From Patescibacteria group bacterium (GTDB lineage Bacteria; Patescibacteriota; Minisyncoccia; Minisyncoccales; RBG-13-36-15): 64,000 bases of DNA. The DNA is taken from NCBI GenBank assembly GCA_022574775.1, contig JACZRI010000001.1, positions 95,631 through 159,630 on the forward strand. Direction: 5' to 3'. Every line of letters starts with the position of its first letter. Within the stretch, counting starts at the first letter, position 1. This document shows positions 1-64,000 of this stretch, piece after piece. The position numbers were made by a program, and so were the translations under genes. Under the pieces are notes generated by a model, which saw nothing but the letters and a program-made list of their open reading frames with translations, was not told the origin of the DNA and ran no database searches.

Positions 1-1
1 T

Positions 2-136
2 AATGCCTTGTCTGGCGGTACAATAATCAGCTTTGATAGTTTTCCCAACAGTGATACCAGTTGGGTTTGCGGCCTCAATGCCACTTTTGGTGCGACGAAT
101 TCCATGACTTGTTATGCAGTATGCAGAAGGCAGTAA
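2..136 (+). CDS. 3' end of an ORF starting upstream of the window (unknown product)
   Basis: Frame open from nt 2 to TAA at 134-136 (...NSMTCYAVCRRQ*). No motif recognised. Too short for the ORF track. Confidence 0.3.
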   Translation, partial: NALSGGTIISFDSFPNSDTSWVCGLNATFGATNSMTCYAVCRRQ

Positions 137-233
137 CTGATAAGATAAATTAAATAGGGACAGGTACTAATTACCAAGCATTTGCTAACCTTCCAAAATT
201 TCGGACACCGCATGTCCATTTCCAAGAAATAAA

Positions 234-1643
234 ATGAAAAAAATAGTTTCACTGCTTGTTTTAATAACTTTTCTTTTGTCTTTTCCATCTTTGCCAGGAG
301 AAGTTAAGGCTGGTACTGGAGATAATGTTTCTGGCTGGGCTTGGTCAGAAAACATCGGCTGGATTAGTTTTAATTCAATAAATACCGGAGGAGCGATAGA
401 TTATGGAGTGAATGTTGATTTAGGAACCGGGGATTTTTCTGGCTATGCTTGGTCAGAAAATATTGGATGGATACAATTTAATCCGGTAGGGCCTTATCCC
501 GAGACTCCAACTTGGTCTGTTTGTTTAGATTTACCAGGTGCTGGGCAGGTTTGTGATGGCGTAGGAGATAATTTAGTTTCAGGTTGGGCGAGAGCGTTGG
601 CGGCTCCTAGCGGCGGCTGGGATGGTTGGATAAAGTTAAGAGGAGCTGGACATGAAGTTTTGCTTAATACTACCTCAAATGAATTTGAGGGCTGGGCTTG
701 GGGCGGAGACCCTGAAGGGAATGCAGGCGAAGAGGTAATTGGCTGGATGAGTTTTAACTGTAAAAATGAGCAAGGGGATCCTTGCGCAATAGATTACAAA
801 GTTTTCATCGGAGCAGCTTCTGCAAACAATCCTCCTTATATATTATCTCAAGTGGTTGAATTCCAGTCTTATTGTGGAGTTGGCCCAGGTGATGGATTGG
901 TGGGTTTCAAATGGACCTACAAAGATGATGATTCTGGAACATGTAGCGGAACAGATTGCGAAACACAGTTTGATTTTCGAGTCAATGATGTCAACGATCC
1001 TAATCAGGATGGTCTAGGAGGGGCAGAAGTTGATCGAAGTGTTACCAGCCTTAGCAATCCCGATGGTACAGTCAATACTCAGTCAGTTCTAGTAGAGAGT
1101 TCTCTCTCTGGCGATAATATTATTTACAACACTACTTATTATTGGTGGGCAAGAGTTTGGGATGATCAAGGAGGTAATTCTGGTTGGGTTGCTGGGCCTA
1201 CTAATTTTACCACCGCACTTCATGCTTACCCTTGGCCTAACTTTACTTGTAACGGAGTAGATGATTGTTCAGCAGTTCCAGTTTTACCCGATGAAATAGT
1301 TGCCCTTGCAGATACATCTACTTTCTATGACGGATTTCTTGAAGCCACTAGTCGGCTTTGGACTCTTCCTCTAGAGGCAACGCTGGAATCAGGTTTTACC
1401 ACAGCCGATTCACCTATTGAGGTTACATTTGTCACAGGGAATAACCTTCCGGTTACTTTACAGGTTACCGACTCTGATGGGTTTTCTTGCTCAACTACTG
1501 AGAACCTTAATGTTGCTTCTCCTCTCCCAGAATGGAAGGAAATTGCCCCTACTGGCTGGCTTTCCTTTCCCAAATTCGTTTTTCAAAATATAGGAGTTGA
1601 TAAACTTTTAGCCAATGTTTTGGATTTCTTAAGACTCATTTAA
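234..1643 (+). CDS. Secreted Trp-rich repeat protein (GWAWSENIGWIxFN-type repeats, Ig/PKD-like C-terminal part)
   Basis: Signal-like N-terminus MKKIVSLLVLITFLLSFPSLPGEVKA. Repeats SGWAWSENIGWISFN, SGYAWSENIGWIQFN, SGWAR..GWDGWIKL, EGWAWGG..VIGWMSFN. VTLQVTDSDGFSCS resembles a PKD/Ig strand. A terminator follows. Confidence 0.7.
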   Translation: MKKIVSLLVLITFLLSFPSLPGEVKAGTGDNVSGWAWSENIGWISFNSINTGGAIDYGVNVDLGTGDFSGYAWSENIGWIQFNPVGPYPETPTWSVCLDLPGAGQVCDGVGDNLVSGWARALAAPSGGWDGWIKLRGAGHEVLLNTTSNEFEGWAWGGDPEGNAGEEVIGWMSFNCKNEQGDPCAIDYKVFIGAASANNPPYILSQVVEFQSYCGVGPGDGLVGFKWTYKDDDSGTCSGTDCETQFDFRVNDVNDPNQDGLGGAEVDRSVTSLSNPDGTVNTQSVLVESSLSGDNIIYNTTYYWWARVWDDQGGNSGWVAGPTNFTTALHAYPWPNFTCNGVDDCSAVPVLPDEIVALADTSTFYDGFLEATSRLWTLPLEATLESGFTTADSPIEVTFVTGNNLPVTLQVTDSDGFSCSTTENLNVASPLPEWKEIAPTGWLSFPKFVFQNIGVDKLLANVLDFLRLI

Positions 1644-1660
1644 TTTTCTCGATCTCTATA

Positions 1661-1696
1661 TATCAAAACCCGCCCTTTTTAGGGCGGGTTTTGATA
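1661..1696 (+). terminator. Rho-independent terminator
   Basis: tatcaaaacccgccc-ttttta-gggcgggttttgata, GC-rich stem with a T-rich 3' side, 18 nt after the stop at 1643. Confidence 0.75.
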
Positions 1697-1778
1697 CTTC
1701 ACATTCTACGTAAACAATCTTACGGGGGAATGAAACCTTACGAGGTTCAACTTCGTAAGGTTTACCAAGAAAGGAGGT

Positions 1779-1807
1779 TTGACATTTTTGAACCCTTTTG
1801 CTATTAT
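1779..1807 (+). promoter_or_regulatory. Sigma70-like promoter candidate upstream of rny
   Basis: TTGACA (1779-1784), 17-nt spacer, TATTAT (1802-1807), about 190 nt upstream of the rny ATG. Confidence 0.4.
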
Positions 1808-1849
1808 TGAATCAGTAAAATTAACTTAATCATGGGATTTTTGTATTTT

Positions 1850-1945
1850 CACCACGAATATTTTATCGCTAATACTTCAAAGATTATACGCGAATTGCCG
1901 CGAATATTTATGTTTATCGCTGTTAAAATTAGCGATTTATCGGTT
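1850..1945. repeat. Family C palindromic repeat (CGAATA units, central CTAAT)
   Basis: caccacgaatatt..tcgctaatactt..cgcgaattgccgcgaatattt. Same unit and central motif as 31235, 39121 and 43854. Confidence 0.6.
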
Positions 1946-1994
1946 GTTGGCATTAGTTTATTTATGATGAATAGCAAAATTTCTATCTTCCGAT

Positions 1995-3524
1995 ATGAAC
2001 CAAATTATTTTACTTTCAATTGGAGTAATATTTTTAGCTGTGGGAGCTATCCTGGGATATTATGCCCGCCAATCTATTGCGAGAAGGCAAATCGGAACTC
2101 TGGAAGAAAAAATTCAAAAAAGAGTTTCCGAAGCTAAAAATGAGGCTCAGTTAATCATAGCTGAGGCCACGGAAAAAGCCTCTCAGGTTTTAGGAAAAGT
2201 AAAAAAAGATATAGACCAAAGACAAGCAAGTCTGCTGAGAACTGAACAGTTATTGCTTAAAAGAGAAAATATTTTAGACAATAAATTTTCTCTTTTTGAG
2301 AAAAAAGAAAAAGAATTTCAGGAGAAAGTTCAGGCGTTAAAGAAGATTAAAAAGGACATAGAAGGATTAAAGGAGAAAGTTACAGAAAACTTAGAGAAAG
2401 TTTCCAAGTTATCCAAAGAAGAAGCAAAAAAAGAGCTTTTTGAGAATTTAAAGAAAAACTATCAAGCGGAAATTTTAGAGAAAATAAGGAGATTAGAGAA
2501 AGAAGGAACAGAACAATTTGAAAAGAAGGCGAAAGGGCTGATAGCTACTGCTATGCAGAGAGTTGCAATCAGTCAAGCCCAAGAGCTTACCACAACTACC
2601 ATTTCTCTTCCATCAGACGATATAAAAGGAAGAATTATCGGAAAAGAAGGAAGGAATATCAGGACTTTAGAAAGATTGACTGGTGTGGAAATTATTGTTG
2701 ATGATACACCGGGGGCAGTGGTTATCTCAGGTTTTGATCCAATCCGCCGCCAGATTGCGAAAATTGCTTTGGAGAAATTGATCTCTGACGGCAGAATTCA
2801 ACCCGCCAGAATTGAAGACGAGGTTTCAAAGGCTGAAGTTGAAGTTGCGAATAAAATAAAGGAAGCCGGAGAAGAGGTCGTGTACGAGACAGGATTAGTC
2901 GGCCTTCATCCGAAATTAGTTCAACTTTTAGGAAGATTAAATTTCAGGACAAGCTATGGCCAAAATGTTCTTTTACACTCTCTTGAGGTTTCCTATTTGG
3001 CAGAGGCCTTGGCTTCAGAAATTGGCGGAGACGCGCAAGTTTCAAAAAAGGCAGGGTTATTCCACGACATTGGAAAAGCAGTTGATCATCAAATTCAGGG
3101 TTCCCATGTTGTTATTGGAATGAAAATTCTGGAGAAATTTGATGTGGAGAAAGAAATAATTGACGCTATGAAATCTCACCACGAAGAGTTTCCCTACGAT
3201 ACCTTAGAATCGGTAATTGTCCAGGTGGCTGACCAAATTTCAGGTGCTCGGCCCGGAGCTCGAAAAGATACAGTTGAAAATTACTTAAAGAGGTTGGCCG
3301 ATTTAGAGGATATTGCGATTTCTTTCCCCGGCATTGACAAAGCTTGGGCTCTGCAGGCAGGAAGAGAGTTGAGAGTTTTCGTGAAGCCTGAAGACGTTGA
3401 TGATTTGACCAGCAGGCAATTAGCAAACGACATCGCAAAAAAAATTGAAGAAGAATTAAGATATCCTGGAGAAATAAAGGTGACGGTAGTGAGAGAAAGC
3501 CGAGTAATTGAATATGCGAGATAA
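1995..3524 (+). CDS. rny: Ribonuclease Y
   Basis: N-terminal TM helix, coiled-coil region, KH motif GKEGRNIRTLE, HD motif LFHDIGK. 509 aa, typical RNase Y layout. Confidence 0.95.
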   Translation: MNQIILLSIGVIFLAVGAILGYYARQSIARRQIGTLEEKIQKRVSEAKNEAQLIIAEATEKASQVLGKVKKDIDQRQASLLRTEQLLLKRENILDNKFSLFEKKEKEFQEKVQALKKIKKDIEGLKEKVTENLEKVSKLSKEEAKKELFENLKKNYQAEILEKIRRLEKEGTEQFEKKAKGLIATAMQRVAISQAQELTTTTISLPSDDIKGRIIGKEGRNIRTLERLTGVEIIVDDTPGAVVISGFDPIRRQIAKIALEKLISDGRIQPARIEDEVSKAEVEVANKIKEAGEEVVYETGLVGLHPKLVQLLGRLNFRTSYGQNVLLHSLEVSYLAEALASEIGGDAQVSKKAGLFHDIGKAVDHQIQGSHVVIGMKILEKFDVEKEIIDAMKSHHEEFPYDTLESVIVQVADQISGARPGARKDTVENYLKRLADLEDIAISFPGIDKAWALQAGRELRVFVKPEDVDDLTSRQLANDIAKKIEEELRYPGEIKVTVVRESRVIEYAR

Positions 3525-3545
3525 AGGATTATAATTATTTAAACA

Positions 3546-3577
3546 AGAATACGCCGCGTTAGAAGCGGCGTATTCTT
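3546..3577 (+). terminator. Rho-independent terminator after rny
   Basis: aagaatacgccgc-gttagaa-gcggcgtattctt followed by ttg. Confidence 0.7.
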
Positions 3578-3584
3578 TTGTTGA

Positions 3585-3655
3585 AGCGGGTGATGGGAAT
3601 CGAACCCACATAGCTAGGTTGGAAACCTAGAACTCTACCATTGAGCTACACCCGC
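3585..3655 (-). tRNA. tRNA-Gly(TCC)
   Basis: Hand-folded cloverleaf: acceptor GCGGGTG/CACCCGC, anticodon stem CTAGG/CCTAG, loop TTTCCAA, T-loop TTCGATT. Confidence 0.9.
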
Positions 3656-3662
3656 AAATAAT

Positions 3663-3733
3663 TCGGGGTACTCGGATTCGAACCGAGACTAAATCCTCCC
3701 AAAGGACTCGTGCTACCGTTACACTATACCCCG
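3663..3733 (-). tRNA. tRNA-Pro(TGG)
   Basis: Acceptor CGGGGTA/TACCCCG (C1-G72), anticodon stem AGTCC/GGATT, loop TTTGGGA, T-loop TTCGAAT. Confidence 0.9.
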
Positions 3734-3896
3734 CACCTAAATTTATATCATTTTATTTTTTCTCGGTCAACCACGTTAAAAATTCTTGATTTCTATAATT
3801 TAGTAATTGTGGTCCTGCTAAGAATGATTTAAAATAAAATTGTAAGATTATGGATTACGGCTATATTTCTAATGTAGTCAATGATATAATTAATTA

Positions 3897-4844
3897 GTGA
3901 TCATCAGAAAATTCCTTAAGCATCTGAATATCCTTGCCCAATCTCGAGAATCCGGAGTTTCCATTTGGCAATATCCACAATTTCTCTTTTTAGTAATGGG
4001 AATAATGACTATTGTTTCAATTCTTACTGCTTACGTTATTGGTATTCGGTATGTGGCAGAACCTGAAGTGGTGGTTTTAATAGTGCTTATTCTATCAGCC
4101 ATTTTGTTGGTTATTACTTTCACTATTACCCAAAGTTTTGAAAGATTGATTGAAGCCAACCGGATGAAATCAGAATTTGTGAGTATTGTTTCCCATCAAT
4201 TACGCTCTCCCCTTTCCAATTTGAAATGGGCCCTTGAGTTATTAATGTCAGGAAGGCTTGGGAAGATTGAAGCTCAACAGCTTGAGTATTTCGGAATTTT
4301 GAAAGACAGCAGTGCTCGTATGAGAGAGTTGGTTAGAGATCTTTTGATTGTTTCCAGAATTGAGCAAGGCAAACTTCCATTACAAACAGTAGAAGTTTCT
4401 TTACCTCTTTTAGTAAAAGATCTGATTTTAGAATTTACTCCCTTGGCTGAGGCCTCAAATGTTGTAATAAAATTTGAACCAGATAACAGTCTCCCTAATG
4501 TGCTCGCCGATCCTTCTAAGGTAAAGTTAGTTGTTGAGAATTTTTTAGACAACGCAATCCGCTATATTAAAGGAAACGGGGAGGTTGGAATTAAGCTTAG
4601 CAGAGAAGATAATTTTCTTCACTTTCAGATTAGAGATAATGGAGTAGGCATTCCCAAGGAGGACCAGAAGTATATTTTCAAGAAGTTTTTTCGGTCATCA
4701 AACGTTTTGAAGCGTCAAACCCAGGGGACAGGACTTGGTCTGTATATTGCAAAATCTATTATCGAAAGGTCGAAAGGGAAAATCTGGTTCAAATCAGAGG
4801 AAGATAAGGGAACTACACTTCATTTTATTTTACCAATTAAATAG
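3897..4844 (+). CDS. Sensor histidine kinase (membrane-bound, HisKA + HATPase_c)
   Basis: Two N-terminal TM helices. H-box SHQLRSPLS, N-box DNAIRY, G-boxes DNGVGI and GTGLGL. GTG start. Confidence 0.85.
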   Translation: MIIRKFLKHLNILAQSRESGVSIWQYPQFLFLVMGIMTIVSILTAYVIGIRYVAEPEVVVLIVLILSAILLVITFTITQSFERLIEANRMKSEFVSIVSHQLRSPLSNLKWALELLMSGRLGKIEAQQLEYFGILKDSSARMRELVRDLLIVSRIEQGKLPLQTVEVSLPLLVKDLILEFTPLAEASNVVIKFEPDNSLPNVLADPSKVKLVVENFLDNAIRYIKGNGEVGIKLSREDNFLHFQIRDNGVGIPKEDQKYIFKKFFRSSNVLKRQTQGTGLGLYIAKSIIERSKGKIWFKSEEDKGTTLHFILPIK

Positions 4845-4940
4845 AAGCAGACTTAACTCTGATAAGTATACTGAACTACGCTGAAAAAATCGGTGGTTCA
4901 TCAGCGTTTTCAATCATTGTATTATCAGTTTCTGCAAAAT

Positions 4941-5309
4941 ATGGAAAAAATTTTATTCATTGAGGATGAATCAGCTCTCCAAAAAACTCTTGGAGAGATA
5001 TTGCGGCAAGAAGGTTATGAGATAATTTCTGCTCTAGATGGTGAAATTGGTTTAAAGTTGGCTAACGCGAAAAAGCCTGACTTGATTTTACTTGATCTTA
5101 TCTTGCCGAAAATTCACGGTTTTGAGGTTTTGAAAAAATTAAAAGAAAATGCTGAAACAAAAGCGATTCCAGTATTGGTTTTAACAAATCTGGAGGATGT
5201 AAAAGATATTGAAAAGGTCCTTGAATTAGGAGCAACCACCTATTTGGTTAAAGAAAATTATAGCTTAGAAGAAGTGCTTGAGAAAATAAAGAAAACCCTA
5301 AACCAATAA
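4941..5309 (+). CDS. Receiver-only response regulator (CheY-like)
   Basis: MEKILFIEDE.., phospho-acceptor context DLILLDLILP, VLVLTN, no output domain. Start moved to ATG 4941 inside track ORF 4893..5309. Confidence 0.85.
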   Translation: MEKILFIEDESALQKTLGEILRQEGYEIISALDGEIGLKLANAKKPDLILLDLILPKIHGFEVLKKLKENAETKAIPVLVLTNLEDVKDIEKVLELGATTYLVKENYSLEEVLEKIKKTLNQ

Positions 5310-5410
5310 AACATTCTAACATCTAAACATATCAACATTAAAATACGCAGTTTTTGAATATTTACAGAATGTTAAAATGCTTAAATGTTTGTATGTTTAA
5401 ATGATTCATG
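5310..5410 (+). repeat. Family A periodic hairpin (AAACAT units / ATGTTTAA units) ending at the pilB start
   Basis: Left arm aacattctaacatctaaacatatcaacatta. Right arm aatgttaaaatgcttaaatgtttgtatgtttaaatgattcATG. Confidence 0.75.
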
Positions 5411-7156
5411 AAGGTTGAGCCACAACAATTTAGATCTTTTCTCTTGGATGCCGGATTGGTTACGGATAAGCAGTTTAACAAGGCCAGGAAAAGAGCAGAG
5501 AAAACCGGTGGGAAAATCGGAGATGTTCTTGTTTTTGAAGGTCTTATTACACAAGAACAATTAATTAAGATGGAAGCTTATATCCTTGGTATCCCTTTTG
5601 TGAATTTGGAAAAAGAAACTGTTTCTTCAGAAGTTTTAAAAATAATACCCGAGCCAATTGCCAGGTCAAACAATATTGTTGCATTTCGGAAAAAAGGAAG
5701 AAATCTGGAGGTTGCTATGCTGGATCCGGAAGACCTTAGAACCATTGAATTTATTAAAAAGACCGGCGCTTTGAAGATTTTACCGAGATTGACCACTCCA
5801 AAAGGTATGAAGAATGTTTTAAACCAATACCAAAAAACTTTAGAGGCTGAATTTGGAGAAATTATTAAAAAAGAGGTTAAGGGGATAAAACCAATTACAG
5901 AAGAAGAGGTTGTTGAAGGAAAAACAGAACTTAAAAAAGTGGCTGAAGAACTGCCTGTAATTCGAATTGTCGACACTCTTTTAAAGCACGCTATTTTACA
6001 GAAGGCTTCTGATATTCATATTGAACCCGGCGGGAAAGAAATTTCAGTTCGTTATAGAATAGATGGGATTTTACGGGAAGCAATGTTGCTGCCGAAATTG
6101 GTTCAATCAGGGATTGTTGCTAGAATAAAAGTCCTTTCCAAACTAAAGCTTGACGAACACCGGCTTCCGCAAGATGGCAGATTTAAGGTTGAAACGGAGG
6201 ATTACAAATATTCTATTCGGGTTTCTATCTTGCCTATTTTTGATGGAGAAAAGATTGTTATGAGATTGTTGCCAGAAACTACCAGGGCTTTCACATTGGA
6301 AGCTTTGGGGTTGCAAGGGGATGCTCTTGAAAGAACACATGATGCCTTAAGAAAACCTGTTGGAATGCTTTTGGTTACAGGTCCTACTGGTTCTGGAAAG
6401 ACAACTACCTTATATTCTATGATGGAAATCTTGAATAGCTCAAGAATAAATATTTCTACAATTGAAGATCCAGTTGAATATCGGATGCCTGGAATTAACC
6501 AGACTCAGGTTAATCCAAAAATTGGCTTAACTTTCGCTTCTGGCCTAAGGTCTTTGGTTAGGCAAGACCCGGATATTTTAATGGTCGGAGAAATTCGTGA
6601 TAAAGAAACGGCTTCTTTGGCTATTAATGCTGCTCTTACTGGCCATTTGGTTTTATCTACGCTACACACCAATACGGCGGCTGGAGCTATCCCAAGGTTA
6701 ATTGAGATGGGCGTTGAACCATTTTTAATTTCTTCAACCTTGAATTTAATTTTAGCGCAAAGATTAATCAGAAAACTTTGTCCAGAGAAGACACAATATA
6801 GTTTAAAGAAAGCAGAACTAAAAACTCTTGAGAAAAATTGCGATTTAGATGCGGTTTTAAAAATACTTAAGAAGGAAAGATTAGTTAAACCAAAAACCGG
6901 CTGGGGAAATATCAAATTTTTCAGGTCAAAATCTTCTAAAGAATGTTCAGATGGGTATAGCGGCAGAATCGGGATTTTTGAAATTATGCCTATTACTGAA
7001 ACAATCAAGGAGTTGATTGTTAAACGAGTAAGAGTTGATCAAATTGAAGATCAGGCAAAAAAAGAAGGAATGAGAACCATGGTAGAAGATGGTTTCTTGA
7101 AAGCGGTTCAAGGAGTAACTTCAATTGAAGAAGTATTGAGAGTTATCATTGAATAA
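5408..7156 (+). CDS. pilB: Type IV pilus assembly ATPase PilB (GspE family), locus 1
   Basis: GspE-N-like N-terminus, Walker A GPTGSGKTT, MVGEIRD, LSTLHTN. 582 aa. Confidence 0.9.
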   Translation: MKVEPQQFRSFLLDAGLVTDKQFNKARKRAEKTGGKIGDVLVFEGLITQEQLIKMEAYILGIPFVNLEKETVSSEVLKIIPEPIARSNNIVAFRKKGRNLEVAMLDPEDLRTIEFIKKTGALKILPRLTTPKGMKNVLNQYQKTLEAEFGEIIKKEVKGIKPITEEEVVEGKTELKKVAEELPVIRIVDTLLKHAILQKASDIHIEPGGKEISVRYRIDGILREAMLLPKLVQSGIVARIKVLSKLKLDEHRLPQDGRFKVETEDYKYSIRVSILPIFDGEKIVMRLLPETTRAFTLEALGLQGDALERTHDALRKPVGMLLVTGPTGSGKTTTLYSMMEILNSSRINISTIEDPVEYRMPGINQTQVNPKIGLTFASGLRSLVRQDPDILMVGEIRDKETASLAINAALTGHLVLSTLHTNTAAGAIPRLIEMGVEPFLISSTLNLILAQRLIRKLCPEKTQYSLKKAELKTLEKNCDLDAVLKILKKERLVKPKTGWGNIKFFRSKSSKECSDGYSGRIGIFEIMPITETIKELIVKRVRVDQIEDQAKKEGMRTMVEDGFLKAVQGVTSIEEVLRVIIE

Positions 7157-7157
7157 C

Positions 7158-7220
7158 GTGAAATATGAAGTGCGAAGAAACGAAGAATTCTTCAGATCTT
7201 CAGATCTTCAGACTTCAGGC
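7158..7220 (+). repeat. Family B hairpin repeat (GAAG-N3-4 units / CTTCAGA units)
   Basis: gtgaaatatgaagtgcgaagaaacgaagaattcttcagatcttcagatcttcagacttcaggc, with a central gaagaattcttc palindrome. Confidence 0.75.
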
Positions 7221-7228
7221 TTTGTATT

Positions 7229-8452
7229 GTGCCTCGTTACTTTTATATCGCCAAGTCTTTTGAAGGGGAGGATAAATCTGGAATTTTGGATGTCAAAAAT
7301 AAGCCAGAATTATCAAGAATCCTGCATCAGCAGGGTCTGGTTTTAGTTTCTGCCAGCATTGAAAAAGAGAAAGCAAAGAAAGGAAAACTTGTATTATCAT
7401 TGCCTTCTTTCGGAGGAGTTTCTCTGGTTGATAAAATGATGTTTACCAGAAATCTTCAGGTAATGATTTCAGCCGGTGTTACTCTTCCGAGAGGTTTAAA
7501 CATTTTATCTGTCCAGACGAAGAATCAAAAATTTAAAAAAGCGATTATTGAAATTTCAGAGGATATTTTGAAAGGAAAGAGTTTTTCTGAAAGTTTGGGA
7601 AAGTATCCAGAGATTTTTCGTGAACTTTTTGTAAGTATGATTAAGGTAGGAGAGGAAGCCGGTACTTTGGAAAGGGTCTTAAAGGATTTAACTTACCAGA
7701 TGGATAGAGAGCATAATTTGAAGTCAGAGATAAAAAGCGCAATGATTTATCCTACAGTAATTATAGCTGCCATGGCAGGCATTGGGGCTTTGATGTTGAT
7801 TATGGTTGTTCCAAAATTAGCTGAAACTTTTGAAGAATTAGAAATTCCTCTTCCTGCCACTACTCAATTTGTCATAGGGCTTGGAAATTTTTTAGTCGTT
7901 TATTGGTTCTTTCTGCCTTTTATAATCTTTTTTTTGCTTTTGCTATTTAGGGTTGCCTTAAAAACAAAAATCGGCAAGAGATCTTTTGACGGCATACTCT
8001 TGAAAATTCCTATTATCTCCCCTATTATCAAAAAAGCTAATTCGGCCCAGACTTTAAGAACATTAAGTTCTCTTATTACAGCCGGCATTCCAATTGTCCA
8101 GGCATTGGAAATTGTTTCTGGGACTTTGGGTAATTTCTATTTTAAAGAAGCTATGTTAAAAGCTGTGGAGGAAGTGAAAAAAGGGGGGAAATTTTCTGAA
8201 GCTCTAAAACCATATCAGAATATTTATCCATTAATTATGCTTCAGATGATTGAGGTTGGAGAAGAAACCGGTACTACTTCAGATATTTTGGCAAAATTAG
8301 CCGATTTTTTTGAAGAAGAAGTTACCGCAGACACTAAAAATCTATCTGCTCTAATTGAGCCGCTTTTGATGCTTTTAATCGGAGGCGCTGTTGGTTTTTT
8401 TGCGATTTCTATGATTCAGCCAATGTACTCAATGCTGGGAGCTATACGATAA
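7229..8452 (+). CDS. pilC: Type IV pilus platform protein PilC (GspF family), locus 1
   Basis: Two T2SSF-type repeats with TM segments, N-terminus xRYFYIAKSFEGE typical of PilC. 407 aa, GTG start. Confidence 0.9.
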   Translation: MPRYFYIAKSFEGEDKSGILDVKNKPELSRILHQQGLVLVSASIEKEKAKKGKLVLSLPSFGGVSLVDKMMFTRNLQVMISAGVTLPRGLNILSVQTKNQKFKKAIIEISEDILKGKSFSESLGKYPEIFRELFVSMIKVGEEAGTLERVLKDLTYQMDREHNLKSEIKSAMIYPTVIIAAMAGIGALMLIMVVPKLAETFEELEIPLPATTQFVIGLGNFLVVYWFFLPFIIFFLLLLFRVALKTKIGKRSFDGILLKIPIISPIIKKANSAQTLRTLSSLITAGIPIVQALEIVSGTLGNFYFKEAMLKAVEEVKKGGKFSEALKPYQNIYPLIMLQMIEVGEETGTTSDILAKLADFFEEEVTADTKNLSALIEPLLMLLIGGAVGFFAISMIQPMYSMLGAIR

Positions 8453-8453
8453 A

Positions 8454-9329
8454 ATGCGAAGCTTTACTTTAATAGAGATGCTGATTGTTATTGGGATAAT
8501 TGGTATTCTCGTAGCTTTTGCTTTTCCCGCCTATCGTTTTTTTCAAAAAGAATCAGATTTAACAAATTTATCTGTAGAGATTGTTAATACTATAAGGTTG
8601 GCTCAAAATAAAACCTTGGCTTCAGAGAGAGCAAGCCAATACGGTGTTTATTTTGATCAAATCACGATTCCCAATCGGTATATTCTATTTAAAGGAGGAA
8701 GTTATGGCAGCAGAGATGCTTCATTTGACGAAATTCACAAATTTTCAAGTTTCGTGGAAATTTCTGAAATGAATTTAGCAGGAGGCGTATCTGAAGTAGT
8801 TTTTAACAGAGTTTCCGGTGAAACCTTGCAGTCTGGCAATATCTTTTTGAGGTTAAAAATTGATCCCACTAAAATAAAAACTATCTATATTGAAAGCTCA
8901 GGACGGGTTGATTTAGTTTCATCTCCAACTCCATCTGATGAAGAGCGGATAAAGGATTCTCGCCATGTTCATTTTACGTATAACCAAGATGCGAGAAACG
9001 CCGCTACTTTGCATTTAATCTTTCTTAATTATCCTGCTGATAATTCTGATATTGATTTTCAGGCCAATTTGAATCCTGGGAAAACTAAATTTTACTGGGA
9101 GGGAAGTGTTTTGGTGGGGCCTGTTGGGAATAAAACCGAACAGAAACTCTTTATTCAAACTCATTCTTTAGATCTAACTGCTGCCCAATTTTCTGTTCAC
9201 CGAGATAGAAGGTACAATGATAATGCTTTGGAGATTACTCTTGATGACCAAAACCTTATTCACTATACGGCAGATGGCCAAACCACCAAGGGTAGTTCAG
9301 TTCATGTTACTGATCCTCAATGGCAATAA
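8454..9329 (+). CDS. Minor (pseudo)pilin, FimT/GspH-like, locus 1
   Basis: N-terminal prepilin methylation motif MRS-FTLIEMLIVIGIIGILVAFAFP. Starts 2 nt after the pilC stop. Confidence 0.75.
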   Translation: MRSFTLIEMLIVIGIIGILVAFAFPAYRFFQKESDLTNLSVEIVNTIRLAQNKTLASERASQYGVYFDQITIPNRYILFKGGSYGSRDASFDEIHKFSSFVEISEMNLAGGVSEVVFNRVSGETLQSGNIFLRLKIDPTKIKTIYIESSGRVDLVSSPTPSDEERIKDSRHVHFTYNQDARNAATLHLIFLNYPADNSDIDFQANLNPGKTKFYWEGSVLVGPVGNKTEQKLFIQTHSLDLTAAQFSVHRDRRYNDNALEITLDDQNLIHYTADGQTTKGSSVHVTDPQWQ

Positions 9330-9331
9330 AC

Positions 9332-9395
9332 AAAGTATGAAATACAAAGTACGAAGAAACGAAGAAAAAAAATTTTCAGAACTTCAGACTTCTTG
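9332..9395 (+). repeat. Family B hairpin repeat
   Basis: aaagtatgaaatacaaagtacgaagaaacgaagaaaaaaaattttcagaacttcagacttcttg. Contains the first ATG of the next ORF. Confidence 0.75.
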
Positions 9396-9900
9396 TTTTC
9401 GACTCGGCTCGCCAAGAGTGGCAGATTTCAGGATTCAGAAGGGGGTTTCGGTAATTGAAATTTTAGTAGTGATTTTTATTTTGGCTGTTGCTTTTGTTGG
9501 TATTTTAGGCTTAATCACTTTTTCTTTAAAAGTTTCCACTTTAACAAAAGAGACCACGCAAGCTGTGAATATAACCCAAGAAACATTTGAGGTTGTTCGT
9601 AATTTTCGAGACGGAAAGGATTGGAGTACAGACGGTCTCGGGAGTTTAGTCATGGAAGTTCCTTATCATCCAGAGAAGACAATTGATATTCCTCCTCAGT
9701 GGGCGCTCATTCAGGGAGAGGAGATAATTGATGGATTTTCAAGAAAGGTTGTTTTTAAGGAGGTTTTTCGGGATGGAAATGACGATATTGTTGAAACTGG
9801 TGGAGTATTAGATCCAGATACTAAAAAAGCCACAGTTACTGTTTCTTGGAAAGATCAAGAAGTTGAAGTAGCTACTTATTTTACTAACTGGAATCAATGA
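9337..9900 (+). CDS. Minor pilin, PilV/GspI-like, locus 1 (start uncertain)
   Basis: Prepilin-type segment QKG-VSVIEILVVIFILAVAFVGILG. ATG 9337 lies inside repeat B. In-frame GTG 9418 would give the leader MADFRIQKG. Confidence 0.65.
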   Translation: MKYKVRRNEEKKFSELQTSCFRLGSPRVADFRIQKGVSVIEILVVIFILAVAFVGILGLITFSLKVSTLTKETTQAVNITQETFEVVRNFRDGKDWSTDGLGSLVMEVPYHPEKTIDIPPQWALIQGEEIIDGFSRKVVFKEVFRDGNDDIVETGGVLDPDTKKATVTVSWKDQEVEVATYFTNWNQ

Positions 9901-10448
9901 TCAATAACCAACAATTAACGACTCATAATCAACAAAATGCCTTTACCCTATTGGAAGTTTTAATTTACATCGGAGTTTTAGTTATTATTATGTCAACTAT
10001 TTCTTCTTATCTCATTTGGTCCATCCAAAGCAGCACCAAGATTAAGGTAATGACTGAAACTTTAGATAATGCGCGAAGAGCAATGGAAACTATTGTTTAT
10101 GAAATTAGGGAGGCAGAGAGTGTATATGTTTCAACCTCTGTCTTTGATTCCCATCCTGGACAGCTGTCTTTAGAAACGACGAAATACATACCGACAGATG
10201 AGAGCAAAACTTACATTGATTTTTATGTTTCAAATGGCAGGCTTTGTCTAAAAAAAGAATCCCAAAACCCAATTTGTTTAACTTCAGACAGAGTTGAAAT
10301 TGCTAATTTATTTTTTTCTCAAATTGATACTGCCAATTTCCCTTCTATCCAGATTGACTTAAGTATTGATTACAAAAATCCAACTGGACGTTCAGAGTAT
10401 CAGTCACAGGTTAATTTGCGATCAGTTGTTTCTTTAAGATCATATTAA
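9897..10448 (+). CDS. Minor pilin, PilW/GspJ-like, locus 1
   Basis: Leader MINNQQLTTHNQQNA then FTLLEVLIYIGVLVIIMSTI. 4-nt overlap with the previous gene. Confidence 0.7.
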   Translation: MINNQQLTTHNQQNAFTLLEVLIYIGVLVIIMSTISSYLIWSIQSSTKIKVMTETLDNARRAMETIVYEIREAESVYVSTSVFDSHPGQLSLETTKYIPTDESKTYIDFYVSNGRLCLKKESQNPICLTSDRVEIANLFFSQIDTANFPSIQIDLSIDYKNPTGRSEYQSQVNLRSVVSLRSY

Positions 10449-10451
10449 AAA

Positions 10452-10515
10452 TAATCTAAACATATTAATATGTTTAGATAGCGTTAAAATGCTCAGATGC
10501 TTAAATGTTAAAAAG
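10452..10515 (+). repeat. Family A periodic hairpin
   Basis: Perfect 26-bp palindrome atctaaacatattaatatgtttagat (10454-10479), then gttaaaATGctcagatgcttaaatgttaaaaag. Confidence 0.8.
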
Positions 10516-12333
10516 TCGGAAAAGGGTTTTGTCGCCTTGTTTTTATCAGTCCTGATTTTAGCTATAATTTTTGCTCTTGGAACGAGTATCACTATTTTGA
10601 CTTTAGGCCAGCAGAGAATTGCCAGCGATATTACCAGATCTTCTCAAGCCTATTTTGCCGCTGAAGCCGGCATTGAAGACAGCCTCTTGAGAATTCAAAA
10701 CAACAAACTTTATGTTCCTGATAATACTTTAAGCGTTAATGGGGCAAGTGTGGATATTAATATTTCCGGCAGTCCAACTCAGCAAACAGTTATCTCTCAA
10801 GGTGATTTTGATAATATTTTCAGGACTGTGACTACTGTGTTAAAACTTAACACTACTGCGCCTGCTTTTTATTATGGCGCTCAAATTGGCGAAGGAGGTC
10901 TGGAAATGGAGAACAATAGTCGGATTGAGGGTGTTGGCGGTGTGGCTGGAAATGTTTATTCTAATGGGAACATTGAAGGCGATCCAGGAGCTGTAATCAC
11001 TGGAGATGTTTTTGTGGCTTCAAGCACTGATCTTAATCAGCAGTGGGCCGTGTGTAGTAGCGATCAAGTTTTTGGTCAGAATTCCCCAGTACTGGATCTA
11101 GTCCAAAGTTTCAAAATCAATCAAACAGAACGTTTGGTTCAGGTCAGTATCTATTTGAAAAAAAATGGAAACCCAAAGAATCGAACCATCAGGATTTTAA
11201 CTGATGATAATGGTTCACCCAGTGAAACAGTTTTAGCTTCAGCTACCTTAAATGCCTCTAAAGTGACTGAAAATTACGGTTGGATCAATATCGCTATTCC
11301 TAATCCACCCCTTTTAAACGCAGATACTTTTTATTGGTTGATGGTAGATACGAAAGCAGATAGCAATAAATACTGGATTTGGTGTAAAGATCAAAACGAA
11401 GGATATATCAATGGAGTAGCAAAATATAGCCATGATTGGAATGAAGATGATCCAGACTGGACTCAGATAACTGGCGATCTTAATATCAAAATCTGGATTG
11501 GGGGCGCAATCACTTCTCTGGAAAAAATAAGAGTTTTTGGCGATGCTTATGCGAACACCATCTTGGCGAGTGAGATACAAGGAGATGCGTATTATCAATT
11601 CATCGATCAAGGCTCGCTCGATTGGTTAAATAATTATTCTGGAAGTCCAGGCATTGCTTATCCTGATTTTCCAGATCCTGCGGTCAGTGACATGCCTGTT
11701 TCTGATGCAAATATTCAGGAATGGAAAGATGAAGCTGGATGCGGTCAACAGCCAGCCATTCCCCCTTGCTTGATTGAGGGGGATTATAGCCCACCTTCTG
11801 GCGCTTCAACTTTGGGTCCGGCAACAATAACTGGCGATCTCGATATGACCAATCTTCAGGTTTTAGAGATTACAGGCACCGTGTACGTCCAGGGTAATAT
11901 TGATTTTGAAGGTGGCGCAAACCTTGAATCAGGTATGAGTTGCTCTCCTGACTATGGAGAACTCAGTTGTGTTGTACTTTCCGATGGATGGATTCATATT
12001 AAAAACAATAAACTTTTCCAGGGTTCTGGTCAGCCAGAAAGTTATTTTATGCTTTTAACTACGGCTAATTGCCAGGGTGGGGATCAGACTCCAAGTTGTA
12101 CGCACCATAATGCGGCAATGGATTTGCATAATAATGCAGTCGGGGCTATATTTTATGCAGCAGACGGTCTTATTTACCTTCATAACGGGGTAATTATTTC
12201 TGAAATAGTAGCCTATAAAGTTCAGTTAAAGGAAAATGCAGTGATTCAATATGAACAAGGACTGGTTAACGCCCAATTTTCATCAGGACCTGGAGCTGCC
12301 TGGGTAATTCAAAGTTGGCAGGAGACTGAATAA
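10489..12333 (+). CDS. PilX-N-terminal-domain protein with large beta-rich C-terminal region (putative pilus tip/adhesin subunit), locus 1
   Basis: N-terminus KGFVALFLSVLILAIIFALGTSITILTLGQQRIASD..AYFAAEAGIEDSLLRI resembles the PilX N-terminal domain. 614 aa, Gly/Asn-rich. Confidence 0.65.
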   Translation: MLRCLNVKKSEKGFVALFLSVLILAIIFALGTSITILTLGQQRIASDITRSSQAYFAAEAGIEDSLLRIQNNKLYVPDNTLSVNGASVDINISGSPTQQTVISQGDFDNIFRTVTTVLKLNTTAPAFYYGAQIGEGGLEMENNSRIEGVGGVAGNVYSNGNIEGDPGAVITGDVFVASSTDLNQQWAVCSSDQVFGQNSPVLDLVQSFKINQTERLVQVSIYLKKNGNPKNRTIRILTDDNGSPSETVLASATLNASKVTENYGWINIAIPNPPLLNADTFYWLMVDTKADSNKYWIWCKDQNEGYINGVAKYSHDWNEDDPDWTQITGDLNIKIWIGGAITSLEKIRVFGDAYANTILASEIQGDAYYQFIDQGSLDWLNNYSGSPGIAYPDFPDPAVSDMPVSDANIQEWKDEAGCGQQPAIPPCLIEGDYSPPSGASTLGPATITGDLDMTNLQVLEITGTVYVQGNIDFEGGANLESGMSCSPDYGELSCVVLSDGWIHIKNNKLFQGSGQPESYFMLLTTANCQGGDQTPSCTHHNAAMDLHNNAVGAIFYAADGLIYLHNGVIISEIVAYKVQLKENAVIQYEQGLVNAQFSSGPGAAWVIQSWQETE

Positions 12334-12360
12334 ATTACTTCCGGCACTTAAGTTTTTAGT

Positions 12361-12419
12361 TGAATGTTAAAATGGTAGAATATAATGAGATGCCTAATAG
12401 CTAACTTAACATGTTTGAG
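12361..12419 (+). repeat. Family A-related units (partial) at the pilM start
   Basis: tgaatgttaaaatgg ... ctaacttaacATGtttgag. The ATG at 12411 is the pilM start. Confidence 0.45.
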
Positions 12420-13538
12420 TTTTTAACTTTAAAACCTGAAGTTTTCGGTTTGGATATTTCTGATTCATCTTTGAAAATTGCAAAATTAGAGAAAAATGGA
12501 AAGTTTTTAAGTTTGGCTTCTTTTGGAAAAACAGTCATTAAACCTGGGGTAATAGAAAAAGGGGAAGTTAAAGATGAAAAAGCTTTAACCGAAATAATTA
12601 AAGAGTCTTTACATAAGGTTTCAGGTAAAAAATTGAACGCGAGATATGTAATAGTTTCATTGCCAGAAAAAAAATCATTCTTGCAAGTAATTCAGATGCC
12701 AAAAATGAGCGAAGAAGAATTAAAAAAAGCTGTCTATTTTGAAGCTGAGAATTATATCCCTCTACCAGTTGAAGAAGTTTATTTAGATTTTCAGATTGTT
12801 GCTCCTGTATATGACCATTTGGATCATTTAGATGTTTTAATTGTGGCTTTTCCTAAAGAAACCGTAGATGCTTATATCAATTCTTTGAAAAAAGCCGGTT
12901 TGAATATTAAAGCTTTGGAAATTGAGTCTTTAGCTATTACGAGGGCATTAATTAAAAACGGATTAAGCCCACATCCTGTTCTTCTAATTGATCTGGGAGA
13001 AAATGGAACTGGTTTGATGATTTTTTCCGGTTACTCTCTAAGATTTACAAGCTTCATACCCATTTCTTCTAAACAATTTACCAAGACCATATCTGATGCT
13101 TTAGGGGTTAGTTTTCAGGAAGCTGAAACATTGAAGTTGGAACACGGTCTGTCAAAGAAGTATAAAATAAAAATGAAAAATGGGATTGAAAAAGAGATAA
13201 AACCAGGGAAGATATTTGAAGCATTACTTCCGCTTCTCACTGATTTAACCAAGCAAATTGAAAAATATTTAGGCTATTATAATACCCATGTTTTTCATGA
13301 GCATTTCCGTCAAAATGGAAAAGTTGTTGAGAAAATCCTTATTTGCGGAGGAGGAGCTAATTTTAAAGGTATCAGCCAATTTCTCTCTTTGAATCTGAAA
13401 GTTCCAACTGAACTGTCTAATCCATGGACAAATATTCTCAAAGGATCCTTGCAGGAGGTGCCAGAGTTGTCTTTTAATCAATCTCAAGCTTTCGCCTGTG
13501 CTTTGGGACTTGCTTTAAGAGGAATAAAAGGAAAATAA
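12411..13538 (+). CDS. pilM: Type IV pilus assembly protein PilM (actin-like ATPase fold), locus 1
   Basis: FGLDISDSSLKIAKLEK.. start, YFEAENYIPLP, CGGGANFKGI. 375 aa. Confidence 0.85.
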   Translation: MFEFLTLKPEVFGLDISDSSLKIAKLEKNGKFLSLASFGKTVIKPGVIEKGEVKDEKALTEIIKESLHKVSGKKLNARYVIVSLPEKKSFLQVIQMPKMSEEELKKAVYFEAENYIPLPVEEVYLDFQIVAPVYDHLDHLDVLIVAFPKETVDAYINSLKKAGLNIKALEIESLAITRALIKNGLSPHPVLLIDLGENGTGLMIFSGYSLRFTSFIPISSKQFTKTISDALGVSFQEAETLKLEHGLSKKYKIKMKNGIEKEIKPGKIFEALLPLLTDLTKQIEKYLGYYNTHVFHEHFRQNGKVVEKILICGGGANFKGISQFLSLNLKVPTELSNPWTNILKGSLQEVPELSFNQSQAFACALGLALRGIKGK

Positions 13539-13540
13539 TT

Positions 13541-14068
13541 ATGATTAACCTATTACCGTCACAGTATAAAGAAGAGTTTGCGATTGAAGAAACCAGGAGA
13601 TTAGTTATTATCTTGGGGTTTTTGTTATTTTTTTCTTTTCTTTCTTTAGTTTTAGTCCTGTTTTCTATCAGAATTTATATCTCTGGTGAACTTCAGGGAC
13701 AACAAACTCTTTTGACAGCTGAAAAGGAAAAATTCGAGGCTAAAGAAATCAGAGATTTAGAGAATAAAGTCAGAATTTTCAACCAAAGAATTTTCCTGTT
13801 GGATGAGTTCTATGACAAACAAATCGGTTTAACCGCAGTATTTAATAAGATAATAACAACTGTTCCACAGGAAATATATTTAACAAACCTTTCCTATTCA
13901 GAGAAGGCCTCTCAAGTTGTTCTTTCTGGATTCGCCCCTTCCAGAGATACTTTATTCCAGTTCAAAAGAAATTTAGAAAAAGATTTTCAAGACGTTTATT
14001 TTCCGCCAAATAGCTGGATTCCGTCAACCGATATAGAGTTTAGCGGGGTAAGTTTTCAAATTAATTAA
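13541..14068 (+). CDS. pilN: PilN-like bitopic pilus alignment protein, locus 1
   Basis: MINLLPSQYKEE start typical of PilN, single TM helix, directly after pilM. Confidence 0.7.
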   Translation: MINLLPSQYKEEFAIEETRRLVIILGFLLFFSFLSLVLVLFSIRIYISGELQGQQTLLTAEKEKFEAKEIRDLENKVRIFNQRIFLLDEFYDKQIGLTAVFNKIITTVPQEIYLTNLSYSEKASQVVLSGFAPSRDTLFQFKRNLEKDFQDVYFPPNSWIPSTDIEFSGVSFQIN

Positions 14069-14212
14069 TAATTTGGACCCTTGTTTGAAAAAAAGGAGTC
14101 AATAACCCAAAATTTGTGAAACAAATTCGGAGGTCACAATAATTACTCCGAAAAATTCAATATGTTGTTCGCCAAATGTCCTTAAATCTTGTGGCTTGCG
14201 GCTGATTCAAAT

Positions 14213-14719
14213 ATGAAAAAAATTTATTTGATAGTAAGTATCACAGTAATAATAAATCTAATCTTAATAATTTTTATAATTTTTCCTTTAATCAACAGTA
14301 TTAAAAATATTTCAAAAGATTTAGTGTCGCAAAATTCCGAAATATTTCTGCTTGAACAAAGGGAAGATAATTTAAAGAATCTCAAAAAAATTTATAATTC
14401 CAATCAGAAAAATTTGGAGAAAATAGATGCTTCCTCCGTGAATCTTAATACTCCTATAGGTTTCATTGGTTTTTTGGAAAAAATAGCCGTTGATTCTCAA
14501 GCTGGCGTTGAAATTTCTTTAACTGAAGGAAAGAGTAGTTTTGAGAATAGTCTTTTATTTAGCGTTTCCTTAGGCAGTTCATTCCCTAATTTTTTAAAAT
14601 TTTTAGAGAAATTGGAAAATGGGCCTTATTTCATTGAAGTTTCAAGCTTGAATATTAGAAGAACAATTGAAGGTGAGATTTCTGCAGTTTTAACATTTTC
14701 AGTTTTGGCAAAGGAATAA
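14213..14719 (+). CDS. PilO-like bitopic protein, locus 1
   Basis: N-terminal TM helix then a coiled-coil-like region, placed after pilN. Start moved to ATG 14213 (MKKIYLIV). Confidence 0.55.
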   Translation: MKKIYLIVSITVIINLILIIFIIFPLINSIKNISKDLVSQNSEIFLLEQREDNLKNLKKIYNSNQKNLEKIDASSVNLNTPIGFIGFLEKIAVDSQAGVEISLTEGKSSFENSLLFSVSLGSSFPNFLKFLEKLENGPYFIEVSSLNIRRTIEGEISAVLTFSVLAKE

Positions 14720-14735
14720 CTGATTATTTCATACA

Positions 14736-15074
14736 ATGTTAGCGATAAACCCTAAAATAAAATTTACCAGGATAAAAGAAATTTTAAAAAAAACTCTTTG
14801 GATTTTGGGAGAAAAGGCTTTTCTTGTTTTCCTCGTTCTTTTATTTTTTGGGATAGCCTTTAGTGTTACCTTGTTCTATCAGTCCTCAGCTTCAGCTAAG
14901 AAATCTCAACAAGGAACATTAGAAAAACCTCTTCAGTTAGATGAAGGGTTATTAGGGAAAGTTTTAGGAATACGGGAAGAGCGTGAAAAAATATTTAATG
15001 AGACAAAACAGAAACAGTATCCTGACCCTTTTTGGAGAGTAATTCCCAGTTTAGAAGAAAAGAACCTTGAATAG
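14736..15074 (+). CDS. Small N-terminally anchored protein following pilO (unknown)
   Basis: One TM helix. Same position, size and C-terminal (D/N)PF tail as 50917..51183 in locus 2. Confidence 0.5.
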   Translation: MLAINPKIKFTRIKEILKKTLWILGEKAFLVFLVLLFFGIAFSVTLFYQSSASAKKSQQGTLEKPLQLDEGLLGKVLGIREEREKIFNETKQKQYPDPFWRVIPSLEEKNLE

Positions 15075-15122
15075 ATTGATTATTTAAGGTATAATAATTT
15101 GTATAATTATCCGCAGAATTTT

Positions 15123-15194
15123 GCCCCTGTAGCTCAATGGAAAGAGCACGGGACTTCTAATCCTGGGATATAGGTTCGACTCCTGTCAGGGGCG
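15123..15194 (+). tRNA. tRNA-Arg(TCT)
   Basis: Acceptor GCCCCTG/CAGGGGC, anticodon stem CGGGA/TCCTG, loop CTTCTAA, T-loop TTCGACT. Confidence 0.9.
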
Positions 15195-15264
15195 TAAAAT
15201 GGTACGGTCGAGCGCTAAAAGCTTTAAGTGTTTTGGTTTTGCCACAGTGACGCTTATGGCTTAT

Positions 15265-15337
15265 GGTGAGCGTAGTGTAGTGGTTAGCACAAGAGTTTGT
15301 GGAACTCTTAGGGGGAGTTCGAATCTCCTCGCTCACC
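15265..15337 (+). tRNA. tRNA-His(GTG) with encoded G-1
   Basis: G-1 then acceptor GTGAGCG/CGCTCAC, discriminator C, anticodon loop TTGTGGA, T-loop TTCGAAT. Confidence 0.9.
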
Positions 15338-15345
15338 CTGGTTAT

Positions 15346-15372
15346 CCCCTGTTTGACAGGGGTTTTGTTTTG
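15346..15372 (+). terminator. Terminator after the tRNA-Arg/His pair
   Basis: cccctg-tttga-cagggg followed by ttttgttttg. Confidence 0.65.
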
Positions 15373-15489
15373 TGAGAGGAAGAGCTATAATAACCTAACT
15401 ACCAGAGGTAAAATTAATTCTTCTTTGATTTTTAATTGCCATCAGTGTTATTCTGCAGGCATTTAAATTTCACAAAGATGTGATATATT

Positions 15490-16110
15490 ATGCAAATCAA
15501 TGAACAATACGCTAAACTTGCCGATGATGCGACAATTCAAAAAACAGCAGAAGCTCTAAAAAAGAATGGTATTTCTGCGGTAGTGGTAGAAACGGAAGAA
15601 GAGGCAAAGAAAAAGGTTTTAGAATTGCTTCCCCAGGGTTCTGAGGTAATGAATATGACCTCAATGACTCTGGAAGCAATCAATGTGGTAAGTGAGCTGA
15701 ATGAGTCTGAGCATTTCAACTCAGTTCATAATAAACTGAATGCTATGGATCAGAAAACACAAGGGGCAGAGATGCGACGTCTCGGAGCAGCGCCTGAATG
15801 GGTAGTGGGAAGTGTTCACGCAGTTACCGAAGATGGACATGTGTTAGTTGCTTCTGCGAGCGGTAGCCAACTTCCTGCCTATGCTTATGCTGCAGGGCAT
15901 GTCATCTGGGTGATTGGTACGCAAAAGATTGTGAAAAACATAGAAGAAGGCATGAAGCGTATTTATGAATACAGCTTTCCCTTGGAAGATGAACGAGCGT
16001 TGAAAGCATATGGCATGCACAGTGGGGTCAATAAAATTCTCATAGTAAACAAGGAATTTGTGCCTGAAAGAATTACTGCGATTCTCGTTAAGAAAAAATT
16101 AGGATTTTAA
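15490..16110 (+). CDS. LUD-domain (LutC/YkgG-like, DUF162) protein
   Basis: AVTEDGHVLVASASGSQLPAYAYAAGHVIWVIGTQKIV resembles the LUD-domain core. 206 aa. Motif-level call only. Confidence 0.55.
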   Translation: MQINEQYAKLADDATIQKTAEALKKNGISAVVVETEEEAKKKVLELLPQGSEVMNMTSMTLEAINVVSELNESEHFNSVHNKLNAMDQKTQGAEMRRLGAAPEWVVGSVHAVTEDGHVLVASASGSQLPAYAYAAGHVIWVIGTQKIVKNIEEGMKRIYEYSFPLEDERALKAYGMHSGVNKILIVNKEFVPERITAILVKKKLGF

Positions 16111-16159
16111 GATAGTTAAAATTACAAGACCGAATTTATTTTCTCTCCTTTTTTACATT

Positions 16160-16188
16160 AAAAAACAGCTCTCAGAGCTGTTTTTTTC
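16160..16188. terminator. Bidirectional terminator between convergent genes
   Basis: aaaaaacagctc-tca-gagctgttttttt. Confidence 0.7.
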
Positions 16189-16213
16189 AATGCAACGCCA
16201 TTTCAGCTTTCAA

Positions 16214-17251
16214 TTATTTTTTCTCTTCCAGTTTTACTTTTAAGTTTATTTTCTTTTTCTCCCTTAATACTTTTAAGGAAAGTTCGTCATTTATTTTATG
16301 TTTTTGCAAAATATCTGATAAGGGATTTTTTACAGTAATTTTTTCCCCTCCTGCCTCCAAAATTATATCAAACTCTTTCAGCCCGGCCTTATCTGCGGCA
16401 GATCTTTTAAGCACTGCTCCTTCTCCTAAATTTTCCCTCATAATTAAAGCTCCATAATCCACTGGCAATTTATTCTTCTCTGAAATTTGCTTATTCAAAA
16501 TAACGTATCTTACTCCCAGAAATGGTATTTTTATTCTCCCATACTTTCTCACTTCTTCTAAATCTTTCTTGGCAGAATTGATTGGGATTGCAAAGCCTAT
16601 ATTTTGAGCCCCCATTATCATTGCAGTGTTGATGCCAATAACATTTCCTTCAATGTCAACCAAAGGACCACCTGAATTCCCGGGATTGATGGCGGCGTCT
16701 GTTTGGATTAGTCCTCTTAATCTTTCAACTTGGTGATCAACTCCGGCAAAAGCTGTGATATAGCGGCTCAAACCAGAAATAATACCTGAACTTATGGTGT
16801 CGTGGAATTCTCCTAAGGCATTACCAACGGCAACTACCGGTTGACCAAGCTCTATCTTGTTTGAATCGCCAAACTCCAAATAAGGAAGATTTTTAGCCTT
16901 TATTCTTAAAATTGCAATATCATTGATTGGATCTCTGGCTATGATTTTAGCAGGATATTTTTTTGTCGGTTCCAAGACAATGGTGTAATCAGCTTCAAGG
17001 TCTGCAACCACATGCTGGGAGGTGAGAATCAAGCCGTCAGAAGAAACGATAAATCCTGATCCTCCGCCAATTTTCGTCCTTTCTTTCTTGCCATTTTTTA
17101 ACTTTGGCATAATAACTCCTCCGCCTTCAAAAGGCATAACAAAATATCCTTCAATTTTTGGCAGGTCTTTTGAAATAACGATAGTAATTACAGCCGGACA
17201 AACTTTTTTTGCTACTTCTACGATTGGTGAACTGTTTGGCATATACACCAA
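16214..17251 (-). CDS. HtrA/DegP-family serine protease with PDZ domain
   Basis: Trypsin-like triad contexts TSQHVV, DIAIL, GNSGGPLV. C-terminal PDZ-like region. Confidence 0.9.
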   Translation of the reverse strand: MVYMPNSSPIVEVAKKVCPAVITIVISKDLPKIEGYFVMPFEGGGVIMPKLKNGKKERTKIGGGSGFIVSSDGLILTSQHVVADLEADYTIVLEPTKKYPAKIIARDPINDIAILRIKAKNLPYLEFGDSNKIELGQPVVAVGNALGEFHDTISSGIISGLSRYITAFAGVDHQVERLRGLIQTDAAINPGNSGGPLVDIEGNVIGINTAMIMGAQNIGFAIPINSAKKDLEEVRKYGRIKIPFLGVRYVILNKQISEKNKLPVDYGALIMRENLGEGAVLKRSAADKAGLKEFDIILEAGGEKITVKNPLSDILQKHKINDELSLKVLREKKKINLKVKLEEKK

Positions 17252-17420
17252 TTATAACAAGGAAGAAACTTTTGTACACAAGGTCGCTTCGCCAAGTCTG
17301 ACTTGGCTTCGCTCCTTAGAAACCCATGGTTTCTAACGTTTTTCTCGATTTCATTGAGAAAAACCTGTTTTCCTACACGGAGAAATACCCAATTTCCCCG
17401 ACCATCCTTCTGCCTTTTAC

Positions 17421-17449
17421 TTGTATAAAAGGAAAAAAATTGATAGAAT
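17421..17449 (+). promoter_or_regulatory. Weak promoter candidate for the tRNA cluster
   Basis: TTGTAT, 17 nt, TAGAAT, ending 13 nt before tRNA-Arg(CCT). Confidence 0.3.
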
Positions 17450-17461
17450 AGCTTTGAACTT

Positions 17462-17534
17462 GCCCCCGTAGTTCAACGGATCAGAACAAGAGACTCCTAA
17501 GCTCTAGATAAAGGTTCGATTCCTTTCGGGGGCA
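17462..17534 (+). tRNA. tRNA-Arg(CCT)
   Basis: Acceptor GCCCCCG/CGGGGGC, anticodon loop CTCCTAA, T-loop TTCGATT. Confidence 0.85.
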
Positions 17535-17539
17535 CTAGC

Positions 17540-17610
17540 GGGCCCATGGTATAGAGGTAACACACGTCTATGGCATAGACGAGTCCGGGGTTCAATTCCC
17601 CGTGGGTCCA
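17540..17610 (+). tRNA. tRNA-Ala(GGC)
   Basis: Acceptor GGGCCCA/TGGGTCC with G3:U70, anticodon stem CGTCT/AGACG, loop ATGGCAT, T-loop TTCAATT. Confidence 0.85.
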
Positions 17611-17630
17611 CCTATCTTGATTCCAACTAA

Positions 17631-17661
17631 ACCAGAGCACTAAACATAATTAGTGCTTGGT
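17631..17661. repeat. Family E hairpin (ACCRAGCAC / GTGCTTGGT)
   Basis: accagagcac-taaacataatta-gtgcttggt. Related copies at 37681 and 55745. Confidence 0.55.
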
Positions 17662-17742
17662 TGAACACATAACTCGTTGTGTGTTCTGATCCCGCGAAGT
17701 CAATCAATTCGAAAGGTTTACAGAATAATTCCATAAGAAACC

Positions 17743-17829
17743 GGTGGGGTGTCTGAGTGGTTTAAAGAGATGGTTTCGAAAACCATTGTAGTCAGAAGAC
17801 TACCGTGAGTTCGAATCTCACCCCCACCG
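17743..17829 (+). tRNA. tRNA-Ser(CGA)
   Basis: Acceptor GGTGGGG/CCCCACC, anticodon stem ATGGT/ACCAT, loop TTCGAAA, long variable arm, T-loop TTCGAAT. Confidence 0.9.
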
Positions 17830-17903
17830 CTAAAGAGTTTGTCCTGAACTTAGCATGGTTTAGGGCTTGAAAAATTTTGAAAAATCCTCTATAATTTGAA
17901 CAT

Positions 17904-18353
17904 ATGGAGAGCTTTTTTATTTTAGCTTTCATAATTCTTGTTTTTTTTATTTTCCTGACAGGTTTTTATCTATTCCAGCTAAAAAAAAGAGTAGATGTTT
18001 TTTTTCAGAAAGGAGATGAGAATTTTGAGAAACTTATTTCTTCTCAAATGAAAAAAATAGAAGAGCAAGAAGCAGATATCCAGACAATTAAGAAGGATAT
18101 CTCCGGGTTGGATAAAATTTCAAAGTTAAGCTTTCAAAGAATTGGATTGGTTAGATTTAACCCTTTTAAAGAAGTTGGAGGGGATCAGAGTTTTTCAGTT
18201 GTACTGCTGGATTTTAACAATAATGGATTTGTGATCACGAGTATTTATAGCAGAGATGGAAACAGGGTATATGCGAAGGCAATCAATAACGGCAAGTCCC
18301 AATACTCGCTTTCTAATGAAGAGAATGAGGCAATCAAGATGGCCATGGGCTAA
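17904..18353 (+). CDS. DUF4446-family membrane-anchored protein
   Basis: N-terminal TM helix, coiled coil, then RFNPFKEVGGDQSFSVVLLD..NGFVITSIYSRDGNRVYAK, typical of DUF4446. Confidence 0.6.
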   Translation: MESFFILAFIILVFFIFLTGFYLFQLKKRVDVFFQKGDENFEKLISSQMKKIEEQEADIQTIKKDISGLDKISKLSFQRIGLVRFNPFKEVGGDQSFSVVLLDFNNNGFVITSIYSRDGNRVYAKAINNGKSQYSLSNEENEAIKMAMG

Positions 18354-18609
18354 AATGACTAATGACAAAATCCAAATGACCAATAAAGCCCCAAACCCAA
18401 ATTACCAAAATAATATTTTAATTTCGGATTTAAGAAATTGGGATTTGCCTCATACCAATCCCTCACTTTGTTCAAGATGGTACGGGGCGAGCATCAATAA
18501 TGGGTTACTTGTTGGGATTTCATATACTTGTCCCGTACTCAAATTCGAAGAATTTGTAGTACCGGGGATTGAGAATTGGAGCTTAAGGTTTGGGATTTCA
18601 AAAAAAGTT

Positions 18610-20172
18610 ATGATTGAAGAAAAAAAAGAAAACTTAGCACGCTCGTCAACACATTTGGCGCAAGCTGATGGTGAACAGGCATCCCGTCCTCCTGTCGTAG
18701 TAGTTTTGGGCCATGTAGACCATGGCAAGAGTTCGATTTTGGAAGCTTTCAAAAAGAGTGTAAGGATAACGGAAAAAGAGGCAGGAGGAATCACTCAGCA
18801 TATCGGAGCTTATGAGATTGAACATTCTTCGGCAGGCTTAGGACAGATGAAAAAGATTACTTTTATTGATACTCCTGGGCATGAAGCCTTCTCTGCTATA
18901 AGGTCTCGCGGGGCAAAAGTTGCTGATCTTGCTGTGTTGGTAGTAGCTGCTGATGACGGGGTGAAGAATCAAACAAAAGAAGCTATTTCCCATATTAAAA
19001 AGGCTGGGATTCCTTTCATTGTAGCTTTGAATAAAACAGATAAGCCGGAAGCTGATCCTGAAAGGGTTATGAGAGAATTATCTCAACAGGAAGTTTTAGT
19101 TGAGCGGCTTGGTGGGAAGGTACCTTCTGTCAAGGTTTCAGCAAAAACTGGTCAAAAGATGGAAGAACTTTTAGATTTGATTTTACTGGTAGCTGAGATG
19201 GAGGAATTGAAGGGGAATATACACAAACCGGCAGAGGGGGTGGTGATTGAGGCCTATTTGGATAATCTAAGAGGACCTACTGCCACTTTATTGGTCGGTG
19301 ATGGAGTTCTGAAGACAGGGAACATTGTTGGCACTGATTCTGCCGTAGGCAAAATTAAAATTTTAGAAAACTTTCAAGGAGAATCAATTAATAAGGCTTT
19401 TCCTTCTATGCCGGTTGTTGCCTTGGGTTTTGATAAAGTACCTCGTATTGGAGAAAAATTTAAAATTTTCCCTGATCTTAAAACAGCTCAAAATAATACA
19501 AAAAAGGATATAAGTGAAAAAAGAGAAGGGGCGCAAGTTTTTGTCTCTGAATCAAGTAAAAAAATTTTGAGCTTAATTTTGAAAACAGATGTCTTGGGCT
19601 CTTTGGAAGCAATAGAAGAACTTTTAAAAGATATCCCTCAAAAAAAAGTAGCTGTAAGAATTTTAAAGGGAGAGGTTGGAGAAATTAACGAAACAGATCT
19701 GAAATTAGCTATGTCTGCGAAGGCTAAGGTTTTAGGTTTCCGTGTGAAAACAAATCCAAGGGCCGAAGCTTTTTCAGAGAAAGAAAAAATAAAAATTATG
19801 AATTTTGAAATAATCTATGAACTTTCCAAATGGGTTCGCCAGACGATGGAAAAAATCGTGGAACCTGAAATTATAAAGAAGGAGCTGGGAAAAATGAAGA
19901 TTCTTGTTGTTTTCCAGGGTGAGAAGAGCAAGCAGGTCATAGGAGGAAGAGTTCTGAAGGGAAAAATAAAAAAAGGGTCGGTAATTGATGTTTCCCGCAA
20001 CGAAGAAATCATTGGTAAAGGGAAATTAGTAAATCTTCAAAAAGATAAAAGAGATGTTGATGAGTGTGAGGTTCGCGATGAATGCGGCATACTATATGAA
20101 GGGTCTGGTAAGATTGAAGAGGGAGACATTCTGGTATTTTATAAAGTGGAGAGGATAAGGGGAAAACTATAA
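18610..20172 (+). CDS. infB: Translation initiation factor IF-2 (short form)
   Basis: G-domain VVVVLGHVDHGKSS, DTPGHEAF, NKTDK. Start set at ATG 18610. The track ORF from 18256 adds a repeat-derived W/C-rich extension. Confidence 0.9.
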   Translation: MIEEKKENLARSSTHLAQADGEQASRPPVVVVLGHVDHGKSSILEAFKKSVRITEKEAGGITQHIGAYEIEHSSAGLGQMKKITFIDTPGHEAFSAIRSRGAKVADLAVLVVAADDGVKNQTKEAISHIKKAGIPFIVALNKTDKPEADPERVMRELSQQEVLVERLGGKVPSVKVSAKTGQKMEELLDLILLVAEMEELKGNIHKPAEGVVIEAYLDNLRGPTATLLVGDGVLKTGNIVGTDSAVGKIKILENFQGESINKAFPSMPVVALGFDKVPRIGEKFKIFPDLKTAQNNTKKDISEKREGAQVFVSESSKKILSLILKTDVLGSLEAIEELLKDIPQKKVAVRILKGEVGEINETDLKLAMSAKAKVLGFRVKTNPRAEAFSEKEKIKIMNFEIIYELSKWVRQTMEKIVEPEIIKKELGKMKILVVFQGEKSKQVIGGRVLKGKIKKGSVIDVSRNEEIIGKGKLVNLQKDKRDVDECEVRDECGILYEGSGKIEEGDILVFYKVERIRGKL

Positions 20173-20175
20173 TCG

Positions 20176-20257
20176 TCTAAGTATCTAAATATTTTAGCAT
20201 TTAAACATTTTTCTAATTTCGATCTGTTTAGATGTTTATATGTTTGAATGTTTAAAC
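20176..20257 (+). repeat. Family A periodic hairpin between infB and rbfA
   Basis: Left arm tctaagtatctaaatattttagcatttaaacattt. Right arm ctgtttagatgtttatatgtttgaatgtttaaac. Confidence 0.75.
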
Positions 20258-20606
20258 GAGCCTTACGAAGCGTATTCAACGTATCAATCAACTTATAAAG
20301 GAGGAAATTAGTAAGATTCTTCTTAGGGAAGTTGATTTTCCTCAAAATACCTTAGTTACTGTGATGAGGGTGGAAACTTCTCCAGATTTGAGGCAGGCAA
20401 AAATTTTTATCAGCTGTATTCCCGAAAATAATAAACTAAAAGCGTTTAGAATATTACGTAAAAACCTTTCTTTAGTCCAAAGAAAAATTGGTGAGCGTCT
20501 TTCAATAAAAATAACCCCGAAAATAAAATTTATTGAAGAGAAAAAAGCTCAAGCAGTAGCAAGGGTTGAGGAGCTTTTGGAGGAGATAGATAATCAGAAT
20601 AATTGA
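20256..20606 (+). CDS. rbfA: Ribosome-binding factor A (start codon unresolved)
   Basis: KRIQRINQLIKEEISKILLREV...VTVMRVETSPDLRQAKIFIS matches the RbfA N-terminus. The frame opens at 20256 after a TAA. The first canonical in-frame start (GTG 20361) would delete the conserved helix. Confidence 0.75.
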   Translation, partial: TSLTKRIQRINQLIKEEISKILLREVDFPQNTLVTVMRVETSPDLRQAKIFISCIPENNKLKAFRILRKNLSLVQRKIGERLSIKITPKIKFIEEKKAQAVARVEELLEEIDNQNN

Positions 20607-20607
20607 T

Positions 20608-20680
20608 GGCCACGTAGCCAAGTAGCTAAGGCGACGCTCTGCAAAAGCGTTATACGCGAGTGCAAATCTCGCCGTGGCCT
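20608..20680 (+). tRNA. tRNA-Cys(GCA)
   Basis: Acceptor GGCCACG/CGTGGCC, anticodon stem ACGCT/AGCGT, loop CTGCAAA, unusual T-loop TGCAAAT. Starts 2 nt after the rbfA stop. Confidence 0.8.
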
Positions 20681-20722
20681 CAAATCAGAGTGCAAAATAA
20701 AATTTTGTGCTCCGGATATTAC

Positions 20723-20805
20723 GCCCGGGTGGCGGAATTGGTTTACGCAGCGGACTTAAAATCCGTGGCCTAAAAGGCTTGTGGGTTCGAGTCCCACCCC
20801 GGGCA
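20723..20805 (+). tRNA. tRNA-Leu(TAA)
   Basis: Acceptor GCCCGGG/CCCGGGC, anticodon loop CTTAAAA, long variable arm, T-loop TTCGAGT. Confidence 0.9.
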
Positions 20806-20806
20806 C

Positions 20807-20841
20807 TAAAAAACCCGCCCAGTTTAACTGGGCGGGTTTTT
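20807..20841. terminator. Bidirectional terminator
   Basis: aaaaaacccgccc-agtttaact-gggcgggttttt, between the tRNA-Leu and the convergent 3D-domain gene. Confidence 0.75.
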
Positions 20842-20913
20842 ATAGTGCATTAATCAAATATGGTTTTTATTTCAGGGAGTGGAGGCCGAGAAATGAAACT
20901 CTATTCGGATGCA

Positions 20914-21468
20914 TTAACTTTCTTGAATTATTTCAATATAAGTTCTCTTTGCTCCGAAGTTTTTTGCCTCCCAATAAGAAGAAAACCAGATATCAACGTG
21001 ATAATAACCTTTCCTGGAATTCATCCTGTCTTCGACCACGAAAATTTTATCTCCATAAATTTCTGGTATTCTGATTTTTGTCCCAAAAGGATATAAATTG
21101 TTTGCCACAATTCCATCTTTTACAAAGGTGCCGGAGGCAGTAATATACGGACTGTTGTCTGTTTCCCATATTGAGCTTGAATATGCCGTGATTACCATTT
21201 TTATTTCTTTAACAATATTAAGTTCAGTGCCTGTTGGTTTTGAAATTGGTAAAAGGCTGTTTCCTTGCACAACGGCAAACCCTTCATTTTCTTGGGTTTT
21301 TGGCGAAACGAAGTTAGCTTCGTTCTTCTTGGATATAAAGCTGAGAAATGGCCAAGCCCCTACTAAGCCGCCAAAAATTGTAACAATGATAAGAAGATTT
21401 ATTCCCCGTATTACCGGAGATTTTGCGATATTATGCATTTTAACCCCCTTTATTAAGGGTTTTGCCAT
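20914..21468 (-). CDS. 3D-domain (RlpA/MltA-like double-psi beta-barrel) cell-wall protein
   Basis: N-terminal TM helix. ITAYSSS..TDNSPYITASGT..GIVANN..FGTKIRIPE..FVVEDRMN...HVDIWF matches the 3D domain pattern. Confidence 0.65.
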   Translation of the reverse strand: MAKPLIKGVKMHNIAKSPVIRGINLLIIVTIFGGLVGAWPFLSFISKKNEANFVSPKTQENEGFAVVQGNSLLPISKPTGTELNIVKEIKMVITAYSSSIWETDNSPYITASGTFVKDGIVANNLYPFGTKIRIPEIYGDKIFVVEDRMNSRKGYYHVDIWFSSYWEAKNFGAKRTYIEIIQES

Positions 21469-21505
21469 AATACTTTATCCAGAAAGAGATGTCAACCCCA
21501 ATCAT

Positions 21506-22753
21506 TCAATCATTTCTTATGTATATTTTTATTCCTTTGAGCCAAAGAATGAGGGCGTATAAAAACGGGAGAACGCTCACATAGTATTTTAGGATAATAA
21601 CTTCTTTTGTTAACCAACCGAGAAATCCTTTTAATTTTAGTGGTCCTGCGTCAACAATTCCCCATTTTCCACCGAGGGGAATGACGAGTCGAGGCATCAT
21701 ACTTTTGCATTTTATAGCTTTTTTTCCATAAATGTCGTTTAAAATGTTTTTCGCCACAATCTTTCCTTGTTTGATAGCCATCCAGGCAGTAGCTGGCATT
21801 GGGGTTTGCAGTACAGAGTCGAAGCAATACAGATTATCTCCAACTCCAAAAATGTTCCTATAAGGAACAATTCTCAAGCAATCGTCCGATAATATTCTAC
21901 ATCCTTTTTCCAGCTTGATTCCATTTATTCTTTCAACGAGAGAATTTGCCTTTATCCCCGCTGTCCAAATGAAAACATCACAGTAAAGTTTTTCTCCAGT
22001 CTTTAATAGTATCGTTGAATCTTTAATCCCGGAAATCTGTTTGCCAAAAAAAAACTCTATTCCGATTTTTTTCATTCTCTTTAGCGCAGCCTTTTTTACC
22101 CAATCTGCAGCTCCCGGTAAAATTGTATCAGCAGCTTCTATTACTTTTACCTCCACTCTTTCTTTTACATGTCCCAATTCTGTTGATAGCTTTCTTAAAT
22201 AAAATACGAGTTCTGAAGCAAACTCACAGCCTGTGAAACCTCCTCCGCCTATGATAATAATAATCCGTTGAGTTGACTGTTTTCTTTCAAAAACTTCCTG
22301 CACGGCATTGCGGATATTCAACGCGTCATTGATATTCTTGAGGGGTAATGCCATTTCCTCGGCGCCTGGAATTCCAAAAAAATTAGTTTCCGACCCCAAA
22401 GCAAATACTAAATAATCAAAATCTAATGTATTTTTATTTTCTAAAATAATTTTTCTCTCTTTCAGATTGATATCATTAACAGTAGCTTGGACAAAATCGA
22501 AATACTTATTTGCCTTAAAGATTTTTTTGATATCTAAAATTGCTGTGGTATAAAGGTTTTTAAAGTCTATCCTTCTAGGGTATCTTTTCCCAAGGCTTGC
22601 TGTGGCTATTTCGTACAGTGAAGATTGGAAAATGTGATAAGGATTCTTATCCACTAAAATAATCTTAAAGTTGTCGGGAGTTTTGCCAATTAAATGTTTT
22701 GTGGCGGATATTCCGCCAAATCCAGCTCCGAGTATGACAATATTTTTAATCAT
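21506..22753 (-). CDS. ndh: Type II NADH dehydrogenase / FAD-dependent pyridine nucleotide-disulfide oxidoreductase
   Basis: Two Rossmann motifs, ILGAGFGG and IIGGGGFTGCE. 415 aa with a C-terminal hydrophobic tail. Confidence 0.8.
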   Translation of the reverse strand: MIKNIVILGAGFGGISATKHLIGKTPDNFKIILVDKNPYHIFQSSLYEIATASLGKRYPRRIDFKNLYTTAILDIKKIFKANKYFDFVQATVNDINLKERKIILENKNTLDFDYLVFALGSETNFFGIPGAEEMALPLKNINDALNIRNAVQEVFERKQSTQRIIIIIGGGGFTGCEFASELVFYLRKLSTELGHVKERVEVKVIEAADTILPGAADWVKKAALKRMKKIGIEFFFGKQISGIKDSTILLKTGEKLYCDVFIWTAGIKANSLVERINGIKLEKGCRILSDDCLRIVPYRNIFGVGDNLYCFDSVLQTPMPATAWMAIKQGKIVAKNILNDIYGKKAIKCKSMMPRLVIPLGGKWGIVDAGPLKLKGFLGWLTKEVIILKYYVSVLPFLYALILWLKGIKIYIRND

Positions 22754-22768
22754 TATCTTATTTTATCC

Positions 22769-22786
22769 CTTCGGTAGGCTCAGGGC
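22769..22786. repeat. Family F unit (TTCGRYARGCTCAGGGC)
   Basis: cttcggtaggctcagggc. Related to 34293, 46224 and 46426. Confidence 0.45.
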
Positions 22787-22830
22787 AAGCAAAAAAAACA
22801 ATCACCCAGAAAGAGCGACTGTTTTATTAG

Positions 22831-22902
22831 AGCGGGAGACGGGATTTGAACCCGCGATCTTCTCGTTGGCAACGAGACGCTCTACCACTAAGCTACTCCC
22901 GC
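22831..22902 (-). tRNA. tRNA-Gly(GCC)
   Basis: Acceptor GCGGGAG/CTCCCGC, anticodon stem TCTCG/CGAGA, loop TTGCCAA, T-loop TTCAAAT. Confidence 0.9.
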
Positions 22903-23011
22903 CTACACTTTTCTTAGCGAGCTACGGCGGGCAAGTTCCCGCAATAAGATCGCAAGACGATAAAAGCTACTTTTCAATGGTGCTTTGCGCTCCGTAGTTT
23001 TAGCGAAGGAG

Positions 23012-23083
23012 TGCCGCGGGTCGGAATCGAACCGACGACTTCTCGCTCTTCAGGCGAGAGCTCTACCCCTGAGCTACCGCGGC
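23012..23083 (-). tRNA. tRNA-Phe(GAA)
   Basis: Acceptor GCCGCGG/CCGCGGC, anticodon stem CTCGC/GCGAG, loop CTGAAGA, T-loop TTCGATT. Confidence 0.9.
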
Positions 23084-23099
23084 ATGCATTTTCAATTTA

Positions 23100-23172
23100 T
23101 GGACGGCATAGGACTCGAACCTATAACCTTCTGCGTGTAAAGCAGACACTCTAACCATTGAGCTAGCCGTCC
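23100..23172 (-). tRNA. tRNA-Val(TAC)
   Basis: Acceptor GGACGGC/GCCGTCC, anticodon stem TCTGC/GCAGA, loop TTTACAC, T-loop TTCGAGT. Confidence 0.9.
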
Positions 23173-23179
23173 ATATTTA

Positions 23180-23262
23180 TGCCCAGGGAGGGACTCGAAC
23201 CCTCACGCCCTTACGGGCATGGCTCCTCAAGCCATTGTGTAAACCAATTCCACCACCTGGGC
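23180..23262 (-). tRNA. tRNA-Leu(GAG)
   Basis: Acceptor GCCCAGG/CCTGGGC, anticodon stem ATGGC/GCCAT, loop TTGAGGA, long variable arm. Abuts the rplS stop. Confidence 0.9.
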
Positions 23263-23790
23263 TTATTTTTCTTCGAGTTCATTTTCCGATTTTTTTTCCG
23301 TTTCAGATTTCTGTTCAGGGCTTGTTTCTGCCGCCTTTTCTTTTTTAGTCTCTTCCGGTACTTTTTCTTCGGGAGCCACCTCTTTTGGTTCTTCAGGAGT
23401 TATAGCTTCTGTGAATTCTATTTTTTTCAACTTTGCCTTTTTTCCTTTTGCGGTTCTCAAATAATAAAGCTTTGCCCTTCTCACTTTTCCTCTTTTTATG
23501 ATTTCTATTTTTTCAATCGTCGGGGAATGAATCGGAAAAATTTTTTCTACTCCAATACCAGAAATCACTTTTCTTACGGTTATCGTTGCGCTTACTCCTT
23601 TTCCATGCTTTCTGGCAATAATTACTCCTTCGAAAACTTGGAGTTTTCTTCCTCCTTTTTCTTTCGAAGAAGCTTTCCCTTTTGCGATTTCTTTGATTTT
23701 TTGGTGAATCCGAACAGTATCCCCCGCTCTTATATCGGGCAAATCTTTTTTTAGGAAAGACTGTAAAAATGTTTCAATTTTTGTTGCCAT
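23263..23790 (-). CDS. rplS: Ribosomal protein L19 with a ~60-aa Lys/Glu-rich C-terminal extension
   Basis: [62 protein letters not shown], then an acidic/basic tail. Confidence 0.9.
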
Positions 23791-24556
23791 AATTTAATTT
23801 TTTTAAAACTTTTTCTAAATCCTCGGATAATTTTGATTTAAACTCTTTTTCTACTCCATCTGGCGATATTATTTTTAGGCGGCTCGCATGCAAAAAATGC
23901 CTTCGGAGATTTTTGGGTTTTTGCTGTCCTTTGAAGCCGTATAATTTGTCACCGGCTATTGGATGGCCAAGGTAAGAAAAATGGCAGCGGATTTGGTGTT
24001 TTCTCCCGGTTTTCGGGATGGCCTCAATCAATGTATATTCTTTGAATTTTTCCAGCGTCCTATATTCTGTAATCGCTTTTCTTAGACCTTTCTTTTTAGC
24101 TTCAGGAGCATTGAAAGAGAAAGCTTTTTGTTTTTTTTGATTTTTCGGAGCTCTTCCGAGCAACGTCTCAATTTTTCCTTGGCTTGGCATTAGATACCCA
24201 GTAATTAACAATAGGTATACCTTCAAAACCTTTCTCTCTTTAAATTCTTTTTGCAAGAACTTCAAACTTTCACCATTTTTTGCTACCAAAAGAATTCCTG
24301 AAGTTTCTTTATCTAAGCGGTGAACTATTCCATATCTCGGTGATTCTCCAACAGTTTTTATATAAGGAAATTCTTTTAAAAGCAAGTCAATTACTGTTTT
24401 TTCTGTAATGAGTTTTTCCCGCCTTTGGCGTCGCCTCTGGTGAACCTTGCCTTGGGCGGGAGGCTCGCCTTCTGGGGCGGCCGGGAAAACGACAATCCCT
24501 GTTGGTTTGTCTATAACGAGAATATTTTTATCTTCGTATATTATCTTTATATCCAT
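23774..24556 (-). CDS. RluA-family pseudouridine synthase (no S4 domain)
   Basis: Catalytic motif [16 protein letters not shown], also HQIRCHF. 17-nt overlap with rplS. Confidence 0.85.
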
Positions 24557-24610
24557 GTGGTGTGAACCACATCGGGTTCACACCAATCCTGAACCCTTCG
24601 TGGTTTGGGG

Positions 24611-24684
24611 TGAGCGCGATCCGACTTGAACGGATGACCTCCTGCGTGTCGAGCAGACGCTCTAACCAACTGAGCTACGCGCCC
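24611..24684 (-). tRNA. tRNA-Val(GAC), anticodon loop with C at position 33
   Basis: Acceptor GGGCGCG/CGCGCTC, anticodon stem TCTGC/GCAGG, loop TCGACAC, T-loop TTCAAGT. Confidence 0.8.
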
Positions 24685-24690
24685 ATATAG

Positions 24691-24740
24691 TGCGTACGGA
24701 TGGATATTCGAACAATTGAACCTGTGATTATATCGATAAC
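24691..24740 (-). pseudogene. tRNA 3'-half-like fragment (degenerate T arm)
   Basis: Minus strand ends ..ATCCATC-CGTACGC-A. The T-stem 3' strand is identical to tRNA-Ile(TAT). The acceptor strand pairs 6/7 with the 5' half at 24923-24958. A 10-nt insertion disrupts the T loop. Confidence 0.45.
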
Positions 24741-24815
24741 TTTCATTTAAGATTTTTATACGCAGTCACCGATATATCAATGGCTACATTATATTTATTA
24801 ACTTCATCTCTCACG

Positions 24816-24888
24816 TGGGCGCGGATGGATTTGAACCATCGACCCCCACTTTATAAGAGTGGTGCTCTAACCGCTGAGCTACGCGCCC
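24816..24888 (-). tRNA. tRNA-Ile(TAT)
   Basis: Acceptor GGGCGCG/CGCGCCC, anticodon stem CCACT/AGTGG, loop CTTATAA, T-loop TTCAAAT. Flanked by a 12-bp leader/trailer complement. Confidence 0.85.
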
Positions 24889-24922
24889 ACGTGAGAGATG
24901 TTTACCAAATGAAAGCCATTGA

Positions 24923-24958
24923 TATAAGCCGGATGCTCTACCGCTGAGCTACGTGCGC
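24923..24958 (-). pseudogene. tRNA 5'-half-like fragment ending in an anticodon-loop-like CTTATA
   Basis: Minus strand GCGCACG-TA-GCTC-AGCGGTA-GAGC-A-TCCGG-CTTATA. The D arm is near-identical to the intact tRNA-Ile(TAT). No adjacent 3' half. Confidence 0.5.
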
Positions 24959-24983
24959 AAAATTTTAGAGGACAACTCGCAAT

Positions 24984-26870
24984 CTATCTCACTTTTTTTA
25001 TTTTTAAATGAGGAAAGGCGGCTTTTCTCTTTTTTCTTGTCTTTTTATTCTCCCCTTTTATCAATTCTTCAAACTCCTCTCTCTCAATTGTTTCTTTTTC
25101 AATTAGAGTTTTGGCAATTTTATCTAAAAGTGTTCTTTTTTTTACCAATATTTTTTTAGCAGTTTTCTGGGCCTCGCCAATAAATTTAGAAACTTCTTTA
25201 TCTATCTTAGCTGCTATTTCTTCAGAGTAATTTCTTTGTTCTGAAATTTCTTTTCCTAAAAATATAAATTCCTCCTTTTCTCCAAAAGAAACTGGCCCCA
25301 AAGAGGACATTCCGTATTCTTTCACTAATTTCCTGGCAAAAAAAGAGGCCTTTTGCAGATCATTTGAAGCTCCGGTGGTAATTTCGTCAAATTTCAGTTT
25401 TTCAGCACAATACCCGCCTAAAAGTGTTGCCATTTCAGCCAAGAATTCAGATTTTCTTCTAATCCTTCTCTCTTCCGTGGGCACTTTTAAAGTGTAGCCC
25501 GCGACTGATCCACGAGCAATAATTGAAATTTTTCTAATGGGTTCTGTACCTGGAATTGAGACAGAAACCAGCGCGTGTCCTGCTTCATGAAAGGCAGCAA
25601 TTTCTTTTTCTTTTTTTGATAGAACGTGACTTTTTCTTTCTGGCCCTAATAGGACTTTTTCAATTGATTCTAACAGTTCTTCTTGGAAAACCTGTGTCTT
25701 ATTCATTTTTGCAGCCAAGATTGCAGCTTCATTCATTAAATTAGCCAAATCAGCTCCCGAGAATCCTGGAGTGCGTTCTGCGATTTCTCTTAAATTTGTA
25801 TTTGATGCCATAGGTTTTCCCCTGCAATGAATTTCCAAAATTTCTTTTCTATCACTGATGTCCGGCAAATCAAGAATTATTCTTCTGTCAAATCTTCCCG
25901 GTCGCAAAAGAGCTGGATCAAGGACATCCGGCCGGTTGGTTGCCGCGAATACTAAAGTTCCAGATTCTCTTTCAAAGCCATCCATCTCAACTAAAATTTG
26001 GTTCAATGTCTGTTCTCTTTCATCATGACCGCCTCCTATGCCCGCTCCACGAACACGACCAATAGCGTCTAATTCATCAATAAAGACTATGGATTTCCCG
26101 GCCTTTTTGGCAGTGGCGAACAAATCCCGGACTCTGCTGCTTCCTACCCCTACAAACAACTCTATGAATTCAGAACCAGAAGCTGAGAAAAAAGGAACCC
26201 CGGCTTCAGTCGCGACAGCTCTTGCCAAAAGAGTTTTTCCTGTCCCGGGTGGTCCCGTTAACAAAACTCCTCTTGGTATCTTTGCCCCTATTGCTAAATA
26301 TTTCTTCGGGTTTTTTAGAAAATCAATAATCTCTTTCAGTTCTTCTTTCGCTTCTTTTAAACCAGCTACATCCCGGAACGTGACTTTTTCTTTCGGATGG
26401 CCTTCAGCGCCAAACAATTTCGCCTTTGCCTTGGTGAAATCAAAAGCCTGCATAGCTCCTGTTTTTGCCTGGCGGAAAATCATCCAGAAAAGTAAAAGAG
26501 GAAACAGGAAGAGTAAAATTAAGAAAATCGGGCCAGACCAAACCAAGAACCCTCCTTCTTTTTTATATTCAATCTCAACTTTTCCCGGACGCATTTTTTC
26601 TGGTTCAACGCCAAGATTAAACAATACCTGAGTGAAATCTGCATCAGCCTCTTTCTGCGACTTAGCTTTTGATTCATCTTTATAAAAAATGGAAATACTG
26701 GTTCCTGCAACAGTAATTTTTTCTACCTTTTCTTTGTTAAGATCTTCTACCAATTGGCTGAGGGGGATTGTTTCAATTTTTTCAAAAGGCTGAAAAACCA
26801 AAGCAAAAAGGCTTGAGATAACAAGTAAGAATAAAATAACCAATAAGAAATTTTGGACTAATTTTTTCAT
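24984..26870 (-). CDS. ftsH: ATP-dependent zinc metalloprotease FtsH
   Basis: TM helices, Walker [17 protein letters not shown] region, zinc site HEAGHAL. 628 aa. Confidence 0.95.
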
Positions 26871-26879
26871 GATAATAAA

Positions 26880-26908
26880 ATCATACCAAGAAATTCTTTA
26901 AAAATCAA
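26880..26908 (-). promoter_or_regulatory. Promoter candidate for ftsH (near-leaderless geometry)
   Basis: Minus strand TTGATT, 17 nt, TATGAT. The -10 ends 9 nt before the ATG. No SD. Confidence 0.35.
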
Positions 26909-26934
26909 GCCTTGAACCACATTGGATTCAAGGC
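26909..26934 (-). terminator. Hairpin plus T-run upstream of ftsH
   Basis: gccttgaa-ccacattgga-ttcaaggc, followed on the minus strand by ttgattttt. A gaaccacat hairpin of similar shape occurs at 24568-24591. Confidence 0.45.
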
Positions 26935-26994
26935 GCAGTCTCGTACCGTCGCGTCTGAAGCGACTGGTTCGGGGCAAGGAGAATAACGCTTTTC

Positions 26995-27037
26995 TCTGAA
27001 AAATAAACGGCCCTGGTGAGGTATGCTCACCAGGGCC
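26995..27037 (-). terminator. Terminator of the GC-rich orphan gene
   Basis: Minus strand ggccctggtgag-catac-ctcaccagggcc then gtttattttt. Confidence 0.75.
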
Positions 27038-27070
27038 TTGTTCGCTGTTCGCTACGGGTTTCTTGTTTAT

Positions 27071-28435
27071 TTAGGTCTGGTCGTTGATCTGGGCAAGTTT
27101 TGTAGCCTGCCCGTATGCGTTCCGGAGAATCGTGCCTAGGGGATGAGGGACCCCAAAGAACTTATCTCCTTCTGGGTGTTCACCCATGCACGGCTTGAGG
27201 AGTTCCTCAAAATGCGGAGGAACCTCCACGAGCAGGATGAAAGGCTGGTCTTTTTCGTCCTGGGTGAATCGTTCAACCAGAAAGAATGGGTCAAGGACCC
27301 TGTTTACTACCTGCCCGTCTGGTGCTCTTTCTTCCCAGTCCTGTTCGAGTTGCACAAGACAGGTGCCTTTTTGCTCCTTGAGCAGGAATTGCTCAGAAGA
27401 GATTGTTGCCTTTTTGGCAAGCTCTTCCTTGAGTGCCTGGCGTTGCTGTTTTTCTTCCAGTGCCCGAAGGCCTCGTTGGATAAGGTGCCAGATGAGCTGG
27501 ATTTTCCGGTTCATCTCCGATGGAAGCGTCCTAACGAATGGGGGAGTTTCCCACTGCAGGCTTTCTGCCTTAAGGTGGACACCCAAATCCTTGGCTTCTG
27601 TGATGGCTTTCTGAATGCTGCCTGTGGCAGCTAAAGGCATTACCTTTTCGCCGTCAGATTCCATCAGCAAGGTTCCACCACCACGCCAGAAGTCAGTGGC
27701 TCCACCAGCTAACTTCACTTCTTCTGGCGGAATTCCCAAGGCGAACTTGCCTGGCTTTCCTGCGCGGAATTCCTTTGCTGTGAGCTCGCTCTGAGTGAAG
27801 AAATCTTGTGCTGTCTCGGTACGGACCTTTTTTTCCGTTTCCCAGACTCGGCTGAGGAATTTGGCGACGATCTCTTCGAGCTCGTTCGTTTCCGGTTCCC
27901 CAAAGGCAGATTCAGCAGGGACAACATAGTCTTTGCCATATGCCTTCAAGGCTGTTGCAGGAAGCTCCTGCGGGGTTTCCTGTTCATCCCCGTTTCTGTT
28001 GGGAACAGGAATTTCCTGGAGATAGCCCTGCTCCACGAGTTCTTGGAGAAGAGCTATTGCTTCTGTCCGCGAACCAAGCTCTGCAGAGAACCGATGGCTT
28101 AAAACGCCCAGCCAGCTTGCCCGACGGTATGCCGGCGTTTCACTTTGTATGTACTCGCGAAGCGTCTTTTCTACCTCTTTTATCGCTTCGACCGCCAGTT
28201 CTTGCGCTTCCCGAGAACCACTTTTCGTTTCATCGATTTTGGGCAACACAGTAGTCACCCATTCTCTGATCTGTTCAGCTCCTTCCCTGATGCGTTCAGC
28301 CACAGCCTCATCTGCGGTTAGCGCATCGGAGATTTCCGGAAGTTCTGGCAGAGATATGAAACTCGCCCTTACTTCTTTCAGTTCTCCAAAAGAGTGTAGA
28401 GTTTTTTCCCCACTCACTGTTTTTGCCTCCTTCAT
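27071..28435 (-). CDS. Hypothetical acidic 454-aa protein, compositionally atypical (about 50% G+C)
   Basis: Long ORF. Hand counts of two 60-nt samples gave 32/60 and 30/60 G+C, versus 17/60 in an ftsH sample. Six overlapping spurious track ORFs. No domain recognised. AAGGAGG directly after ATG 28435 plus in-frame GTG 28417 suggests an alternative start. Confidence 0.7.
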   Translation of the reverse strand: MKEAKTVSGEKTLHSFGELKEVRASFISLPELPEISDALTADEAVAERIREGAEQIREWVTTVLPKIDETKSGSREAQELAVEAIKEVEKTLREYIQSETPAYRRASWLGVLSHRFSAELGSRTEAIALLQELVEQGYLQEIPVPNRNGDEQETPQELPATALKAYGKDYVVPAESAFGEPETNELEEIVAKFLSRVWETEKKVRTETAQDFFTQSELTAKEFRAGKPGKFALGIPPEEVKLAGGATDFWRGGGTLLMESDGEKVMPLAATGSIQKAITEAKDLGVHLKAESLQWETPPFVRTLPSEMNRKIQLIWHLIQRGLRALEEKQQRQALKEELAKKATISSEQFLLKEQKGTCLVQLEQDWEERAPDGQVVNRVLDPFFLVERFTQDEKDQPFILLVEVPPHFEELLKPCMGEHPEGDKFFGVPHPLGTILRNAYGQATKLAQINDQT

Positions 28436-28476
28436 ACATGATAGACCCGTAGCGAATTTTCAATGTACTGTACATA

Positions 28477-28504
28477 ATTATAGCAGAATGAAAAATTTTG
28501 TCAA
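28477..28504 (-). promoter_or_regulatory. Consensus sigma70-type promoter of the orphan gene
   Basis: Minus strand TTGACA (28504-28499), 16 nt, TATAAT (28482-28477), about 40 nt upstream of the ATG. Confidence 0.55.
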
Positions 28505-28600
28505 GTCACTGCTACCAATTTATTGGTGTGGGGCTAACCCTCACATCTATCGTTGATAGGTAGTAATGGGTCAACAAGAGCTTTTAATGCTTGTACATAT

Positions 28601-28628
28601 AAAAAAGGCAGCGAGATTTCTCTCGCTG
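28601..28628 (-). terminator. Terminator after the NYN-domain gene
   Basis: Minus strand cagcgaga-gaaa-tctcgctg then cctttttt. Confidence 0.7.
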
Positions 28629-28646
28629 TTTACTTGTATATTTATA

Positions 28647-29156
28647 TTAATCGGTTTGTATTGGTTTAAGAAAAAAAGTTTTGTCTGCCAGGTTAATCAA
28701 GTCGCTTGATAGAGAGTTTGTGGAGGCTGCGACAACAATAATTTCTAGCCCTTTCTTTCTCGCTTGACGAACGAGAGGGCTGAAATCTTTGTCCCCGCTA
28801 CCCAGACAAATAAAAGACAAATCCTTCATATTGTCAATTGCCATTTTCCCAAAACGGATAAGGGTGTCATCGACTGTGTCTTCTTTTTCGCCTTTCTTGT
28901 TTTGGATTCTCGGACAGACAATTGTGTAAAAACCTAGTTCATGGTAGGTTTCTCCCCAGATGTAAGCTTGTTGGGGAGGGAGGAAGACAAAAACATCAAC
29001 AATTTCCCGATTAGCTTCAACAATTCTTCTGATAACATGATCGAATCTACTGATGATTGATGCTTCGTCTGGAGAAACGAGTTTTAAGCTTGTCACAAGA
29101 TTATCGTGATCAATAAAAAAAACACCTCTTTGCTTTTTCTTCTTGAAGAATTGCAC
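28647..29156 (-). CDS. NYN-domain (LabA/DUF88-like) putative ribonuclease
   Basis: VFFIDHDNL.., DTVDDTLI, CLGSGDKDFSPLVRQARKKGLEIIVV fit the NYN/PIN-like acidic motif pattern. GTG start preceded by AAGGAGG at 6-nt spacing. Confidence 0.7.
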   Translation of the reverse strand: MQFFKKKKQRGVFFIDHDNLVTSLKLVSPDEASIISRFDHVIRRIVEANREIVDVFVFLPPQQAYIWGETYHELGFYTIVCPRIQNKKGEKEDTVDDTLIRFGKMAIDNMKDLSFICLGSGDKDFSPLVRQARKKGLEIIVVAASTNSLSSDLINLADKTFFLKPIQTD

Positions 29157-29236
29157 GATTATCCTCCTTTTTTAAGCCAGTTCATTATATTCAGTTTTGA
29201 AAGAGCTTCGTTTATAGTTTACCGGATTATCTTTAG

Positions 29237-29265
29237 ATTATACATAAAAAATAAAATCCTGTCAA
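29237..29265 (-). promoter_or_regulatory. Consensus sigma70-type promoter of the NYN gene
   Basis: Minus strand TTGACA (29265-29260), 17 nt, TATAAT (29242-29237). The -35 lies inside the S1-gene terminator hairpin. Confidence 0.55.
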
Positions 29266-29280
29266 GTGAAACAGGATTTT
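29253..29280 (-). terminator. Terminator after the S1 gene
   Basis: Minus strand aaaatcctgt-ttcacttg-acaggatttt then atttttt. Confidence 0.7.
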
Positions 29281-29285
29281 ATCTA

Positions 29286-30470
29286 TCATTCTTGAACCAA
29301 TTTCAAGCTCATTCTATGTTCTTTCGGGTCTATTAGTAAAATTTTAAAATCGTACTTTTTGCCAATTTTTAAGTCATCCTCCATCTTATTTTGAGAACCA
29401 AACTCTGATATGTGACAGAGCCCTTGAATCTCAGAGGTTATTTGAACAAATGCTCCGAAGGGATTGAATTTAGTCACCTCGCCCTTGACGATATCTCCTT
29501 TTTTATATTTTTTCTTAATGTTTTCCCAAGGGTCTTTCTTAAGGGCTTTTAGAGAGAGGGAAACTTTTTCAGAGGCAAGGTCAATAATTTTCGCTTTAAC
29601 TTTTTGGCCTATTTTCACTATTTCAGAGGGATCTTCTATTATTTTCCAATCTAATTCAGAAATATGAATTAATCCTTCGAGAGCGGAGCTCTCGCCCGTT
29701 GGAGTTTTCTTGTTCTCCTTAGTTTTTCCGGAGGAGGAAGCAGAGGCAGGCTTATCCTTAGTGGAAGGATCCATCTTTGCCCTTTGGGCTTTGGAAGGTG
29801 AAAATTTTATAAATGCGCCAAAATCAACTAAACCTGTAATTTCTCCTTCAACTATATCTCCTATTTTGTAATTTTTTAAAATCTTTTTTATTTTATCCAC
29901 CTCTTTTATTTTTTCAGAAATGATAATTTGTTCATCCTGCGGCAAAATGTTGAGGACTTTCACCTCTAATTCCTGCCCAATAAATTTTTGAAGCTCTCTA
30001 AGGATTTTATTTGTATCTGCGCCTTCTACCTTTGGATAGTGGTCAGAGGATAGCTGGGATACCGGTAAAAAAGCGGGAATACCTGATATTTCGGACATCA
30101 GGCCTCCTTTATTTGCTTTTAAAATTTTAACCTTTATTGTTTCTCCTTTTTCTTTTTGCTGTTTTAGGGCTTCCAATGTTATTTCTTTTTCGGCTTGGGC
30201 TGTTGAAAGCTCAAGATAGCCATCTTCATTTTCTAAATCAACTATTTTAACAAAAATTTTATCTCCGATCTTCAGACTTCTAAGAATATCTTTAGAATAA
30301 AAAAATTCCTTCCCATATATTATTCCTGTTCCGCGAATGCCAATATCCAAATAAACAGCAGCCCTTTTCATTCCAACTACTGCTCCCTCAACAATTTCTC
30401 CGATTCTTGGAGGTTTAAACAAATTATTTTCTGTTTCTAAAACTTTTTTCATACCTTTCCAGTATATCAA
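29286..30470 (-). CDS. rpsA: S1 RNA-binding-domain protein (ribosomal protein S1-like, four S1 repeats) with a low-complexity insert
   Basis: Repeated G.IV.G.V......GA.V.. S1/OB motifs. About 40-aa insert KAQRAKMDPSTKDKPASASSSGKTKENKKTPTGESS between repeats 3 and 4. Confidence 0.8.
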   Translation of the reverse strand: MIYWKGMKKVLETENNLFKPPRIGEIVEGAVVGMKRAAVYLDIGIRGTGIIYGKEFFYSKDILRSLKIGDKIFVKIVDLENEDGYLELSTAQAEKEITLEALKQQKEKGETIKVKILKANKGGLMSEISGIPAFLPVSQLSSDHYPKVEGADTNKILRELQKFIGQELEVKVLNILPQDEQIIISEKIKEVDKIKKILKNYKIGDIVEGEITGLVDFGAFIKFSPSKAQRAKMDPSTKDKPASASSSGKTKENKKTPTGESSALEGLIHISELDWKIIEDPSEIVKIGQKVKAKIIDLASEKVSLSLKALKKDPWENIKKKYKKGDIVKGEVTKFNPFGAFVQITSEIQGLCHISEFGSQNKMEDDLKIGKKYDFKILLIDPKEHRMSLKLVQE

Positions 30471-30570
30471 ATATTTTTTATTTTTTCAACCCCGTAGAGA
30501 TTCCGACTCATCGGAACTTTTGCGGGGTCAAGTGTTGAGCCAAAAATAGATTTATGATAATATATAAAAT

Positions 30571-31224
30571 ATGCAGATAATTTGGTATGGTCAATCCTGT
30601 TTCCAGCTTATATTCAGCAGAAGGAAAGAGGAGAAAATAACCTTTGTTATTGATCCTTTCTCAACTGAAATTGGCCTAAGATTACCTAAAATCGAAGCCG
30701 ATGTTTTATTGGTTACTCATAGTCACAATGATCATTCAAATGTTAAAGGAATTCCAGGAGACCATTTTTTGATTAATGGGCCTGGAGAGTATGAAATAAA
30801 AGGAATTTTTATTCAAGGGATTGAATGTTTTCATGATGAATTTCAAGGGAAAGAACGCGGGAAAACCACAACATTCATTATTGAGGGAGATGAGATGAAA
30901 CTTTGTCACTTAGGGGATTTTGGCCAAAAGGAACTTACACCTGATCAATTGGAGAAGATTGGCAATGTTGATATTTTAATGATTCCGGTTGGAGGAGTTT
31001 ATACAATTTCTGCGCAGGAAGCGTCTAGAGTAATTTCCCAAATTGAACCAAAAATAGTTATTCCTATGCATTATTATATTTCAAACCTGAAAATTAAATT
31101 GGATAATCTTGATAAATTCCTTAAAGTAATGGGAGTGAAATCTACCGAAGTTTTAAATAAACTAATAATCAAAAAGGGAGATTTGTCAGAGGACGGAATG
31201 CAGATTAAGGTTTTGAATCCATAA
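30571..31224 (+). CDS. MBL-fold metallo-hydrolase (UPF0173-like)
   Basis: HSHNDH metal motif. 217 aa. A TTGAGC-17-TAATAT box ends 8 nt before the ATG. Confidence 0.8.
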   Translation: MQIIWYGQSCFQLIFSRRKEEKITFVIDPFSTEIGLRLPKIEADVLLVTHSHNDHSNVKGIPGDHFLINGPGEYEIKGIFIQGIECFHDEFQGKERGKTTTFIIEGDEMKLCHLGDFGQKELTPDQLEKIGNVDILMIPVGGVYTISAQEASRVISQIEPKIVIPMHYYISNLKIKLDNLDKFLKVMGVKSTEVLNKLIIKKGDLSEDGMQIKVLNP

Positions 31225-31234
31225 CCATTAATAA

Positions 31235-31367
31235 GGTACGAATTAAACCACGAATAATCACTAATATTATGTTCGTCGATTCAGACTCGATTTGTGCCGA
31301 TTCTTGAGGTTTTCCTTTGGCTGGCAGATATCCGTCAAGGTGTTCTGAATTCGTGAATATTCGCGAG
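31235..31367. repeat. Family C palindromic repeat
   Basis: ggtacgaattaaaccacgaataatcactaatattatgttcgtcg ... ctgaattcgtgaatattcgcgag. Confidence 0.6.
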
Positions 31368-31391
31368 AAAGTAGGGTGATAAATTTAAGCA

Positions 31392-31709
31392 ATGAGCTTC
31401 TTAAAAAAGATTCAAAACCAGCCAGAAGGAACCAGAAAAATTTTTCTCTGGATAATAATTATTATATTAGGATTTACTTTTTTATTTGTCTGGGTGCAGA
31501 GTTTAAGGCAAAGGCTGAAAGGAACTCAAGAGCAGAGTGTCTGGAAAGAGCTCAGGCCTCCCCAATTTGAAGAAAAAATAAAGAACTTGCCCAAGATTGA
31601 GGTGCCGGAGTTTCCAGAGATTAGCGAGGAAGAACTGAAAGCGCTGGAGGAAGAATTAAAGATACTGGAAGAAGAAGCGGTAAAAGTGAAAGAAACACAA
31701 GATGAATGA
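31392..31709 (+). CDS. Small membrane-anchored Glu/Lys-rich protein (unknown)
   Basis: One TM helix (IFLWIIIIILGFTFLFVWV) and a charged C-terminus. No homology recognised. Confidence 0.5.
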   Translation: MSFLKKIQNQPEGTRKIFLWIIIIILGFTFLFVWVQSLRQRLKGTQEQSVWKELRPPQFEEKIKNLPKIEVPEFPEISEEELKALEEELKILEEEAVKVKETQDE

Positions 31710-31778
31710 TTAATTTCTAATTACTAATTAATTAAAACTTTAGAAATCAGGTTAATTCGAAATTAGATATTTTTATAT

Positions 31779-34274
31779 ATGGCTTCTAATGCTAAAAAAT
31801 TGAATACGGAGATTGGTTATATCAGACCTCGTGAAATAGTTGAGGAGATGCGGGTGTCTTATATTGATTATGCGATGTCAGTAATTATTTCACGGGCATT
31901 GCCCGATGTGAGGGATGGCTTAAAACCGGTCCATCGGCGAATTTTATATACGATGCATGAAGACGGATTAACTCATGGGGCTAAATTTAGAAAATCGGCA
32001 ACGGTAGTGGGTAGCACTTTAGGTCGTTATCACCCTCATGGCGATCAGGCGGTTTACGATTCCTTAGTTCGTATGGCCCAGGATTTTTCGTTAAGGTATC
32101 CTTTAATTCAAGGCCAAGGAAATTTCGGGTCGATTGACGGGGATCCTCCAGCCAGCATGCGTTATAGTGAAGCAAAACTCTCAAAAATTGGCGAGGAAAT
32201 GCTTAAAGATATCAACAAGAATACCGTCGATTTTATTGATAATTATGACGGAACGAGAAAGGAACCGATAGTTTTGCCTTCCCCTTTCCCTCAGCTTTTA
32301 TTAAATGGCACCCTTGGAATTGCGGTAGGCATGGCTACTAATATTCCTCCCCATAATTTATCTGAAGTTGTAGATGCCGCTGTTTATCTGATTGATCATC
32401 CAAAAGCCGTAACAGAAGAACTATTCAAATTCATTAAAGGACCTGATTTTCCAACCGGTGGTCAAATTTTCAACCAGAAAGAAATTATCACTGCCTATTC
32501 GCAGGGAAAGGGGCCTGTTGTAATAAGGGGTAAGGCAGAAATTGTAGAGAGCGAGAAGCAGGATCGTCCTCAAATTGTAATTACCGAGATTCCCTTTCAG
32601 GTTCAAAAGTCTTCTTTGGTTAAGCAGTTAGCTAATTTAGCTTCAGAAAAAAAGATTGACGGGATAAAGGATATTAGAGATGAGTCAGACAGAGAGGGAT
32701 TGAGAATCGTCATTGATTTACAAAGAGATGCTTTTCCTCAAAAGGTTTTAAACAGACTTTATAAGTTCAGCGATCTTCAGAAGACTTTCCATTTAAATCT
32801 TTTGGCGCTGGTTGACGGGATTCAGCCAAGAGTTTTGAATTTAGTTGAAATTTTAAATTATTATCTTTTACACCGCAAAGAAGTCGTTTTAAGGAGAACG
32901 AAGTTTGATTGGAGTAAGGCGAAAGAGAGAGCCCATGTTTTAGAGGGGCTGCACAAATGCCTGGCGAAAATTGATTCTGTTATTAAGATTATTAAAGCTT
33001 CAGCCAACAGAGAAGATGCCCAGAAGAAGTTAATGAAGAAGTTTAAACTCACTGAAATTCAGGCAAACGCAATTTTAGATACGAAACTTTCAGCTTTGGC
33101 GAAACTTGAGCGAAAGAAGATAGAAGAGGAATTAAACGAGCTCCGTAAGAGAATAAAGGAACTGACTGTAATCCTAAAAAGCCCTCAGAAGATTAAAGAT
33201 GTTGTCAAAAAAGAGTTGAAAGAGCTGAAGGAAAATTTTGGAGACGAAAGAAGGACAAAAGTTTATATTCAAAAGATTGATGAGCTGTCCCTGGAAGATC
33301 TAATTCCGCAAGAAGAAGTAGTTTTAACTTTAACAAAAGGAGGTTATATTAAAAGAATAAATCCAGGTATCTATAAAATCCAGAAAAGAGGAGGAAGAGG
33401 GCTCTTGGGAATGAAGACGGTAGGAGATGATATTGTTGAACATTTCCTTTCGGCAGACACTCATGATAAACTTTTGTTCTTTACTGATTCTGGGAAGGTT
33501 TTTAGAACCATGGTTTATGAAATTCCAGAAGGGACGAGGGTTGCTAGAGGAAGAGGGCTTTTGAATTTTTTAGAGATTTCTCCGAAAGATAAAGTTTTGT
33601 CTCTTATTTCTCTGGGCAAGGAAGATACAGGTTTGGGGATAGAATACTTAGCGATGGTCACGAAAAATGGGATAATAAAGAAAACCGCTTTGAAAGATTT
33701 TGAGAATGTGCGAAAATCAGGTCTATTGGCAATTACGTTAAAAAAAGGAGATTCTTTAAAACAGGTTGGGAAGAGCGCGAAAGCTGATGAATTGATTCTC
33801 ATAACGAAAAAAGGCAAAAGCATCCGCTTTCAAGGAAAAGAAGTTAGAGAAATGGGAAGGCAGGCGGCAGGAGTGAAAGGAATTAGCTTGAGAAAGGATG
33901 ACGAGGTAGTGGGGATGGCGGTTATACGAAGTACGAAGTACGAAGTAGGAAGAAATAAAGAAAAAAGATCTTCAGACTTCCTTTTGGTGTTGAGTGAGAA
34001 TGGATTTGGCAAGAGAACTGCTATTAAAGAATACAGGCTGCAGTCCAGAGGTGGTTCCGGAACCAAAACTGCAAATATCAATCCAAAAACCGGTGATTTA
34101 GTTTCTGCCCATCTTTTAACAGGAGAAGAAGAAGATTTAATTGTTATTTCTCAAAGAGGCCAGGTAATAAAAAGCAAAATTGCTTCCATCCCGATTTTAG
34201 GAAGATCTACCCAGGGAGTGAAAATTATGAAATTAGAGGAAGGAGACCGCGTGGCATCTGCGGCATGTATTTAA
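31779..34274 (+). CDS. gyrA: DNA gyrase subunit A
   Basis: [27 protein letters not shown], catalytic region RYHPHGD, GyrA-box/beta-pinwheel CTD. 831 aa. Confidence 0.95.
33925..33981 (+). repeat. Family B repeat copy embedded in-frame in gyrA
   Basis: tacgaagtacgaagtacgaagtaggaagaaataaagaaaaaagatcttcagacttcc, encoding [18 protein letters not shown]. Confidence 0.75.
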
Positions 34275-34292
34275 AAAAGTTATAATGTTATT

Positions 34293-34367
34293 CTTCGACA
34301 AGCTCAGGACACTTCGACTACTTGCACTGAGCGAAGACTGAGCGAAGCGAAGGATGAGTCGAAGTGT
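34293..34367. repeat. Family F palindromic element overlapping the methyltransferase start
   Basis: cttcgacaagctcagg..., with 11-bp arms acacttcgact (34309-34319) and agtcgaagtgt (34357-34367). ATG at 34354. Confidence 0.55.
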
Positions 34368-34890
34368 GGAAGGCTTTCTCAAACCAGAAGAAATTTTAAA
34401 ACAACTTGATTTAAAAGAAGATATGATTGCTGCTGATTTTGGATCGGGCTCAGGCGGTTGGGCTCTTCCATTGGCTCAAATATTGAAAGAGGGAAAGGTT
34501 TATGCTATTGATATTTTAGAAGAACCCCTTTCTGCCTTAAAAAGCAGAGCAGCAATTTTGAAGATCTTCAATATCGCAGTTATGCGTTCTGATATAGAAA
34601 CAAAGAATGGTTCAGGATTAAAAGACAATCACTTAGACCTGGTTCTGATAACCAATCTTTTATTTGAGGCTGAAGATAAAAAAGAGGTTTTGGCAGAGGG
34701 AAAAAGAGTTTTAAAAAAAGGAGGAAAGATTTTAGTTGTTGACTGGAAAAAAGATGCCACTCTCGGCCCTAAACAAGGTAGAGTTTCAGCGCAAGAAGTG
34801 AAAGAAATAGCTGTAGGTTTAGATTTCAAATTGGAGAAAGAACTTGAAGCCGGAAGCTACCATTATGGGTTGGTGTTTACCAAGCCATAA
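34354..34890 (+). CDS. Class I SAM-dependent methyltransferase
   Basis: Motif I DFGSGSGGWA, post-I acidic residue, KKGGKILVVDW. Confidence 0.75.
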   Translation: MSRSVEGFLKPEEILKQLDLKEDMIAADFGSGSGGWALPLAQILKEGKVYAIDILEEPLSALKSRAAILKIFNIAVMRSDIETKNGSGLKDNHLDLVLITNLLFEAEDKKEVLAEGKRVLKKGGKILVVDWKKDATLGPKQGRVSAQEVKEIAVGLDFKLEKELEAGSYHYGLVFTKP

Positions 34891-34896
34891 AGAGGG

Positions 34897-34933
34897 ATAC
34901 AACTTGACGGGAACTGTTCCCGTCAAGTTGTAT
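34897..34933. repeat. REP-type palindrome (family D)
   Basis: atacaacttgacgggaac-t-gttcccgtcaagttgtat, perfect 18-bp arms. Same core as the REPs around the RAYT gene at 56.7-57.6 kb. Confidence 0.85.
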
Positions 34934-35000
34934 CTTAGTACAGCGGGGACAGTTTCCGGACTAGTTGATTTATTTTGTTAAGGTGATAAGATTAAAAAAC

Positions 35001-35330
35001 GTGAAGAAAACCCTATTTATAATTTTACTTATCTCTTTCGCTTTTCTTCACACTTCTGCTTTGGCAGTGGAGGTTCGTATTGAAAATCCTTTAAGCTCTG
35101 ATACTCTTGAAGAATTAATAGATAACATTATTAATTTCATTTTTTGGGTGGCTACTGCTTTAGCTCCTCTAATGATAGTTATTGCAGGTTTTTATTTTAT
35201 TACTGCAGGGGGGGAGCCTGCAAAGCTGCAAACAGCGAAAAACATTATTCTATATACAGTAATTGGATATAGTATCATTTTATTCAGTAAAGGATTGATT
35301 CTTGTCATAAAACAGATTTTGGGAGCTTGA
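35001..35330 (+). CDS. TrbC/VirB2-like (T4SS-type) small pilin family protein, copy 1
   Basis: Signal peptide ..FLHTSALA, then two hydrophobic helices flanking FYFITAGGEPAKLQTAKN. GTG 35001 chosen inside track ORF 34965..35330. Confidence 0.6.
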   Translation: MKKTLFIILLISFAFLHTSALAVEVRIENPLSSDTLEELIDNIINFIFWVATALAPLMIVIAGFYFITAGGEPAKLQTAKNIILYTVIGYSIILFSKGLILVIKQILGA

Positions 35331-35428
35331 ATTAAATGAAAGGATTTGCTATTATGAAAGAGTTAAGCTCTCCCTTGGGGAATAGCCAAAGGTCGAGTTT
35401 TCTCAATTGAAATAAAGGCTAACGGGAA

Positions 35429-35770
35429 ATGAAAAAAATTTTATTTATTTTGACCATAGTAAGTTTACTAATTTTACCTGTAGTCAGTTTCGCAGTAGTA
35501 TCGCCGACAGAAACAATACCTGAAATAATTACAGCACCAGGAGATATAATAGTTATAATTGATGCGATTGCTAACTGGATTTTTGTAATCTTATTAGCTG
35601 TAGCAGTGATTTTTATTTTGATTGCTGCTTTCCAGTTTTTGACTGCGGGAGGAGCTCCGGAAAGAGTTTCAGCTGCGAGAACCAATCTTCTCTATGCAGT
35701 AGTAGGAGTAGCTGTAGCTGTTTTGGCTAAGGGATTTATTGAATTAGTTAAGACTATTGCCGGAATATAA
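35429..35770 (+). CDS. TrbC/VirB2-like (T4SS-type) small pilin family protein, copy 2
   Basis: Signal peptide ..PVVSFA, then two helices flanking FQFLTAGGAPERVSAARTN. Paralog of 35001..35330. Confidence 0.65.
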   Translation: MKKILFILTIVSLLILPVVSFAVVSPTETIPEIITAPGDIIVIIDAIANWIFVILLAVAVIFILIAAFQFLTAGGAPERVSAARTNLLYAVVGVAVAVLAKGFIELVKTIAGI

Positions 35771-35846
35771 ACCTCTTTTTTAAAAGTAAGCTCGATTGGT
35801 CTTTTTATTCAGAAAGGTTAATTACGTTTGGAGTTGAAATATCTTT

Positions 35847-37331
35847 ATGCTGAAAGGTAGAATCTTTCTATGGATTATAAATTCCTGGGAATTGCTTTTC
35901 CTGGGAATTTTTAGTTTTCTAACAAGATTTTTCAATCTCTCTTTTCCTTCAAAAGTCGTATTTGACGAGGCGCATTTCGGTCTTTATGCCACAAAATATC
36001 TTTCCTACCAGTATTACTTTGATATTCATCCTCCTCTTGGGAAAATGTTATTAGGGCTTTTTGGGTTTTTAGGTAATTTGAAACCAGGTTTTTATTTTGA
36101 TCCAAATAGTCTTTACGGTGATTTTAATTTTTTGGTTCTTAGATTTCTCCCCGCCTTTTTTGGTTCTCTTTTGGTGTTGTTAATTTACTTTTTCGTGAAA
36201 GAGCTTGGTTTCTCCCGGAGAGTTGCATTTTTAGCGAGCTTTTTAGTTTTATTTGGCAATGCCTTTATTGTTCAATCTCGTTTTATTTTACTTGATATCA
36301 TTTTAGTCTTTTTTATTTTTTTATCGCTTTATCTTTTTGTTTTATCTAAAAGATTTTTATCTTTTTCGCGGAAATGGTATCTCTCCAATATCTTTTTAGC
36401 CTTAGCTTTAGGGGCTGTAATTTCCATAAAATGGACAGGCTTTGGGGCTTTAGCCATAATTTGGTTTTTAGTTATTTTTGAAGACCGACTTTTTACCAAG
36501 CCAAAGAGAGAGCTTTTAACAAAATTAGGCTTAATATTCCTTACTCCTTTTTCAGTTTATTTTTTAGTTTTTTCTCTTCATTTTTATTTACTTCCTTCAT
36601 CTTGTAGCGAAAATTGCGGAGCTATGCTTGATCGCTATCTGCAACCAGAAAAATATTTTTTTAAAGATTCATCTACAGCTCTTGCCTATGGAAATAGTCC
36701 TCCACCGGGAAATAATCTTTGGAGCAAATTTATCATGGCTAATCAGATGATGTTGGGAACTAATCTCGGATACTCTAGCACTCATTATTATCAATCAGAT
36801 TGGTGGAGTTGGCCTTTTATGGTGAGACCTATTCAGTACTTTAAGGAACCTCAAAACGGCACAACCTCTTATATCTATTTTTTTGGCAATCCAATTGTTT
36901 GGTGGTTAGGAATTGCAGGAATTATTGGTTATTTTTATTTAATAATTAAAAACTTTTTTAACAAATTTAAATTAAAAATATCCCAGTCGTTTTACTCAAA
37001 GAGTGTCCTTATTTTGATTCTTGGTTACCTTTTTTATTTTATTCCTTTTGTCACAATAGAAAGATCTATACTGATATACCATTATCTTCCAGCCCTTATT
37101 TTCTCCATAATTTTATTCTCAATCTTTTTTGAAGGAATTTTAGAAATGATTTTTGGACCTTCTTCAAAAGATAAATTCTTTTTTGCAAATAAAAAAGCTA
37201 ACCTTTTATTTATTGGGATTTTGGCTATTGTTTTTCTTAGTTTTGTTTATTTTTCTCCTTTAACCTATGGGTTTCCTTTAACAGATGAGAGCTTTCAGAA
37301 CCGAATGTGGCTTGAAACTTGGGGACTGTAA
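35847..37331 (+). CDS. PMT-family (GT39-like) dolichyl-phosphate-mannose protein mannosyltransferase homolog
   Basis: Polytopic membrane protein. Loop-1 motif VVFDEAHFGLYATKYL..YFDIHPPLGKML is typical of the PMT/GT-C fold. Confidence 0.75.
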   Translation: MLKGRIFLWIINSWELLFLGIFSFLTRFFNLSFPSKVVFDEAHFGLYATKYLSYQYYFDIHPPLGKMLLGLFGFLGNLKPGFYFDPNSLYGDFNFLVLRFLPAFFGSLLVLLIYFFVKELGFSRRVAFLASFLVLFGNAFIVQSRFILLDIILVFFIFLSLYLFVLSKRFLSFSRKWYLSNIFLALALGAVISIKWTGFGALAIIWFLVIFEDRLFTKPKRELLTKLGLIFLTPFSVYFLVFSLHFYLLPSSCSENCGAMLDRYLQPEKYFFKDSSTALAYGNSPPPGNNLWSKFIMANQMMLGTNLGYSSTHYYQSDWWSWPFMVRPIQYFKEPQNGTTSYIYFFGNPIVWWLGIAGIIGYFYLIIKNFFNKFKLKISQSFYSKSVLILILGYLFYFIPFVTIERSILIYHYLPALIFSIILFSIFFEGILEMIFGPSSKDKFFFANKKANLLFIGILAIVFLSFVYFSPLTYGFPLTDESFQNRMWLETWGL

Positions 37332-37381
37332 TGAAATTTGAGATTGACTTTTTACTTCGAAAATATTAAAGATAAATTAAC

Positions 37382-37463
37382 GCCGAGGTGGTGAAATTGG
37401 CAAACACGTCAGGTTTAGGACCTGATGCCGAAAGGTTTGTGGGTTCAACTCCCACCCTCGGCA
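37382..37463 (+). tRNA. tRNA-Leu(TAG)
   Basis: Acceptor GCCGAGG/CCTCGGC, anticodon stem TCAGG/CCTGA, loop TTTAGGA, long variable arm, T-loop TTCAACT. Confidence 0.9.
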
Positions 37464-37680
37464 TAAAAGATTTTGGTGGGGGATTCCGCAAAAAGGGTTT
37501 GGTTCCCGCCTTGATTGTAAATCGGGCGAGGCTCGCCCCGACTATAGTCGGGGCGGCAAATCCTCTCGGGAGCATAAAACTTAGTCGGGTTCCGAAAGAG
37601 TTGCAGGCCTGTCCCATATAATCACGAAGGGATTTATATGGGATTCAAACCAGAACACCGAAGACACAAAATAATGTTAT

Positions 37681-37703
37681 GTGCTTGGTGCTCGACCGAG
37701 CAC
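37681..37703. repeat. Family E hairpin (inverted arm order)
   Basis: gtgcttggt-gctcg-accgagcac. Confidence 0.5.
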
Positions 37704-37742
37704 TAAAGACCTTTAATGCTTTACCATACCAAGGACACAGTT

Positions 37743-38483
37743 TTAAATAAAAAAAGGAGTTTTTATTTTGTATCCCTGATATTCTGGGACTTTTTTTAAT
37801 AGCTCTTTTTCTTCTGTTTGAGAAACGCGAATATATTTCCAAATCAAGACTGGAGCCATAACCAATGTTAGAATTGTTGGCCAGCCAATAAACCAACCGA
37901 CAACTATCAAGATAAAGCCAAAATATTGGGGATGCCTTGATAAAGAATAAATTCCATTTGTTACAAACCTATCTTTTTTTATATTTCGATAAAGGGTTAG
38001 CCAACCAGTTATTATGAAAAATGTCCCAATAGTTATTAAAACAGTTCCATAACTCATAGCTAAATCCATTCCAAAACCAATGCCAAAGATTTTAAATTGA
38101 ATTATCTGATTAGGAAGGTTAACACCTGCAACAAAAAAATATTTTGAGGCTAAAAATATAGTTAGAGGGAAACCGTACATTTCAACGAACAGAGAAATAA
38201 AAAAAGCGCTCACTAAACCATATTCCATCCAATTTGTCTTTCTTCTAAAAGATAGGGGTATTAAAAATGCAACAAACAGCAGAATACTAAATACTACGAG
38301 GTGCCATTGTTGAATAAAAATTTGGCTGATTATATTTCCTGTAAGATAAACATAGAAGTGATGATAGAAATCATTAATATAAAGTAAAGGAATTGTTGCT
38401 ACGATAAAAAATAACAGTCGTAAAGGGAAATTTTTGTGTATCATTATTTCTTCTAATTTTTTAAAAGTTTTTCTGTGAAACAT
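37743..38483 (-). CDS. ICMT/PEMT-family membrane methyltransferase
   Basis: Polytopic. C-terminal motif NGIYSLSRHPQYFGFILIVVGW. Confidence 0.7.
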   Translation of the reverse strand: MFHRKTFKKLEEIMIHKNFPLRLLFFIVATIPLLYINDFYHHFYVYLTGNIISQIFIQQWHLVVFSILLFVAFLIPLSFRRKTNWMEYGLVSAFFISLFVEMYGFPLTIFLASKYFFVAGVNLPNQIIQFKIFGIGFGMDLAMSYGTVLITIGTFFIITGWLTLYRNIKKDRFVTNGIYSLSRHPQYFGFILIVVGWFIGWPTILTLVMAPVLIWKYIRVSQTEEKELLKKVPEYQGYKIKTPFFI

Positions 38484-38586
38484 TTTAAAATGATTTTTTC
38501 TGGTTTCTAGAAACGATTTTTAAAAATAGACCTCGCGCAAAAATAGGCGAGGCAGATGGATAGAGAAAGATATTTTGTTTTTTTTA

Positions 38587-39114
38587 TTACTTAATTTCTA
38601 CTTTTCTTTTTCTTTCTCTTTCAATTTTTGGTATTTTTAAGGTCAAAATCCCATCTTTCATTGTGGCTTTTATTCTTGAAGGATCCCCCTCTACAGGCAG
38701 GATAATCTGTCTGGAGAAAGGTCCCCAATAACATTCCTGATAAAAATAATTTTTTTCTTCAATTCCAGAAGGTTTTTCTCTATTACCTTTAATAATAACC
38801 ATATCGTTTTCAATGGAAATATCTAAATCTCCTTTTTTAACTCCTGCAATTGGGGTTTGAATAACAATATCTAAATCTGTCTGATATACGTCAATAGCTA
38901 ATTTACCTTCCGGAGTAAACCATTCCTCTTTGCCCGCAGACTTATCCGTCAAAGCTTTGGCTGGGGCGGGAGCTTTAGCGAAGGAGGGTTTTGTTTCAGA
39001 TTTTATTTCTTCAGGCTTATCTTCTTCAGCTACTTTTTGCTTTTTTTCAAGCGGCTTTTTTTCGATTGAGGTATTCTTGTCTCCACTTATTAATTTTTCA
39101 AAAAAAGAATCCAT
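38587..39114 (-). CDS. Hsp20/alpha-crystallin family small heat-shock protein
   Basis: Alpha-crystallin core AIDVYQTD..IVIQTPIAGV...F.R.I.LP...D...IKATMKDGILTLKIPK, with a low-complexity N-terminus. Confidence 0.85.
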   Translation of the reverse strand: MDSFFEKLISGDKNTSIEKKPLEKKQKVAEEDKPEEIKSETKPSFAKAPAPAKALTDKSAGKEEWFTPEGKLAIDVYQTDLDIVIQTPIAGVKKGDLDISIENDMVIIKGNREKPSGIEEKNYFYQECYWGPFSRQIILPVEGDPSRIKATMKDGILTLKIPKIERERKRKVEIK

Positions 39115-39120
39115 ATATAT

Positions 39121-39186
39121 ACTACGAATAATATCACGAATTGTTCACGAATCAATACTAATCTTTATTCGTGATAATTAGTGATT
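39121..39186. repeat. Family C palindromic repeat
   Basis: actacgaataatatcacgaattgttcacgaatcaatactaatctttattcgtgataattagtgatt. Confidence 0.65.
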
Positions 39187-39196
39187 AAATTAGTGT

Positions 39197-39922
39197 TTAA
39201 TTGGTGGTTATTTTAGACACACTTGGTAATTTTTCTAGCTTTCGAAAACTAATATGAACAAAAAGCGCCAGAGAGGCTAATATCCCAACTATCAACAGGA
39301 ATCCTGATGTTTTTCCAATAATTCTTTCATCTATCATTATTATAAGAAAGTTAAAGGCGCCATGCAAGAGAATAGCGGCTGAGAATCCAAAAATCAAAAA
39401 TTTTACTTTGGCTGTAAAGAAATATTTAGCCAGTGAATAGCCTATTGTTCCAGAAGCCAAAGCGTGCAGGAAAGTAGCTCCGATAAAACGAAAGGCAGTA
39501 ATAAATGATGCCTCTGAGATTAAAAGCTGTTTTGCAGGGAGGAATAAAACTAAGATATTTTCAACAGAAGCGAAACCAAGAGCGGCAATTATCATATACA
39601 GCATTAGGTCAATTGGCTCGTCCAGCTCGGGGTCTCTCAATACTTTTTCCCTCACTACGAAATACTTGAGTACTTCCTCAATAAGGGCCACTCCTATAAA
39701 GATGTTTAGAATATTAATCACAGCTCCCGACACGGGAATTTTTGCAGTGGCCGCAAAAAAACCTATTTCAAGAAAAATGGCAGGTATAGCAATGAGCATC
39801 CCATACAGAAAAATTTTCAAAATCATCCTGTTTGATTCAGGATGAACATCTCTTCTAAGGAATAACAGAAGCCAGATAATGCCCGGGGCTAACCCGAAAA
39901 ATAGATAGAGAAGATATATCAC
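39197..39922 (-). CDS. PrsW-family intramembrane metalloprotease
   Basis: Polytopic. ALIEEVLKYFV (EExxK) and FLHALASG / LLHGAFNF motifs. Confidence 0.65.
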   Translation of the reverse strand: MIYLLYLFFGLAPGIIWLLLFLRRDVHPESNRMILKIFLYGMLIAIPAIFLEIGFFAATAKIPVSGAVINILNIFIGVALIEEVLKYFVVREKVLRDPELDEPIDLMLYMIIAALGFASVENILVLFLPAKQLLISEASFITAFRFIGATFLHALASGTIGYSLAKYFFTAKVKFLIFGFSAAILLHGAFNFLIIMIDERIIGKTSGFLLIVGILASLALFVHISFRKLEKLPSVSKITTN

Positions 39923-39924
39923 AA

Positions 39925-39990
39925 ATGAAGTCTGAAGTCTGAAGTCTGAAGTTCTGAAGATTTCATTCTTCCTTTCTTCGTACTTCGTAC
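39925..39990 (-). repeat. Family B hairpin repeat (reverse orientation)
   Basis: Reverse complement reads aaagtatgaagtacgaagtacgaagaaaggaagaatgaaatcttcagaacttcagacttcagacttcagacttcat. Confidence 0.8.
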
Positions 39991-39998
39991 TTCATACT

Positions 39999-42098
39999 TT
40001 AACCAGCTTTAGCTGGCTGGGGCCAGGTTTCAATCATTAAAGACTTCTTCTTTTTTTTCACTGGTATTCTCTGATAAATTTCTTCCGTGATAAACGGCAC
40101 GAAAGGATGCAAGATTTTTAAAGAGTTTAGTAAAACATAGAGTAAAATCTGCTGCGTCTGAATTTTTACACTATAGTGAACGTTGTCAGATAGTTGTTTT
40201 TTTGACTTCTCGAGATAGATGTCGCAAAAATCGTGCCAGAAAAAGTCATAGATTTTATGAGCTGCTTGGCCAAAGCGAAAGCTTTCTATATCTTGATCTA
40301 TTGATTTTATTATCTTGCCTAAGGATTTTAAGATTTTTTTATCTGCCGGAGTTAGATTTTGAGCGTTAAGTTTTAGTTTTGCGCTTTGCGTCTTGTGTTT
40401 TGTATTTTCAGCTTGGAGCAATACAAATCTAGATGCGTTCCAGATTTTGTTGCAAAACTTTTTTCCCATTACCATATTATCTTCCATGAATCTAATATCT
40501 TGCCCTCTCATTACTTGGTAGAGTATTCCAAAACGAGTGGCATCTGCTCCATATTTTTCAATTAACTGTATTGGGTCCATGCCTGTCCCCAAAGACTTTG
40601 ACATCCTTTTTCCTTCTTTGGTTAAGACGATAGGGTGGATATATACTTTGCGAAAAGGTATTTTTTTCATAAACTCCATTCCGGAAAAAATCATTCTGGC
40701 TACCCATAAATTCATTATATCCCTGGCAGTACTTAAAACATCGGTGGGATAAAATTCTTTTAAATCTTTTGTTTTTTTTGGCCACCCCAGAGTAGCAAAG
40801 GGCCAGAGAGCAGCAGAAAACCAAGTGTCTAAAACGTCTGTTTCTCCTTTTAGTGGAATTCTATGGCCCCACCATAGCTGCCTGGAAATACACCAATCTC
40901 TTACGTTATCTAGCCAGGCGAAATATCCTTTTTCAAAGCTTTTTGGATAAAATTTCATTTCTCCTGTTTTAACTGGTTTTTTTGCCAATTTTGCCAATTC
41001 TTTCATTTTTAAAAACCACTGCTTGGAGAGAATTGGTTCAAGAATAGTATCGCACCTGTAACAACATGCAATGCTATGTGTGTATGGTTCAGTTTTCTCT
41101 AAGATTCCAATTTTTCTCATATCTTTCACTATTTCTTTTCTTGCATCCATAACTGTCATTCCTGCGTACTTTCCTGAAATGCTTGTCATTTTTCCGTCAT
41201 CTCCAATTACCTGTTTTTTTTCAAGACCATGTTTTTCACTCAATTCAAAATCATGCATATCATGGGCTGGCGTTACTTTCATGGCTCCCGTACCGAAACT
41301 CATGTCAACTGATTTGTCTCCGATAACTTTCATTTCAGCTTTGCCCAGCACAGTTTGAATTTTAATGGTTTTACTAATATATTTTTTGTATCTTATATCT
41401 TTTGGGTTTACTGCAACTGCAGTATCCCCCAATTTTGTTTCTGGGCGTACTGTCGCAATCGTGATGGGGCCGTATTTTATGTAATAAAGCTCTGCAGGCT
41501 CTTCTTTATATATAACTTCTAAGTCTGAAAGGCTTGTTGAACAGCGAGTGCACCAATTTATAGTTCGTTCCCCTTGGTAAATCCATCCTTTCTTGTAGTA
41601 ATGGGAGAAGACCTGATTTACTGCGATTGAGTAGTCTTTATCCATCGTAAACCTCGTCCTTGACCAGTCTAAAGAACACCCCAGTTTTTTAAACTGGCCT
41701 AAAATAGTATTCCTGTATTTTTTCTTCCACTGCCAAACTCTTTTAATAAACTTTTTCCGTCCAAGGTCAAATCTCGTTTTTCCCTCTTTTTTTAGTTCTT
41801 TTTCCACTGCATTCTGGGTGGCAATGCCAGCATGATCCAAACCTGGCAGCCATAGTGTTTTGAAGCCCTCCATTCTCTTTTTTCGAACCAGAACATCTTG
41901 GCAGGCAGCATTCAAGGCGTGACCCATATGGAGTTCTCCAGTAATATTTGGAGGTGGAATAACAATGCAGTAGCTTTTAGCTTTTAGGTTGTAGCTTTTA
42001 GGTAACTTATCGGGGTTAAAAAAACCGCTCTTTTCCCAGAGTTTATAAATTTTATCCTCTACTTCTTTCGGATTGTAGGTTTTAGATAAATTTTTCAT
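39999..42098 (-). CDS. valS: Valyl-tRNA synthetase (short, lacks the C-terminal coiled coil)
   Basis: PPPNITGELHMGHALN (HIGH region) and KMSKSLG. CP1 editing region present. 699 aa. Confidence 0.9.
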   Translation of the reverse strand: MKNLSKTYNPKEVEDKIYKLWEKSGFFNPDKLPKSYNLKAKSYCIVIPPPNITGELHMGHALNAACQDVLVRKKRMEGFKTLWLPGLDHAGIATQNAVEKELKKEGKTRFDLGRKKFIKRVWQWKKKYRNTILGQFKKLGCSLDWSRTRFTMDKDYSIAVNQVFSHYYKKGWIYQGERTINWCTRCSTSLSDLEVIYKEEPAELYYIKYGPITIATVRPETKLGDTAVAVNPKDIRYKKYISKTIKIQTVLGKAEMKVIGDKSVDMSFGTGAMKVTPAHDMHDFELSEKHGLEKKQVIGDDGKMTSISGKYAGMTVMDARKEIVKDMRKIGILEKTEPYTHSIACCYRCDTILEPILSKQWFLKMKELAKLAKKPVKTGEMKFYPKSFEKGYFAWLDNVRDWCISRQLWWGHRIPLKGETDVLDTWFSAALWPFATLGWPKKTKDLKEFYPTDVLSTARDIMNLWVARMIFSGMEFMKKIPFRKVYIHPIVLTKEGKRMSKSLGTGMDPIQLIEKYGADATRFGILYQVMRGQDIRFMEDNMVMGKKFCNKIWNASRFVLLQAENTKHKTQSAKLKLNAQNLTPADKKILKSLGKIIKSIDQDIESFRFGQAAHKIYDFFWHDFCDIYLEKSKKQLSDNVHYSVKIQTQQILLYVLLNSLKILHPFVPFITEEIYQRIPVKKKKKSLMIETWPQPAKAG

Positions 42099-42238
42099 AA
42101 TACTTCATTTTAGCACTTTTTTCCTACCCTCTCCAATTTTTTTGACTGACTTTTGCCAGATTTAAGCCTCTGATTTTTGTCCAAAAAGTTGGAGAGGGGT
42201 TGATTTTTTTCAACATTCAAGCTAAAATACTGTTAATT

Positions 42239-42310
42239 GGCCCCATCGTCTAGCGGTTAGGACAAGTGATTTTCAATCACTAAATAGGGGTTCGACTCCC
42301 CTTGGGGCCG
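42239..42310 (+). tRNA. tRNA-Glu(TTC)
   Basis: Acceptor GGCCCCA/TGGGGCC, anticodon stem AGTGA/TCACT, loop TTTTCAA, T-loop TTCGACT. Confidence 0.9.
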
Positions 42311-42311
42311 T

Positions 42312-43853
42312 ATGACAGAAGATTATTATCTCAAAATCTCTCGCGCCTCTGATTTAAAAAGCCGAAAAGAGAGACTATTATATAGATTATTGGAAATTTT
42401 CCCCGGGATGCTTTCTTGGGGAACTTTAATTTTAGTTATTTTCTTCTCTTGGAAATTCCCTGCCATCATCGCAATTTTCATCATCTTTTTTGTTTTATAC
42501 TGGTTTTTCCGCACTATTTATCTTTCTTTTCATCTAAGGGCAGGTTATCAGAGAATGCGTCAACATGAGAAAGCAGATTGGCTGAAGAAATTAAACCAAT
42601 TACAAAATAAGAGACGGCAAGAAATTCGCCATCTTATTGTTCTGCCAATGTACAGAGAGCCTTTGGAGATTGTTCGGAATAGTTTTTTATCTCTTGTAAA
42701 ATCCGATTACCCAAAAGAGAATATGATTGTTGTTCTAGCCTGTGAAGAAAAAGCCAGAGATTATTCTTTGCCGATAGCCGAAGCAATCAAGAAGGAGTTT
42801 GGCAGTAAATTTTTCAAGTTTTTGATAACATGGCATCCTCAAAATATTCCCGGAGAGATTCCTGGGAAGGGATCCAACGAGACATTCGCAGTAATGAAAG
42901 TAAAAAAGGAAACTATCGATCCTCTTAAAATACCTTATCAAAATATAATTTTTTCTTCTTTTGATATAGATACAGTGGTTTTTCCAAAATATTTTAGCTG
43001 CCTCACCTATTACTATTTAACTTCAATAAATCCTACAAGAACAAGCTATCAGCCTATTCCACTTTTTATTAATAACATCTGGGAAGCTTCTGCTTTTTCT
43101 CGTGTGTTTGCTTTCTCTGCCACTTTTTGGCATACAATGAATCAGGAAAGGCCTGAAAAACTGATTACTTTTTCATCTCATTCAATGAGTTTTAAGGCTC
43201 TTGTTGATGTCGGTTTTAAATTGCCCAATGTCGTCTCTGATGATTCCAGAATCTTTTGGCAATGCTTTCTAAAATACAATGGCGACTACCGTGTTGAGCC
43301 AATATACTATCCGGTTTCAATGGATGCTAACTGCGCAAAAACTTTTTTTAAAACTCTAATCAATATTTACAAACAGCAAAGAAGATGGGCCTATGGGATA
43401 GCTGACATTCCTTACTTCCTTTTCGGATTTTTAAAAAATAGAAAAATACCTCTTTCTAGAAAGTTATTGTTGGGGTTTGAACTGATTGAAGGGCATTGGT
43501 CTTGGGCTACGGCGTCCTTCCTGATTTTTTTCCTTGGATGGCTGCCTTTGATTTTGGGAGGACCCGAGTTTACACAAACACTTTTTTCTTATAATTTGCC
43601 GAGAATAATCAGTTTGGTTTTAACTTTATCTATGATAGGACTTATCAGCTCAGCTTATTTGAGCCTTCTTTTACTTCCTCCCAGACCTCCAAAATATAGG
43701 AGGCATAAATATCCGATTTTGTTTTTACAATGGTTTTTGCTTCCTTTGATGATGATTTTTTTTACTGCTCTACCTGCTTTAGAAGCTCAAACCAGATTGA
43801 TGCTGGGAAAATATATGGGTTTTTGGCCGACAGAAAAATTTCGTAAACAATAA
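42312..43853 (+). CDS. Membrane-embedded family 2 glycosyltransferase (processive, QxxRW type)
   Basis: N- and C-terminal TM bundles, IVLPMYREP, DIDT, QRRWAYG. Confidence 0.75.
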   Translation: MTEDYYLKISRASDLKSRKERLLYRLLEIFPGMLSWGTLILVIFFSWKFPAIIAIFIIFFVLYWFFRTIYLSFHLRAGYQRMRQHEKADWLKKLNQLQNKRRQEIRHLIVLPMYREPLEIVRNSFLSLVKSDYPKENMIVVLACEEKARDYSLPIAEAIKKEFGSKFFKFLITWHPQNIPGEIPGKGSNETFAVMKVKKETIDPLKIPYQNIIFSSFDIDTVVFPKYFSCLTYYYLTSINPTRTSYQPIPLFINNIWEASAFSRVFAFSATFWHTMNQERPEKLITFSSHSMSFKALVDVGFKLPNVVSDDSRIFWQCFLKYNGDYRVEPIYYPVSMDANCAKTFFKTLINIYKQQRRWAYGIADIPYFLFGFLKNRKIPLSRKLLLGFELIEGHWSWATASFLIFFLGWLPLILGGPEFTQTLFSYNLPRIISLVLTLSMIGLISSAYLSLLLLPPRPPKYRRHKYPILFLQWFLLPLMMIFFTALPALEAQTRLMLGKYMGFWPTEKFRKQ

Positions 43854-43923
43854 TCCGAATACCATCCGAATGCTACTAATGAATTATTTGGATTATTCGG
43901 ATGTCATTCGTAAATTCGGATTA
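43854..43923. repeat. Family C palindromic repeat
   Basis: tccgaataccatccgaatgctactaatgaattatttggattattcggatgtcattcgtaaattcggatta. Confidence 0.65.
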
Positions 43924-43926
43924 TAT

Positions 43927-46104
43927 TTACTCAAGGTGTATTTTTCTTCTATACCTTTCTAATCTCGCCCGTAAAATCGGGTATTTTTTTAATCCTGGAT
44001 CCTCTTCTAATATTTTTTGGGCTGCCAGCCGTGTTTTTTCAACTAAAAATATATCTTTCAAAGATGACATAATTAAATCAGGAATTCCCCATTGGCGTGT
44101 TCCTGAAAAATTTCCTGGGCCTCTAATCTCTAAATCCTTTTCAGCCAGTTTAAAACCGTCTTCAGAGTCCAATAAAGCCTTTAATCTTTGTTGAGTTTTT
44201 TTGGCTGTGGAGTCGGTCAACAAAAAACAGAAAGATTGAAATTTTGATCTTCCCACTCTTCCACGAAATTGATGGAGCTGGGCTAATCCAAATCTTTCTG
44301 CTCCCTCAATCATCATAATGGTGGCATTTGGGATATCAATTCCTACTTCAATAACCGAGGTGGAAACCAAGATATCTATTTTTTTATTTTTCATGTCTTT
44401 CATTATCTTTTCTTTTTCTTTTGGAGTCATTTTTCCATACAACATTCTGACTTTGAGATCTGGAAAGATATTTTTTGAGAGTTTTTCATATTCTGCTTTT
44501 ACCGTTTTAACTTCTGCCCAACTTAACTCTCCATAACTTTTCGTGTAATCTGTTTGGTTAAATCCATTATCCTGAACAGTGTTGGTGGGTTCAATGCGGG
44601 GGCAAATAACAAAAACCTGCCTTCCTTTTTTCACCTCTTTTTTAATAAAGCGATAAACTTTTTCTCTTTCTGGAGGCAAAGTCACTTTTGTAATTATTTT
44701 TTTCCTTCCTTTTGGAAGCTCTGTGATTAGAGACAGATCTAAGTCTCCGTAAAGCGTTAAAGCCAATGTTCTGGGAATGGGAGTAGCTGTCATTGATAAA
44801 AGATGTGGTATTAATTTTGTCTGTCCTTTTTTGTCCTGGCAAAGCTTAGCTCTTTGCTCTACGCCAAAACGATGCTGTTCGTCCAAAATAACCAGAGCCA
44901 ATTTCCCGAATTTTACTTTATCCTGAATTAAAGCGTGAGTTCCAATTAAAAGGTTTATTTCGCCTTTCGCCGTTTTTTCTAAGAGTTTTTTTCGAGATAC
45001 TTCCACAACATCATTCTTTAATTTTTTGGAAATGAATTTATCCTCTTTTCCTGTCAAAAGCCCGATGTTCAAGTTAAAATCTTTTAAGAGATGAGCTATC
45101 TCTCGGAAATGCTGTTTAGCTAAAATTTCAGTCGGGACCATAAATGCCGTTTGGAATCCTCCTTTCATTGTATTTAAGGCAGCCATAGTAGCTACCACTG
45201 TTTTACCAGACCCTACATCTCCTTCTAAAAGCCTATTCATCGGCCTTGGTTTTTCTAAGTCTTTCAAAATCTGCCAAGCTGATTTTTTTTGCGCATCTGT
45301 CAACTTAAAAGGCAAAGAAGCTACAAAGTTTTGGATTAACGAAAGATTCAGGGCAATTTGATACGCTTTTTTCTGGGTTAATTTTATTCTTTCCCTTAAC
45401 ATTAAAAGCCCAATAAAAAAAAGCTCTTCAAAAGAAAAACGTTCTTTCGCTTTTTTAGCTTTCTGCATTGAGTCGGGGAAATGAATTTGCCAGAGCGCAG
45501 TTCTTAAGGGAAGGAGGCGATGTGTTTTCCTGATTTTTTCTGGCAGAGTTTCCGGCATGTTGATTTCCAGCTTTGCCAAGAGAGGTTTAATGATAAACCT
45601 TAGCCATCTTGAAGATAAGCCTTCGGTTTCAGGGTAAACAGGTATGATTCTTCCCGTATGTGTCAGGTTTGTAGCAGATATCTTGTAGTCTGTAGCTTGG
45701 AACAACTTTTCGTAGATTGGGTTTGACATATAAAGCCCTTTATCGCCTATGACGGGTTTTCCAGCAAGGCAAACTAAATCTTGAGGCTTTAATGTTTGTG
45801 TCAAATAAGGTTTATTGAACCAGATTATTTTTATTGCCCCAGTCTTGTCTGAAACAATAGCCTGTGTGAGAGCCATTCTTTTTTTCCATGCTCTGCTGTT
45901 TTGAATATCTAAGATTTTTCCTTGGATACAGCAAGGTGTATTTTGTTTTACTTCAGAGATTTTAATTATATTTGAAAAATCCTCATAACGATGAGGAAAG
46001 TGGAAAAGGAAGTCTAAAACTGTTTTAATCCCTAATTTTTTTAACCTTTTTTGATAAATGGGGCCAATATTAGGGATTTTTTCAATAGGAGTGGAAAGGA
46101 GCAT
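43927..46104 (-). CDS. recG: ATP-dependent DNA helicase RecG
   Basis: Wedge/OB N-terminus, Walker A GDVGSGKTVVA, DEQHRFG, helicase C motifs QLHQFRGRVGR. Confidence 0.9.
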   Translation of the reverse strand: MLLSTPIEKIPNIGPIYQKRLKKLGIKTVLDFLFHFPHRYEDFSNIIKISEVKQNTPCCIQGKILDIQNSRAWKKRMALTQAIVSDKTGAIKIIWFNKPYLTQTLKPQDLVCLAGKPVIGDKGLYMSNPIYEKLFQATDYKISATNLTHTGRIIPVYPETEGLSSRWLRFIIKPLLAKLEINMPETLPEKIRKTHRLLPLRTALWQIHFPDSMQKAKKAKERFSFEELFFIGLLMLRERIKLTQKKAYQIALNLSLIQNFVASLPFKLTDAQKKSAWQILKDLEKPRPMNRLLEGDVGSGKTVVATMAALNTMKGGFQTAFMVPTEILAKQHFREIAHLLKDFNLNIGLLTGKEDKFISKKLKNDVVEVSRKKLLEKTAKGEINLLIGTHALIQDKVKFGKLALVILDEQHRFGVEQRAKLCQDKKGQTKLIPHLLSMTATPIPRTLALTLYGDLDLSLITELPKGRKKIITKVTLPPEREKVYRFIKKEVKKGRQVFVICPRIEPTNTVQDNGFNQTDYTKSYGELSWAEVKTVKAEYEKLSKNIFPDLKVRMLYGKMTPKEKEKIMKDMKNKKIDILVSTSVIEVGIDIPNATIMMIEGAERFGLAQLHQFRGRVGRSKFQSFCFLLTDSTAKKTQQRLKALLDSEDGFKLAEKDLEIRGPGNFSGTRQWGIPDLIMSSLKDIFLVEKTRLAAQKILEEDPGLKKYPILRARLERYRRKIHLE

Positions 46105-46108
46105 ATGG

Positions 46109-46180
46109 CGCCCTCGAGAGGAATCGAACCCCTATTTAAAGCTCCGCAAGCTCTTGTTCTATCCTTTGAACTACGAGGGC
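46109..46180 (-). tRNA. tRNA-Arg(GCG) (CCA appears encoded, 46106-46108)
   Basis: Acceptor GCCCTCG/CGAGGGC, anticodon stem AGAGC/GCTTT, loop TTGCGGA, T-loop TTCGATT. The 3' end lies 1 nt from the recG ATG. Confidence 0.85.
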
Positions 46181-46223
46181 GAATACTTTTTAAATTTATC
46201 ATGAAATTAACCTAAATTCAACC

Positions 46224-46275
46224 CATTCGGTAGTTCAGGGTTGCACTTCGTCCTGAGCTCAGTGTCGAAGGAATG
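46224..46275. repeat. Family F palindromic element
   Basis: cattcggtagttcaggg-ttgcacttcgt-cctgagctcagtgtcgaaggaatg. Confidence 0.5.
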
Positions 46276-46335
46276 CTGAATTTGTTGAAGCATTAAGTTG
46301 ACTTGAATTATTTTTAAGAGTAAAATATATCTACT

Positions 46336-46423
46336 GGAGGAGTCGCATAAAGGTTAGTGCAATGGATTGCTAATCCATCGCGGTGTAAAAAGCCGCTTGT
46401 GGGTTCGAGTCCCACCTCCTCCG
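46336..46423 (+). tRNA. tRNA-Ser(GCT)
   Basis: Acceptor GGAGGAG/CTCCTCC, anticodon stem ATGGA/TCCAT, loop TTGCTAA, long variable arm, T-loop TTCGAGT. Confidence 0.9.
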
Positions 46424-46425
46424 CC

Positions 46426-46443
46426 CTTCGATAAGCTCAGGGC
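46426..46443. repeat. Family F unit
   Basis: cttcgataagctcagggc, directly after tRNA-Ser(GCT). Confidence 0.45.
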
Positions 46444-46586
46444 TTTTGGCTTTGAGTTTGTCGAATAGATGGAATGGGACGAGAACGCATTCCCCCGTGT
46501 AGGAAAATAGGAGCTAAGTGACAAGCAGGGTAATTTTGACAATGCCAGCGCTCTTCTTGATACCATCTTAATTTATTGTAGAATCT

Positions 46587-46865
46587 ATGATTAAAATACA
46601 AGAATTGTCAACACCTGGTTGCAGCCATTGCGCTGCGGCAAAGAAAATTTTAGAAGAAGAAATCAAACCACAATTTCCCGAGGTGGAAATTGAATACATT
46701 GATATGATGACCGAACAAGGTCAGAAAATGGTACAGGACTACGGCATTATGTCTTCACCCGGCATTGTCGTTAATGGAGAGCTTTTTGCAGTCGGAGGGC
46801 TCGATAAAAATAAGTTAATAGAGAAGTTAAAAGAATTATCTTCCAAAAATGGTCAGGGAAATTAA
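46587..46865 (+). CDS. Thioredoxin-fold CxxC protein (glutaredoxin-like)
   Basis: PGCSHCAAAKK active-site context, SSPGIVVNGELF. 92 aa. Confidence 0.75.
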   Translation: MIKIQELSTPGCSHCAAAKKILEEEIKPQFPEVEIEYIDMMTEQGQKMVQDYGIMSSPGIVVNGELFAVGGLDKNKLIEKLKELSSKNGQGN

Positions 46866-47034
46866 ACAAGAACAAAAGGAATTATATCAATGCGAAGAGT
46901 GTGAATTTAAGTATGCAGAGAAAGAATGGGCAGAGAAATGCGAGGCTTGGTGTAAAGAACACAAGAGCTGCAATCTTGAAATTACAGAACACGCTATCAA
47001 AGAATCTACTTTACCAGAAAAGCAGGAAGGATAA
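46849..47034 (+). CDS. Small Cys-rich protein (possible zinc-binding)
   Basis: YQCEECEFKY..KCEAWCKEHKSC. Overlaps the previous gene by 17 nt. Confidence 0.4.
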   Translation: MVREIKQEQKELYQCEECEFKYAEKEWAEKCEAWCKEHKSCNLEITEHAIKESTLPEKQEG

Positions 47035-47225
47035 AGAATGTTGAGCAGGAGAGTAGAGTAAATTAAGGTAAAATAAATATAAACCTGTAGCAAACGATTT
47101 TTATTTATGAAAGGGTTATTCAGAAAAATAGCTTTCCAACACGCAATTCCTCAGTATCTTATTTTTGATGGGCTTGGTGGTGTATAGGCACTATATTTTT
47201 TTGGCAACATCAGGTAATTTTAGCA

Positions 47226-47453
47226 TTGATTTCTCTTGTAGTTCTTGGGTCTATTGCGCAATCACTTGTGCTGAAGAAAGACGAAGAAGCATACGCAGAG
47301 ACTTTTCTGGGAAGATTTGCTTTAAGCCATCTTACTCTTTGGAGTGGCTTTTTCAATATTCTTGGATACGCCGTTCTTATTTATGGCTTTTGGGTACATT
47401 CAGGATTTTATATACTTTTTACGGGTTCACTCGTTCTTTTAGGACATCTTTGA
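47226..47453 (+). CDS. Small hydrophobic protein, possibly the 3' part of a frameshifted gene starting at ATG 47107
   Basis: Two TM-like segments. An upstream 26-codon ORF (MKGLFRKIAFQHAIPQYLIFDGLGGV*) in another frame abuts it. A competing ORF 47165..47458 lies in the third frame. Confidence 0.3.
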   Translation: MISLVVLGSIAQSLVLKKDEEAYAETFLGRFALSHLTLWSGFFNILGYAVLIYGFWVHSGFYILFTGSLVLLGHL

Positions 47454-47729
47454 GATAAAGCTCAAGAACTCACTAATCAATAAGCTAAACTTGACTCTGC
47501 AAAATATAGTCAGTGGCGGAGAGGGTAATTAATTTAATTTATTTTTGCGTAGTTTTGGGATAAGCTTGGTATGAAGAACCGAGTAGTGGAGGTTTCAAAA
47601 AAGATTCTAACATCGTTAACTATTCTTTACAGCGAACGAAGCTACGGATGGCGAGGTCGCCTCCGTTAGATTTTGAGAATTGGTTGACTGCGCTATTGGT
47701 TAAAAAACTAGCTTGTCCCGTAAGAAAGC

Positions 47730-47816
47730 GGTGGGGTGCCTGAGTGGTTTAAAGGTATGGTCTTGAAAACCATTGTGGTCGGAAGGCCACCGTGAGTTCG
47801 AATCTCACCCCCACCG
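47730..47816 (+). tRNA. tRNA-Ser(TGA)
   Basis: Acceptor GGTGGGG/CCCCACC, anticodon stem ATGGT/ACCAT, loop CTTGAAA, long variable arm. Flanked by a 13-bp leader/trailer complement. Confidence 0.9.
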
Positions 47817-47915
47817 CTTTCTTACGGGGTCGCGAAAAACTGAAGCTCCCCAACAAAAAATCCGGATTCCGCCCGGCTTTTTTATTACACTAAGCGCTAA
47901 TCGCCAATCGCTAAA

Positions 47916-48617
47916 TTATCCTCTTGCAACAACCAAGCCCCAAACCTCTTTAGCCCCGGCAATTTTTAACACTCTTGCGCATTCTTCCATGGTTGCGCCT
48001 GTAGTATACACATCATCTACTAAAAGAATTTTTTTTCCTTTAATGTCTTCGCTGCTTTTTACTAAAAACACCCCTTTTTGGGATTCCAGCCTTTCTTTTT
48101 TTTGAAGTTCTATCTGCGGCGGAGTGTCTTTTGTTTTCAGCAAACAGTCTGCAATCAAAGGAATTTCCAAGAATTGATTGAGTTCTTTGCAAAGTTCTTC
48201 GGATTGATTAAACCCTCGCTCCCTCTTTTTCTTATTAGTTAAAGGGACAGAAGCTAATATAAAGTCTTTGCCAAATTTGAGCGGCTTTTCCAATAAATTA
48301 AAATGAGTTATAATAATAGAAATTAAGGTTTTTGCCAGTTCTTTGATCTGTGGATTGTATTTGAATCGATGAATGAGTTTTTTAGCGAAAAGATTCTGAT
48401 AAGGAAGAGCAAAATGGAGACCGTTTAGTTTTTTGCGTTGACATCTTTTACATTTCTTGACATCAGGCAGTCTTTGAGGTTTTTGGCAGAGACAAAATGT
48501 GTATTCCAGGATTTCTAAAAAAGCTAAGCAGTCTTCACACAAATAATCACCCTCTTTTTTACAGTAAAAACAAAATTTAGGAAAAAACAAATCTATAAAA
48601 AATTCCTTGATAGACAT
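47916..48617 (-). CDS. comFC: ComF-family protein (ComFC-like: double zinc ribbon + phosphoribosyltransferase domain)
   Basis: N-terminal CxxC pairs (CFYCKK..CEDC, CKRCQRK). PRTase loop ILLVDDVYTTGATM. Confidence 0.8.
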   Translation of the reverse strand: MSIKEFFIDLFFPKFCFYCKKEGDYLCEDCLAFLEILEYTFCLCQKPQRLPDVKKCKRCQRKKLNGLHFALPYQNLFAKKLIHRFKYNPQIKELAKTLISIIITHFNLLEKPLKFGKDFILASVPLTNKKKRERGFNQSEELCKELNQFLEIPLIADCLLKTKDTPPQIELQKKERLESQKGVFLVKSSEDIKGKKILLVDDVYTTGATMEECARVLKIAGAKEVWGLVVARG

Positions 48618-48640
48618 TTTTGCATTTTTAATAGTATAAT
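48611..48640 (+). promoter_or_regulatory. Promoter candidate for T4P locus 2 (pilM)
   Basis: TAGACA, 18 nt, TATAAT, 24 nt upstream of ATG 48665. Overlaps the divergent comFC start. Confidence 0.3.
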
Positions 48641-48664
48641 AAAAGTGTGAAAAAGTAAAAATTT

Positions 48665-49798
48665 ATGGTTAAATTTAAAATTCCCTTCCAAAGATTTTCA
48701 AAATTTTTTTTAAAACCAATTCCTCATTTAACTTCCACAAACTGTATAGGTATTGACGTTGGAACATCAAGCATTAAGATTGTTGAACTTTCTAAAATTG
48801 GGGCGAGGGTGAAGTTAGAGAATTATGGCGAAACATCAATTCTTACTCTTTATAAAAACCCTTTCCGGACTTTTGAAAAAAACACACTTTTGCTTTCGTC
48901 ATCAGATATTGGGAAGATTATTTCAGCTATTTTAGAGGAAGCGGCAATTCGGACGAAAACAGCCATTTTTACTATTCCAGATTTTTCTACTTTTTTTACT
49001 AATATTGAGTTGCCCCAAATGTCCAAAAAAGAGCTTCCAAATGCGGTCAACTTTGCAGCTCCTCAATACATTCCTCTTCCTCTTTCAGAAGTTGTTCTGG
49101 ACTGGCAGTTAATTGAAGGGAAAGCTGGCGGCAGATCAAAAACAAAGCTTAAAATTCTTCTTGTTGCCGTTCCGCATGAAGTTATTAACCAGTATCGGAA
49201 AATTGCTGAAATTACTAAACTGGAAACTAAATTCCTTGAGGCGGAAGCTTTTGCCCTATTGAGGTCTCTGACTAAAACTGATAAAATTACAATAGGCCTT
49301 GTGGAGATTGGCGCACAGAGCGCTACATGCAGTATTGTGGATAGTGGCGTATTGAAGAGCAGTCATAGTCTAAATATTGCCGGTAATGAGATGACTCAGT
49401 CTTTGGCTAAGACATTCAGTTTAAGTTATAAGGATGCTGAGAAATTGAAAAAGAAGCGTGGGATATCCCCTCTTTTAAAAGAAGTTCAGGAACAAGAAGA
49501 GGATAAGGCAGCCAAAGTTATTCTTTTTTCTGTGGATTCAATCTTAGTTGAGGTACAGAGAATTTTTAACAACTTTTCTAGAAGTGGAAAAAAAGAAGTT
49601 CAAAAAGTTATTTTAGCAGGAGGGTCGGCACAGCTTCCAGGGATTCGGGAATATTTTTCCTCAGTCTTAAAAAAAGAGGTAGAAATAATTAATCCGTTCG
49701 TCAACATTTTCTATCCTCCAATTTTAGAAGAAACTTTAAAAGAAATAAGTCCTGGGTACGCCATCGCTTTGGGAGCCGCCCTTAGGGGACTTGAATAG
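48665..49798 (+). CDS. pilM: Type IV pilus assembly protein PilM, locus 2
   Basis: IGIDVGTSSIKIVELSK, NFAAPQYIPLP, LAGGSAQLPGI. 377 aa. Confidence 0.8.
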   Translation: MVKFKIPFQRFSKFFLKPIPHLTSTNCIGIDVGTSSIKIVELSKIGARVKLENYGETSILTLYKNPFRTFEKNTLLLSSSDIGKIISAILEEAAIRTKTAIFTIPDFSTFFTNIELPQMSKKELPNAVNFAAPQYIPLPLSEVVLDWQLIEGKAGGRSKTKLKILLVAVPHEVINQYRKIAEITKLETKFLEAEAFALLRSLTKTDKITIGLVEIGAQSATCSIVDSGVLKSSHSLNIAGNEMTQSLAKTFSLSYKDAEKLKKKRGISPLLKEVQEQEEDKAAKVILFSVDSILVEVQRIFNNFSRSGKKEVQKVILAGGSAQLPGIREYFSSVLKKEVEIINPFVNIFYPPILEETLKEISPGYAIALGAALRGLE

Positions 49799-49805
49799 CA
49801 ACCAT

Positions 49806-49861
49806 TAAAACATCCAAACATTATGAATTTGAGTTTTGTTTAAATGTTTATATGATTTATG
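49806..49861 (+). repeat. Family A periodic hairpin ending at the start codon
   Basis: aaaacatccaaacattatg ... ttttgtttaaatgtttatatgatttATG. Confidence 0.7.
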
Positions 49862-50386
49862 GCAATTGATATTATTCCAAAACCACCGGAGGAAGAACCT
49901 ATCTGGTTAAATATCCTATTTTATATTTCAATCGGATTCTTAATTTCAGTAATTTTGATTTATTTCCTGTTGGGTCATCTTCAGAGAAACTCCGAAGAGA
50001 TTTTGGAGGGGATAGAAATTTCCCTTCAAGTTGCCCAAACTTCTGAAGAGCGAGAGTTAGAGAATAGTGTTTTGCAGTACAAGAGAAAAATTGATGATTT
50101 TGCTATTATCTTTAGTCAGCATAAAACGAATTCTGGTGTCTTTCCATTTTTCGAGGAAATCACACATCCTGAAATTCAATTTTCTTCTTTTCAGTTAGCC
50201 AAGCCTTCAGTTACGCTTTCTGGGACAGCTGAGAATTTTGTAGCCTTAGCGCAACAACTTTCTATTTTTCAAAAAAATCCTAAAGTTTCCACTGTTAATT
50301 TATCTCAGATTTCATCTGGAGAGGACGGGAATGTCGGTTTTATATTTACCCTTACCCTTCTCCCTGAAATCTTCGAGTTTAAATAG
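49859..50386 (+). CDS. PilN-like bitopic protein, locus 2
   Basis: Single TM helix after a short N-terminus. Placed between pilM and the PilO-like gene. Confidence 0.5.
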   Translation: MAIDIIPKPPEEEPIWLNILFYISIGFLISVILIYFLLGHLQRNSEEILEGIEISLQVAQTSEERELENSVLQYKRKIDDFAIIFSQHKTNSGVFPFFEEITHPEIQFSSFQLAKPSVTLSGTAENFVALAQQLSIFQKNPKVSTVNLSQISSGEDGNVGFIFTLTLLPEIFEFK

Positions 50387-50911
50387 ATGCCCAGAATTTT
50401 AATTATTACAATTAGTCTTGGTCTAGCCGTGATTCTTGGAATACTTTTTCTCTGGCCAAAATATCAAAACTTCACAAATCTTCAGGTCCAACTTAAAAAT
50501 AAAGAAACCGAGCTTAGAAATCGAAACGAATATTATCAGGATTTATTTTCTCTTTCAGAAAAATTGAAAGAATTTGAAAGTGAACTTTTGAATATTGATT
50601 CTGCCCTACCATCTGGTGTTTCCGCTGCTGCGCTCTCGTTTCATAATTACCTTCCCAAAGTAGCTTCAGAAAACGGATTGATTTTAAAAAGCATGAGTTC
50701 TTTTTCTATTTCCACCCTGTCCGGGAAAGGAAACATTCAGGTAATCTTAATACCTATTGAAGTTTCTGGTTCCTATCCCTCGCTGAAAAATTTTCTCACT
50801 GCATTGGAAAAATCAACCAGAATAATTGAAGTTACCAGTATTTCTTTTCTTTCTCCGCAAGAAGATGAATTTTTTGAATTTCAATTAAGCATTCAAACCC
50901 ATTCATATTAA
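50387..50911 (+). CDS. PilO-like bitopic protein, locus 2
   Basis: N-terminal TM helix, coiled-coil-like segment. Same size class as 14213..14719. Confidence 0.5.
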   Translation: MPRILIITISLGLAVILGILFLWPKYQNFTNLQVQLKNKETELRNRNEYYQDLFSLSEKLKEFESELLNIDSALPSGVSAAALSFHNYLPKVASENGLILKSMSSFSISTLSGKGNIQVILIPIEVSGSYPSLKNFLTALEKSTRIIEVTSISFLSPQEDEFFEFQLSIQTHSY

Positions 50912-50916
50912 GCGTT

Positions 50917-51183
50917 ATGGCAATTTTACCAATAAAAAAGAAAGACAGAAAAATCTTCAACTGGATTTTATTAATTATAGCTTTAATTCTAGTGGCTTGG
51001 TTTGGCAGAGATTTTTTCGTTAAACCTTCTTTTCTTTCTCCTTCCAGTCTGCCACAGGAAAAAAAAACGGAAATTAATTTTGAAGTATTGAAAAATCCTC
51101 TATTGCAAGACCTTCAGCCTTTTGAGGAGATCCCTTCTTTTGAAGGAGAGACTGGCAGGGAAAATCCTTTCCTACCGTATTGA
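50917..51183 (+). CDS. Small N-terminally anchored protein following pilO (unknown)
   Basis: One TM helix, ends ..GRENPFLPY. Positional counterpart of 14736..15074. Confidence 0.45.
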   Translation: MAILPIKKKDRKIFNWILLIIALILVAWFGRDFFVKPSFLSPSSLPQEKKTEINFEVLKNPLLQDLQPFEEIPSFEGETGRENPFLPY

Positions 51184-51256
51184 CATTTAAATATTTAAAC
51201 ATTTTAACAGAATTGAACCAAATGTTTAGAAGTTTAAATGTTCAAATGTTTATATG
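51184..51256 (+). repeat. Family A periodic hairpin ending at the pilB2 start codon
   Basis: catttaaatatttaaacattttaac ... aaatgtttagaagtttaaatgttcaaatgtttatATG. Confidence 0.75.
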
Positions 51257-52981
51257 AGCTTGGTTCAACAGTTGCTTAAAAAAGGAGTTATTGATAAAGA
51301 AAAAGCTACCTCTCTGGAGTTTGAAGTTAAGAGTTCTGGTAAAAAAGAGGAAGAGGTAATTTTGGATGAAAAAATAGTCAATGAGAAGTTTTTGTTTGAT
51401 CTAAAAAGCGAGAATCTGAAAATTCCTTTAAAAGAAATTGATGTAGAAGAAATTCCTCTCGCTGTTTTGGAGTTAATTCCCGAAGAGTCGGCAAGATATT
51501 ATATGATGATTCCTTTGGCGAGAACAGATAACTTTTTGGAGGTTGGAATGGTTTATCCTGAAGACTTAGCTTCTCAAGAGGCCTTGAAGTTTCTGGCTAG
51601 GCAAAGCAAATTTTCATATAAGGTTTTTCTTATTACTCTGACTACTCTTGAGAAGCTTTGGAGAAAATACCGGACTTTGAAAGGAGAGGTAACAAAAGCT
51701 CTGGAAGAATTGAAGACAGAACTGGAAGTAGAAAAGATTACAGGAGAACCAATGAAGTTGGCTGAACTCGAAAGGGTTGTTGAGGAAGCTCCTATTACAA
51801 AAATAGTGGCAGTAATGATAAAGCATGCAGTTGATGAAAAGGCTTCTGATATCCACATCGAACCTTTAAGGGAAAAGTCAAGAATTAGGTTTAGGGTAGA
51901 TGGAATTTTGCATTCCAGCCTTTTTTTACCACTTAGAATTCATCCTTCAGTGGTTGCGAGGGTGAAGATTCTTTCCGATATGCGCCTGGATGAAATGAGA
52001 GTTCCCCAAGATGGGAGGTTCTCAACGAAAATAGGGGGGAAAAATATTGATTTTCGAGTATCGACTTACCCAACTACTTTAGGTGAAAAAGTAGCTATTC
52101 GAATTTTAGACCCAAGCGAAGGGTTAAAGGATGTTGAGAAGTTAGGGCTTGTTGGCAGGAACTTAAAAGTGGTACAAGAAGCTCTTACAAAAACATACGG
52201 ATTAATTTTTATCACAGGTCCTACAGGTTGCGGAAAGACAACGACTCTTTATGCGATGTTGTCTAAACTGAACAAGGAAGCAGTGAATATTTTAACCATT
52301 GAAGATCCAGTAGAATATTTTTTGGAAGGAGTGAATCAATCGCAGATCAGACCAGATATTGGCTATGATTTTGCTTCAGGTATGCGTCATATGGTCAGGC
52401 AGGATCCTGATATTATTATGGTGGGAGAAGTTCGAGACCCAGACACGGCAGCTTTAGCCATTCATGCCACCTTAACCGGCCATGTGGTATTATCCACTTT
52501 GCATACCACTAATGCCATAGGAGTAATTCCCAGATTGATTGAAATGGGTGTTGCGCCTTATTTAATTCCTCCTACCATTAATATTGCTCTGGCACAAAGG
52601 TTAGTCAGGCTTTTATGTGTTGAATGCAAAAAGAAGGTCAGTCCAAGGAAAGAAATTAAAGATATGATTTTTAAAGAGATAGATTCTTTGCCCCCGGTTT
52701 CTAAAAAAAATATTTCAATCCCGAAACCCTTTGTCATTTATGAAGCTAAAGGTTGCAAGAAATGCAATAATCAGGGTTTTAGCGGAAGAATTGGTATTTT
52801 TGAAGTTTTGAATATGACTGATGAATTGGCAGATATTGTTATCAAGGAGCTTTCAGAGGCAAAGATTCGAGTTGAAGCTCATCGCCAAGGAATGATTAGC
52901 ATGAAACAAGACGGAATCTTTAAAGTTTTAAATGGGATAACTTCAATTGAGGAGATTTTGAGGGTGGCTGAAGAAAAATAA
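51254..52981 (+). CDS. pilB: Type IV pilus assembly ATPase PilB (GspE family), locus 2
   Basis: GspE-N region, Walker A GPTGCGKTT, MVGEVRD, LSTLHTT, C-terminal CVECKK..CKKCN zinc motif. 575 aa. Confidence 0.9.
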   Translation: MSLVQQLLKKGVIDKEKATSLEFEVKSSGKKEEEVILDEKIVNEKFLFDLKSENLKIPLKEIDVEEIPLAVLELIPEESARYYMMIPLARTDNFLEVGMVYPEDLASQEALKFLARQSKFSYKVFLITLTTLEKLWRKYRTLKGEVTKALEELKTELEVEKITGEPMKLAELERVVEEAPITKIVAVMIKHAVDEKASDIHIEPLREKSRIRFRVDGILHSSLFLPLRIHPSVVARVKILSDMRLDEMRVPQDGRFSTKIGGKNIDFRVSTYPTTLGEKVAIRILDPSEGLKDVEKLGLVGRNLKVVQEALTKTYGLIFITGPTGCGKTTTLYAMLSKLNKEAVNILTIEDPVEYFLEGVNQSQIRPDIGYDFASGMRHMVRQDPDIIMVGEVRDPDTAALAIHATLTGHVVLSTLHTTNAIGVIPRLIEMGVAPYLIPPTINIALAQRLVRLLCVECKKKVSPRKEIKDMIFKEIDSLPPVSKKNISIPKPFVIYEAKGCKKCNNQGFSGRIGIFEVLNMTDELADIVIKELSEAKIRVEAHRQGMISMKQDGIFKVLNGITSIEEILRVAEEK

Positions 52982-52989
52982 AAAATTAT

Positions 52990-53065
52990 TCAAACATTTT
53001 AACATTTAAACATTTTAACAATGCGTTAAGATATTTATATGCTTATATGCTTAGATGTTTAGATG
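52990..53065 (+). repeat. Family A periodic hairpin ending at the response-regulator start codon
   Basis: tcaaacattttaacatttaaacattttaac ... tttatatgcttatatgcttagatgtttagATG, clear 8-nt period. Confidence 0.8.
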
Positions 53066-53428
53066 AAGTCTATTTTACTAATAGAAGACGACCCTTTCTT
53101 AGTCGACCTTTACACTACCAGATTAGAGGTTGCTGGTTTTGAAATAGAAGTGGCCGTCACTGGCAAGAAAGGGTTGGAAAAATTGGAAGAAAAAATACCG
53201 GACATTCTGGTTTTAGATATAGTTTTGCCCACAATAGACGGCTGGGAAGTCCTTCAAGAGATTAGGAAAAATAAAAAATTTAGCGATTTAAAGATTATCA
53301 TTATTTCCAATCTTGATCAGAAAGGAGATATCAAGAGGGCGTTTGATTTCGGAGTTGTAAAATATTTGATTAAAGCCCGTTACACTCCAACCGAAGTAGT
53401 AGAAGAAATAAAGAAAGTATTAAAATAG
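53063..53428 (+). CDS. Receiver-only response regulator (CheY/PilH-like) inside T4P locus 2
   Basis: ILLIEDD, DILVLDIVLP, IIIISN, K in VKYLIK. 121 aa, no output domain. Confidence 0.85.
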   Translation: MKSILLIEDDPFLVDLYTTRLEVAGFEIEVAVTGKKGLEKLEEKIPDILVLDIVLPTIDGWEVLQEIRKNKKFSDLKIIIISNLDQKGDIKRAFDFGVVKYLIKARYTPTEVVEEIKKVLK

Positions 53429-53432
53429 AAAT

Positions 53433-54500
53433 ATGGATTATTCTGCCCAACTAAAAAAATTATTATCCCTGACAATTCAAGCCAATGCATCAGATTTGCA
53501 TATTTCGGTTGGCCATCCTCCGGTATTAAGAATTACCGGCAGATTGGTTCCTCTTTTTAAAGAAAAGAAAATTACTGGAGAAAATTCGCAGGGTTTAGCT
53601 TTCGCCTTGATGACAGAAGAGCAAAAATCAAGACTCTTCAAAGAAAAGGAAATTGATTTTTCATACAGTTTTGAAAATAAAGCTAGGTTTAGAATAAATA
53701 TTTTTCATCAAAGTTCAGTGATATCTATTGCATGCCGTTTCGTGCCAGCAAAAATTAAAACCATCGATGAATTGAATCTCCCTCCGCTTTTACATACTTT
53801 TGTCCGAGCTACTCAAGGATTTATTTTAATAACAGGTCCTTCCGGCCATGGGAAGTCCACTACTTTGGCAGCCATTATTGATGAGATAAATCACACCAGA
53901 ACAGATCATATAATTACAATTGAAGATCCTATTGAATATATTTTTCAGGATGACAGATCGATTATTGACCAAAGAGAGGTTTACCAAGATACCTTATCTT
54001 TTTCAAAGGCCTTAAGGTCTACTTTTCGTGAAGACCCGGATGTCATTATGGTTGGAGAGATGAGAGACCTTGAAACGATGGGCATTGCAATTACTGCCGC
54101 TGAAACCGGTCACCTGGTTTTCGCCACCCTGCATACAAATTCAGCTGGTCAAACTGTTCACAGAATAGTTGATTCTTTCCCGCCTGATCAGCAAAGCCAA
54201 GTTAGGATCCAATTATCAGCTTCATTATTGGGAGTGGTTTCTCAAAGATTAATTCCAAGAACAAGAGGCGGGTTGATTCCAGCTTGCGAAATAATGATGA
54301 ATACTCCGGCAATTTCCACTTTAATTAGAGAAAACAAAATTCATGAAATCCCTTTAGTAATTGAAACTTCAGCAGAACTGGGGATGATTTCTCTCAATCG
54401 ATCTCTGGCAGACTTGGTCAGGAACAAAGAGATTTCTTTGGATAGCGCCTTGATTTATTCTTCAAATCCGACCGAACTAAAAACCCTAGCAAAGAGATAG
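53433..54500 (+). CDS. pilT: Twitching-motility retraction ATPase PilT
   Basis: Walker A GPSGHGKST, MVGEMRD, GHLVFATLHTN. 355 aa, PilT size class. Confidence 0.9.
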   Translation: MDYSAQLKKLLSLTIQANASDLHISVGHPPVLRITGRLVPLFKEKKITGENSQGLAFALMTEEQKSRLFKEKEIDFSYSFENKARFRINIFHQSSVISIACRFVPAKIKTIDELNLPPLLHTFVRATQGFILITGPSGHGKSTTLAAIIDEINHTRTDHIITIEDPIEYIFQDDRSIIDQREVYQDTLSFSKALRSTFREDPDVIMVGEMRDLETMGIAITAAETGHLVFATLHTNSAGQTVHRIVDSFPPDQQSQVRIQLSASLLGVVSQRLIPRTRGGLIPACEIMMNTPAISTLIRENKIHEIPLVIETSAELGMISLNRSLADLVRNKEISLDSALIYSSNPTELKTLAKR

Positions 54501-54503
54501 AAA

Positions 54504-55718
54504 ATGAAGTTTAATTATCAAGCAAGAACTAAAATCGGAGATACTCAGTCAGGGATAGTTGAAGCGTCAAACGAAGAAGTAGCTTTGTCTATTTTGCAAA
54601 AGTACGGTCTTTATGTCACAACCCTAAAAGAAGTTAAGCGATCCAAGTTCTTTGCCAAAGAAATAAGAATATTCGGAGGTGTTTCCACGAAAGACAGGGT
54701 GATGTTTGCGAGGCAGCTTTCCATTATGTTTAAGGCAAAAGTCCCATTAGTGGAATCCTTGAGGGTGCTGGTTGTGCAGACTCCAAACCTTTTTTTTAGA
54801 GAAAAAATTCTAAGGATCGCTGAAGATGTAGAAGGAGGATCTCCATTTTCCAAGGCTTTATCTCGTTTTCCAGACATTTTTTCTGGTTTTTTTACTGCTA
54901 TGGTTAAATCAGGAGAAACAGCAGGGAGATTGTCCGGAGCTTTAGAGTATTTGGCTGATCATTTGGAAAAAGAACATGATTTTCGCTCTCGTGTCCAGGG
55001 AGCAATGTTATATCCTATTATGGTTATTTTTGTAATGCTGGCAGTGGTTGCTGTAATGCTTCTCTTTGTATTTCCTCAAATAGTCCAGCTCGTTGAGGAT
55101 ATGGGAGTTGAGCCGCCCTTGGTTACAAAGATACTTTTTGGATTAGTCGCTTTTTTAAAGAAATGGATAATAGTTATGATTTTGGCGGCTGTAACTGGCA
55201 TTCTTTTTCTTTTCCAATATTTGAAAACCAAAGAGGGAAAGGAACTTTCTTCCAGATTTTTTTTAAAGATACCGGTATTGAAAAATCTTTTACAAATGAT
55301 TTATCTTACCCGTTTTTCAGAAAACCTTTCTACTTTATTCGGAGCTGGAGTGCCGATTACAAAGGCCTTGGAGGTTTCGGCAGAAGTTGTGGGAAACACA
55401 GTGTACAAAAAAATTATTTTAGAAACGAGAGATGAAGTGAGAAAAGGAGAAACTATACACTCTGTTTTGCAGAAGTATCCTAATGCTTTCCCTCCGGTTT
55501 TCACCCAGATGACCTTAATTGGAGAAAAGACAGGTACCTTGGATAAGACATTGCTCCATTTGGTCAGTTTTTATCAAAGAGAAGTTGAAAGGAGTTTGGA
55601 TAGCGTTTTAGAGCTTTTGGTGCCTTTAACGATTATTTTTCTAGGGGTAATTGTCGGAGGATTGGTAGGCGTGGTAATGCTTACTCTCTATAAAGTAGTG
55701 GGTGGGTTAGGGATTTGA
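54504..55718 (+). CDS. pilC: Type IV pilus platform protein PilC (GspF family), locus 2
   Basis: MKFNYQART..G start, two T2SSF repeats, TM segments. 404 aa. Confidence 0.9.
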   Translation: MKFNYQARTKIGDTQSGIVEASNEEVALSILQKYGLYVTTLKEVKRSKFFAKEIRIFGGVSTKDRVMFARQLSIMFKAKVPLVESLRVLVVQTPNLFFREKILRIAEDVEGGSPFSKALSRFPDIFSGFFTAMVKSGETAGRLSGALEYLADHLEKEHDFRSRVQGAMLYPIMVIFVMLAVVAVMLLFVFPQIVQLVEDMGVEPPLVTKILFGLVAFLKKWIIVMILAAVTGILFLFQYLKTKEGKELSSRFFLKIPVLKNLLQMIYLTRFSENLSTLFGAGVPITKALEVSAEVVGNTVYKKIILETRDEVRKGETIHSVLQKYPNAFPPVFTQMTLIGEKTGTLDKTLLHLVSFYQREVERSLDSVLELLVPLTIIFLGVIVGGLVGVVMLTLYKVVGGLGI

Positions 55719-55744
55719 AGCACAGTAGATAACTGTGGGACTTT

Positions 55745-55774
55745 ACCGAGCACATAATACCTTATGTGCTTGGT
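55745..55774. repeat. Family E hairpin
   Basis: accgagcac-ataataccttat-gtgcttggt, 27 nt after the pilC2 stop. Confidence 0.55.
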
Positions 55775-55963
55775 TCTCGCCTCACTATCGTTCGGCTCAA
55801 AAGTTTTCCACAGCCAGCTCTCCTTAATTTCTGGATTTATAATATAATACACTAAAGGTGCTGGGTTCGAATCTCATACCCTAAAGGCTGTGTTTAAATT
55901 ATCCACAGCCATAAAAATAAAAATAATAAAGGTCGAGAAAGAATTTAAAACTAAGAATTAAAA

Positions 55964-56431
55964 ATGATTCAATTTTTCAGTAAAAAAAGAGAAGAAAAAG
56001 GTTTTACATTGATTGAGTTGTTAGTGGTAATTGCCATCATTGGAATTTTAGCTGGAATTGTATTGGTAGCTTTGGGTGGAGCACGAGCTCAGGCTAAAGA
56101 TGCCCGAATTATCGCAGGGATGACCCAGCTTCGAACCGCATCTGAACTCATTACCTCTACTGAAGGGAATTATAATACAGTAGATTGTGCAACAAGTAGT
56201 CCAGTTAATATTAAGGCACTCTGTGATGATGCAGATCTCCAAAACGGCGCAAAAGGCCCGGTAGTTATTCAGAAACCTGGTGCTCCTTCAGGGGAGTATT
56301 GCGCTGTGGTTGAATTGAATTCAGGAGACTTTTATTGTGTAGATAGTGGCTTAAACGCAGTAAAAGCTCCGACAAGTCCTCTGACTCTTACCTGTGGCGC
56401 AGGGACTCCGACTACTTATACGTGTAACTAA
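55964..56431 (+). CDS. pilA: Type IV major pilin candidate (PilA-like)
   Basis: Leader MIQFFSKKREEKG then FTLIELLVVIAIIGILAGIVLVALGG. 155 aa, six Cys. A strong terminator follows. Confidence 0.85.
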   Translation: MIQFFSKKREEKGFTLIELLVVIAIIGILAGIVLVALGGARAQAKDARIIAGMTQLRTASELITSTEGNYNTVDCATSSPVNIKALCDDADLQNGAKGPVVIQKPGAPSGEYCAVVELNSGDFYCVDSGLNAVKAPTSPLTLTCGAGTPTTYTCN

Positions 56432-56550
56432 GGAATCCAAACGATTGGTTTTCCTTCATTAAGCCCCGACTCTCGAGAGAAAGATAGCTTTGAAAGTAGA
56501 AAGATAGATATATTCCGCAAAAATAAAAATTAGCCGGTTCATTTTCAGCA

Positions 56551-56587
56551 AATCAACCCGCCTCTTCGGCGGGTTGATTTTTTTGTT
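56551..56587 (+). terminator. Strong rho-independent terminator after the pilin gene
   Basis: aatcaacccgcc-tcttc-ggcgggttgatt then ttttttg. Confidence 0.8.
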
Positions 56588-56705
56588 TCCCATTTTTAAC
56601 TTTTGGAGTATTTTTAACCCCATTTTGGATATCGTCTTAACTCCTCCAGGACTTAACTTCTTTAGAACTTAATTGCTAAAAAATATCCTTGTCAAATAAC
56701 AGAAT

Positions 56706-56738
56706 CAACTTGACGGGAACTGTTCTCGCTAGTTCCCG
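56706..56738. repeat. REP palindrome, degenerate (family D)
   Basis: caacttgacgggaactgttctcgctagttcccg. Confidence 0.6.
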
Positions 56739-56787
56739 ATAAACTTACCGAAAACAGTTTACGCTATACCTTCAAATCTGTTATAAT

Positions 56788-56818
56788 CAACTCAACGGGA
56801 ACTGTTCTCGTTAAGTTG
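56788..56818. repeat. REP palindrome, 2 mismatches (family D)
   Basis: caactcaacgggaac-t-gttctcgttaagttg, ending 4 nt before the RAYT ATG. Confidence 0.7.
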
Positions 56819-56822
56819 AACA

Positions 56823-57533
56823 ATGCCGATCAAAAGACCACAATTAGTGACCGGTGAAATCTATCATGTAGTAATGCGTGGAGTTGATAAAAGGATAATT
56901 TTTCCTCAAAAAGAGGATTATTTTCGTTTTATCCACGACCTTTTCGAATTTAATGATGAAGATGATGTAATCAGTGTATACCGTTTCCATACTAACAACT
57001 TGACGGGAACTGTTCCCGTCAAGTTGAGAAAAGAGAGAAAGAAGAGGAAACTTTTGGTAGAAATTTTGGCTTTTTGTTTAATGTCCAATCATTTTCACCT
57101 ATTATTAAGACAGATTAAAGGACAGGGAATAAGCAAATTTATGAGAAAACTTGGGGGTTATGCCACTTACATTAATAAAAAGTATGAAAGAGAAGGCCAT
57201 CTCTACCAAGGAAGATTTCGGGCAGTTCACATTAAAGATGAAACCCAGCTAAAAAATGTATTTGTATATATTCACGCCAACCCTATTGAGTTTATAGAGC
57301 CGGGATGGAAGGAGGAAGGAATAAAAAATCCCAAAGGAGCAATTAAGTTTTTAGAGAGTTATCGGTGGTCAAGTTATTTAGATTACATCGGAAAGAAAAA
57401 TTATCAATCAATAACAAATAGAGAATTATTTAATAATATTTTAGGAAACAAAGAAGGTTGCCGGGAATCTGTTGAAAATTGGATTTTATATAAAGCAGAT
57501 ATTAAAAATTTAGGTCAGGTTGTTTTAGAATAA
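56823..57533 (+). CDS. IS200/IS605-like Y1 (HUH) transposase of the RAYT type
   Basis: GEIYHVVMRGVDKRIIF, HUH motif MSNHFHLLL, GHLYQGRF, catalytic-Tyr context VFVYIHANPIE. 236 aa. Confidence 0.8.
   Translation: MPIKRPQLVTGEIYHVVMRGVDKRIIFPQKEDYFRFIHDLFEFNDEDDVISVYRFHTNNLTGTVPVKLRKERKKRKLLVEILAFCLMSNHFHLLLRQIKGQGISKFMRKLGGYATYINKKYEREGHLYQGRFRAVHIKDETQLKNVFVYIHANPIEFIEPGWKEEGIKNPKGAIKFLESYRWSSYLDYIGKKNYQSITNRELFNNILGNKEGCRESVENWILYKADIKNLGQVVLE
56996..57026. repeat. Perfect REP palindrome inside the RAYT coding sequence (in frame)
   Basis: caacttgacgggaac-t-gttcccgtcaagttg, encoding NLTGTVPVKL. Confidence 0.85.
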
Positions 57534-57560
57534 CTTGACGGGAACAGTTCCCGTCAAGTT
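57532..57560. repeat. Perfect REP palindrome (family D)
   Basis: aacttgacgggaac-a-gttcccgtcaagtt, overlapping the RAYT stop codon. Confidence 0.85.
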
Positions 57561-57576
57561 GGTTAACGGTCTTAGT

Positions 57577-57609
57577 CCAACCTGTCGAGAACAGTTCTCG
57601 ACAGGTTGG
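57577..57609. repeat. REP variant palindrome (family D)
   Basis: ccaacctgtcgagaac-a-gttctcgacaggttgg. Confidence 0.8.
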
Positions 57610-57689
57610 GGATGTTTGTTTTTGGTTTTTTAATTTTGGTTTTTTGGTGTATAATTTAATAATGTTTAGTTTTACGGCATTTTTTCTCA

Positions 57690-58460
57690 ATGTTTAAGAA
57701 AATGTCTGAAAAATTTTCTCCGAATAGAGGATTTTCATTGATTGAAATGCTAACCGTTATTGCCATAATTGGTATTTTTGCAGGGATTGTTATAGTGGTT
57801 GTTGGCTCTGCCAGGAAACAGGCAAAAGAGGCCAGAATCAGCAGTGATTTGGTACAGCTTCAAAACCAGGCAGAAATTCTTTACTTGGATGATGGAAATT
57901 ATAGTAATGTAAGATGTACAACAACCGGTTCTCCGGAAGTTCAAGCTCTTTGCGATGATGTAAGCGATCAAGGAAGCTTAATGACTATTCGACCTTCCCT
58001 TTATACATACTGTGCTTATGCCGTTTTTCCATTTTCCATAAAGGGTTACTGTGTTGACTCTGCAGGTTTTTCAGATAAATTGGCTTTTCCTTCGCTTTCC
58101 TGTGATTTTATTCCTTTCTGTGAATATAGGGATTGTCCCGACTTTAATGCTAATGGAGTGGTGGAATGCAGTAATGATCCAGATCCTGAAGAAGCATCGA
58201 ATTGCCCCTTCCAGAGCCGGGGCGTCCCTGGTAGTGATCTGTATTGTATCTTTGAATGTCATGGGCTTTCCTCAAGTAATCTTCCTTCAGAGTGTGGTGT
58301 TGACCCTTGTCCTCCTCGTGGTGATGCTGGTAATCCTGGTCGTTGTGGAGAGGACAATGAGATATGCTTGGCAATATATGATATTAATGAGGATGGAGTT
58401 GTAGATTTACCTAATGATATATTGGGTGTGATATTATTGCTTGGTACGGTGTGTGAATAG
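57690..58460 (+). CDS. Type IV pilin paralog with Cys-rich C-terminal extension carrying dockerin/EF-hand-like loops
   Basis: Leader ..SPNRG then FSLIEMLTVIAIIGIFAGIVIVVVG. Shares ALCDD and YC.DS motifs with 55964..56431. The tail carries DFNANGVVECSND and DINEDGVVDLPNDILGVILLLG. Confidence 0.75.
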   Translation: MFKKMSEKFSPNRGFSLIEMLTVIAIIGIFAGIVIVVVGSARKQAKEARISSDLVQLQNQAEILYLDDGNYSNVRCTTTGSPEVQALCDDVSDQGSLMTIRPSLYTYCAYAVFPFSIKGYCVDSAGFSDKLAFPSLSCDFIPFCEYRDCPDFNANGVVECSNDPDPEEASNCPFQSRGVPGSDLYCIFECHGLSSSNLPSECGVDPCPPRGDAGNPGRCGEDNEICLAIYDINEDGVVDLPNDILGVILLLGTVCE

Positions 58461-58477
58461 TCCGATCTGGTTTTGCA

Positions 58478-58514
58478 AACTTACAGGGATTCAAAATCCC
58501 TGTAAGTTATTTTT
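58478..58514 (+). terminator. Terminator after the second pilin gene
   Basis: aacttacaggga-ttcaaaa-tccctgtaagtt then attttt. Confidence 0.7.
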
Positions 58515-58534
58515 AAAGTCAGGTATAATAAAAA

Positions 58535-59341
58535 ATGGCAATTTTTTATTTTATTGTATTTATATTAGGCCTATCGGTGGGCTCTTTTTTGAATTCAGTA
58601 ATTTATCGGCTAAAAAGCGGAGACAGCTTTCTTTTTAAAAGATCTTATTGTCCCCGCTGTAAACACGCTTTAACTTGGCAAGATTTAATTCCCCTTTTGA
58701 ATTTTATCATTCTGGGAGGTAAGTGCCGTTATTGCCATCAGCGGATATCGTTCCAGTATCCAGCAGTGGAACTTGCAACAGGGATTTTATTTGTTTCCGT
58801 TTTTCTTCATACTTTTAATTCTTTCCAAATTGACAATACTGCCATGACAATGTTGTTAGGTTTTTACTATTCAGCGGCAATTTGTTTTTTAATAATCATT
58901 TTTGTTTACGATTTAAAACATTTCATAATTCCGGACAAAATAATTTATCCGGCCATATTAGCATCTGGCATTTGGTATCTGGCATCTGGCATTTTTTTTA
59001 ATCTCTATACAAAATATGAAATACTAAATGCTGTATTCTCGGGTCTTGGAGCTGCTGCTTTTTTTCTTGCGATTATCTTGATTTCCCGCGGTAAATGGAT
59101 GGGATTGGGCGATCCAAAATTAGCTTTTTTTATGGGATTTTTTCTTGGCTTCCCCAATATTTTAGTCGCCCTCTTTTTTGCTTTCTTCATCGGAGCTATA
59201 ATAGGAATAGGGTTGATAGTTTTTAAGAAGAAAGCGCTTAAAAGTGAAGTTCCGTTCGGGCCCTTTTTAGTGACAGGAACGCTTATTGCGTTTTTCTGGG
59301 GAGAAACTATTATTAGCCGGTATCTAAATTTATTTTTGTAA
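58535..59341 (+). CDS. pilD: Prepilin peptidase PilD (A24 family)
   Basis: N-terminal CPRC...CRYC zinc motif, polytopic. Aspartyl motif contexts VYDLKHFIIPD and MGLGDPKL. Confidence 0.9.
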   Translation: MAIFYFIVFILGLSVGSFLNSVIYRLKSGDSFLFKRSYCPRCKHALTWQDLIPLLNFIILGGKCRYCHQRISFQYPAVELATGILFVSVFLHTFNSFQIDNTAMTMLLGFYYSAAICFLIIIFVYDLKHFIIPDKIIYPAILASGIWYLASGIFFNLYTKYEILNAVFSGLGAAAFFLAIILISRGKWMGLGDPKLAFFMGFFLGFPNILVALFFAFFIGAIIGIGLIVFKKKALKSEVPFGPFLVTGTLIAFFWGETIISRYLNLFL

Positions 59342-59349
59342 AAATCATC

Positions 59350-59420
59350 AAAATACCTAAACATCTAAATGATTAAGTTTCAATTTTGTTAAAATGTTAA
59401 AATACTTAAATGTTAAAATG
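59350..59420 (+). repeat. Family A periodic hairpin
   Basis: aaaatacctaaacatctaaatgatt ... ttttgttaaaATGttaaaatacttaaatgttaaaATG. Confidence 0.75.
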
Positions 59421-59984
59421 AAAAAGAAAGGTTTTACCATCATTGAACTGCTCGTCGTCATAAGTATTATCGCTATTCTGTCAGGAATAGTTTTGATTGA
59501 TTACCGGTCCGGCCAACAAGCATTTGCTCTTCAGAGGACAGCTTCCAAATTAGCCCAAGACATCAGAAGGGCTCAGGAAATGGCAATGTCAGCGGGTGAG
59601 TGTACTTTCTGCGACCTCTCATGTAGTCCAAATGGGGTTCCGTCTGGGTATATGGTAGTGTTTACTAGTAATCCAAATTACAGTATATTTGCTGATGACG
59701 GTGATAAAGTTTTCGATTCTGGTGACTGTAACATTCTTGGGAATCCTATACCATTTGAGAAGGGTATTGTGATTGATGCTCTTTCTTCAGATTTAACTTT
59801 TGAGCCTTTTCTGTCAATCACTTTTACTCCTCCTGACCCTATTGTTACTATTTGTCATGGATCAGCCTCCTGCAGTGTTTCTTCCGGGTGGATTCGGCTT
59901 TGTATAGAGGGAAGTGATTGCTTAGATCCGTCAAATACAAAAACCATCAACATTAATACAGTTGGCCGAATTGAGATAGACTGA
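59394..59984 (+). CDS. Minor pilin, FimT/GspH-like, locus 2 (alternative start ATG 59418)
   Basis: ..KKKG then FTIIELLVVISIIAILSGIVLIDY. The first 8 codons (MLKYLNVK) come from the family A repeat. Confidence 0.75.
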   Translation: MLKYLNVKMKKKGFTIIELLVVISIIAILSGIVLIDYRSGQQAFALQRTASKLAQDIRRAQEMAMSAGECTFCDLSCSPNGVPSGYMVVFTSNPNYSIFADDGDKVFDSGDCNILGNPIPFEKGIVIDALSSDLTFEPFLSITFTPPDPIVTICHGSASCSVSSGWIRLCIEGSDCLDPSNTKTININTVGRIEID

Positions 59985-59989
59985 CCAGG

Positions 59990-60043
59990 CATATAAACAT
60001 ATAGACATATTTTTAAATGCTAAAATACTTAAATGTTAAGGTG
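59990..60043 (+). repeat. Family A periodic hairpin
   Basis: catataaacatatagacatat ... tttttaaATGctaaaatacttaaatgttaagGTG. Confidence 0.7.
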
Positions 60044-60541
60044 AAGAAGGGTTTTACTCTTCTTGAGGTCACCATCGCTATTTTTATACTGCTGGTTGGA
60101 GTAACGGCAGGTTCAGTCTTAATTGCCAGAACAGTTAGCCAGATGAGTGTTTTTTCTTCCAAACTGATAGCTGCCTATTTAACCCAGGAGGGAATAGAGA
60201 TTATAAGAAATATCAGGGATACGAATTGGCTGCAAGGAGGGGCTTGGGATGAAGGACTTACTGGATGTTTTTTTACAGGGTGTGAAGCAGATTATACTGC
60301 TACGACCGTAGAAAATCCTCCAGGTGCCACAGCTTATTTTGAGACCTTTGCCAATAATTTTTTAAAAATTGATATCAGTGGTTTCTATAATTATACTTCT
60401 GGTACAGATACCAAATACAAAAGAAAAATTACGATTGTATCCGGGGCAGATATTTTAACAGTTACCGTGGAGACTACCTGGTCAGAGAAAGGAAAAGATT
60501 ATTCTCATATTGCCCAGGAAATTTTGTATAACTGGAAATAA
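60017..60541 (+). CDS. Minor pilin, PilV/GspI-like, locus 2 (alternative start GTG 60041)
   Basis: ..VKKG then FTLLEVTIAIFILLVGVTAGSVLI. The first 8 codons (MLKYLNVK) come from the family A repeat. Confidence 0.7.
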   Translation: MLKYLNVKVKKGFTLLEVTIAIFILLVGVTAGSVLIARTVSQMSVFSSKLIAAYLTQEGIEIIRNIRDTNWLQGGAWDEGLTGCFFTGCEADYTATTVENPPGATAYFETFANNFLKIDISGFYNYTSGTDTKYKRKITIVSGADILTVTVETTWSEKGKDYSHIAQEILYNWK

Positions 60542-60557
60542 ATAGCCAATAATTTAA

Positions 60558-61109
60558 ATGAATAAAAACAAAGCTTTTAGCTTAATTGAAATGCTAGTCG
60601 CAGTAACAGTTTTTACATTGATTATGGGGTCAGCTGCCGGTCTTTTTATTGCAGGTATTCGCTCCCAAGCCAAAGCATTAGTTTTCAATAAACTTATAGA
60701 CGAGACGGGTTTTGTGATGGAAAAGATGAGCAGGGCTTTACGAATGGCAAAAAAAGACTTATCTGCTAGCTGTACCCAAAGTTGTCCGGGTTGTAACTAT
60801 GCTCCTCTTCCTTCTCTGGGAGATTCGACGATCAGTTTTATAAATTCTCAGGATGAATGCATGGCGTTTTATGGAGGCTCATTCGTAGGCCCACTTTTAT
60901 ACCAAGATCCTGGATTCAACGAGCTCATCTCAACTGATTTTGAAGTTACCTCTGTTGTATTTGATCTTTCTGGTGAATCTCAAAGTGAGATACCTAATCT
61001 TCAACCCAGAGTAACCATTTTGCTGAAAATTAAAAATGCCAACGCGGCAAAACCAGAAATGACAATCCAGACCACCATTTCCCAGCGAAACTTAGACGTT
61101 CAACAATAA
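60558..61109 (+). CDS. Minor pilin, PilW/GspJ-like, locus 2
   Basis: MNKNKA then FSLIEMLVAVTVFTLIMGSAAGLF. Confidence 0.7.
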   Translation: MNKNKAFSLIEMLVAVTVFTLIMGSAAGLFIAGIRSQAKALVFNKLIDETGFVMEKMSRALRMAKKDLSASCTQSCPGCNYAPLPSLGDSTISFINSQDECMAFYGGSFVGPLLYQDPGFNELISTDFEVTSVVFDLSGESQSEIPNLQPRVTILLKIKNANAAKPEMTIQTTISQRNLDVQQ

Positions 61110-61111
61110 TA

Positions 61112-61213
61112 AAAGTACGAAGTATGAAGTACGAAGAAATAAAAAAGATAAAGAAATTCGAAGTACGAAGTACGAAGAAAAGAAATTTTTCTAATCTTTA
61201 TACTTCATACTTC
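61112..61213 (+). repeat. Family B hairpin repeat (duplicated left arm)
   Basis: aaagtacgaagtATGaagtacgaagaaat...ttcgaagtacgaagtacgaagaaaag...ctttatacttcatacttcc. Confidence 0.8.
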
Positions 61214-62206
61214 CCGCTAAAGGCGAGGCTCGCCAAAGGCGGCAGACTTCAAAGGGGTGTCGCTATTTATTTAGCTGTAATTGTGATGTTCGTTTTGCTT
61301 GGCATTGGTTTGGGATTGAGCACTCTTTTGGTCGGCAAGATAAAATCAATAGAGAGAGTAGGCAATTCGGTTACTGCTTTTTATGCTGCGGACACCGGCA
61401 TTGAAAGGGAACTGTTTGAAGTCAGGATTTTTCCAGGAACGGCAAAGACACTAGGCGCAAGCTATTCTGGTTTTCTTGATATAGACGGTGGAGGGGCTCC
61501 GACAGCAGGAGTTTGTCCTGATGCTTTAGAGCCATCATATCTTGGTGATGCGTGCTATAAAGTTACTATTACTTCTGATTCTCCATACACAGTAGAATCT
61601 ATTGGTATCTATAAAGGAGTGCGAAGAGCGGTTGAGGTTAATTGGTCTCTTGCTGGGCCTCCTGTTGATCCCTGCAAAACGCCAGCCGAATATACGGTAT
61701 TTGTAAGCAGTGTTGGGTATACCGGTGGTGAACTTGGGCCAAGCGGTGGTGTTACTGATGGCTTATGCCAGAGCTTGGCTGAAAACGCGACTCCTCCTCT
61801 TCCGGGTCAATATACAGCTTGGGTTTCTTTTAGTGGCACTGACGAGCCCCGCGATCCACCGAGAGGACTTAGTGTTTGCGCAGCAGAGGGGGCAAATAGC
61901 GCAAGCTGGCATTTGCCAGACGGTACTCTGATCGCAAATGACTGGGTTGACCTAACTGACGGCACTATAGCCGCAGCAATCAGTCAAGACGAAATCAGCG
62001 GTACTGTTTTAATAGCTACATGGACGGGTACAGATGAGTTCGGGAGCTTCTTAACCCCAAACTGTGTGTCGTGGACTAGTAGTGGATCCAGTGATTCTGG
62101 CTGGTTTGGGTTCACGAACCAGACTGACTTAAAATGGACGAAATGGACCTCGGGAGCCTCGTGCGACAATCCTTTGCGTATCTACTGTTTCCAGCACAGC
62201 GAATAG
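61124..62206 (+). CDS. PilX-like minor pilin fused to a Cys-containing C-terminal domain of possible endostatin/DUF1554 (C-type-lectin-fold) type
   Basis: RG-VAIYLAVIVMFVLLGIGLGLSTLL..AFYAADTGIERELF (PilX-N-like). The C-terminus runs TVFVSS..TGGELG..DGLCQ..YTAWVS...ATWTGTD..G....CVSWTS......CDNPLRIYCFQ. The only in-frame start lies in repeat B. Confidence 0.65.
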   Translation: MKYEEIKKIKKFEVRSTKKRNFSNLYTSYFPLKARLAKGGRLQRGVAIYLAVIVMFVLLGIGLGLSTLLVGKIKSIERVGNSVTAFYAADTGIERELFEVRIFPGTAKTLGASYSGFLDIDGGGAPTAGVCPDALEPSYLGDACYKVTITSDSPYTVESIGIYKGVRRAVEVNWSLAGPPVDPCKTPAEYTVFVSSVGYTGGELGPSGGVTDGLCQSLAENATPPLPGQYTAWVSFSGTDEPRDPPRGLSVCAAEGANSASWHLPDGTLIANDWVDLTDGTIAAAISQDEISGTVLIATWTGTDEFGSFLTPNCVSWTSSGSSDSGWFGFTNQTDLKWTKWTSGASCDNPLRIYCFQHSE

Positions 62207-62283
62207 CAGGAATTGACTATCTTTCATTATTATAATACAGCCCTGTAAGGTTTTTTAGTAAGAAGATGTTTTTATGGATGATA

Positions 62284-62317
62284 AAAAAATCGGAAGTTCA
62301 CCCTCCGATTTTTTTGA
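62284..62317 (+). terminator. Terminator closing T4P locus 2
   Basis: aaaaaaatcgga-agttcaccc-tccgattttttt. Confidence 0.7.
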
Positions 62318-62342
62318 TTATAATTACATCTCTGGCTATAAT
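62314..62342 (+). promoter_or_regulatory. Promoter candidate for ligA
   Basis: TTGATT, 17 nt, TATAAT, then taaggaagggt before ATG 62354. Confidence 0.45.
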
Positions 62343-62353
62343 TAAGGAAGGGT

Positions 62354-64000
62354 ATGACGAGATTTGAAGCCAAAAAAAGAATTGAAAAACTGAAAAATCT
62401 TATCAATCATCATCGTTATCTTTATCACGTCCTGGACCGCCAAGAGATTTCAGATGCCGCCTTAGATTCCTTGAAAAAGGAACTTTTTGATTTGGAGCGA
62501 AAATACCCTGAATTTATTACTCTTGATTCTCCCAGCCAAAGGGTTGGAGGGAAACCTTTGGAAAAATTTGAAAAAATAAGACATCCCCGGCCAATGTTAT
62601 CTTTTAACGATGCCTTCTCGGAAAATGATGTTAAAGACTGGTTAGAGAGAATTGGGAAGCTATTAAACGAAGAAGAAAAAAAGAAAATAGATTTTTTTTG
62701 CGAGCTTAAAATTGACGGTTTGGCTATTGAACTAACTTATAAAAATGGGATTTTGAAAACGGGATCTACGAGAGGAGATGGGATAATCGGCGAAGACGTC
62801 ACCCAAAATCTCAAGACAATTGAAGCTATTCCCTTAAAACTACGCGCCCCACACCACTTTTTAAAAGAAGAAAGAAAGATATTTAATCTGACAAGATTGG
62901 AAAAAAGTGGTGGGGGGTTGGTTGTTCGTGGAGAGTTATTTCTTTCAAAGAAAGGATTTGAGAGATTAAACAAAGAGCGGCAAAAGAAAGGATTGCCTCT
63001 TTATGCCAATCCGAGAAATGTGGCGGCAGGGTCTATTCGGCAATTGGATCCTAAAATAACAGCCAAGAGACACCTTGACTTTTTTGCCTACGATTTAATT
63101 ACTGATTTTGGTCAAGAAACTCATAAACAAGAGCACGAGATTTTAAAAACTTTTGGTTTTAAGATTAATCCCCATAATAAATATTGCAAAGATCTGGCAG
63201 AGGTTTTTGAATTTCATAAATTATGGCAAAAAGAGAGAGCAAAATTGGATTATGAAATTGATGGAATAGTCGTGATTGTGAATTCAAATAAAATTTTCGA
63301 GAAATTAGGAATAGTAGGCAAAACTCCAAGAGGCTCAATAGCATTCAAATTTGCCTTAAAACAAGCCACTACTAAAGTTGAAGACATCAAAATTCAAATT
63401 GGGAGGACGGGAGCTTTAACCCCAGTTGCTTACTTAAAATCTGTGAAAGTTTCAGGAGTGATTATTTCAAGAGCCACCTTGCACAATGAAGATGAAATCA
63501 AAAAATTGGGAGTGAAAATTGGCGACACTGTTATCGTAGGTCGAGCTGGAGATGTTATTCCAGATATAATCAAGGTTTTGCCAGAATTACGGACAGGTAA
63601 AGAGAGGGTATTTCATATGCCCAAAAAGTGCCCGGCGTGTGGAACAAAGGTGGGAAAAATTGAAGGAGAGGTTATATCACGTTGTGAAAATCCCAAATGT
63701 TTTGCCCAACAAAAAAAATATTTTTACCATTTTTTTTCAAAAGGAGCTTTTGATATTATTGGCTTAGGACCGAAAATTGTGGACCGTTTAATTGAAAAAG
63801 CTTTAATTTCAGATTCTGCTGACCTTTTTGAGTTAAAGGAAGGAGATTTGATTCTTTTAGAAAGATTTGCCGAGAAATCAGCCCAAAATTTAATTAAGGC
63901 AATTCAATCCCGAAAAAAAATTACTTTAGCAAGATTTATTTATGCTTTAGGAATTCGGAACGTGGGAGAGAAAACAGCTTTTGATTTAGCTAAAAGCTTT
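62354..64000 (+). CDS. ligA: NAD-dependent DNA ligase LigA (3' end beyond the window)
   Basis: MTRFEAKKRIEKLKNLINHHRYLYHVLD.., adenylation motif CELKIDGLA, OB and zinc-finger region (CPACG). Frame open to nt 64000. Absent from the ORF track because no stop lies in the window. Confidence 0.9.
   Translation, partial: MTRFEAKKRIEKLKNLINHHRYLYHVLDRQEISDAALDSLKKELFDLERKYPEFITLDSPSQRVGGKPLEKFEKIRHPRPMLSFNDAFSENDVKDWLERIGKLLNEEEKKKIDFFCELKIDGLAIELTYKNGILKTGSTRGDGIIGEDVTQNLKTIEAIPLKLRAPHHFLKEERKIFNLTRLEKSGGGLVVRGELFLSKKGFERLNKERQKKGLPLYANPRNVAAGSIRQLDPKITAKRHLDFFAYDLITDFGQETHKQEHEILKTFGFKINPHNKYCKDLAEVFEFHKLWQKERAKLDYEIDGIVVIVNSNKIFEKLGIVGKTPRGSIAFKFALKQATTKVEDIKIQIGRTGALTPVAYLKSVKVSGVIISRATLHNEDEIKKLGVKIGDTVIVGRAGDVIPDIIKVLPELRTGKERVFHMPKKCPACGTKVGKIEGEVISRCENPKCFAQQKKYFYHFFSKGAFDIIGLGPKIVDRLIEKALISDSADLFELKEGDLILLERFAEKSAQNLIKAIQSRKKITLARFIYALGIRNVGEKTAFDLAKSF

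Follow-up and report, generated by a model that had tools for sequence, protein, structure and literature searches.

In a Patescibacteria genome, a single gene for a class-2 Y1/HUH enzyme lies between two type IV pilin genes; copies of one hairpin family flank it, and a further copy stands in frame within its own coding sequence. We consider it probable (roughly 0.7) that this is a cassette of the REPtron/TIRtron type, that is, a chromosomal gene for a Y1/HUH single-strand DNA nuclease-ligase together with hairpins recognized by the enzyme. The cassette is a variant of the known REP/RAYT systems, and its layout is common to many related genomes. Its features are collected in Table 1, in which, as throughout, the window is the entire 64-kb stretch of DNA that was analyzed. 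Every element that an earlier note on this DNA had listed was present at the locus, and the naming of the source as Patescibacteria agrees with the note's description of the genome as CPR-like.

Table 1. Features of the cassette, its neighbors, and the distant hairpin doublet, in window coordinates.
Feature	Position	Strand	Remarks
Dispersed doublet	34897..34967	.	Perfect 34897-34933 plus degenerate partial copy ~34943-34967
pilA1-like type IV pilin, upstream neighbor	55964..56431	+	
pilA1 intrinsic terminator	56550..56580	+	Terminator scan; left boundary of insertion site
Distal upstream hairpin	56706..56736	.	Perfect left arm, decayed right arm
Promoter-like site abutting proximal hairpin	56758..56787	+	TTTACG-18-TATAAT with TG; consensus scan
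Proximal upstream hairpin	56788..56818	.	2+2 mismatches; ends 4 nt before ATG
Y1/HUH enzyme gene	56823..57533	+	236 aa, class-2, RAYT/TIRYT-type; Pfam, NCBIfam, AF2, fold search
Intragenic hairpin	56996..57026	.	Perfect, in frame; encodes residues 58-68
Downstream hairpin	57531..57561	.	14 perfect pairs; opens with the TAA stop codon
Variant hairpin, same family	57576..57610	+	GAGAAC apex, T-rich tail; terminator-like in scan
pilin2, paralogous long pilin, downstream neighbor	57690..58460	+	

The predicted protein of 236 residues contains YHVVMRG (residues 14-20), NHFHLLL (89-95), YQGRF (128-132), and YIHANP (149-154), all four of the hallmarks by which the ORF had been taken for a Y1/HUH transposase. 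It scored 41.7 bits against Pfam Y1_Tnp (PF01797), for which the cutoff is 23, placing it within the superfamily. The NCBIfam equivalog REP_Tyr_transpos (NF047646) gave 50.4 bits, below its cutoff of 80, and aligned to residues 73-155 only; of the profile searches that the note had proposed, the one with Y1_Tnp thus succeeded and the one with the RAYT model fell short. The tyrosine motif is of the class-2 form (Y---NP, as opposed to Y---Q in class 1), the consensus of the family being YIHTNP. Pfam detected Y1_Tnp alone in the protein, and the AF2 model (pLDDT 86) has a helical C-terminal tail. Confidence dropped below a pLDDT of 50 at residues 51-69 and otherwise only at the last three residues (234-236). 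When the model was used in a fold search, the top match was 4er8_A, the E. coli RAYT in complex with a REP hairpin (TM 0.71 on target), and the TnpA proteins of IS608 and ISDra2 were also found to resemble it. The class-2 motif and this top match bear out the RAYT-type identity proposed previously. A single-sequence search of the PDB returned chance matches to LRR proteins only, and a profile search only weak matches to ISDra2. We identified 3184 homologs of the protein. Four of these, P0007, P0011, P0021, and P0042, were considered as excision products and set aside, as they resemble artifacts of gene calling or contig ends. With one copy of the gene in the window, and no TnpB-like or other family recurring beside the gene or its homologs, the enzyme is unlikely to be an ordinary IS200 TnpA accompanied by TnpB.

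The cassette comprises two upstream hairpins, one in-frame internal hairpin, and two downstream hairpins. The arm CAACTTGACGGGAAC has 13 matches in the window at up to 3 mismatches, with 1.13 expected and none of 100 shuffles reaching 13, and the apex CGRGAACNGTTCYCG occurs 6 times with 0.02 expected. Folded as single-stranded DNA, the window hairpins gave z-scores of -3.5 to -8.8. One palindrome family does therefore bracket the ORF, as the earlier note had it, and the distant perfect copy was found at its coordinate of 34897; the flanking copies upstream and downstream had been correctly counted, but the perfect sixth copy inside the ORF had been overlooked. The distal upstream hairpin has a perfect equivalent in the related locus L081 (9887-9915). 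The variant hairpin has a perfect 16-bp stem (57577-57609, arms CCAACCTGTCGAGAAC/GTTCTCGACAGGTTGG) and, judged from its sequence, is likely the terminator of the cassette. At the distant site, the arms of the perfect copy can be extended to 18 bp and the hairpin lies 7 nt past the stop codon of a methyltransferase gene, while its degenerate partner aligned with a score above those of all 2000 random windows. The geometry of the downstream hairpin at 57531 recurs in homologs and in a TIRYT-type gene of R. rubrum. The GT[AG]G foot of canonical REPs was absent from the 5' flanks of the six window hairpins (gata, gaat, taat, ctaa, agaa, and agtc); perfect stems are a second departure from the canonical REP, whose hairpin is imperfect. 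Rfam gave no match at a gathering score, and no cleavage site could be inferred. The central loop base, T, T, T and A, A in the window, was considered as an orientation marker and rejected as inconsistent in other loci. The terminator of pilin2 (58478-58508) was likewise considered as a diverged member of the hairpin family, and is marginal, as 2.7% of random windows scored at least as high.

Hairpin layout was then compared across 125 non-redundant homologous loci. The same core, specific to each genome, was found upstream, in the linker, and downstream at the stop codon in 55 of them, and upstream and downstream only in another 27. Cognate hairpins thus lie on both sides of the gene in 82/125 loci, as they do in the window, which is the flanking arrangement of a RAYT/REPtron. 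For 44 loci the 21-nt internal core was compared with the flanks, allowing 2 mismatches in 20. It matched its own upstream flank in 82% of cases and its own downstream flank in 73%, as against less than 1% for the flanks of other loci. The stems themselves differ between genomes, being TTGA/TCAA in the window, TTCT/AGAA in L081, where all three full hairpin copies are altered together, and ATAT/ATAT in the internal hairpin of L082. At stem positions 8-12 of 91 internal hairpins, 54-97% of pairs were Watson-Crick, with all four pair types represented, whereas shuffles gave about 29%. This pattern supports the view that the hairpins are cognate to the enzyme and co-evolve with it.

The intragenic copy encodes NNLTGTVPVKL within the disordered loop, 32 residues upstream of the HuH motif and between helix A and strand 2. 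Homologs carry palindromes specific to their own genomes at the same place in the gene, with compensatory changes. Hairpins are concentrated in the linker, at 2.8 per kb, as against 0.29 per kb in the flanks and 0.17 per kb elsewhere in the ORF. The linker has a median length of 66 residues in homologs lacking a detectable hairpin and of 66-72 residues in those having one, so a hairpin is more than a mere addition to the linker; the idea of a simple insertion was rejected also because the linker grows by just 0.15 residue per nt of hairpin (r = 0.29). The same apex types are found in all three codon phases, which argues that the constraint is on the DNA rather than on the peptide, and the phase follows apex type by clade instead of varying randomly. 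Since a perfect palindrome yields the identical hairpin on both strands and in mRNA, a role at the RNA level is possible. Selection at that level through tolerance of G:U pairs was unsupported, as sense-strand stem mismatches of the G:T (8) and A:C (11) kinds were about equal in number. The 27 loci with matched flanks and no internal copy indicate that the internal copy is dispensable.

Dispersed copies in the window amount to one distant doublet within 63 kb. In 702 kb of sequence flanking 56 loci we found 25 distant copies (~3.6 per 100 kb), very unevenly distributed, with none in the flanks of 45 of the 56; in L041 there are dispersed doublets spaced by 65 nt. The earlier note had made its reading depend on the palindromes occurring elsewhere, as they do, both at 34.9 kb in the window and in the flanks of homologs. 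Such few dispersed copies lend weak support to a REP-spreading role in this genome. Paralogs within one MAG were 49-65% identical and their hairpins differed, and no near-identical duplicates of the gene were found within a MAG. A scan for the exact 31-nt pattern in the GTDB representative genomes, a set that does not include the source genome, gave 0 matches, and the other assemblies carrying the gene reach no further than 3.2 kb beyond it on the downstream side. Of the REP-RAYT arrangement described earlier, the cognate flanking hairpins stand, and the canonical REPs do not, given the lack of a GT[AG]G foot and the lone distant doublet.

The site of the cassette is shared among relatives. 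The hairpin and T-run of the pilA1 terminator are also present in L081, L082, L163, L164, and L165, whether the cassette is there or not, and the position just past this terminator is occupied by the cassette in three diverged genomes (the window, L081, and L082). Two further genomes, L163 and L164, have the same pilA1-pilin2 tandem but no cassette. L165 has a solo hairpin relic that keeps the promoter-hairpin junction (TGTTATAAT followed by the hairpin), and retention of the cassette's own promoter junction points to loss. Between the window and L081, identity is 79% for the enzyme, 75% for PilT, and 64% for PilC; between L082 and L083, the cassettes are 98.5% identical and the adjacent pilD genes just 77%. 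Because the cassette is more conserved than its neighbors, recent horizontal movement of the whole cassette is equally possible. In an alignment made as a test for target-site duplication, a T-run plus -10 segment seemingly occurs on both sides of the cassette, in a T-rich and weakly aligned region. The proximal hairpin abuts the -10 hexamer in the window, in L082, and in the L165 relic. An operator model generalizing this to the family was rejected, the arrangement being found at 29% versus 18% at control positions.

The two flanking pilins are paralogs, as had been proposed, with 45% identity over 129 residues (E 9e-21). The suggestion that the cassette contributed to their duplication fails, since the tandem without a RAYT in L163 and L164 shows the duplication to be independent of it. 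The companion suggestion of rearrangement fares better: the order of pilD and pilin2 varies among RAYT-bearing genomes, and in L081 cognate hairpins bracket pilD, which is circumstantial evidence for hairpin-associated rearrangement of pilD and pilin2.

By motifs and hairpin arrangement, the closest known systems appear to be TIRYT/TIRtron and the subclass-2.4 RAYTs. TIRYT/TIRtron (Di Nocera et al. 2013, PMC3733652) corresponds to TnpA-Y1 subclass 2.1 (Quentin et al. 2018, PMC6006769) and to Bertels Group 1, and on protein motifs and flank geometry is a better match than canonical REP systems. Members of subclass 2.1 have a median length of 238 residues, against 236 for the window enzyme, and the motifs NH[VYF]H, W[EQ] or FQ, YIELNP or Y[IV]HLNP, and an SS tail. 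The window enzyme has NHFH, YQ (FQ in the family consensus), YIHANP, and YRWSSY, the tyrosine motif being off by one position; the assignment is made from these motifs and 28% identity to the R. rubrum gene rather than from a subclass profile. Both TIRYT and the window family are low in copy number. TIRYT genes are flanked at fixed short distances by inverted or self-complementary repeats sharing GGGGWSAS, the window counterpart being GGGAACWG, and the window apex GGGAACAG agrees with the TIRYT motif at 7 of 8 positions. Inside or beside the gene, L013, L035, and L061 have GGGGACAG, and L015 and L026 have GGGGTCAG/GGGGTCTG. The R. rubrum homolog, which is on a plasmid, has GGGGTCAGACCCC-type hairpins 37 nt before the start codon and at the stop codon. 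In contrast to TIRYT, the repeats of the window family form long, perfect palindromes (arms of 14-23 bp), the linker is about 40 residues longer and holds the third, in-frame copy, and the C-terminal DnaA-like or other HTH of TIRYT was undetected by Pfam in the window enzyme. No REP-like sequences were reported near subclass 2.1 genes (Quentin et al. 2018, PMC6006769).

Subclass 2.4 (Bertels Group 4; Quentin et al. 2018) resembles the window in having cognate palindromes both flanking and inside a gene whose frame is intact, with the insertion in a peripheral variable region, and in its HuH motif, NH[IFV]H. It differs in several respects: the window copy lies upstream of the HuH motif; the tyrosine motif of the subclass is YIxNNP and its median length 194 residues, as against YIHANP and 236; its REPs have GT[AG]G feet or double feet, which the window hairpins lack; and its hosts are Cyanobacteria and Bacteroidetes, not Patescibacteria. 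The position of the internal copy and the tyrosine motif place the window enzyme outside this subclass. The E. coli REPtron (YafM with REP/BIME, 4er8, subclass 2.2) provides the best structural match. It is a single-copy gene flanked by hairpins that the enzyme binds and co-evolves with, and the window gene, present once in the 64 kb, is similarly flanked by cognate hairpins. Identity in the structural alignment is nevertheless 14%, the E. coli RAYT has 165 residues and no C-terminal tail, and its REPs are imperfect, GTAG-tagged, and present in hundreds of copies, whereas the window hairpins are perfect, sparse, and without GTAG. IS200/IS605 TnpA proteins such as those of IS608 and ISDra2 share the HUH/Y1 fold and the recognition of subterminal hairpins on single-stranded DNA. 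Their Y...Q motif, length of ~150 residues, multiple near-identical copies, frequent TnpB, and asymmetric ends were none of them found in the window cassette. Our literature search returned no paper linking Patescibacteria with the terms RAYT, REPIN, or TIRYT.

We infer that the enzyme would bind, cleave, and mobilize DNA at these hairpins and that the internal copy may have a regulatory role. Perfect palindromes would extrude as hairpins whenever the DNA becomes single stranded, at replication or transcription, and the enzyme may then read the semi-conserved apex G-R-R-R-W-C N G-W-Y-Y-Y-C. In the lower stem pairing would be the sole requirement, leaving it free to covary between genomes. Since the intragenic copy encodes a surface loop that is disordered, it would be tolerated, and it would be perfect and identical to the flanks because it is a live substrate homogenized with the flanking copies, whether by the enzyme's own cleavage and rejoining or by gene conversion; titration or regulation of the enzyme in cis is a probable further effect. 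An enzyme active now and then could produce the sparse dispersed singlets and doublets, the one at 34.9 kb among them, loss of the cassette from hairpin to hairpin, with L165 as the relic, rearrangements ending at hairpins, and patchy presence of the cassette among relatives.

A further proposal, which we hold tentatively and think rather doubtful, is that the in-frame hairpin is a selected cis-element recognized by the enzyme within its own coding sequence, the three-site layout being no tolerated insertion but an ancestral trait that a large family in Patescibacteria has maintained. Expression would then be under feedback from binding of the enzyme to the extruded DNA hairpin or the mRNA stem; alternatively, cutting of the internal hairpin would lead to hairpin-to-hairpin excision and switch the gene off. 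As the gene carries its own target, the enzyme could alter its specificity only if all three sites changed with it. A serious competitor, though one we would place short of even odds, is that a cis-acting enzyme piles up copies around and inside its own gene, where only in-frame, stop-free insertions in the disordered loop survive, and that the internal copy is a functionless passenger. Disorder of the loop in the AF2 model, absence of the internal copy from 27/125 loci, and the location of five of the six window copies within ~900 bp of the gene all agree with this, as does the interpretation by Quentin et al. (2018, PMC6006769) that REPs lying in frame within subclass-2.4 genes are insertions that the gene tolerates. 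The near-equal linkers of hairpin-less homologs and the clade-wise tracking of codon phase with apex type do not; moreover, internal copies are mostly perfect and change in step with the flanks, whereas a relic would decay, as the distal upstream copy did.

Two other explanations concern the cassette as a whole. It might be an autonomous IS200/IS605-like element of ~0.9 kb with the hairpins as its ends, moving by peel-and-paste, so that the patchy distribution would reflect insertion instead of loss. Hairpins at fixed short distances from both gene ends, presence or absence among close relatives, the L082/L083 conservation, and the likeness of the fold to IS608 and ISDra2 TnpA are compatible with such an element. 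It is nonetheless improbable in view of the Y...NP motif, the RAYT as top fold match, the same site in three diverged genomes, and the lack of TnpB and of near-identical duplicates within a MAG. The left and right ends of IS200/IS605 elements are asymmetric, as in IS608, while the same symmetric palindrome stands at both ends here; solo hairpins and doublets also occur without the gene, and the promoter junction kept in L165 again speaks for loss. Less probable still is that the hairpins are RNA or transcription signals, namely terminators, mRNA-stabilizing stem-loops, or IS200-like attenuators, matched to the gene by local duplication and not by enzyme recognition. Every cassette copy does lie in or beside the transcript, the variant hairpin, with its T-run, was picked up in the terminator scan, the proximal copy nearly touches the ATG, and the distant copy directly follows a stop codon. 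Most copies, however, lack a T-run, the sense-strand mismatches reveal no G-U tolerance, and the combination of a genome-specific stem with a conserved apex mirrors hairpin reading by Y1 enzymes. The same geometry is found around a distant proteobacterial homolog, and local duplication leaves the concerted compensatory change in all copies unexplained.

RAYT and TIRYT proteins are domesticated transposases; what they offer the host and by which rules they choose targets is still unclear. In the window family, dozens of enzymes come naturally paired with hairpins of conserved apex and covarying stem, material that can be used directly to work out how Y1 enzymes read hairpins, and the family places systems of the RAYT/TIRYT type in small Patescibacteria genomes. 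A target inside the gene is now seen beyond the cyanobacterial and Bacteroidetes subclass 2.4, in another branch and at a different conserved position, and this recurrence makes a functional role for internal copies testable. In the type IV pilus cluster, the series of genomes with the cassette present, absent, or reduced to a relic may serve for studying cassette loss and hairpin-associated rearrangement.

The product of the putative transposase ORF retains all four Y1/HUH motifs read by the earlier note and scored 41.7 bits against Pfam Y1_Tnp, for which the cut-off is 23. Its assignment to the RAYT type was supported by the class-2 Y...NP form of the tyrosine motif and by the top fold match, 4er8, an E. 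coli RAYT with REP bound (E 4.8e-5, TM 0.71 on the target), with the TnpA proteins of IS608 and ISDra2 ranking lower, but the score of 50.4 against the NCBIfam RAYT equivalog model did not reach the cut-off of 80. The alignments to both profiles begin only at residue 73, because a copy of the hairpin sits inside the ORF. In the AlphaFold model (pLDDT 86, pTM 0.82), the low-pLDDT loop lies between helix 30-43 and strand 79-86, and since pLDDT below 50 is confined to residues 51-69 and the three C-terminal residues, the internal hairpin copy is predicted to encode a disordered loop. The enzyme gene occurs once in the window, and no TnpB-like neighbour, which would have suggested an ordinary IS200 TnpA, recurred beside it or its homologs. 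Two MAGs hold two family members each; identity between the paralogs is just 65% in one MAG and 49% in the other, and every paralog has a hairpin of its own, in keeping with what is known of RAYT-type genes (Quentin et al. 2018, PMC6006769).

Within the window, the 15-nt hairpin arm CAACTTGACGGGAAC had 13 matches at ≤3 mismatches (1.13 expected), and the 15-nt apex occurred 6 times (0.02 expected). ssDNA folding was strong for all of the hairpin copies listed in the table. The description of palindromes of one family bracketing the ORF, with a perfect distant copy, was therefore borne out, although the earlier note had overlooked the perfect copy within the ORF itself.

Enzyme gene and cognate hairpin copies in the window
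Feature	Position	Strand	Description
RAYT/TIRYT-type enzyme ORF	56823-57533	+	236 aa; YHVVMRG, NHFHLLL, YQGRF, YIHANP
Distal upstream hairpin	56706		half decayed
Proximal upstream hairpin	56788		2+2 mismatches
Intragenic hairpin	56996-57026		perfect, in frame; encodes NNLTGTVPVKL (aa 58-68)
Downstream hairpin	57531		opens with the TAA stop codon of the enzyme ORF
Variant downstream hairpin	57577		perfect, GAGAAC apex followed by a T-run; scores as a terminator
Distant hairpin	34897-34933		perfect; 7 nt past a methyltransferase gene stop codon; degenerate partner adjoining

The search returned 3184 homologs, mostly of about 235 aa, and 160 of their loci were fetched from genomes and metagenomes. 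The organism recorded for the window protein is Patescibacteria. Near-perfect odd palindromes numbered 2.8 per kb in the linker upstream of the HuH motif, 0.29 in the flanks and 0.17 in the remaining ORF; among 151 distinct loci, linker palindromes had arms of at least 7 bp in 90 and at least 10 bp in 51. The hairpin sequence varies among genomes, and within one genome the internal copy matches its own flanks: in 44 loci, the internal 21-nt core recurred in the upstream flank of the same locus in 82% and in the downstream flank in 73%, versus <1% for the flanks of other loci. The core was present upstream, in the linker and downstream in 55 of 125 non-redundant loci, upstream and downstream without the linker in 27, in the linker and one flank in 18, and in one region alone in 25. 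The end of the upstream copy is a median of 21 nt ahead of the start codon. The downstream copy, in most examples read, either overlaps the stop codon or opens only a few nt away from it. This layout is a trait of the enzyme family.

Close relatives keep perfect internal palindromes despite a changed peptide, LT..VK in the window, FS..EK in L081 and IS..DM in L082 (two related genomes with the cassette in the pilin locus). The differences arise by paired substitutions, and the new stem of L081 is common to all three of its full hairpin copies. We aligned 91 internal hairpins on their centres; as the set was selected by arm length (at least 7 bp), the informative stem positions are those beyond 7. 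Positions 8-12 were Watson-Crick paired in 97, 78, 73, 54 and 58%, compared to about 29% in shuffles, with all four pair types occurring. No G:U bias was found among the mismatch types. The apex is conserved in part; the consensus is GAGGTC-N-GACCTC, and the window's clade has GGGAAC. Internal hairpins are found in all three codon phases, apex type and phase going together. Judging from these patterns, selection acts at the nucleic acid level.

Outside cassettes, 25 cognate copies were found across 702 kb of flanking sequence at 56 loci (3.6 per 100 kb), very unevenly, with none in most loci, five each in L028 and L032, and three doublets of 65 nt spacing in L041. The window has just one dispersed doublet, at 34897. 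The family can thus act like a low-copy REP/REPIN system. The low copy number agrees with the only ~12-14 genomic occurrences of the flanking 16-mers of Groups 1 and 4 (Bertels et al. 2017). TIRYT genes, or TIRtrons, have been described as Y1 genes with low-copy repeats at fixed distances on both sides; the repeats are self-complementary in part and have GGGGWSAS in common (Di Nocera et al. 2013, PMC3733652). They form subclass 2.1 of Quentin et al. (2018, PMC6006769), characterized by 238 aa, NH[YF]H, FQ, Y[IV]HLNP and an SS tail, and for which REPs were not found; the motifs of the window protein fit. In R. rubrum, a plasmid gene with YIELNP and YRWSSY motifs, 28% identical to the window protein, has GGGGTCAGACCCC hairpins placed 37 nt upstream of the start codon and at the stop codon but, unlike the window gene, neither a long linker nor an internal copy. 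That gene (NC_007641.1, 32300-33588) is of the TIRYT type, although annotated 'transposase', and adjoins a toxin-antitoxin pair. The literature searched for Patescibacteria with RAYT, REPIN or TIRYT terms yielded no paper linking them.

The cassette does lie between paralogous type IV pilin genes (45% identity over 129 aa), within a pilM-N-O-B-T-C-A...D cluster. A role for the RAYT in the pilin duplication, raised as a possibility by the earlier note, was not supported: L163 and L164, relatives located by way of PilC (75% and 77% identical), have the order pilA1-terminator-pilin2-pilD without the cassette, and the duplication is therefore independent of it. For rearrangement the evidence is circumstantial. 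The order is pilin2-pilD in the window and L163-L165 versus pilD-pilin2 in L081 and L082, and in L081 pilD is bracketed by the cassette 3' hairpin and a short cognate hairpin, CTCGGGAACTGTTCCCGAG (11623-11651), between pilD and pilin2, which is suggestive of hairpin-associated local rearrangement. Within 3 kb of the 160 homologs, the neighbours seen most often are type IV pilin genes (16 loci), PilC (6) and prepilin peptidase (6), extending to distant family members; these counts may reflect chance, pilin-like genes being numerous in these genomes. The terminator after pilin2 (58478-58508), AACTTACAGGGATT-CAA-AATCCCTGTAAGTT, has AACTT...GGGA in common with the hairpin family, a marginal likeness that 2.7% of random windows equal. 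The 245-nt pilC/pilA1 spacer (55719-55963) holds a tRNA T-arm-like GGTTCGAATC, with no tRNA called there by ARAGORN and nothing above Rfam gathering scores. In L165, pilC and the first pilin are separated by a gene for a small GIY-YIG nuclease (2583-2849), absent at the window equivalent.

In L081 and L082, as in the window, the cassette directly follows the conserved pilA1 terminator. The enzyme is 80% identical in L082 and, at 79%, is the best conserved neighbourhood gene in L081, ahead of PilT (75%), PilC (64%), PilD (56%) and PilA1 (54%). L165 (PilC 71%) has a solo relic, ctgttataatAACTCAACGAGAACAGTTATCGTGAAGTTG, equivalent to the window promoter and proximal-hairpin junction without the enzyme gene. 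Read most simply, the cassette is ancestral and was lost later in some relatives, once from hairpin to hairpin. The cassette is conserved above its flanks, with 98.5% nt identity between L082 and L083 versus 77% in the adjoining pilD, and its recombinational transfer would also fit. Downstream of these near-identical cassettes the contexts are unlike (L083:748-1413 and L082:1120-1200), L083 having a 666-nt insertion that contains an antitoxin/toxin-like gene pair (77 and 83 aa) and a second copy of the 5' end of pilD. A T-run and -10-like segment lies on either side of the window cassette (56581-56625 and 57606-57660), and both align to one terminator-tail/promoter segment in the L164 empty site; they may represent a target-region duplication or mere T-rich similarity. 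Family members L070 and L073 share 98% protein identity under the MAG labels Gastranaerophilales and Saccharibacteria, which could reflect mis-binning or recent transfer.

The REP-RAYT-like arrangement proposed for this locus is thus real, a RAYT/TIRYT-type cassette with cognate hairpins, which the enzyme would bind and cleave, and the internal copy might have a regulatory role. The cassette represents a variant within the known RAYT/TIRYT kind, a Patescibacteria-wide branch with long perfect palindromes as its flanking repeats and with a third hairpin copy, in frame, in a lengthened disordered linker ahead of HuH.
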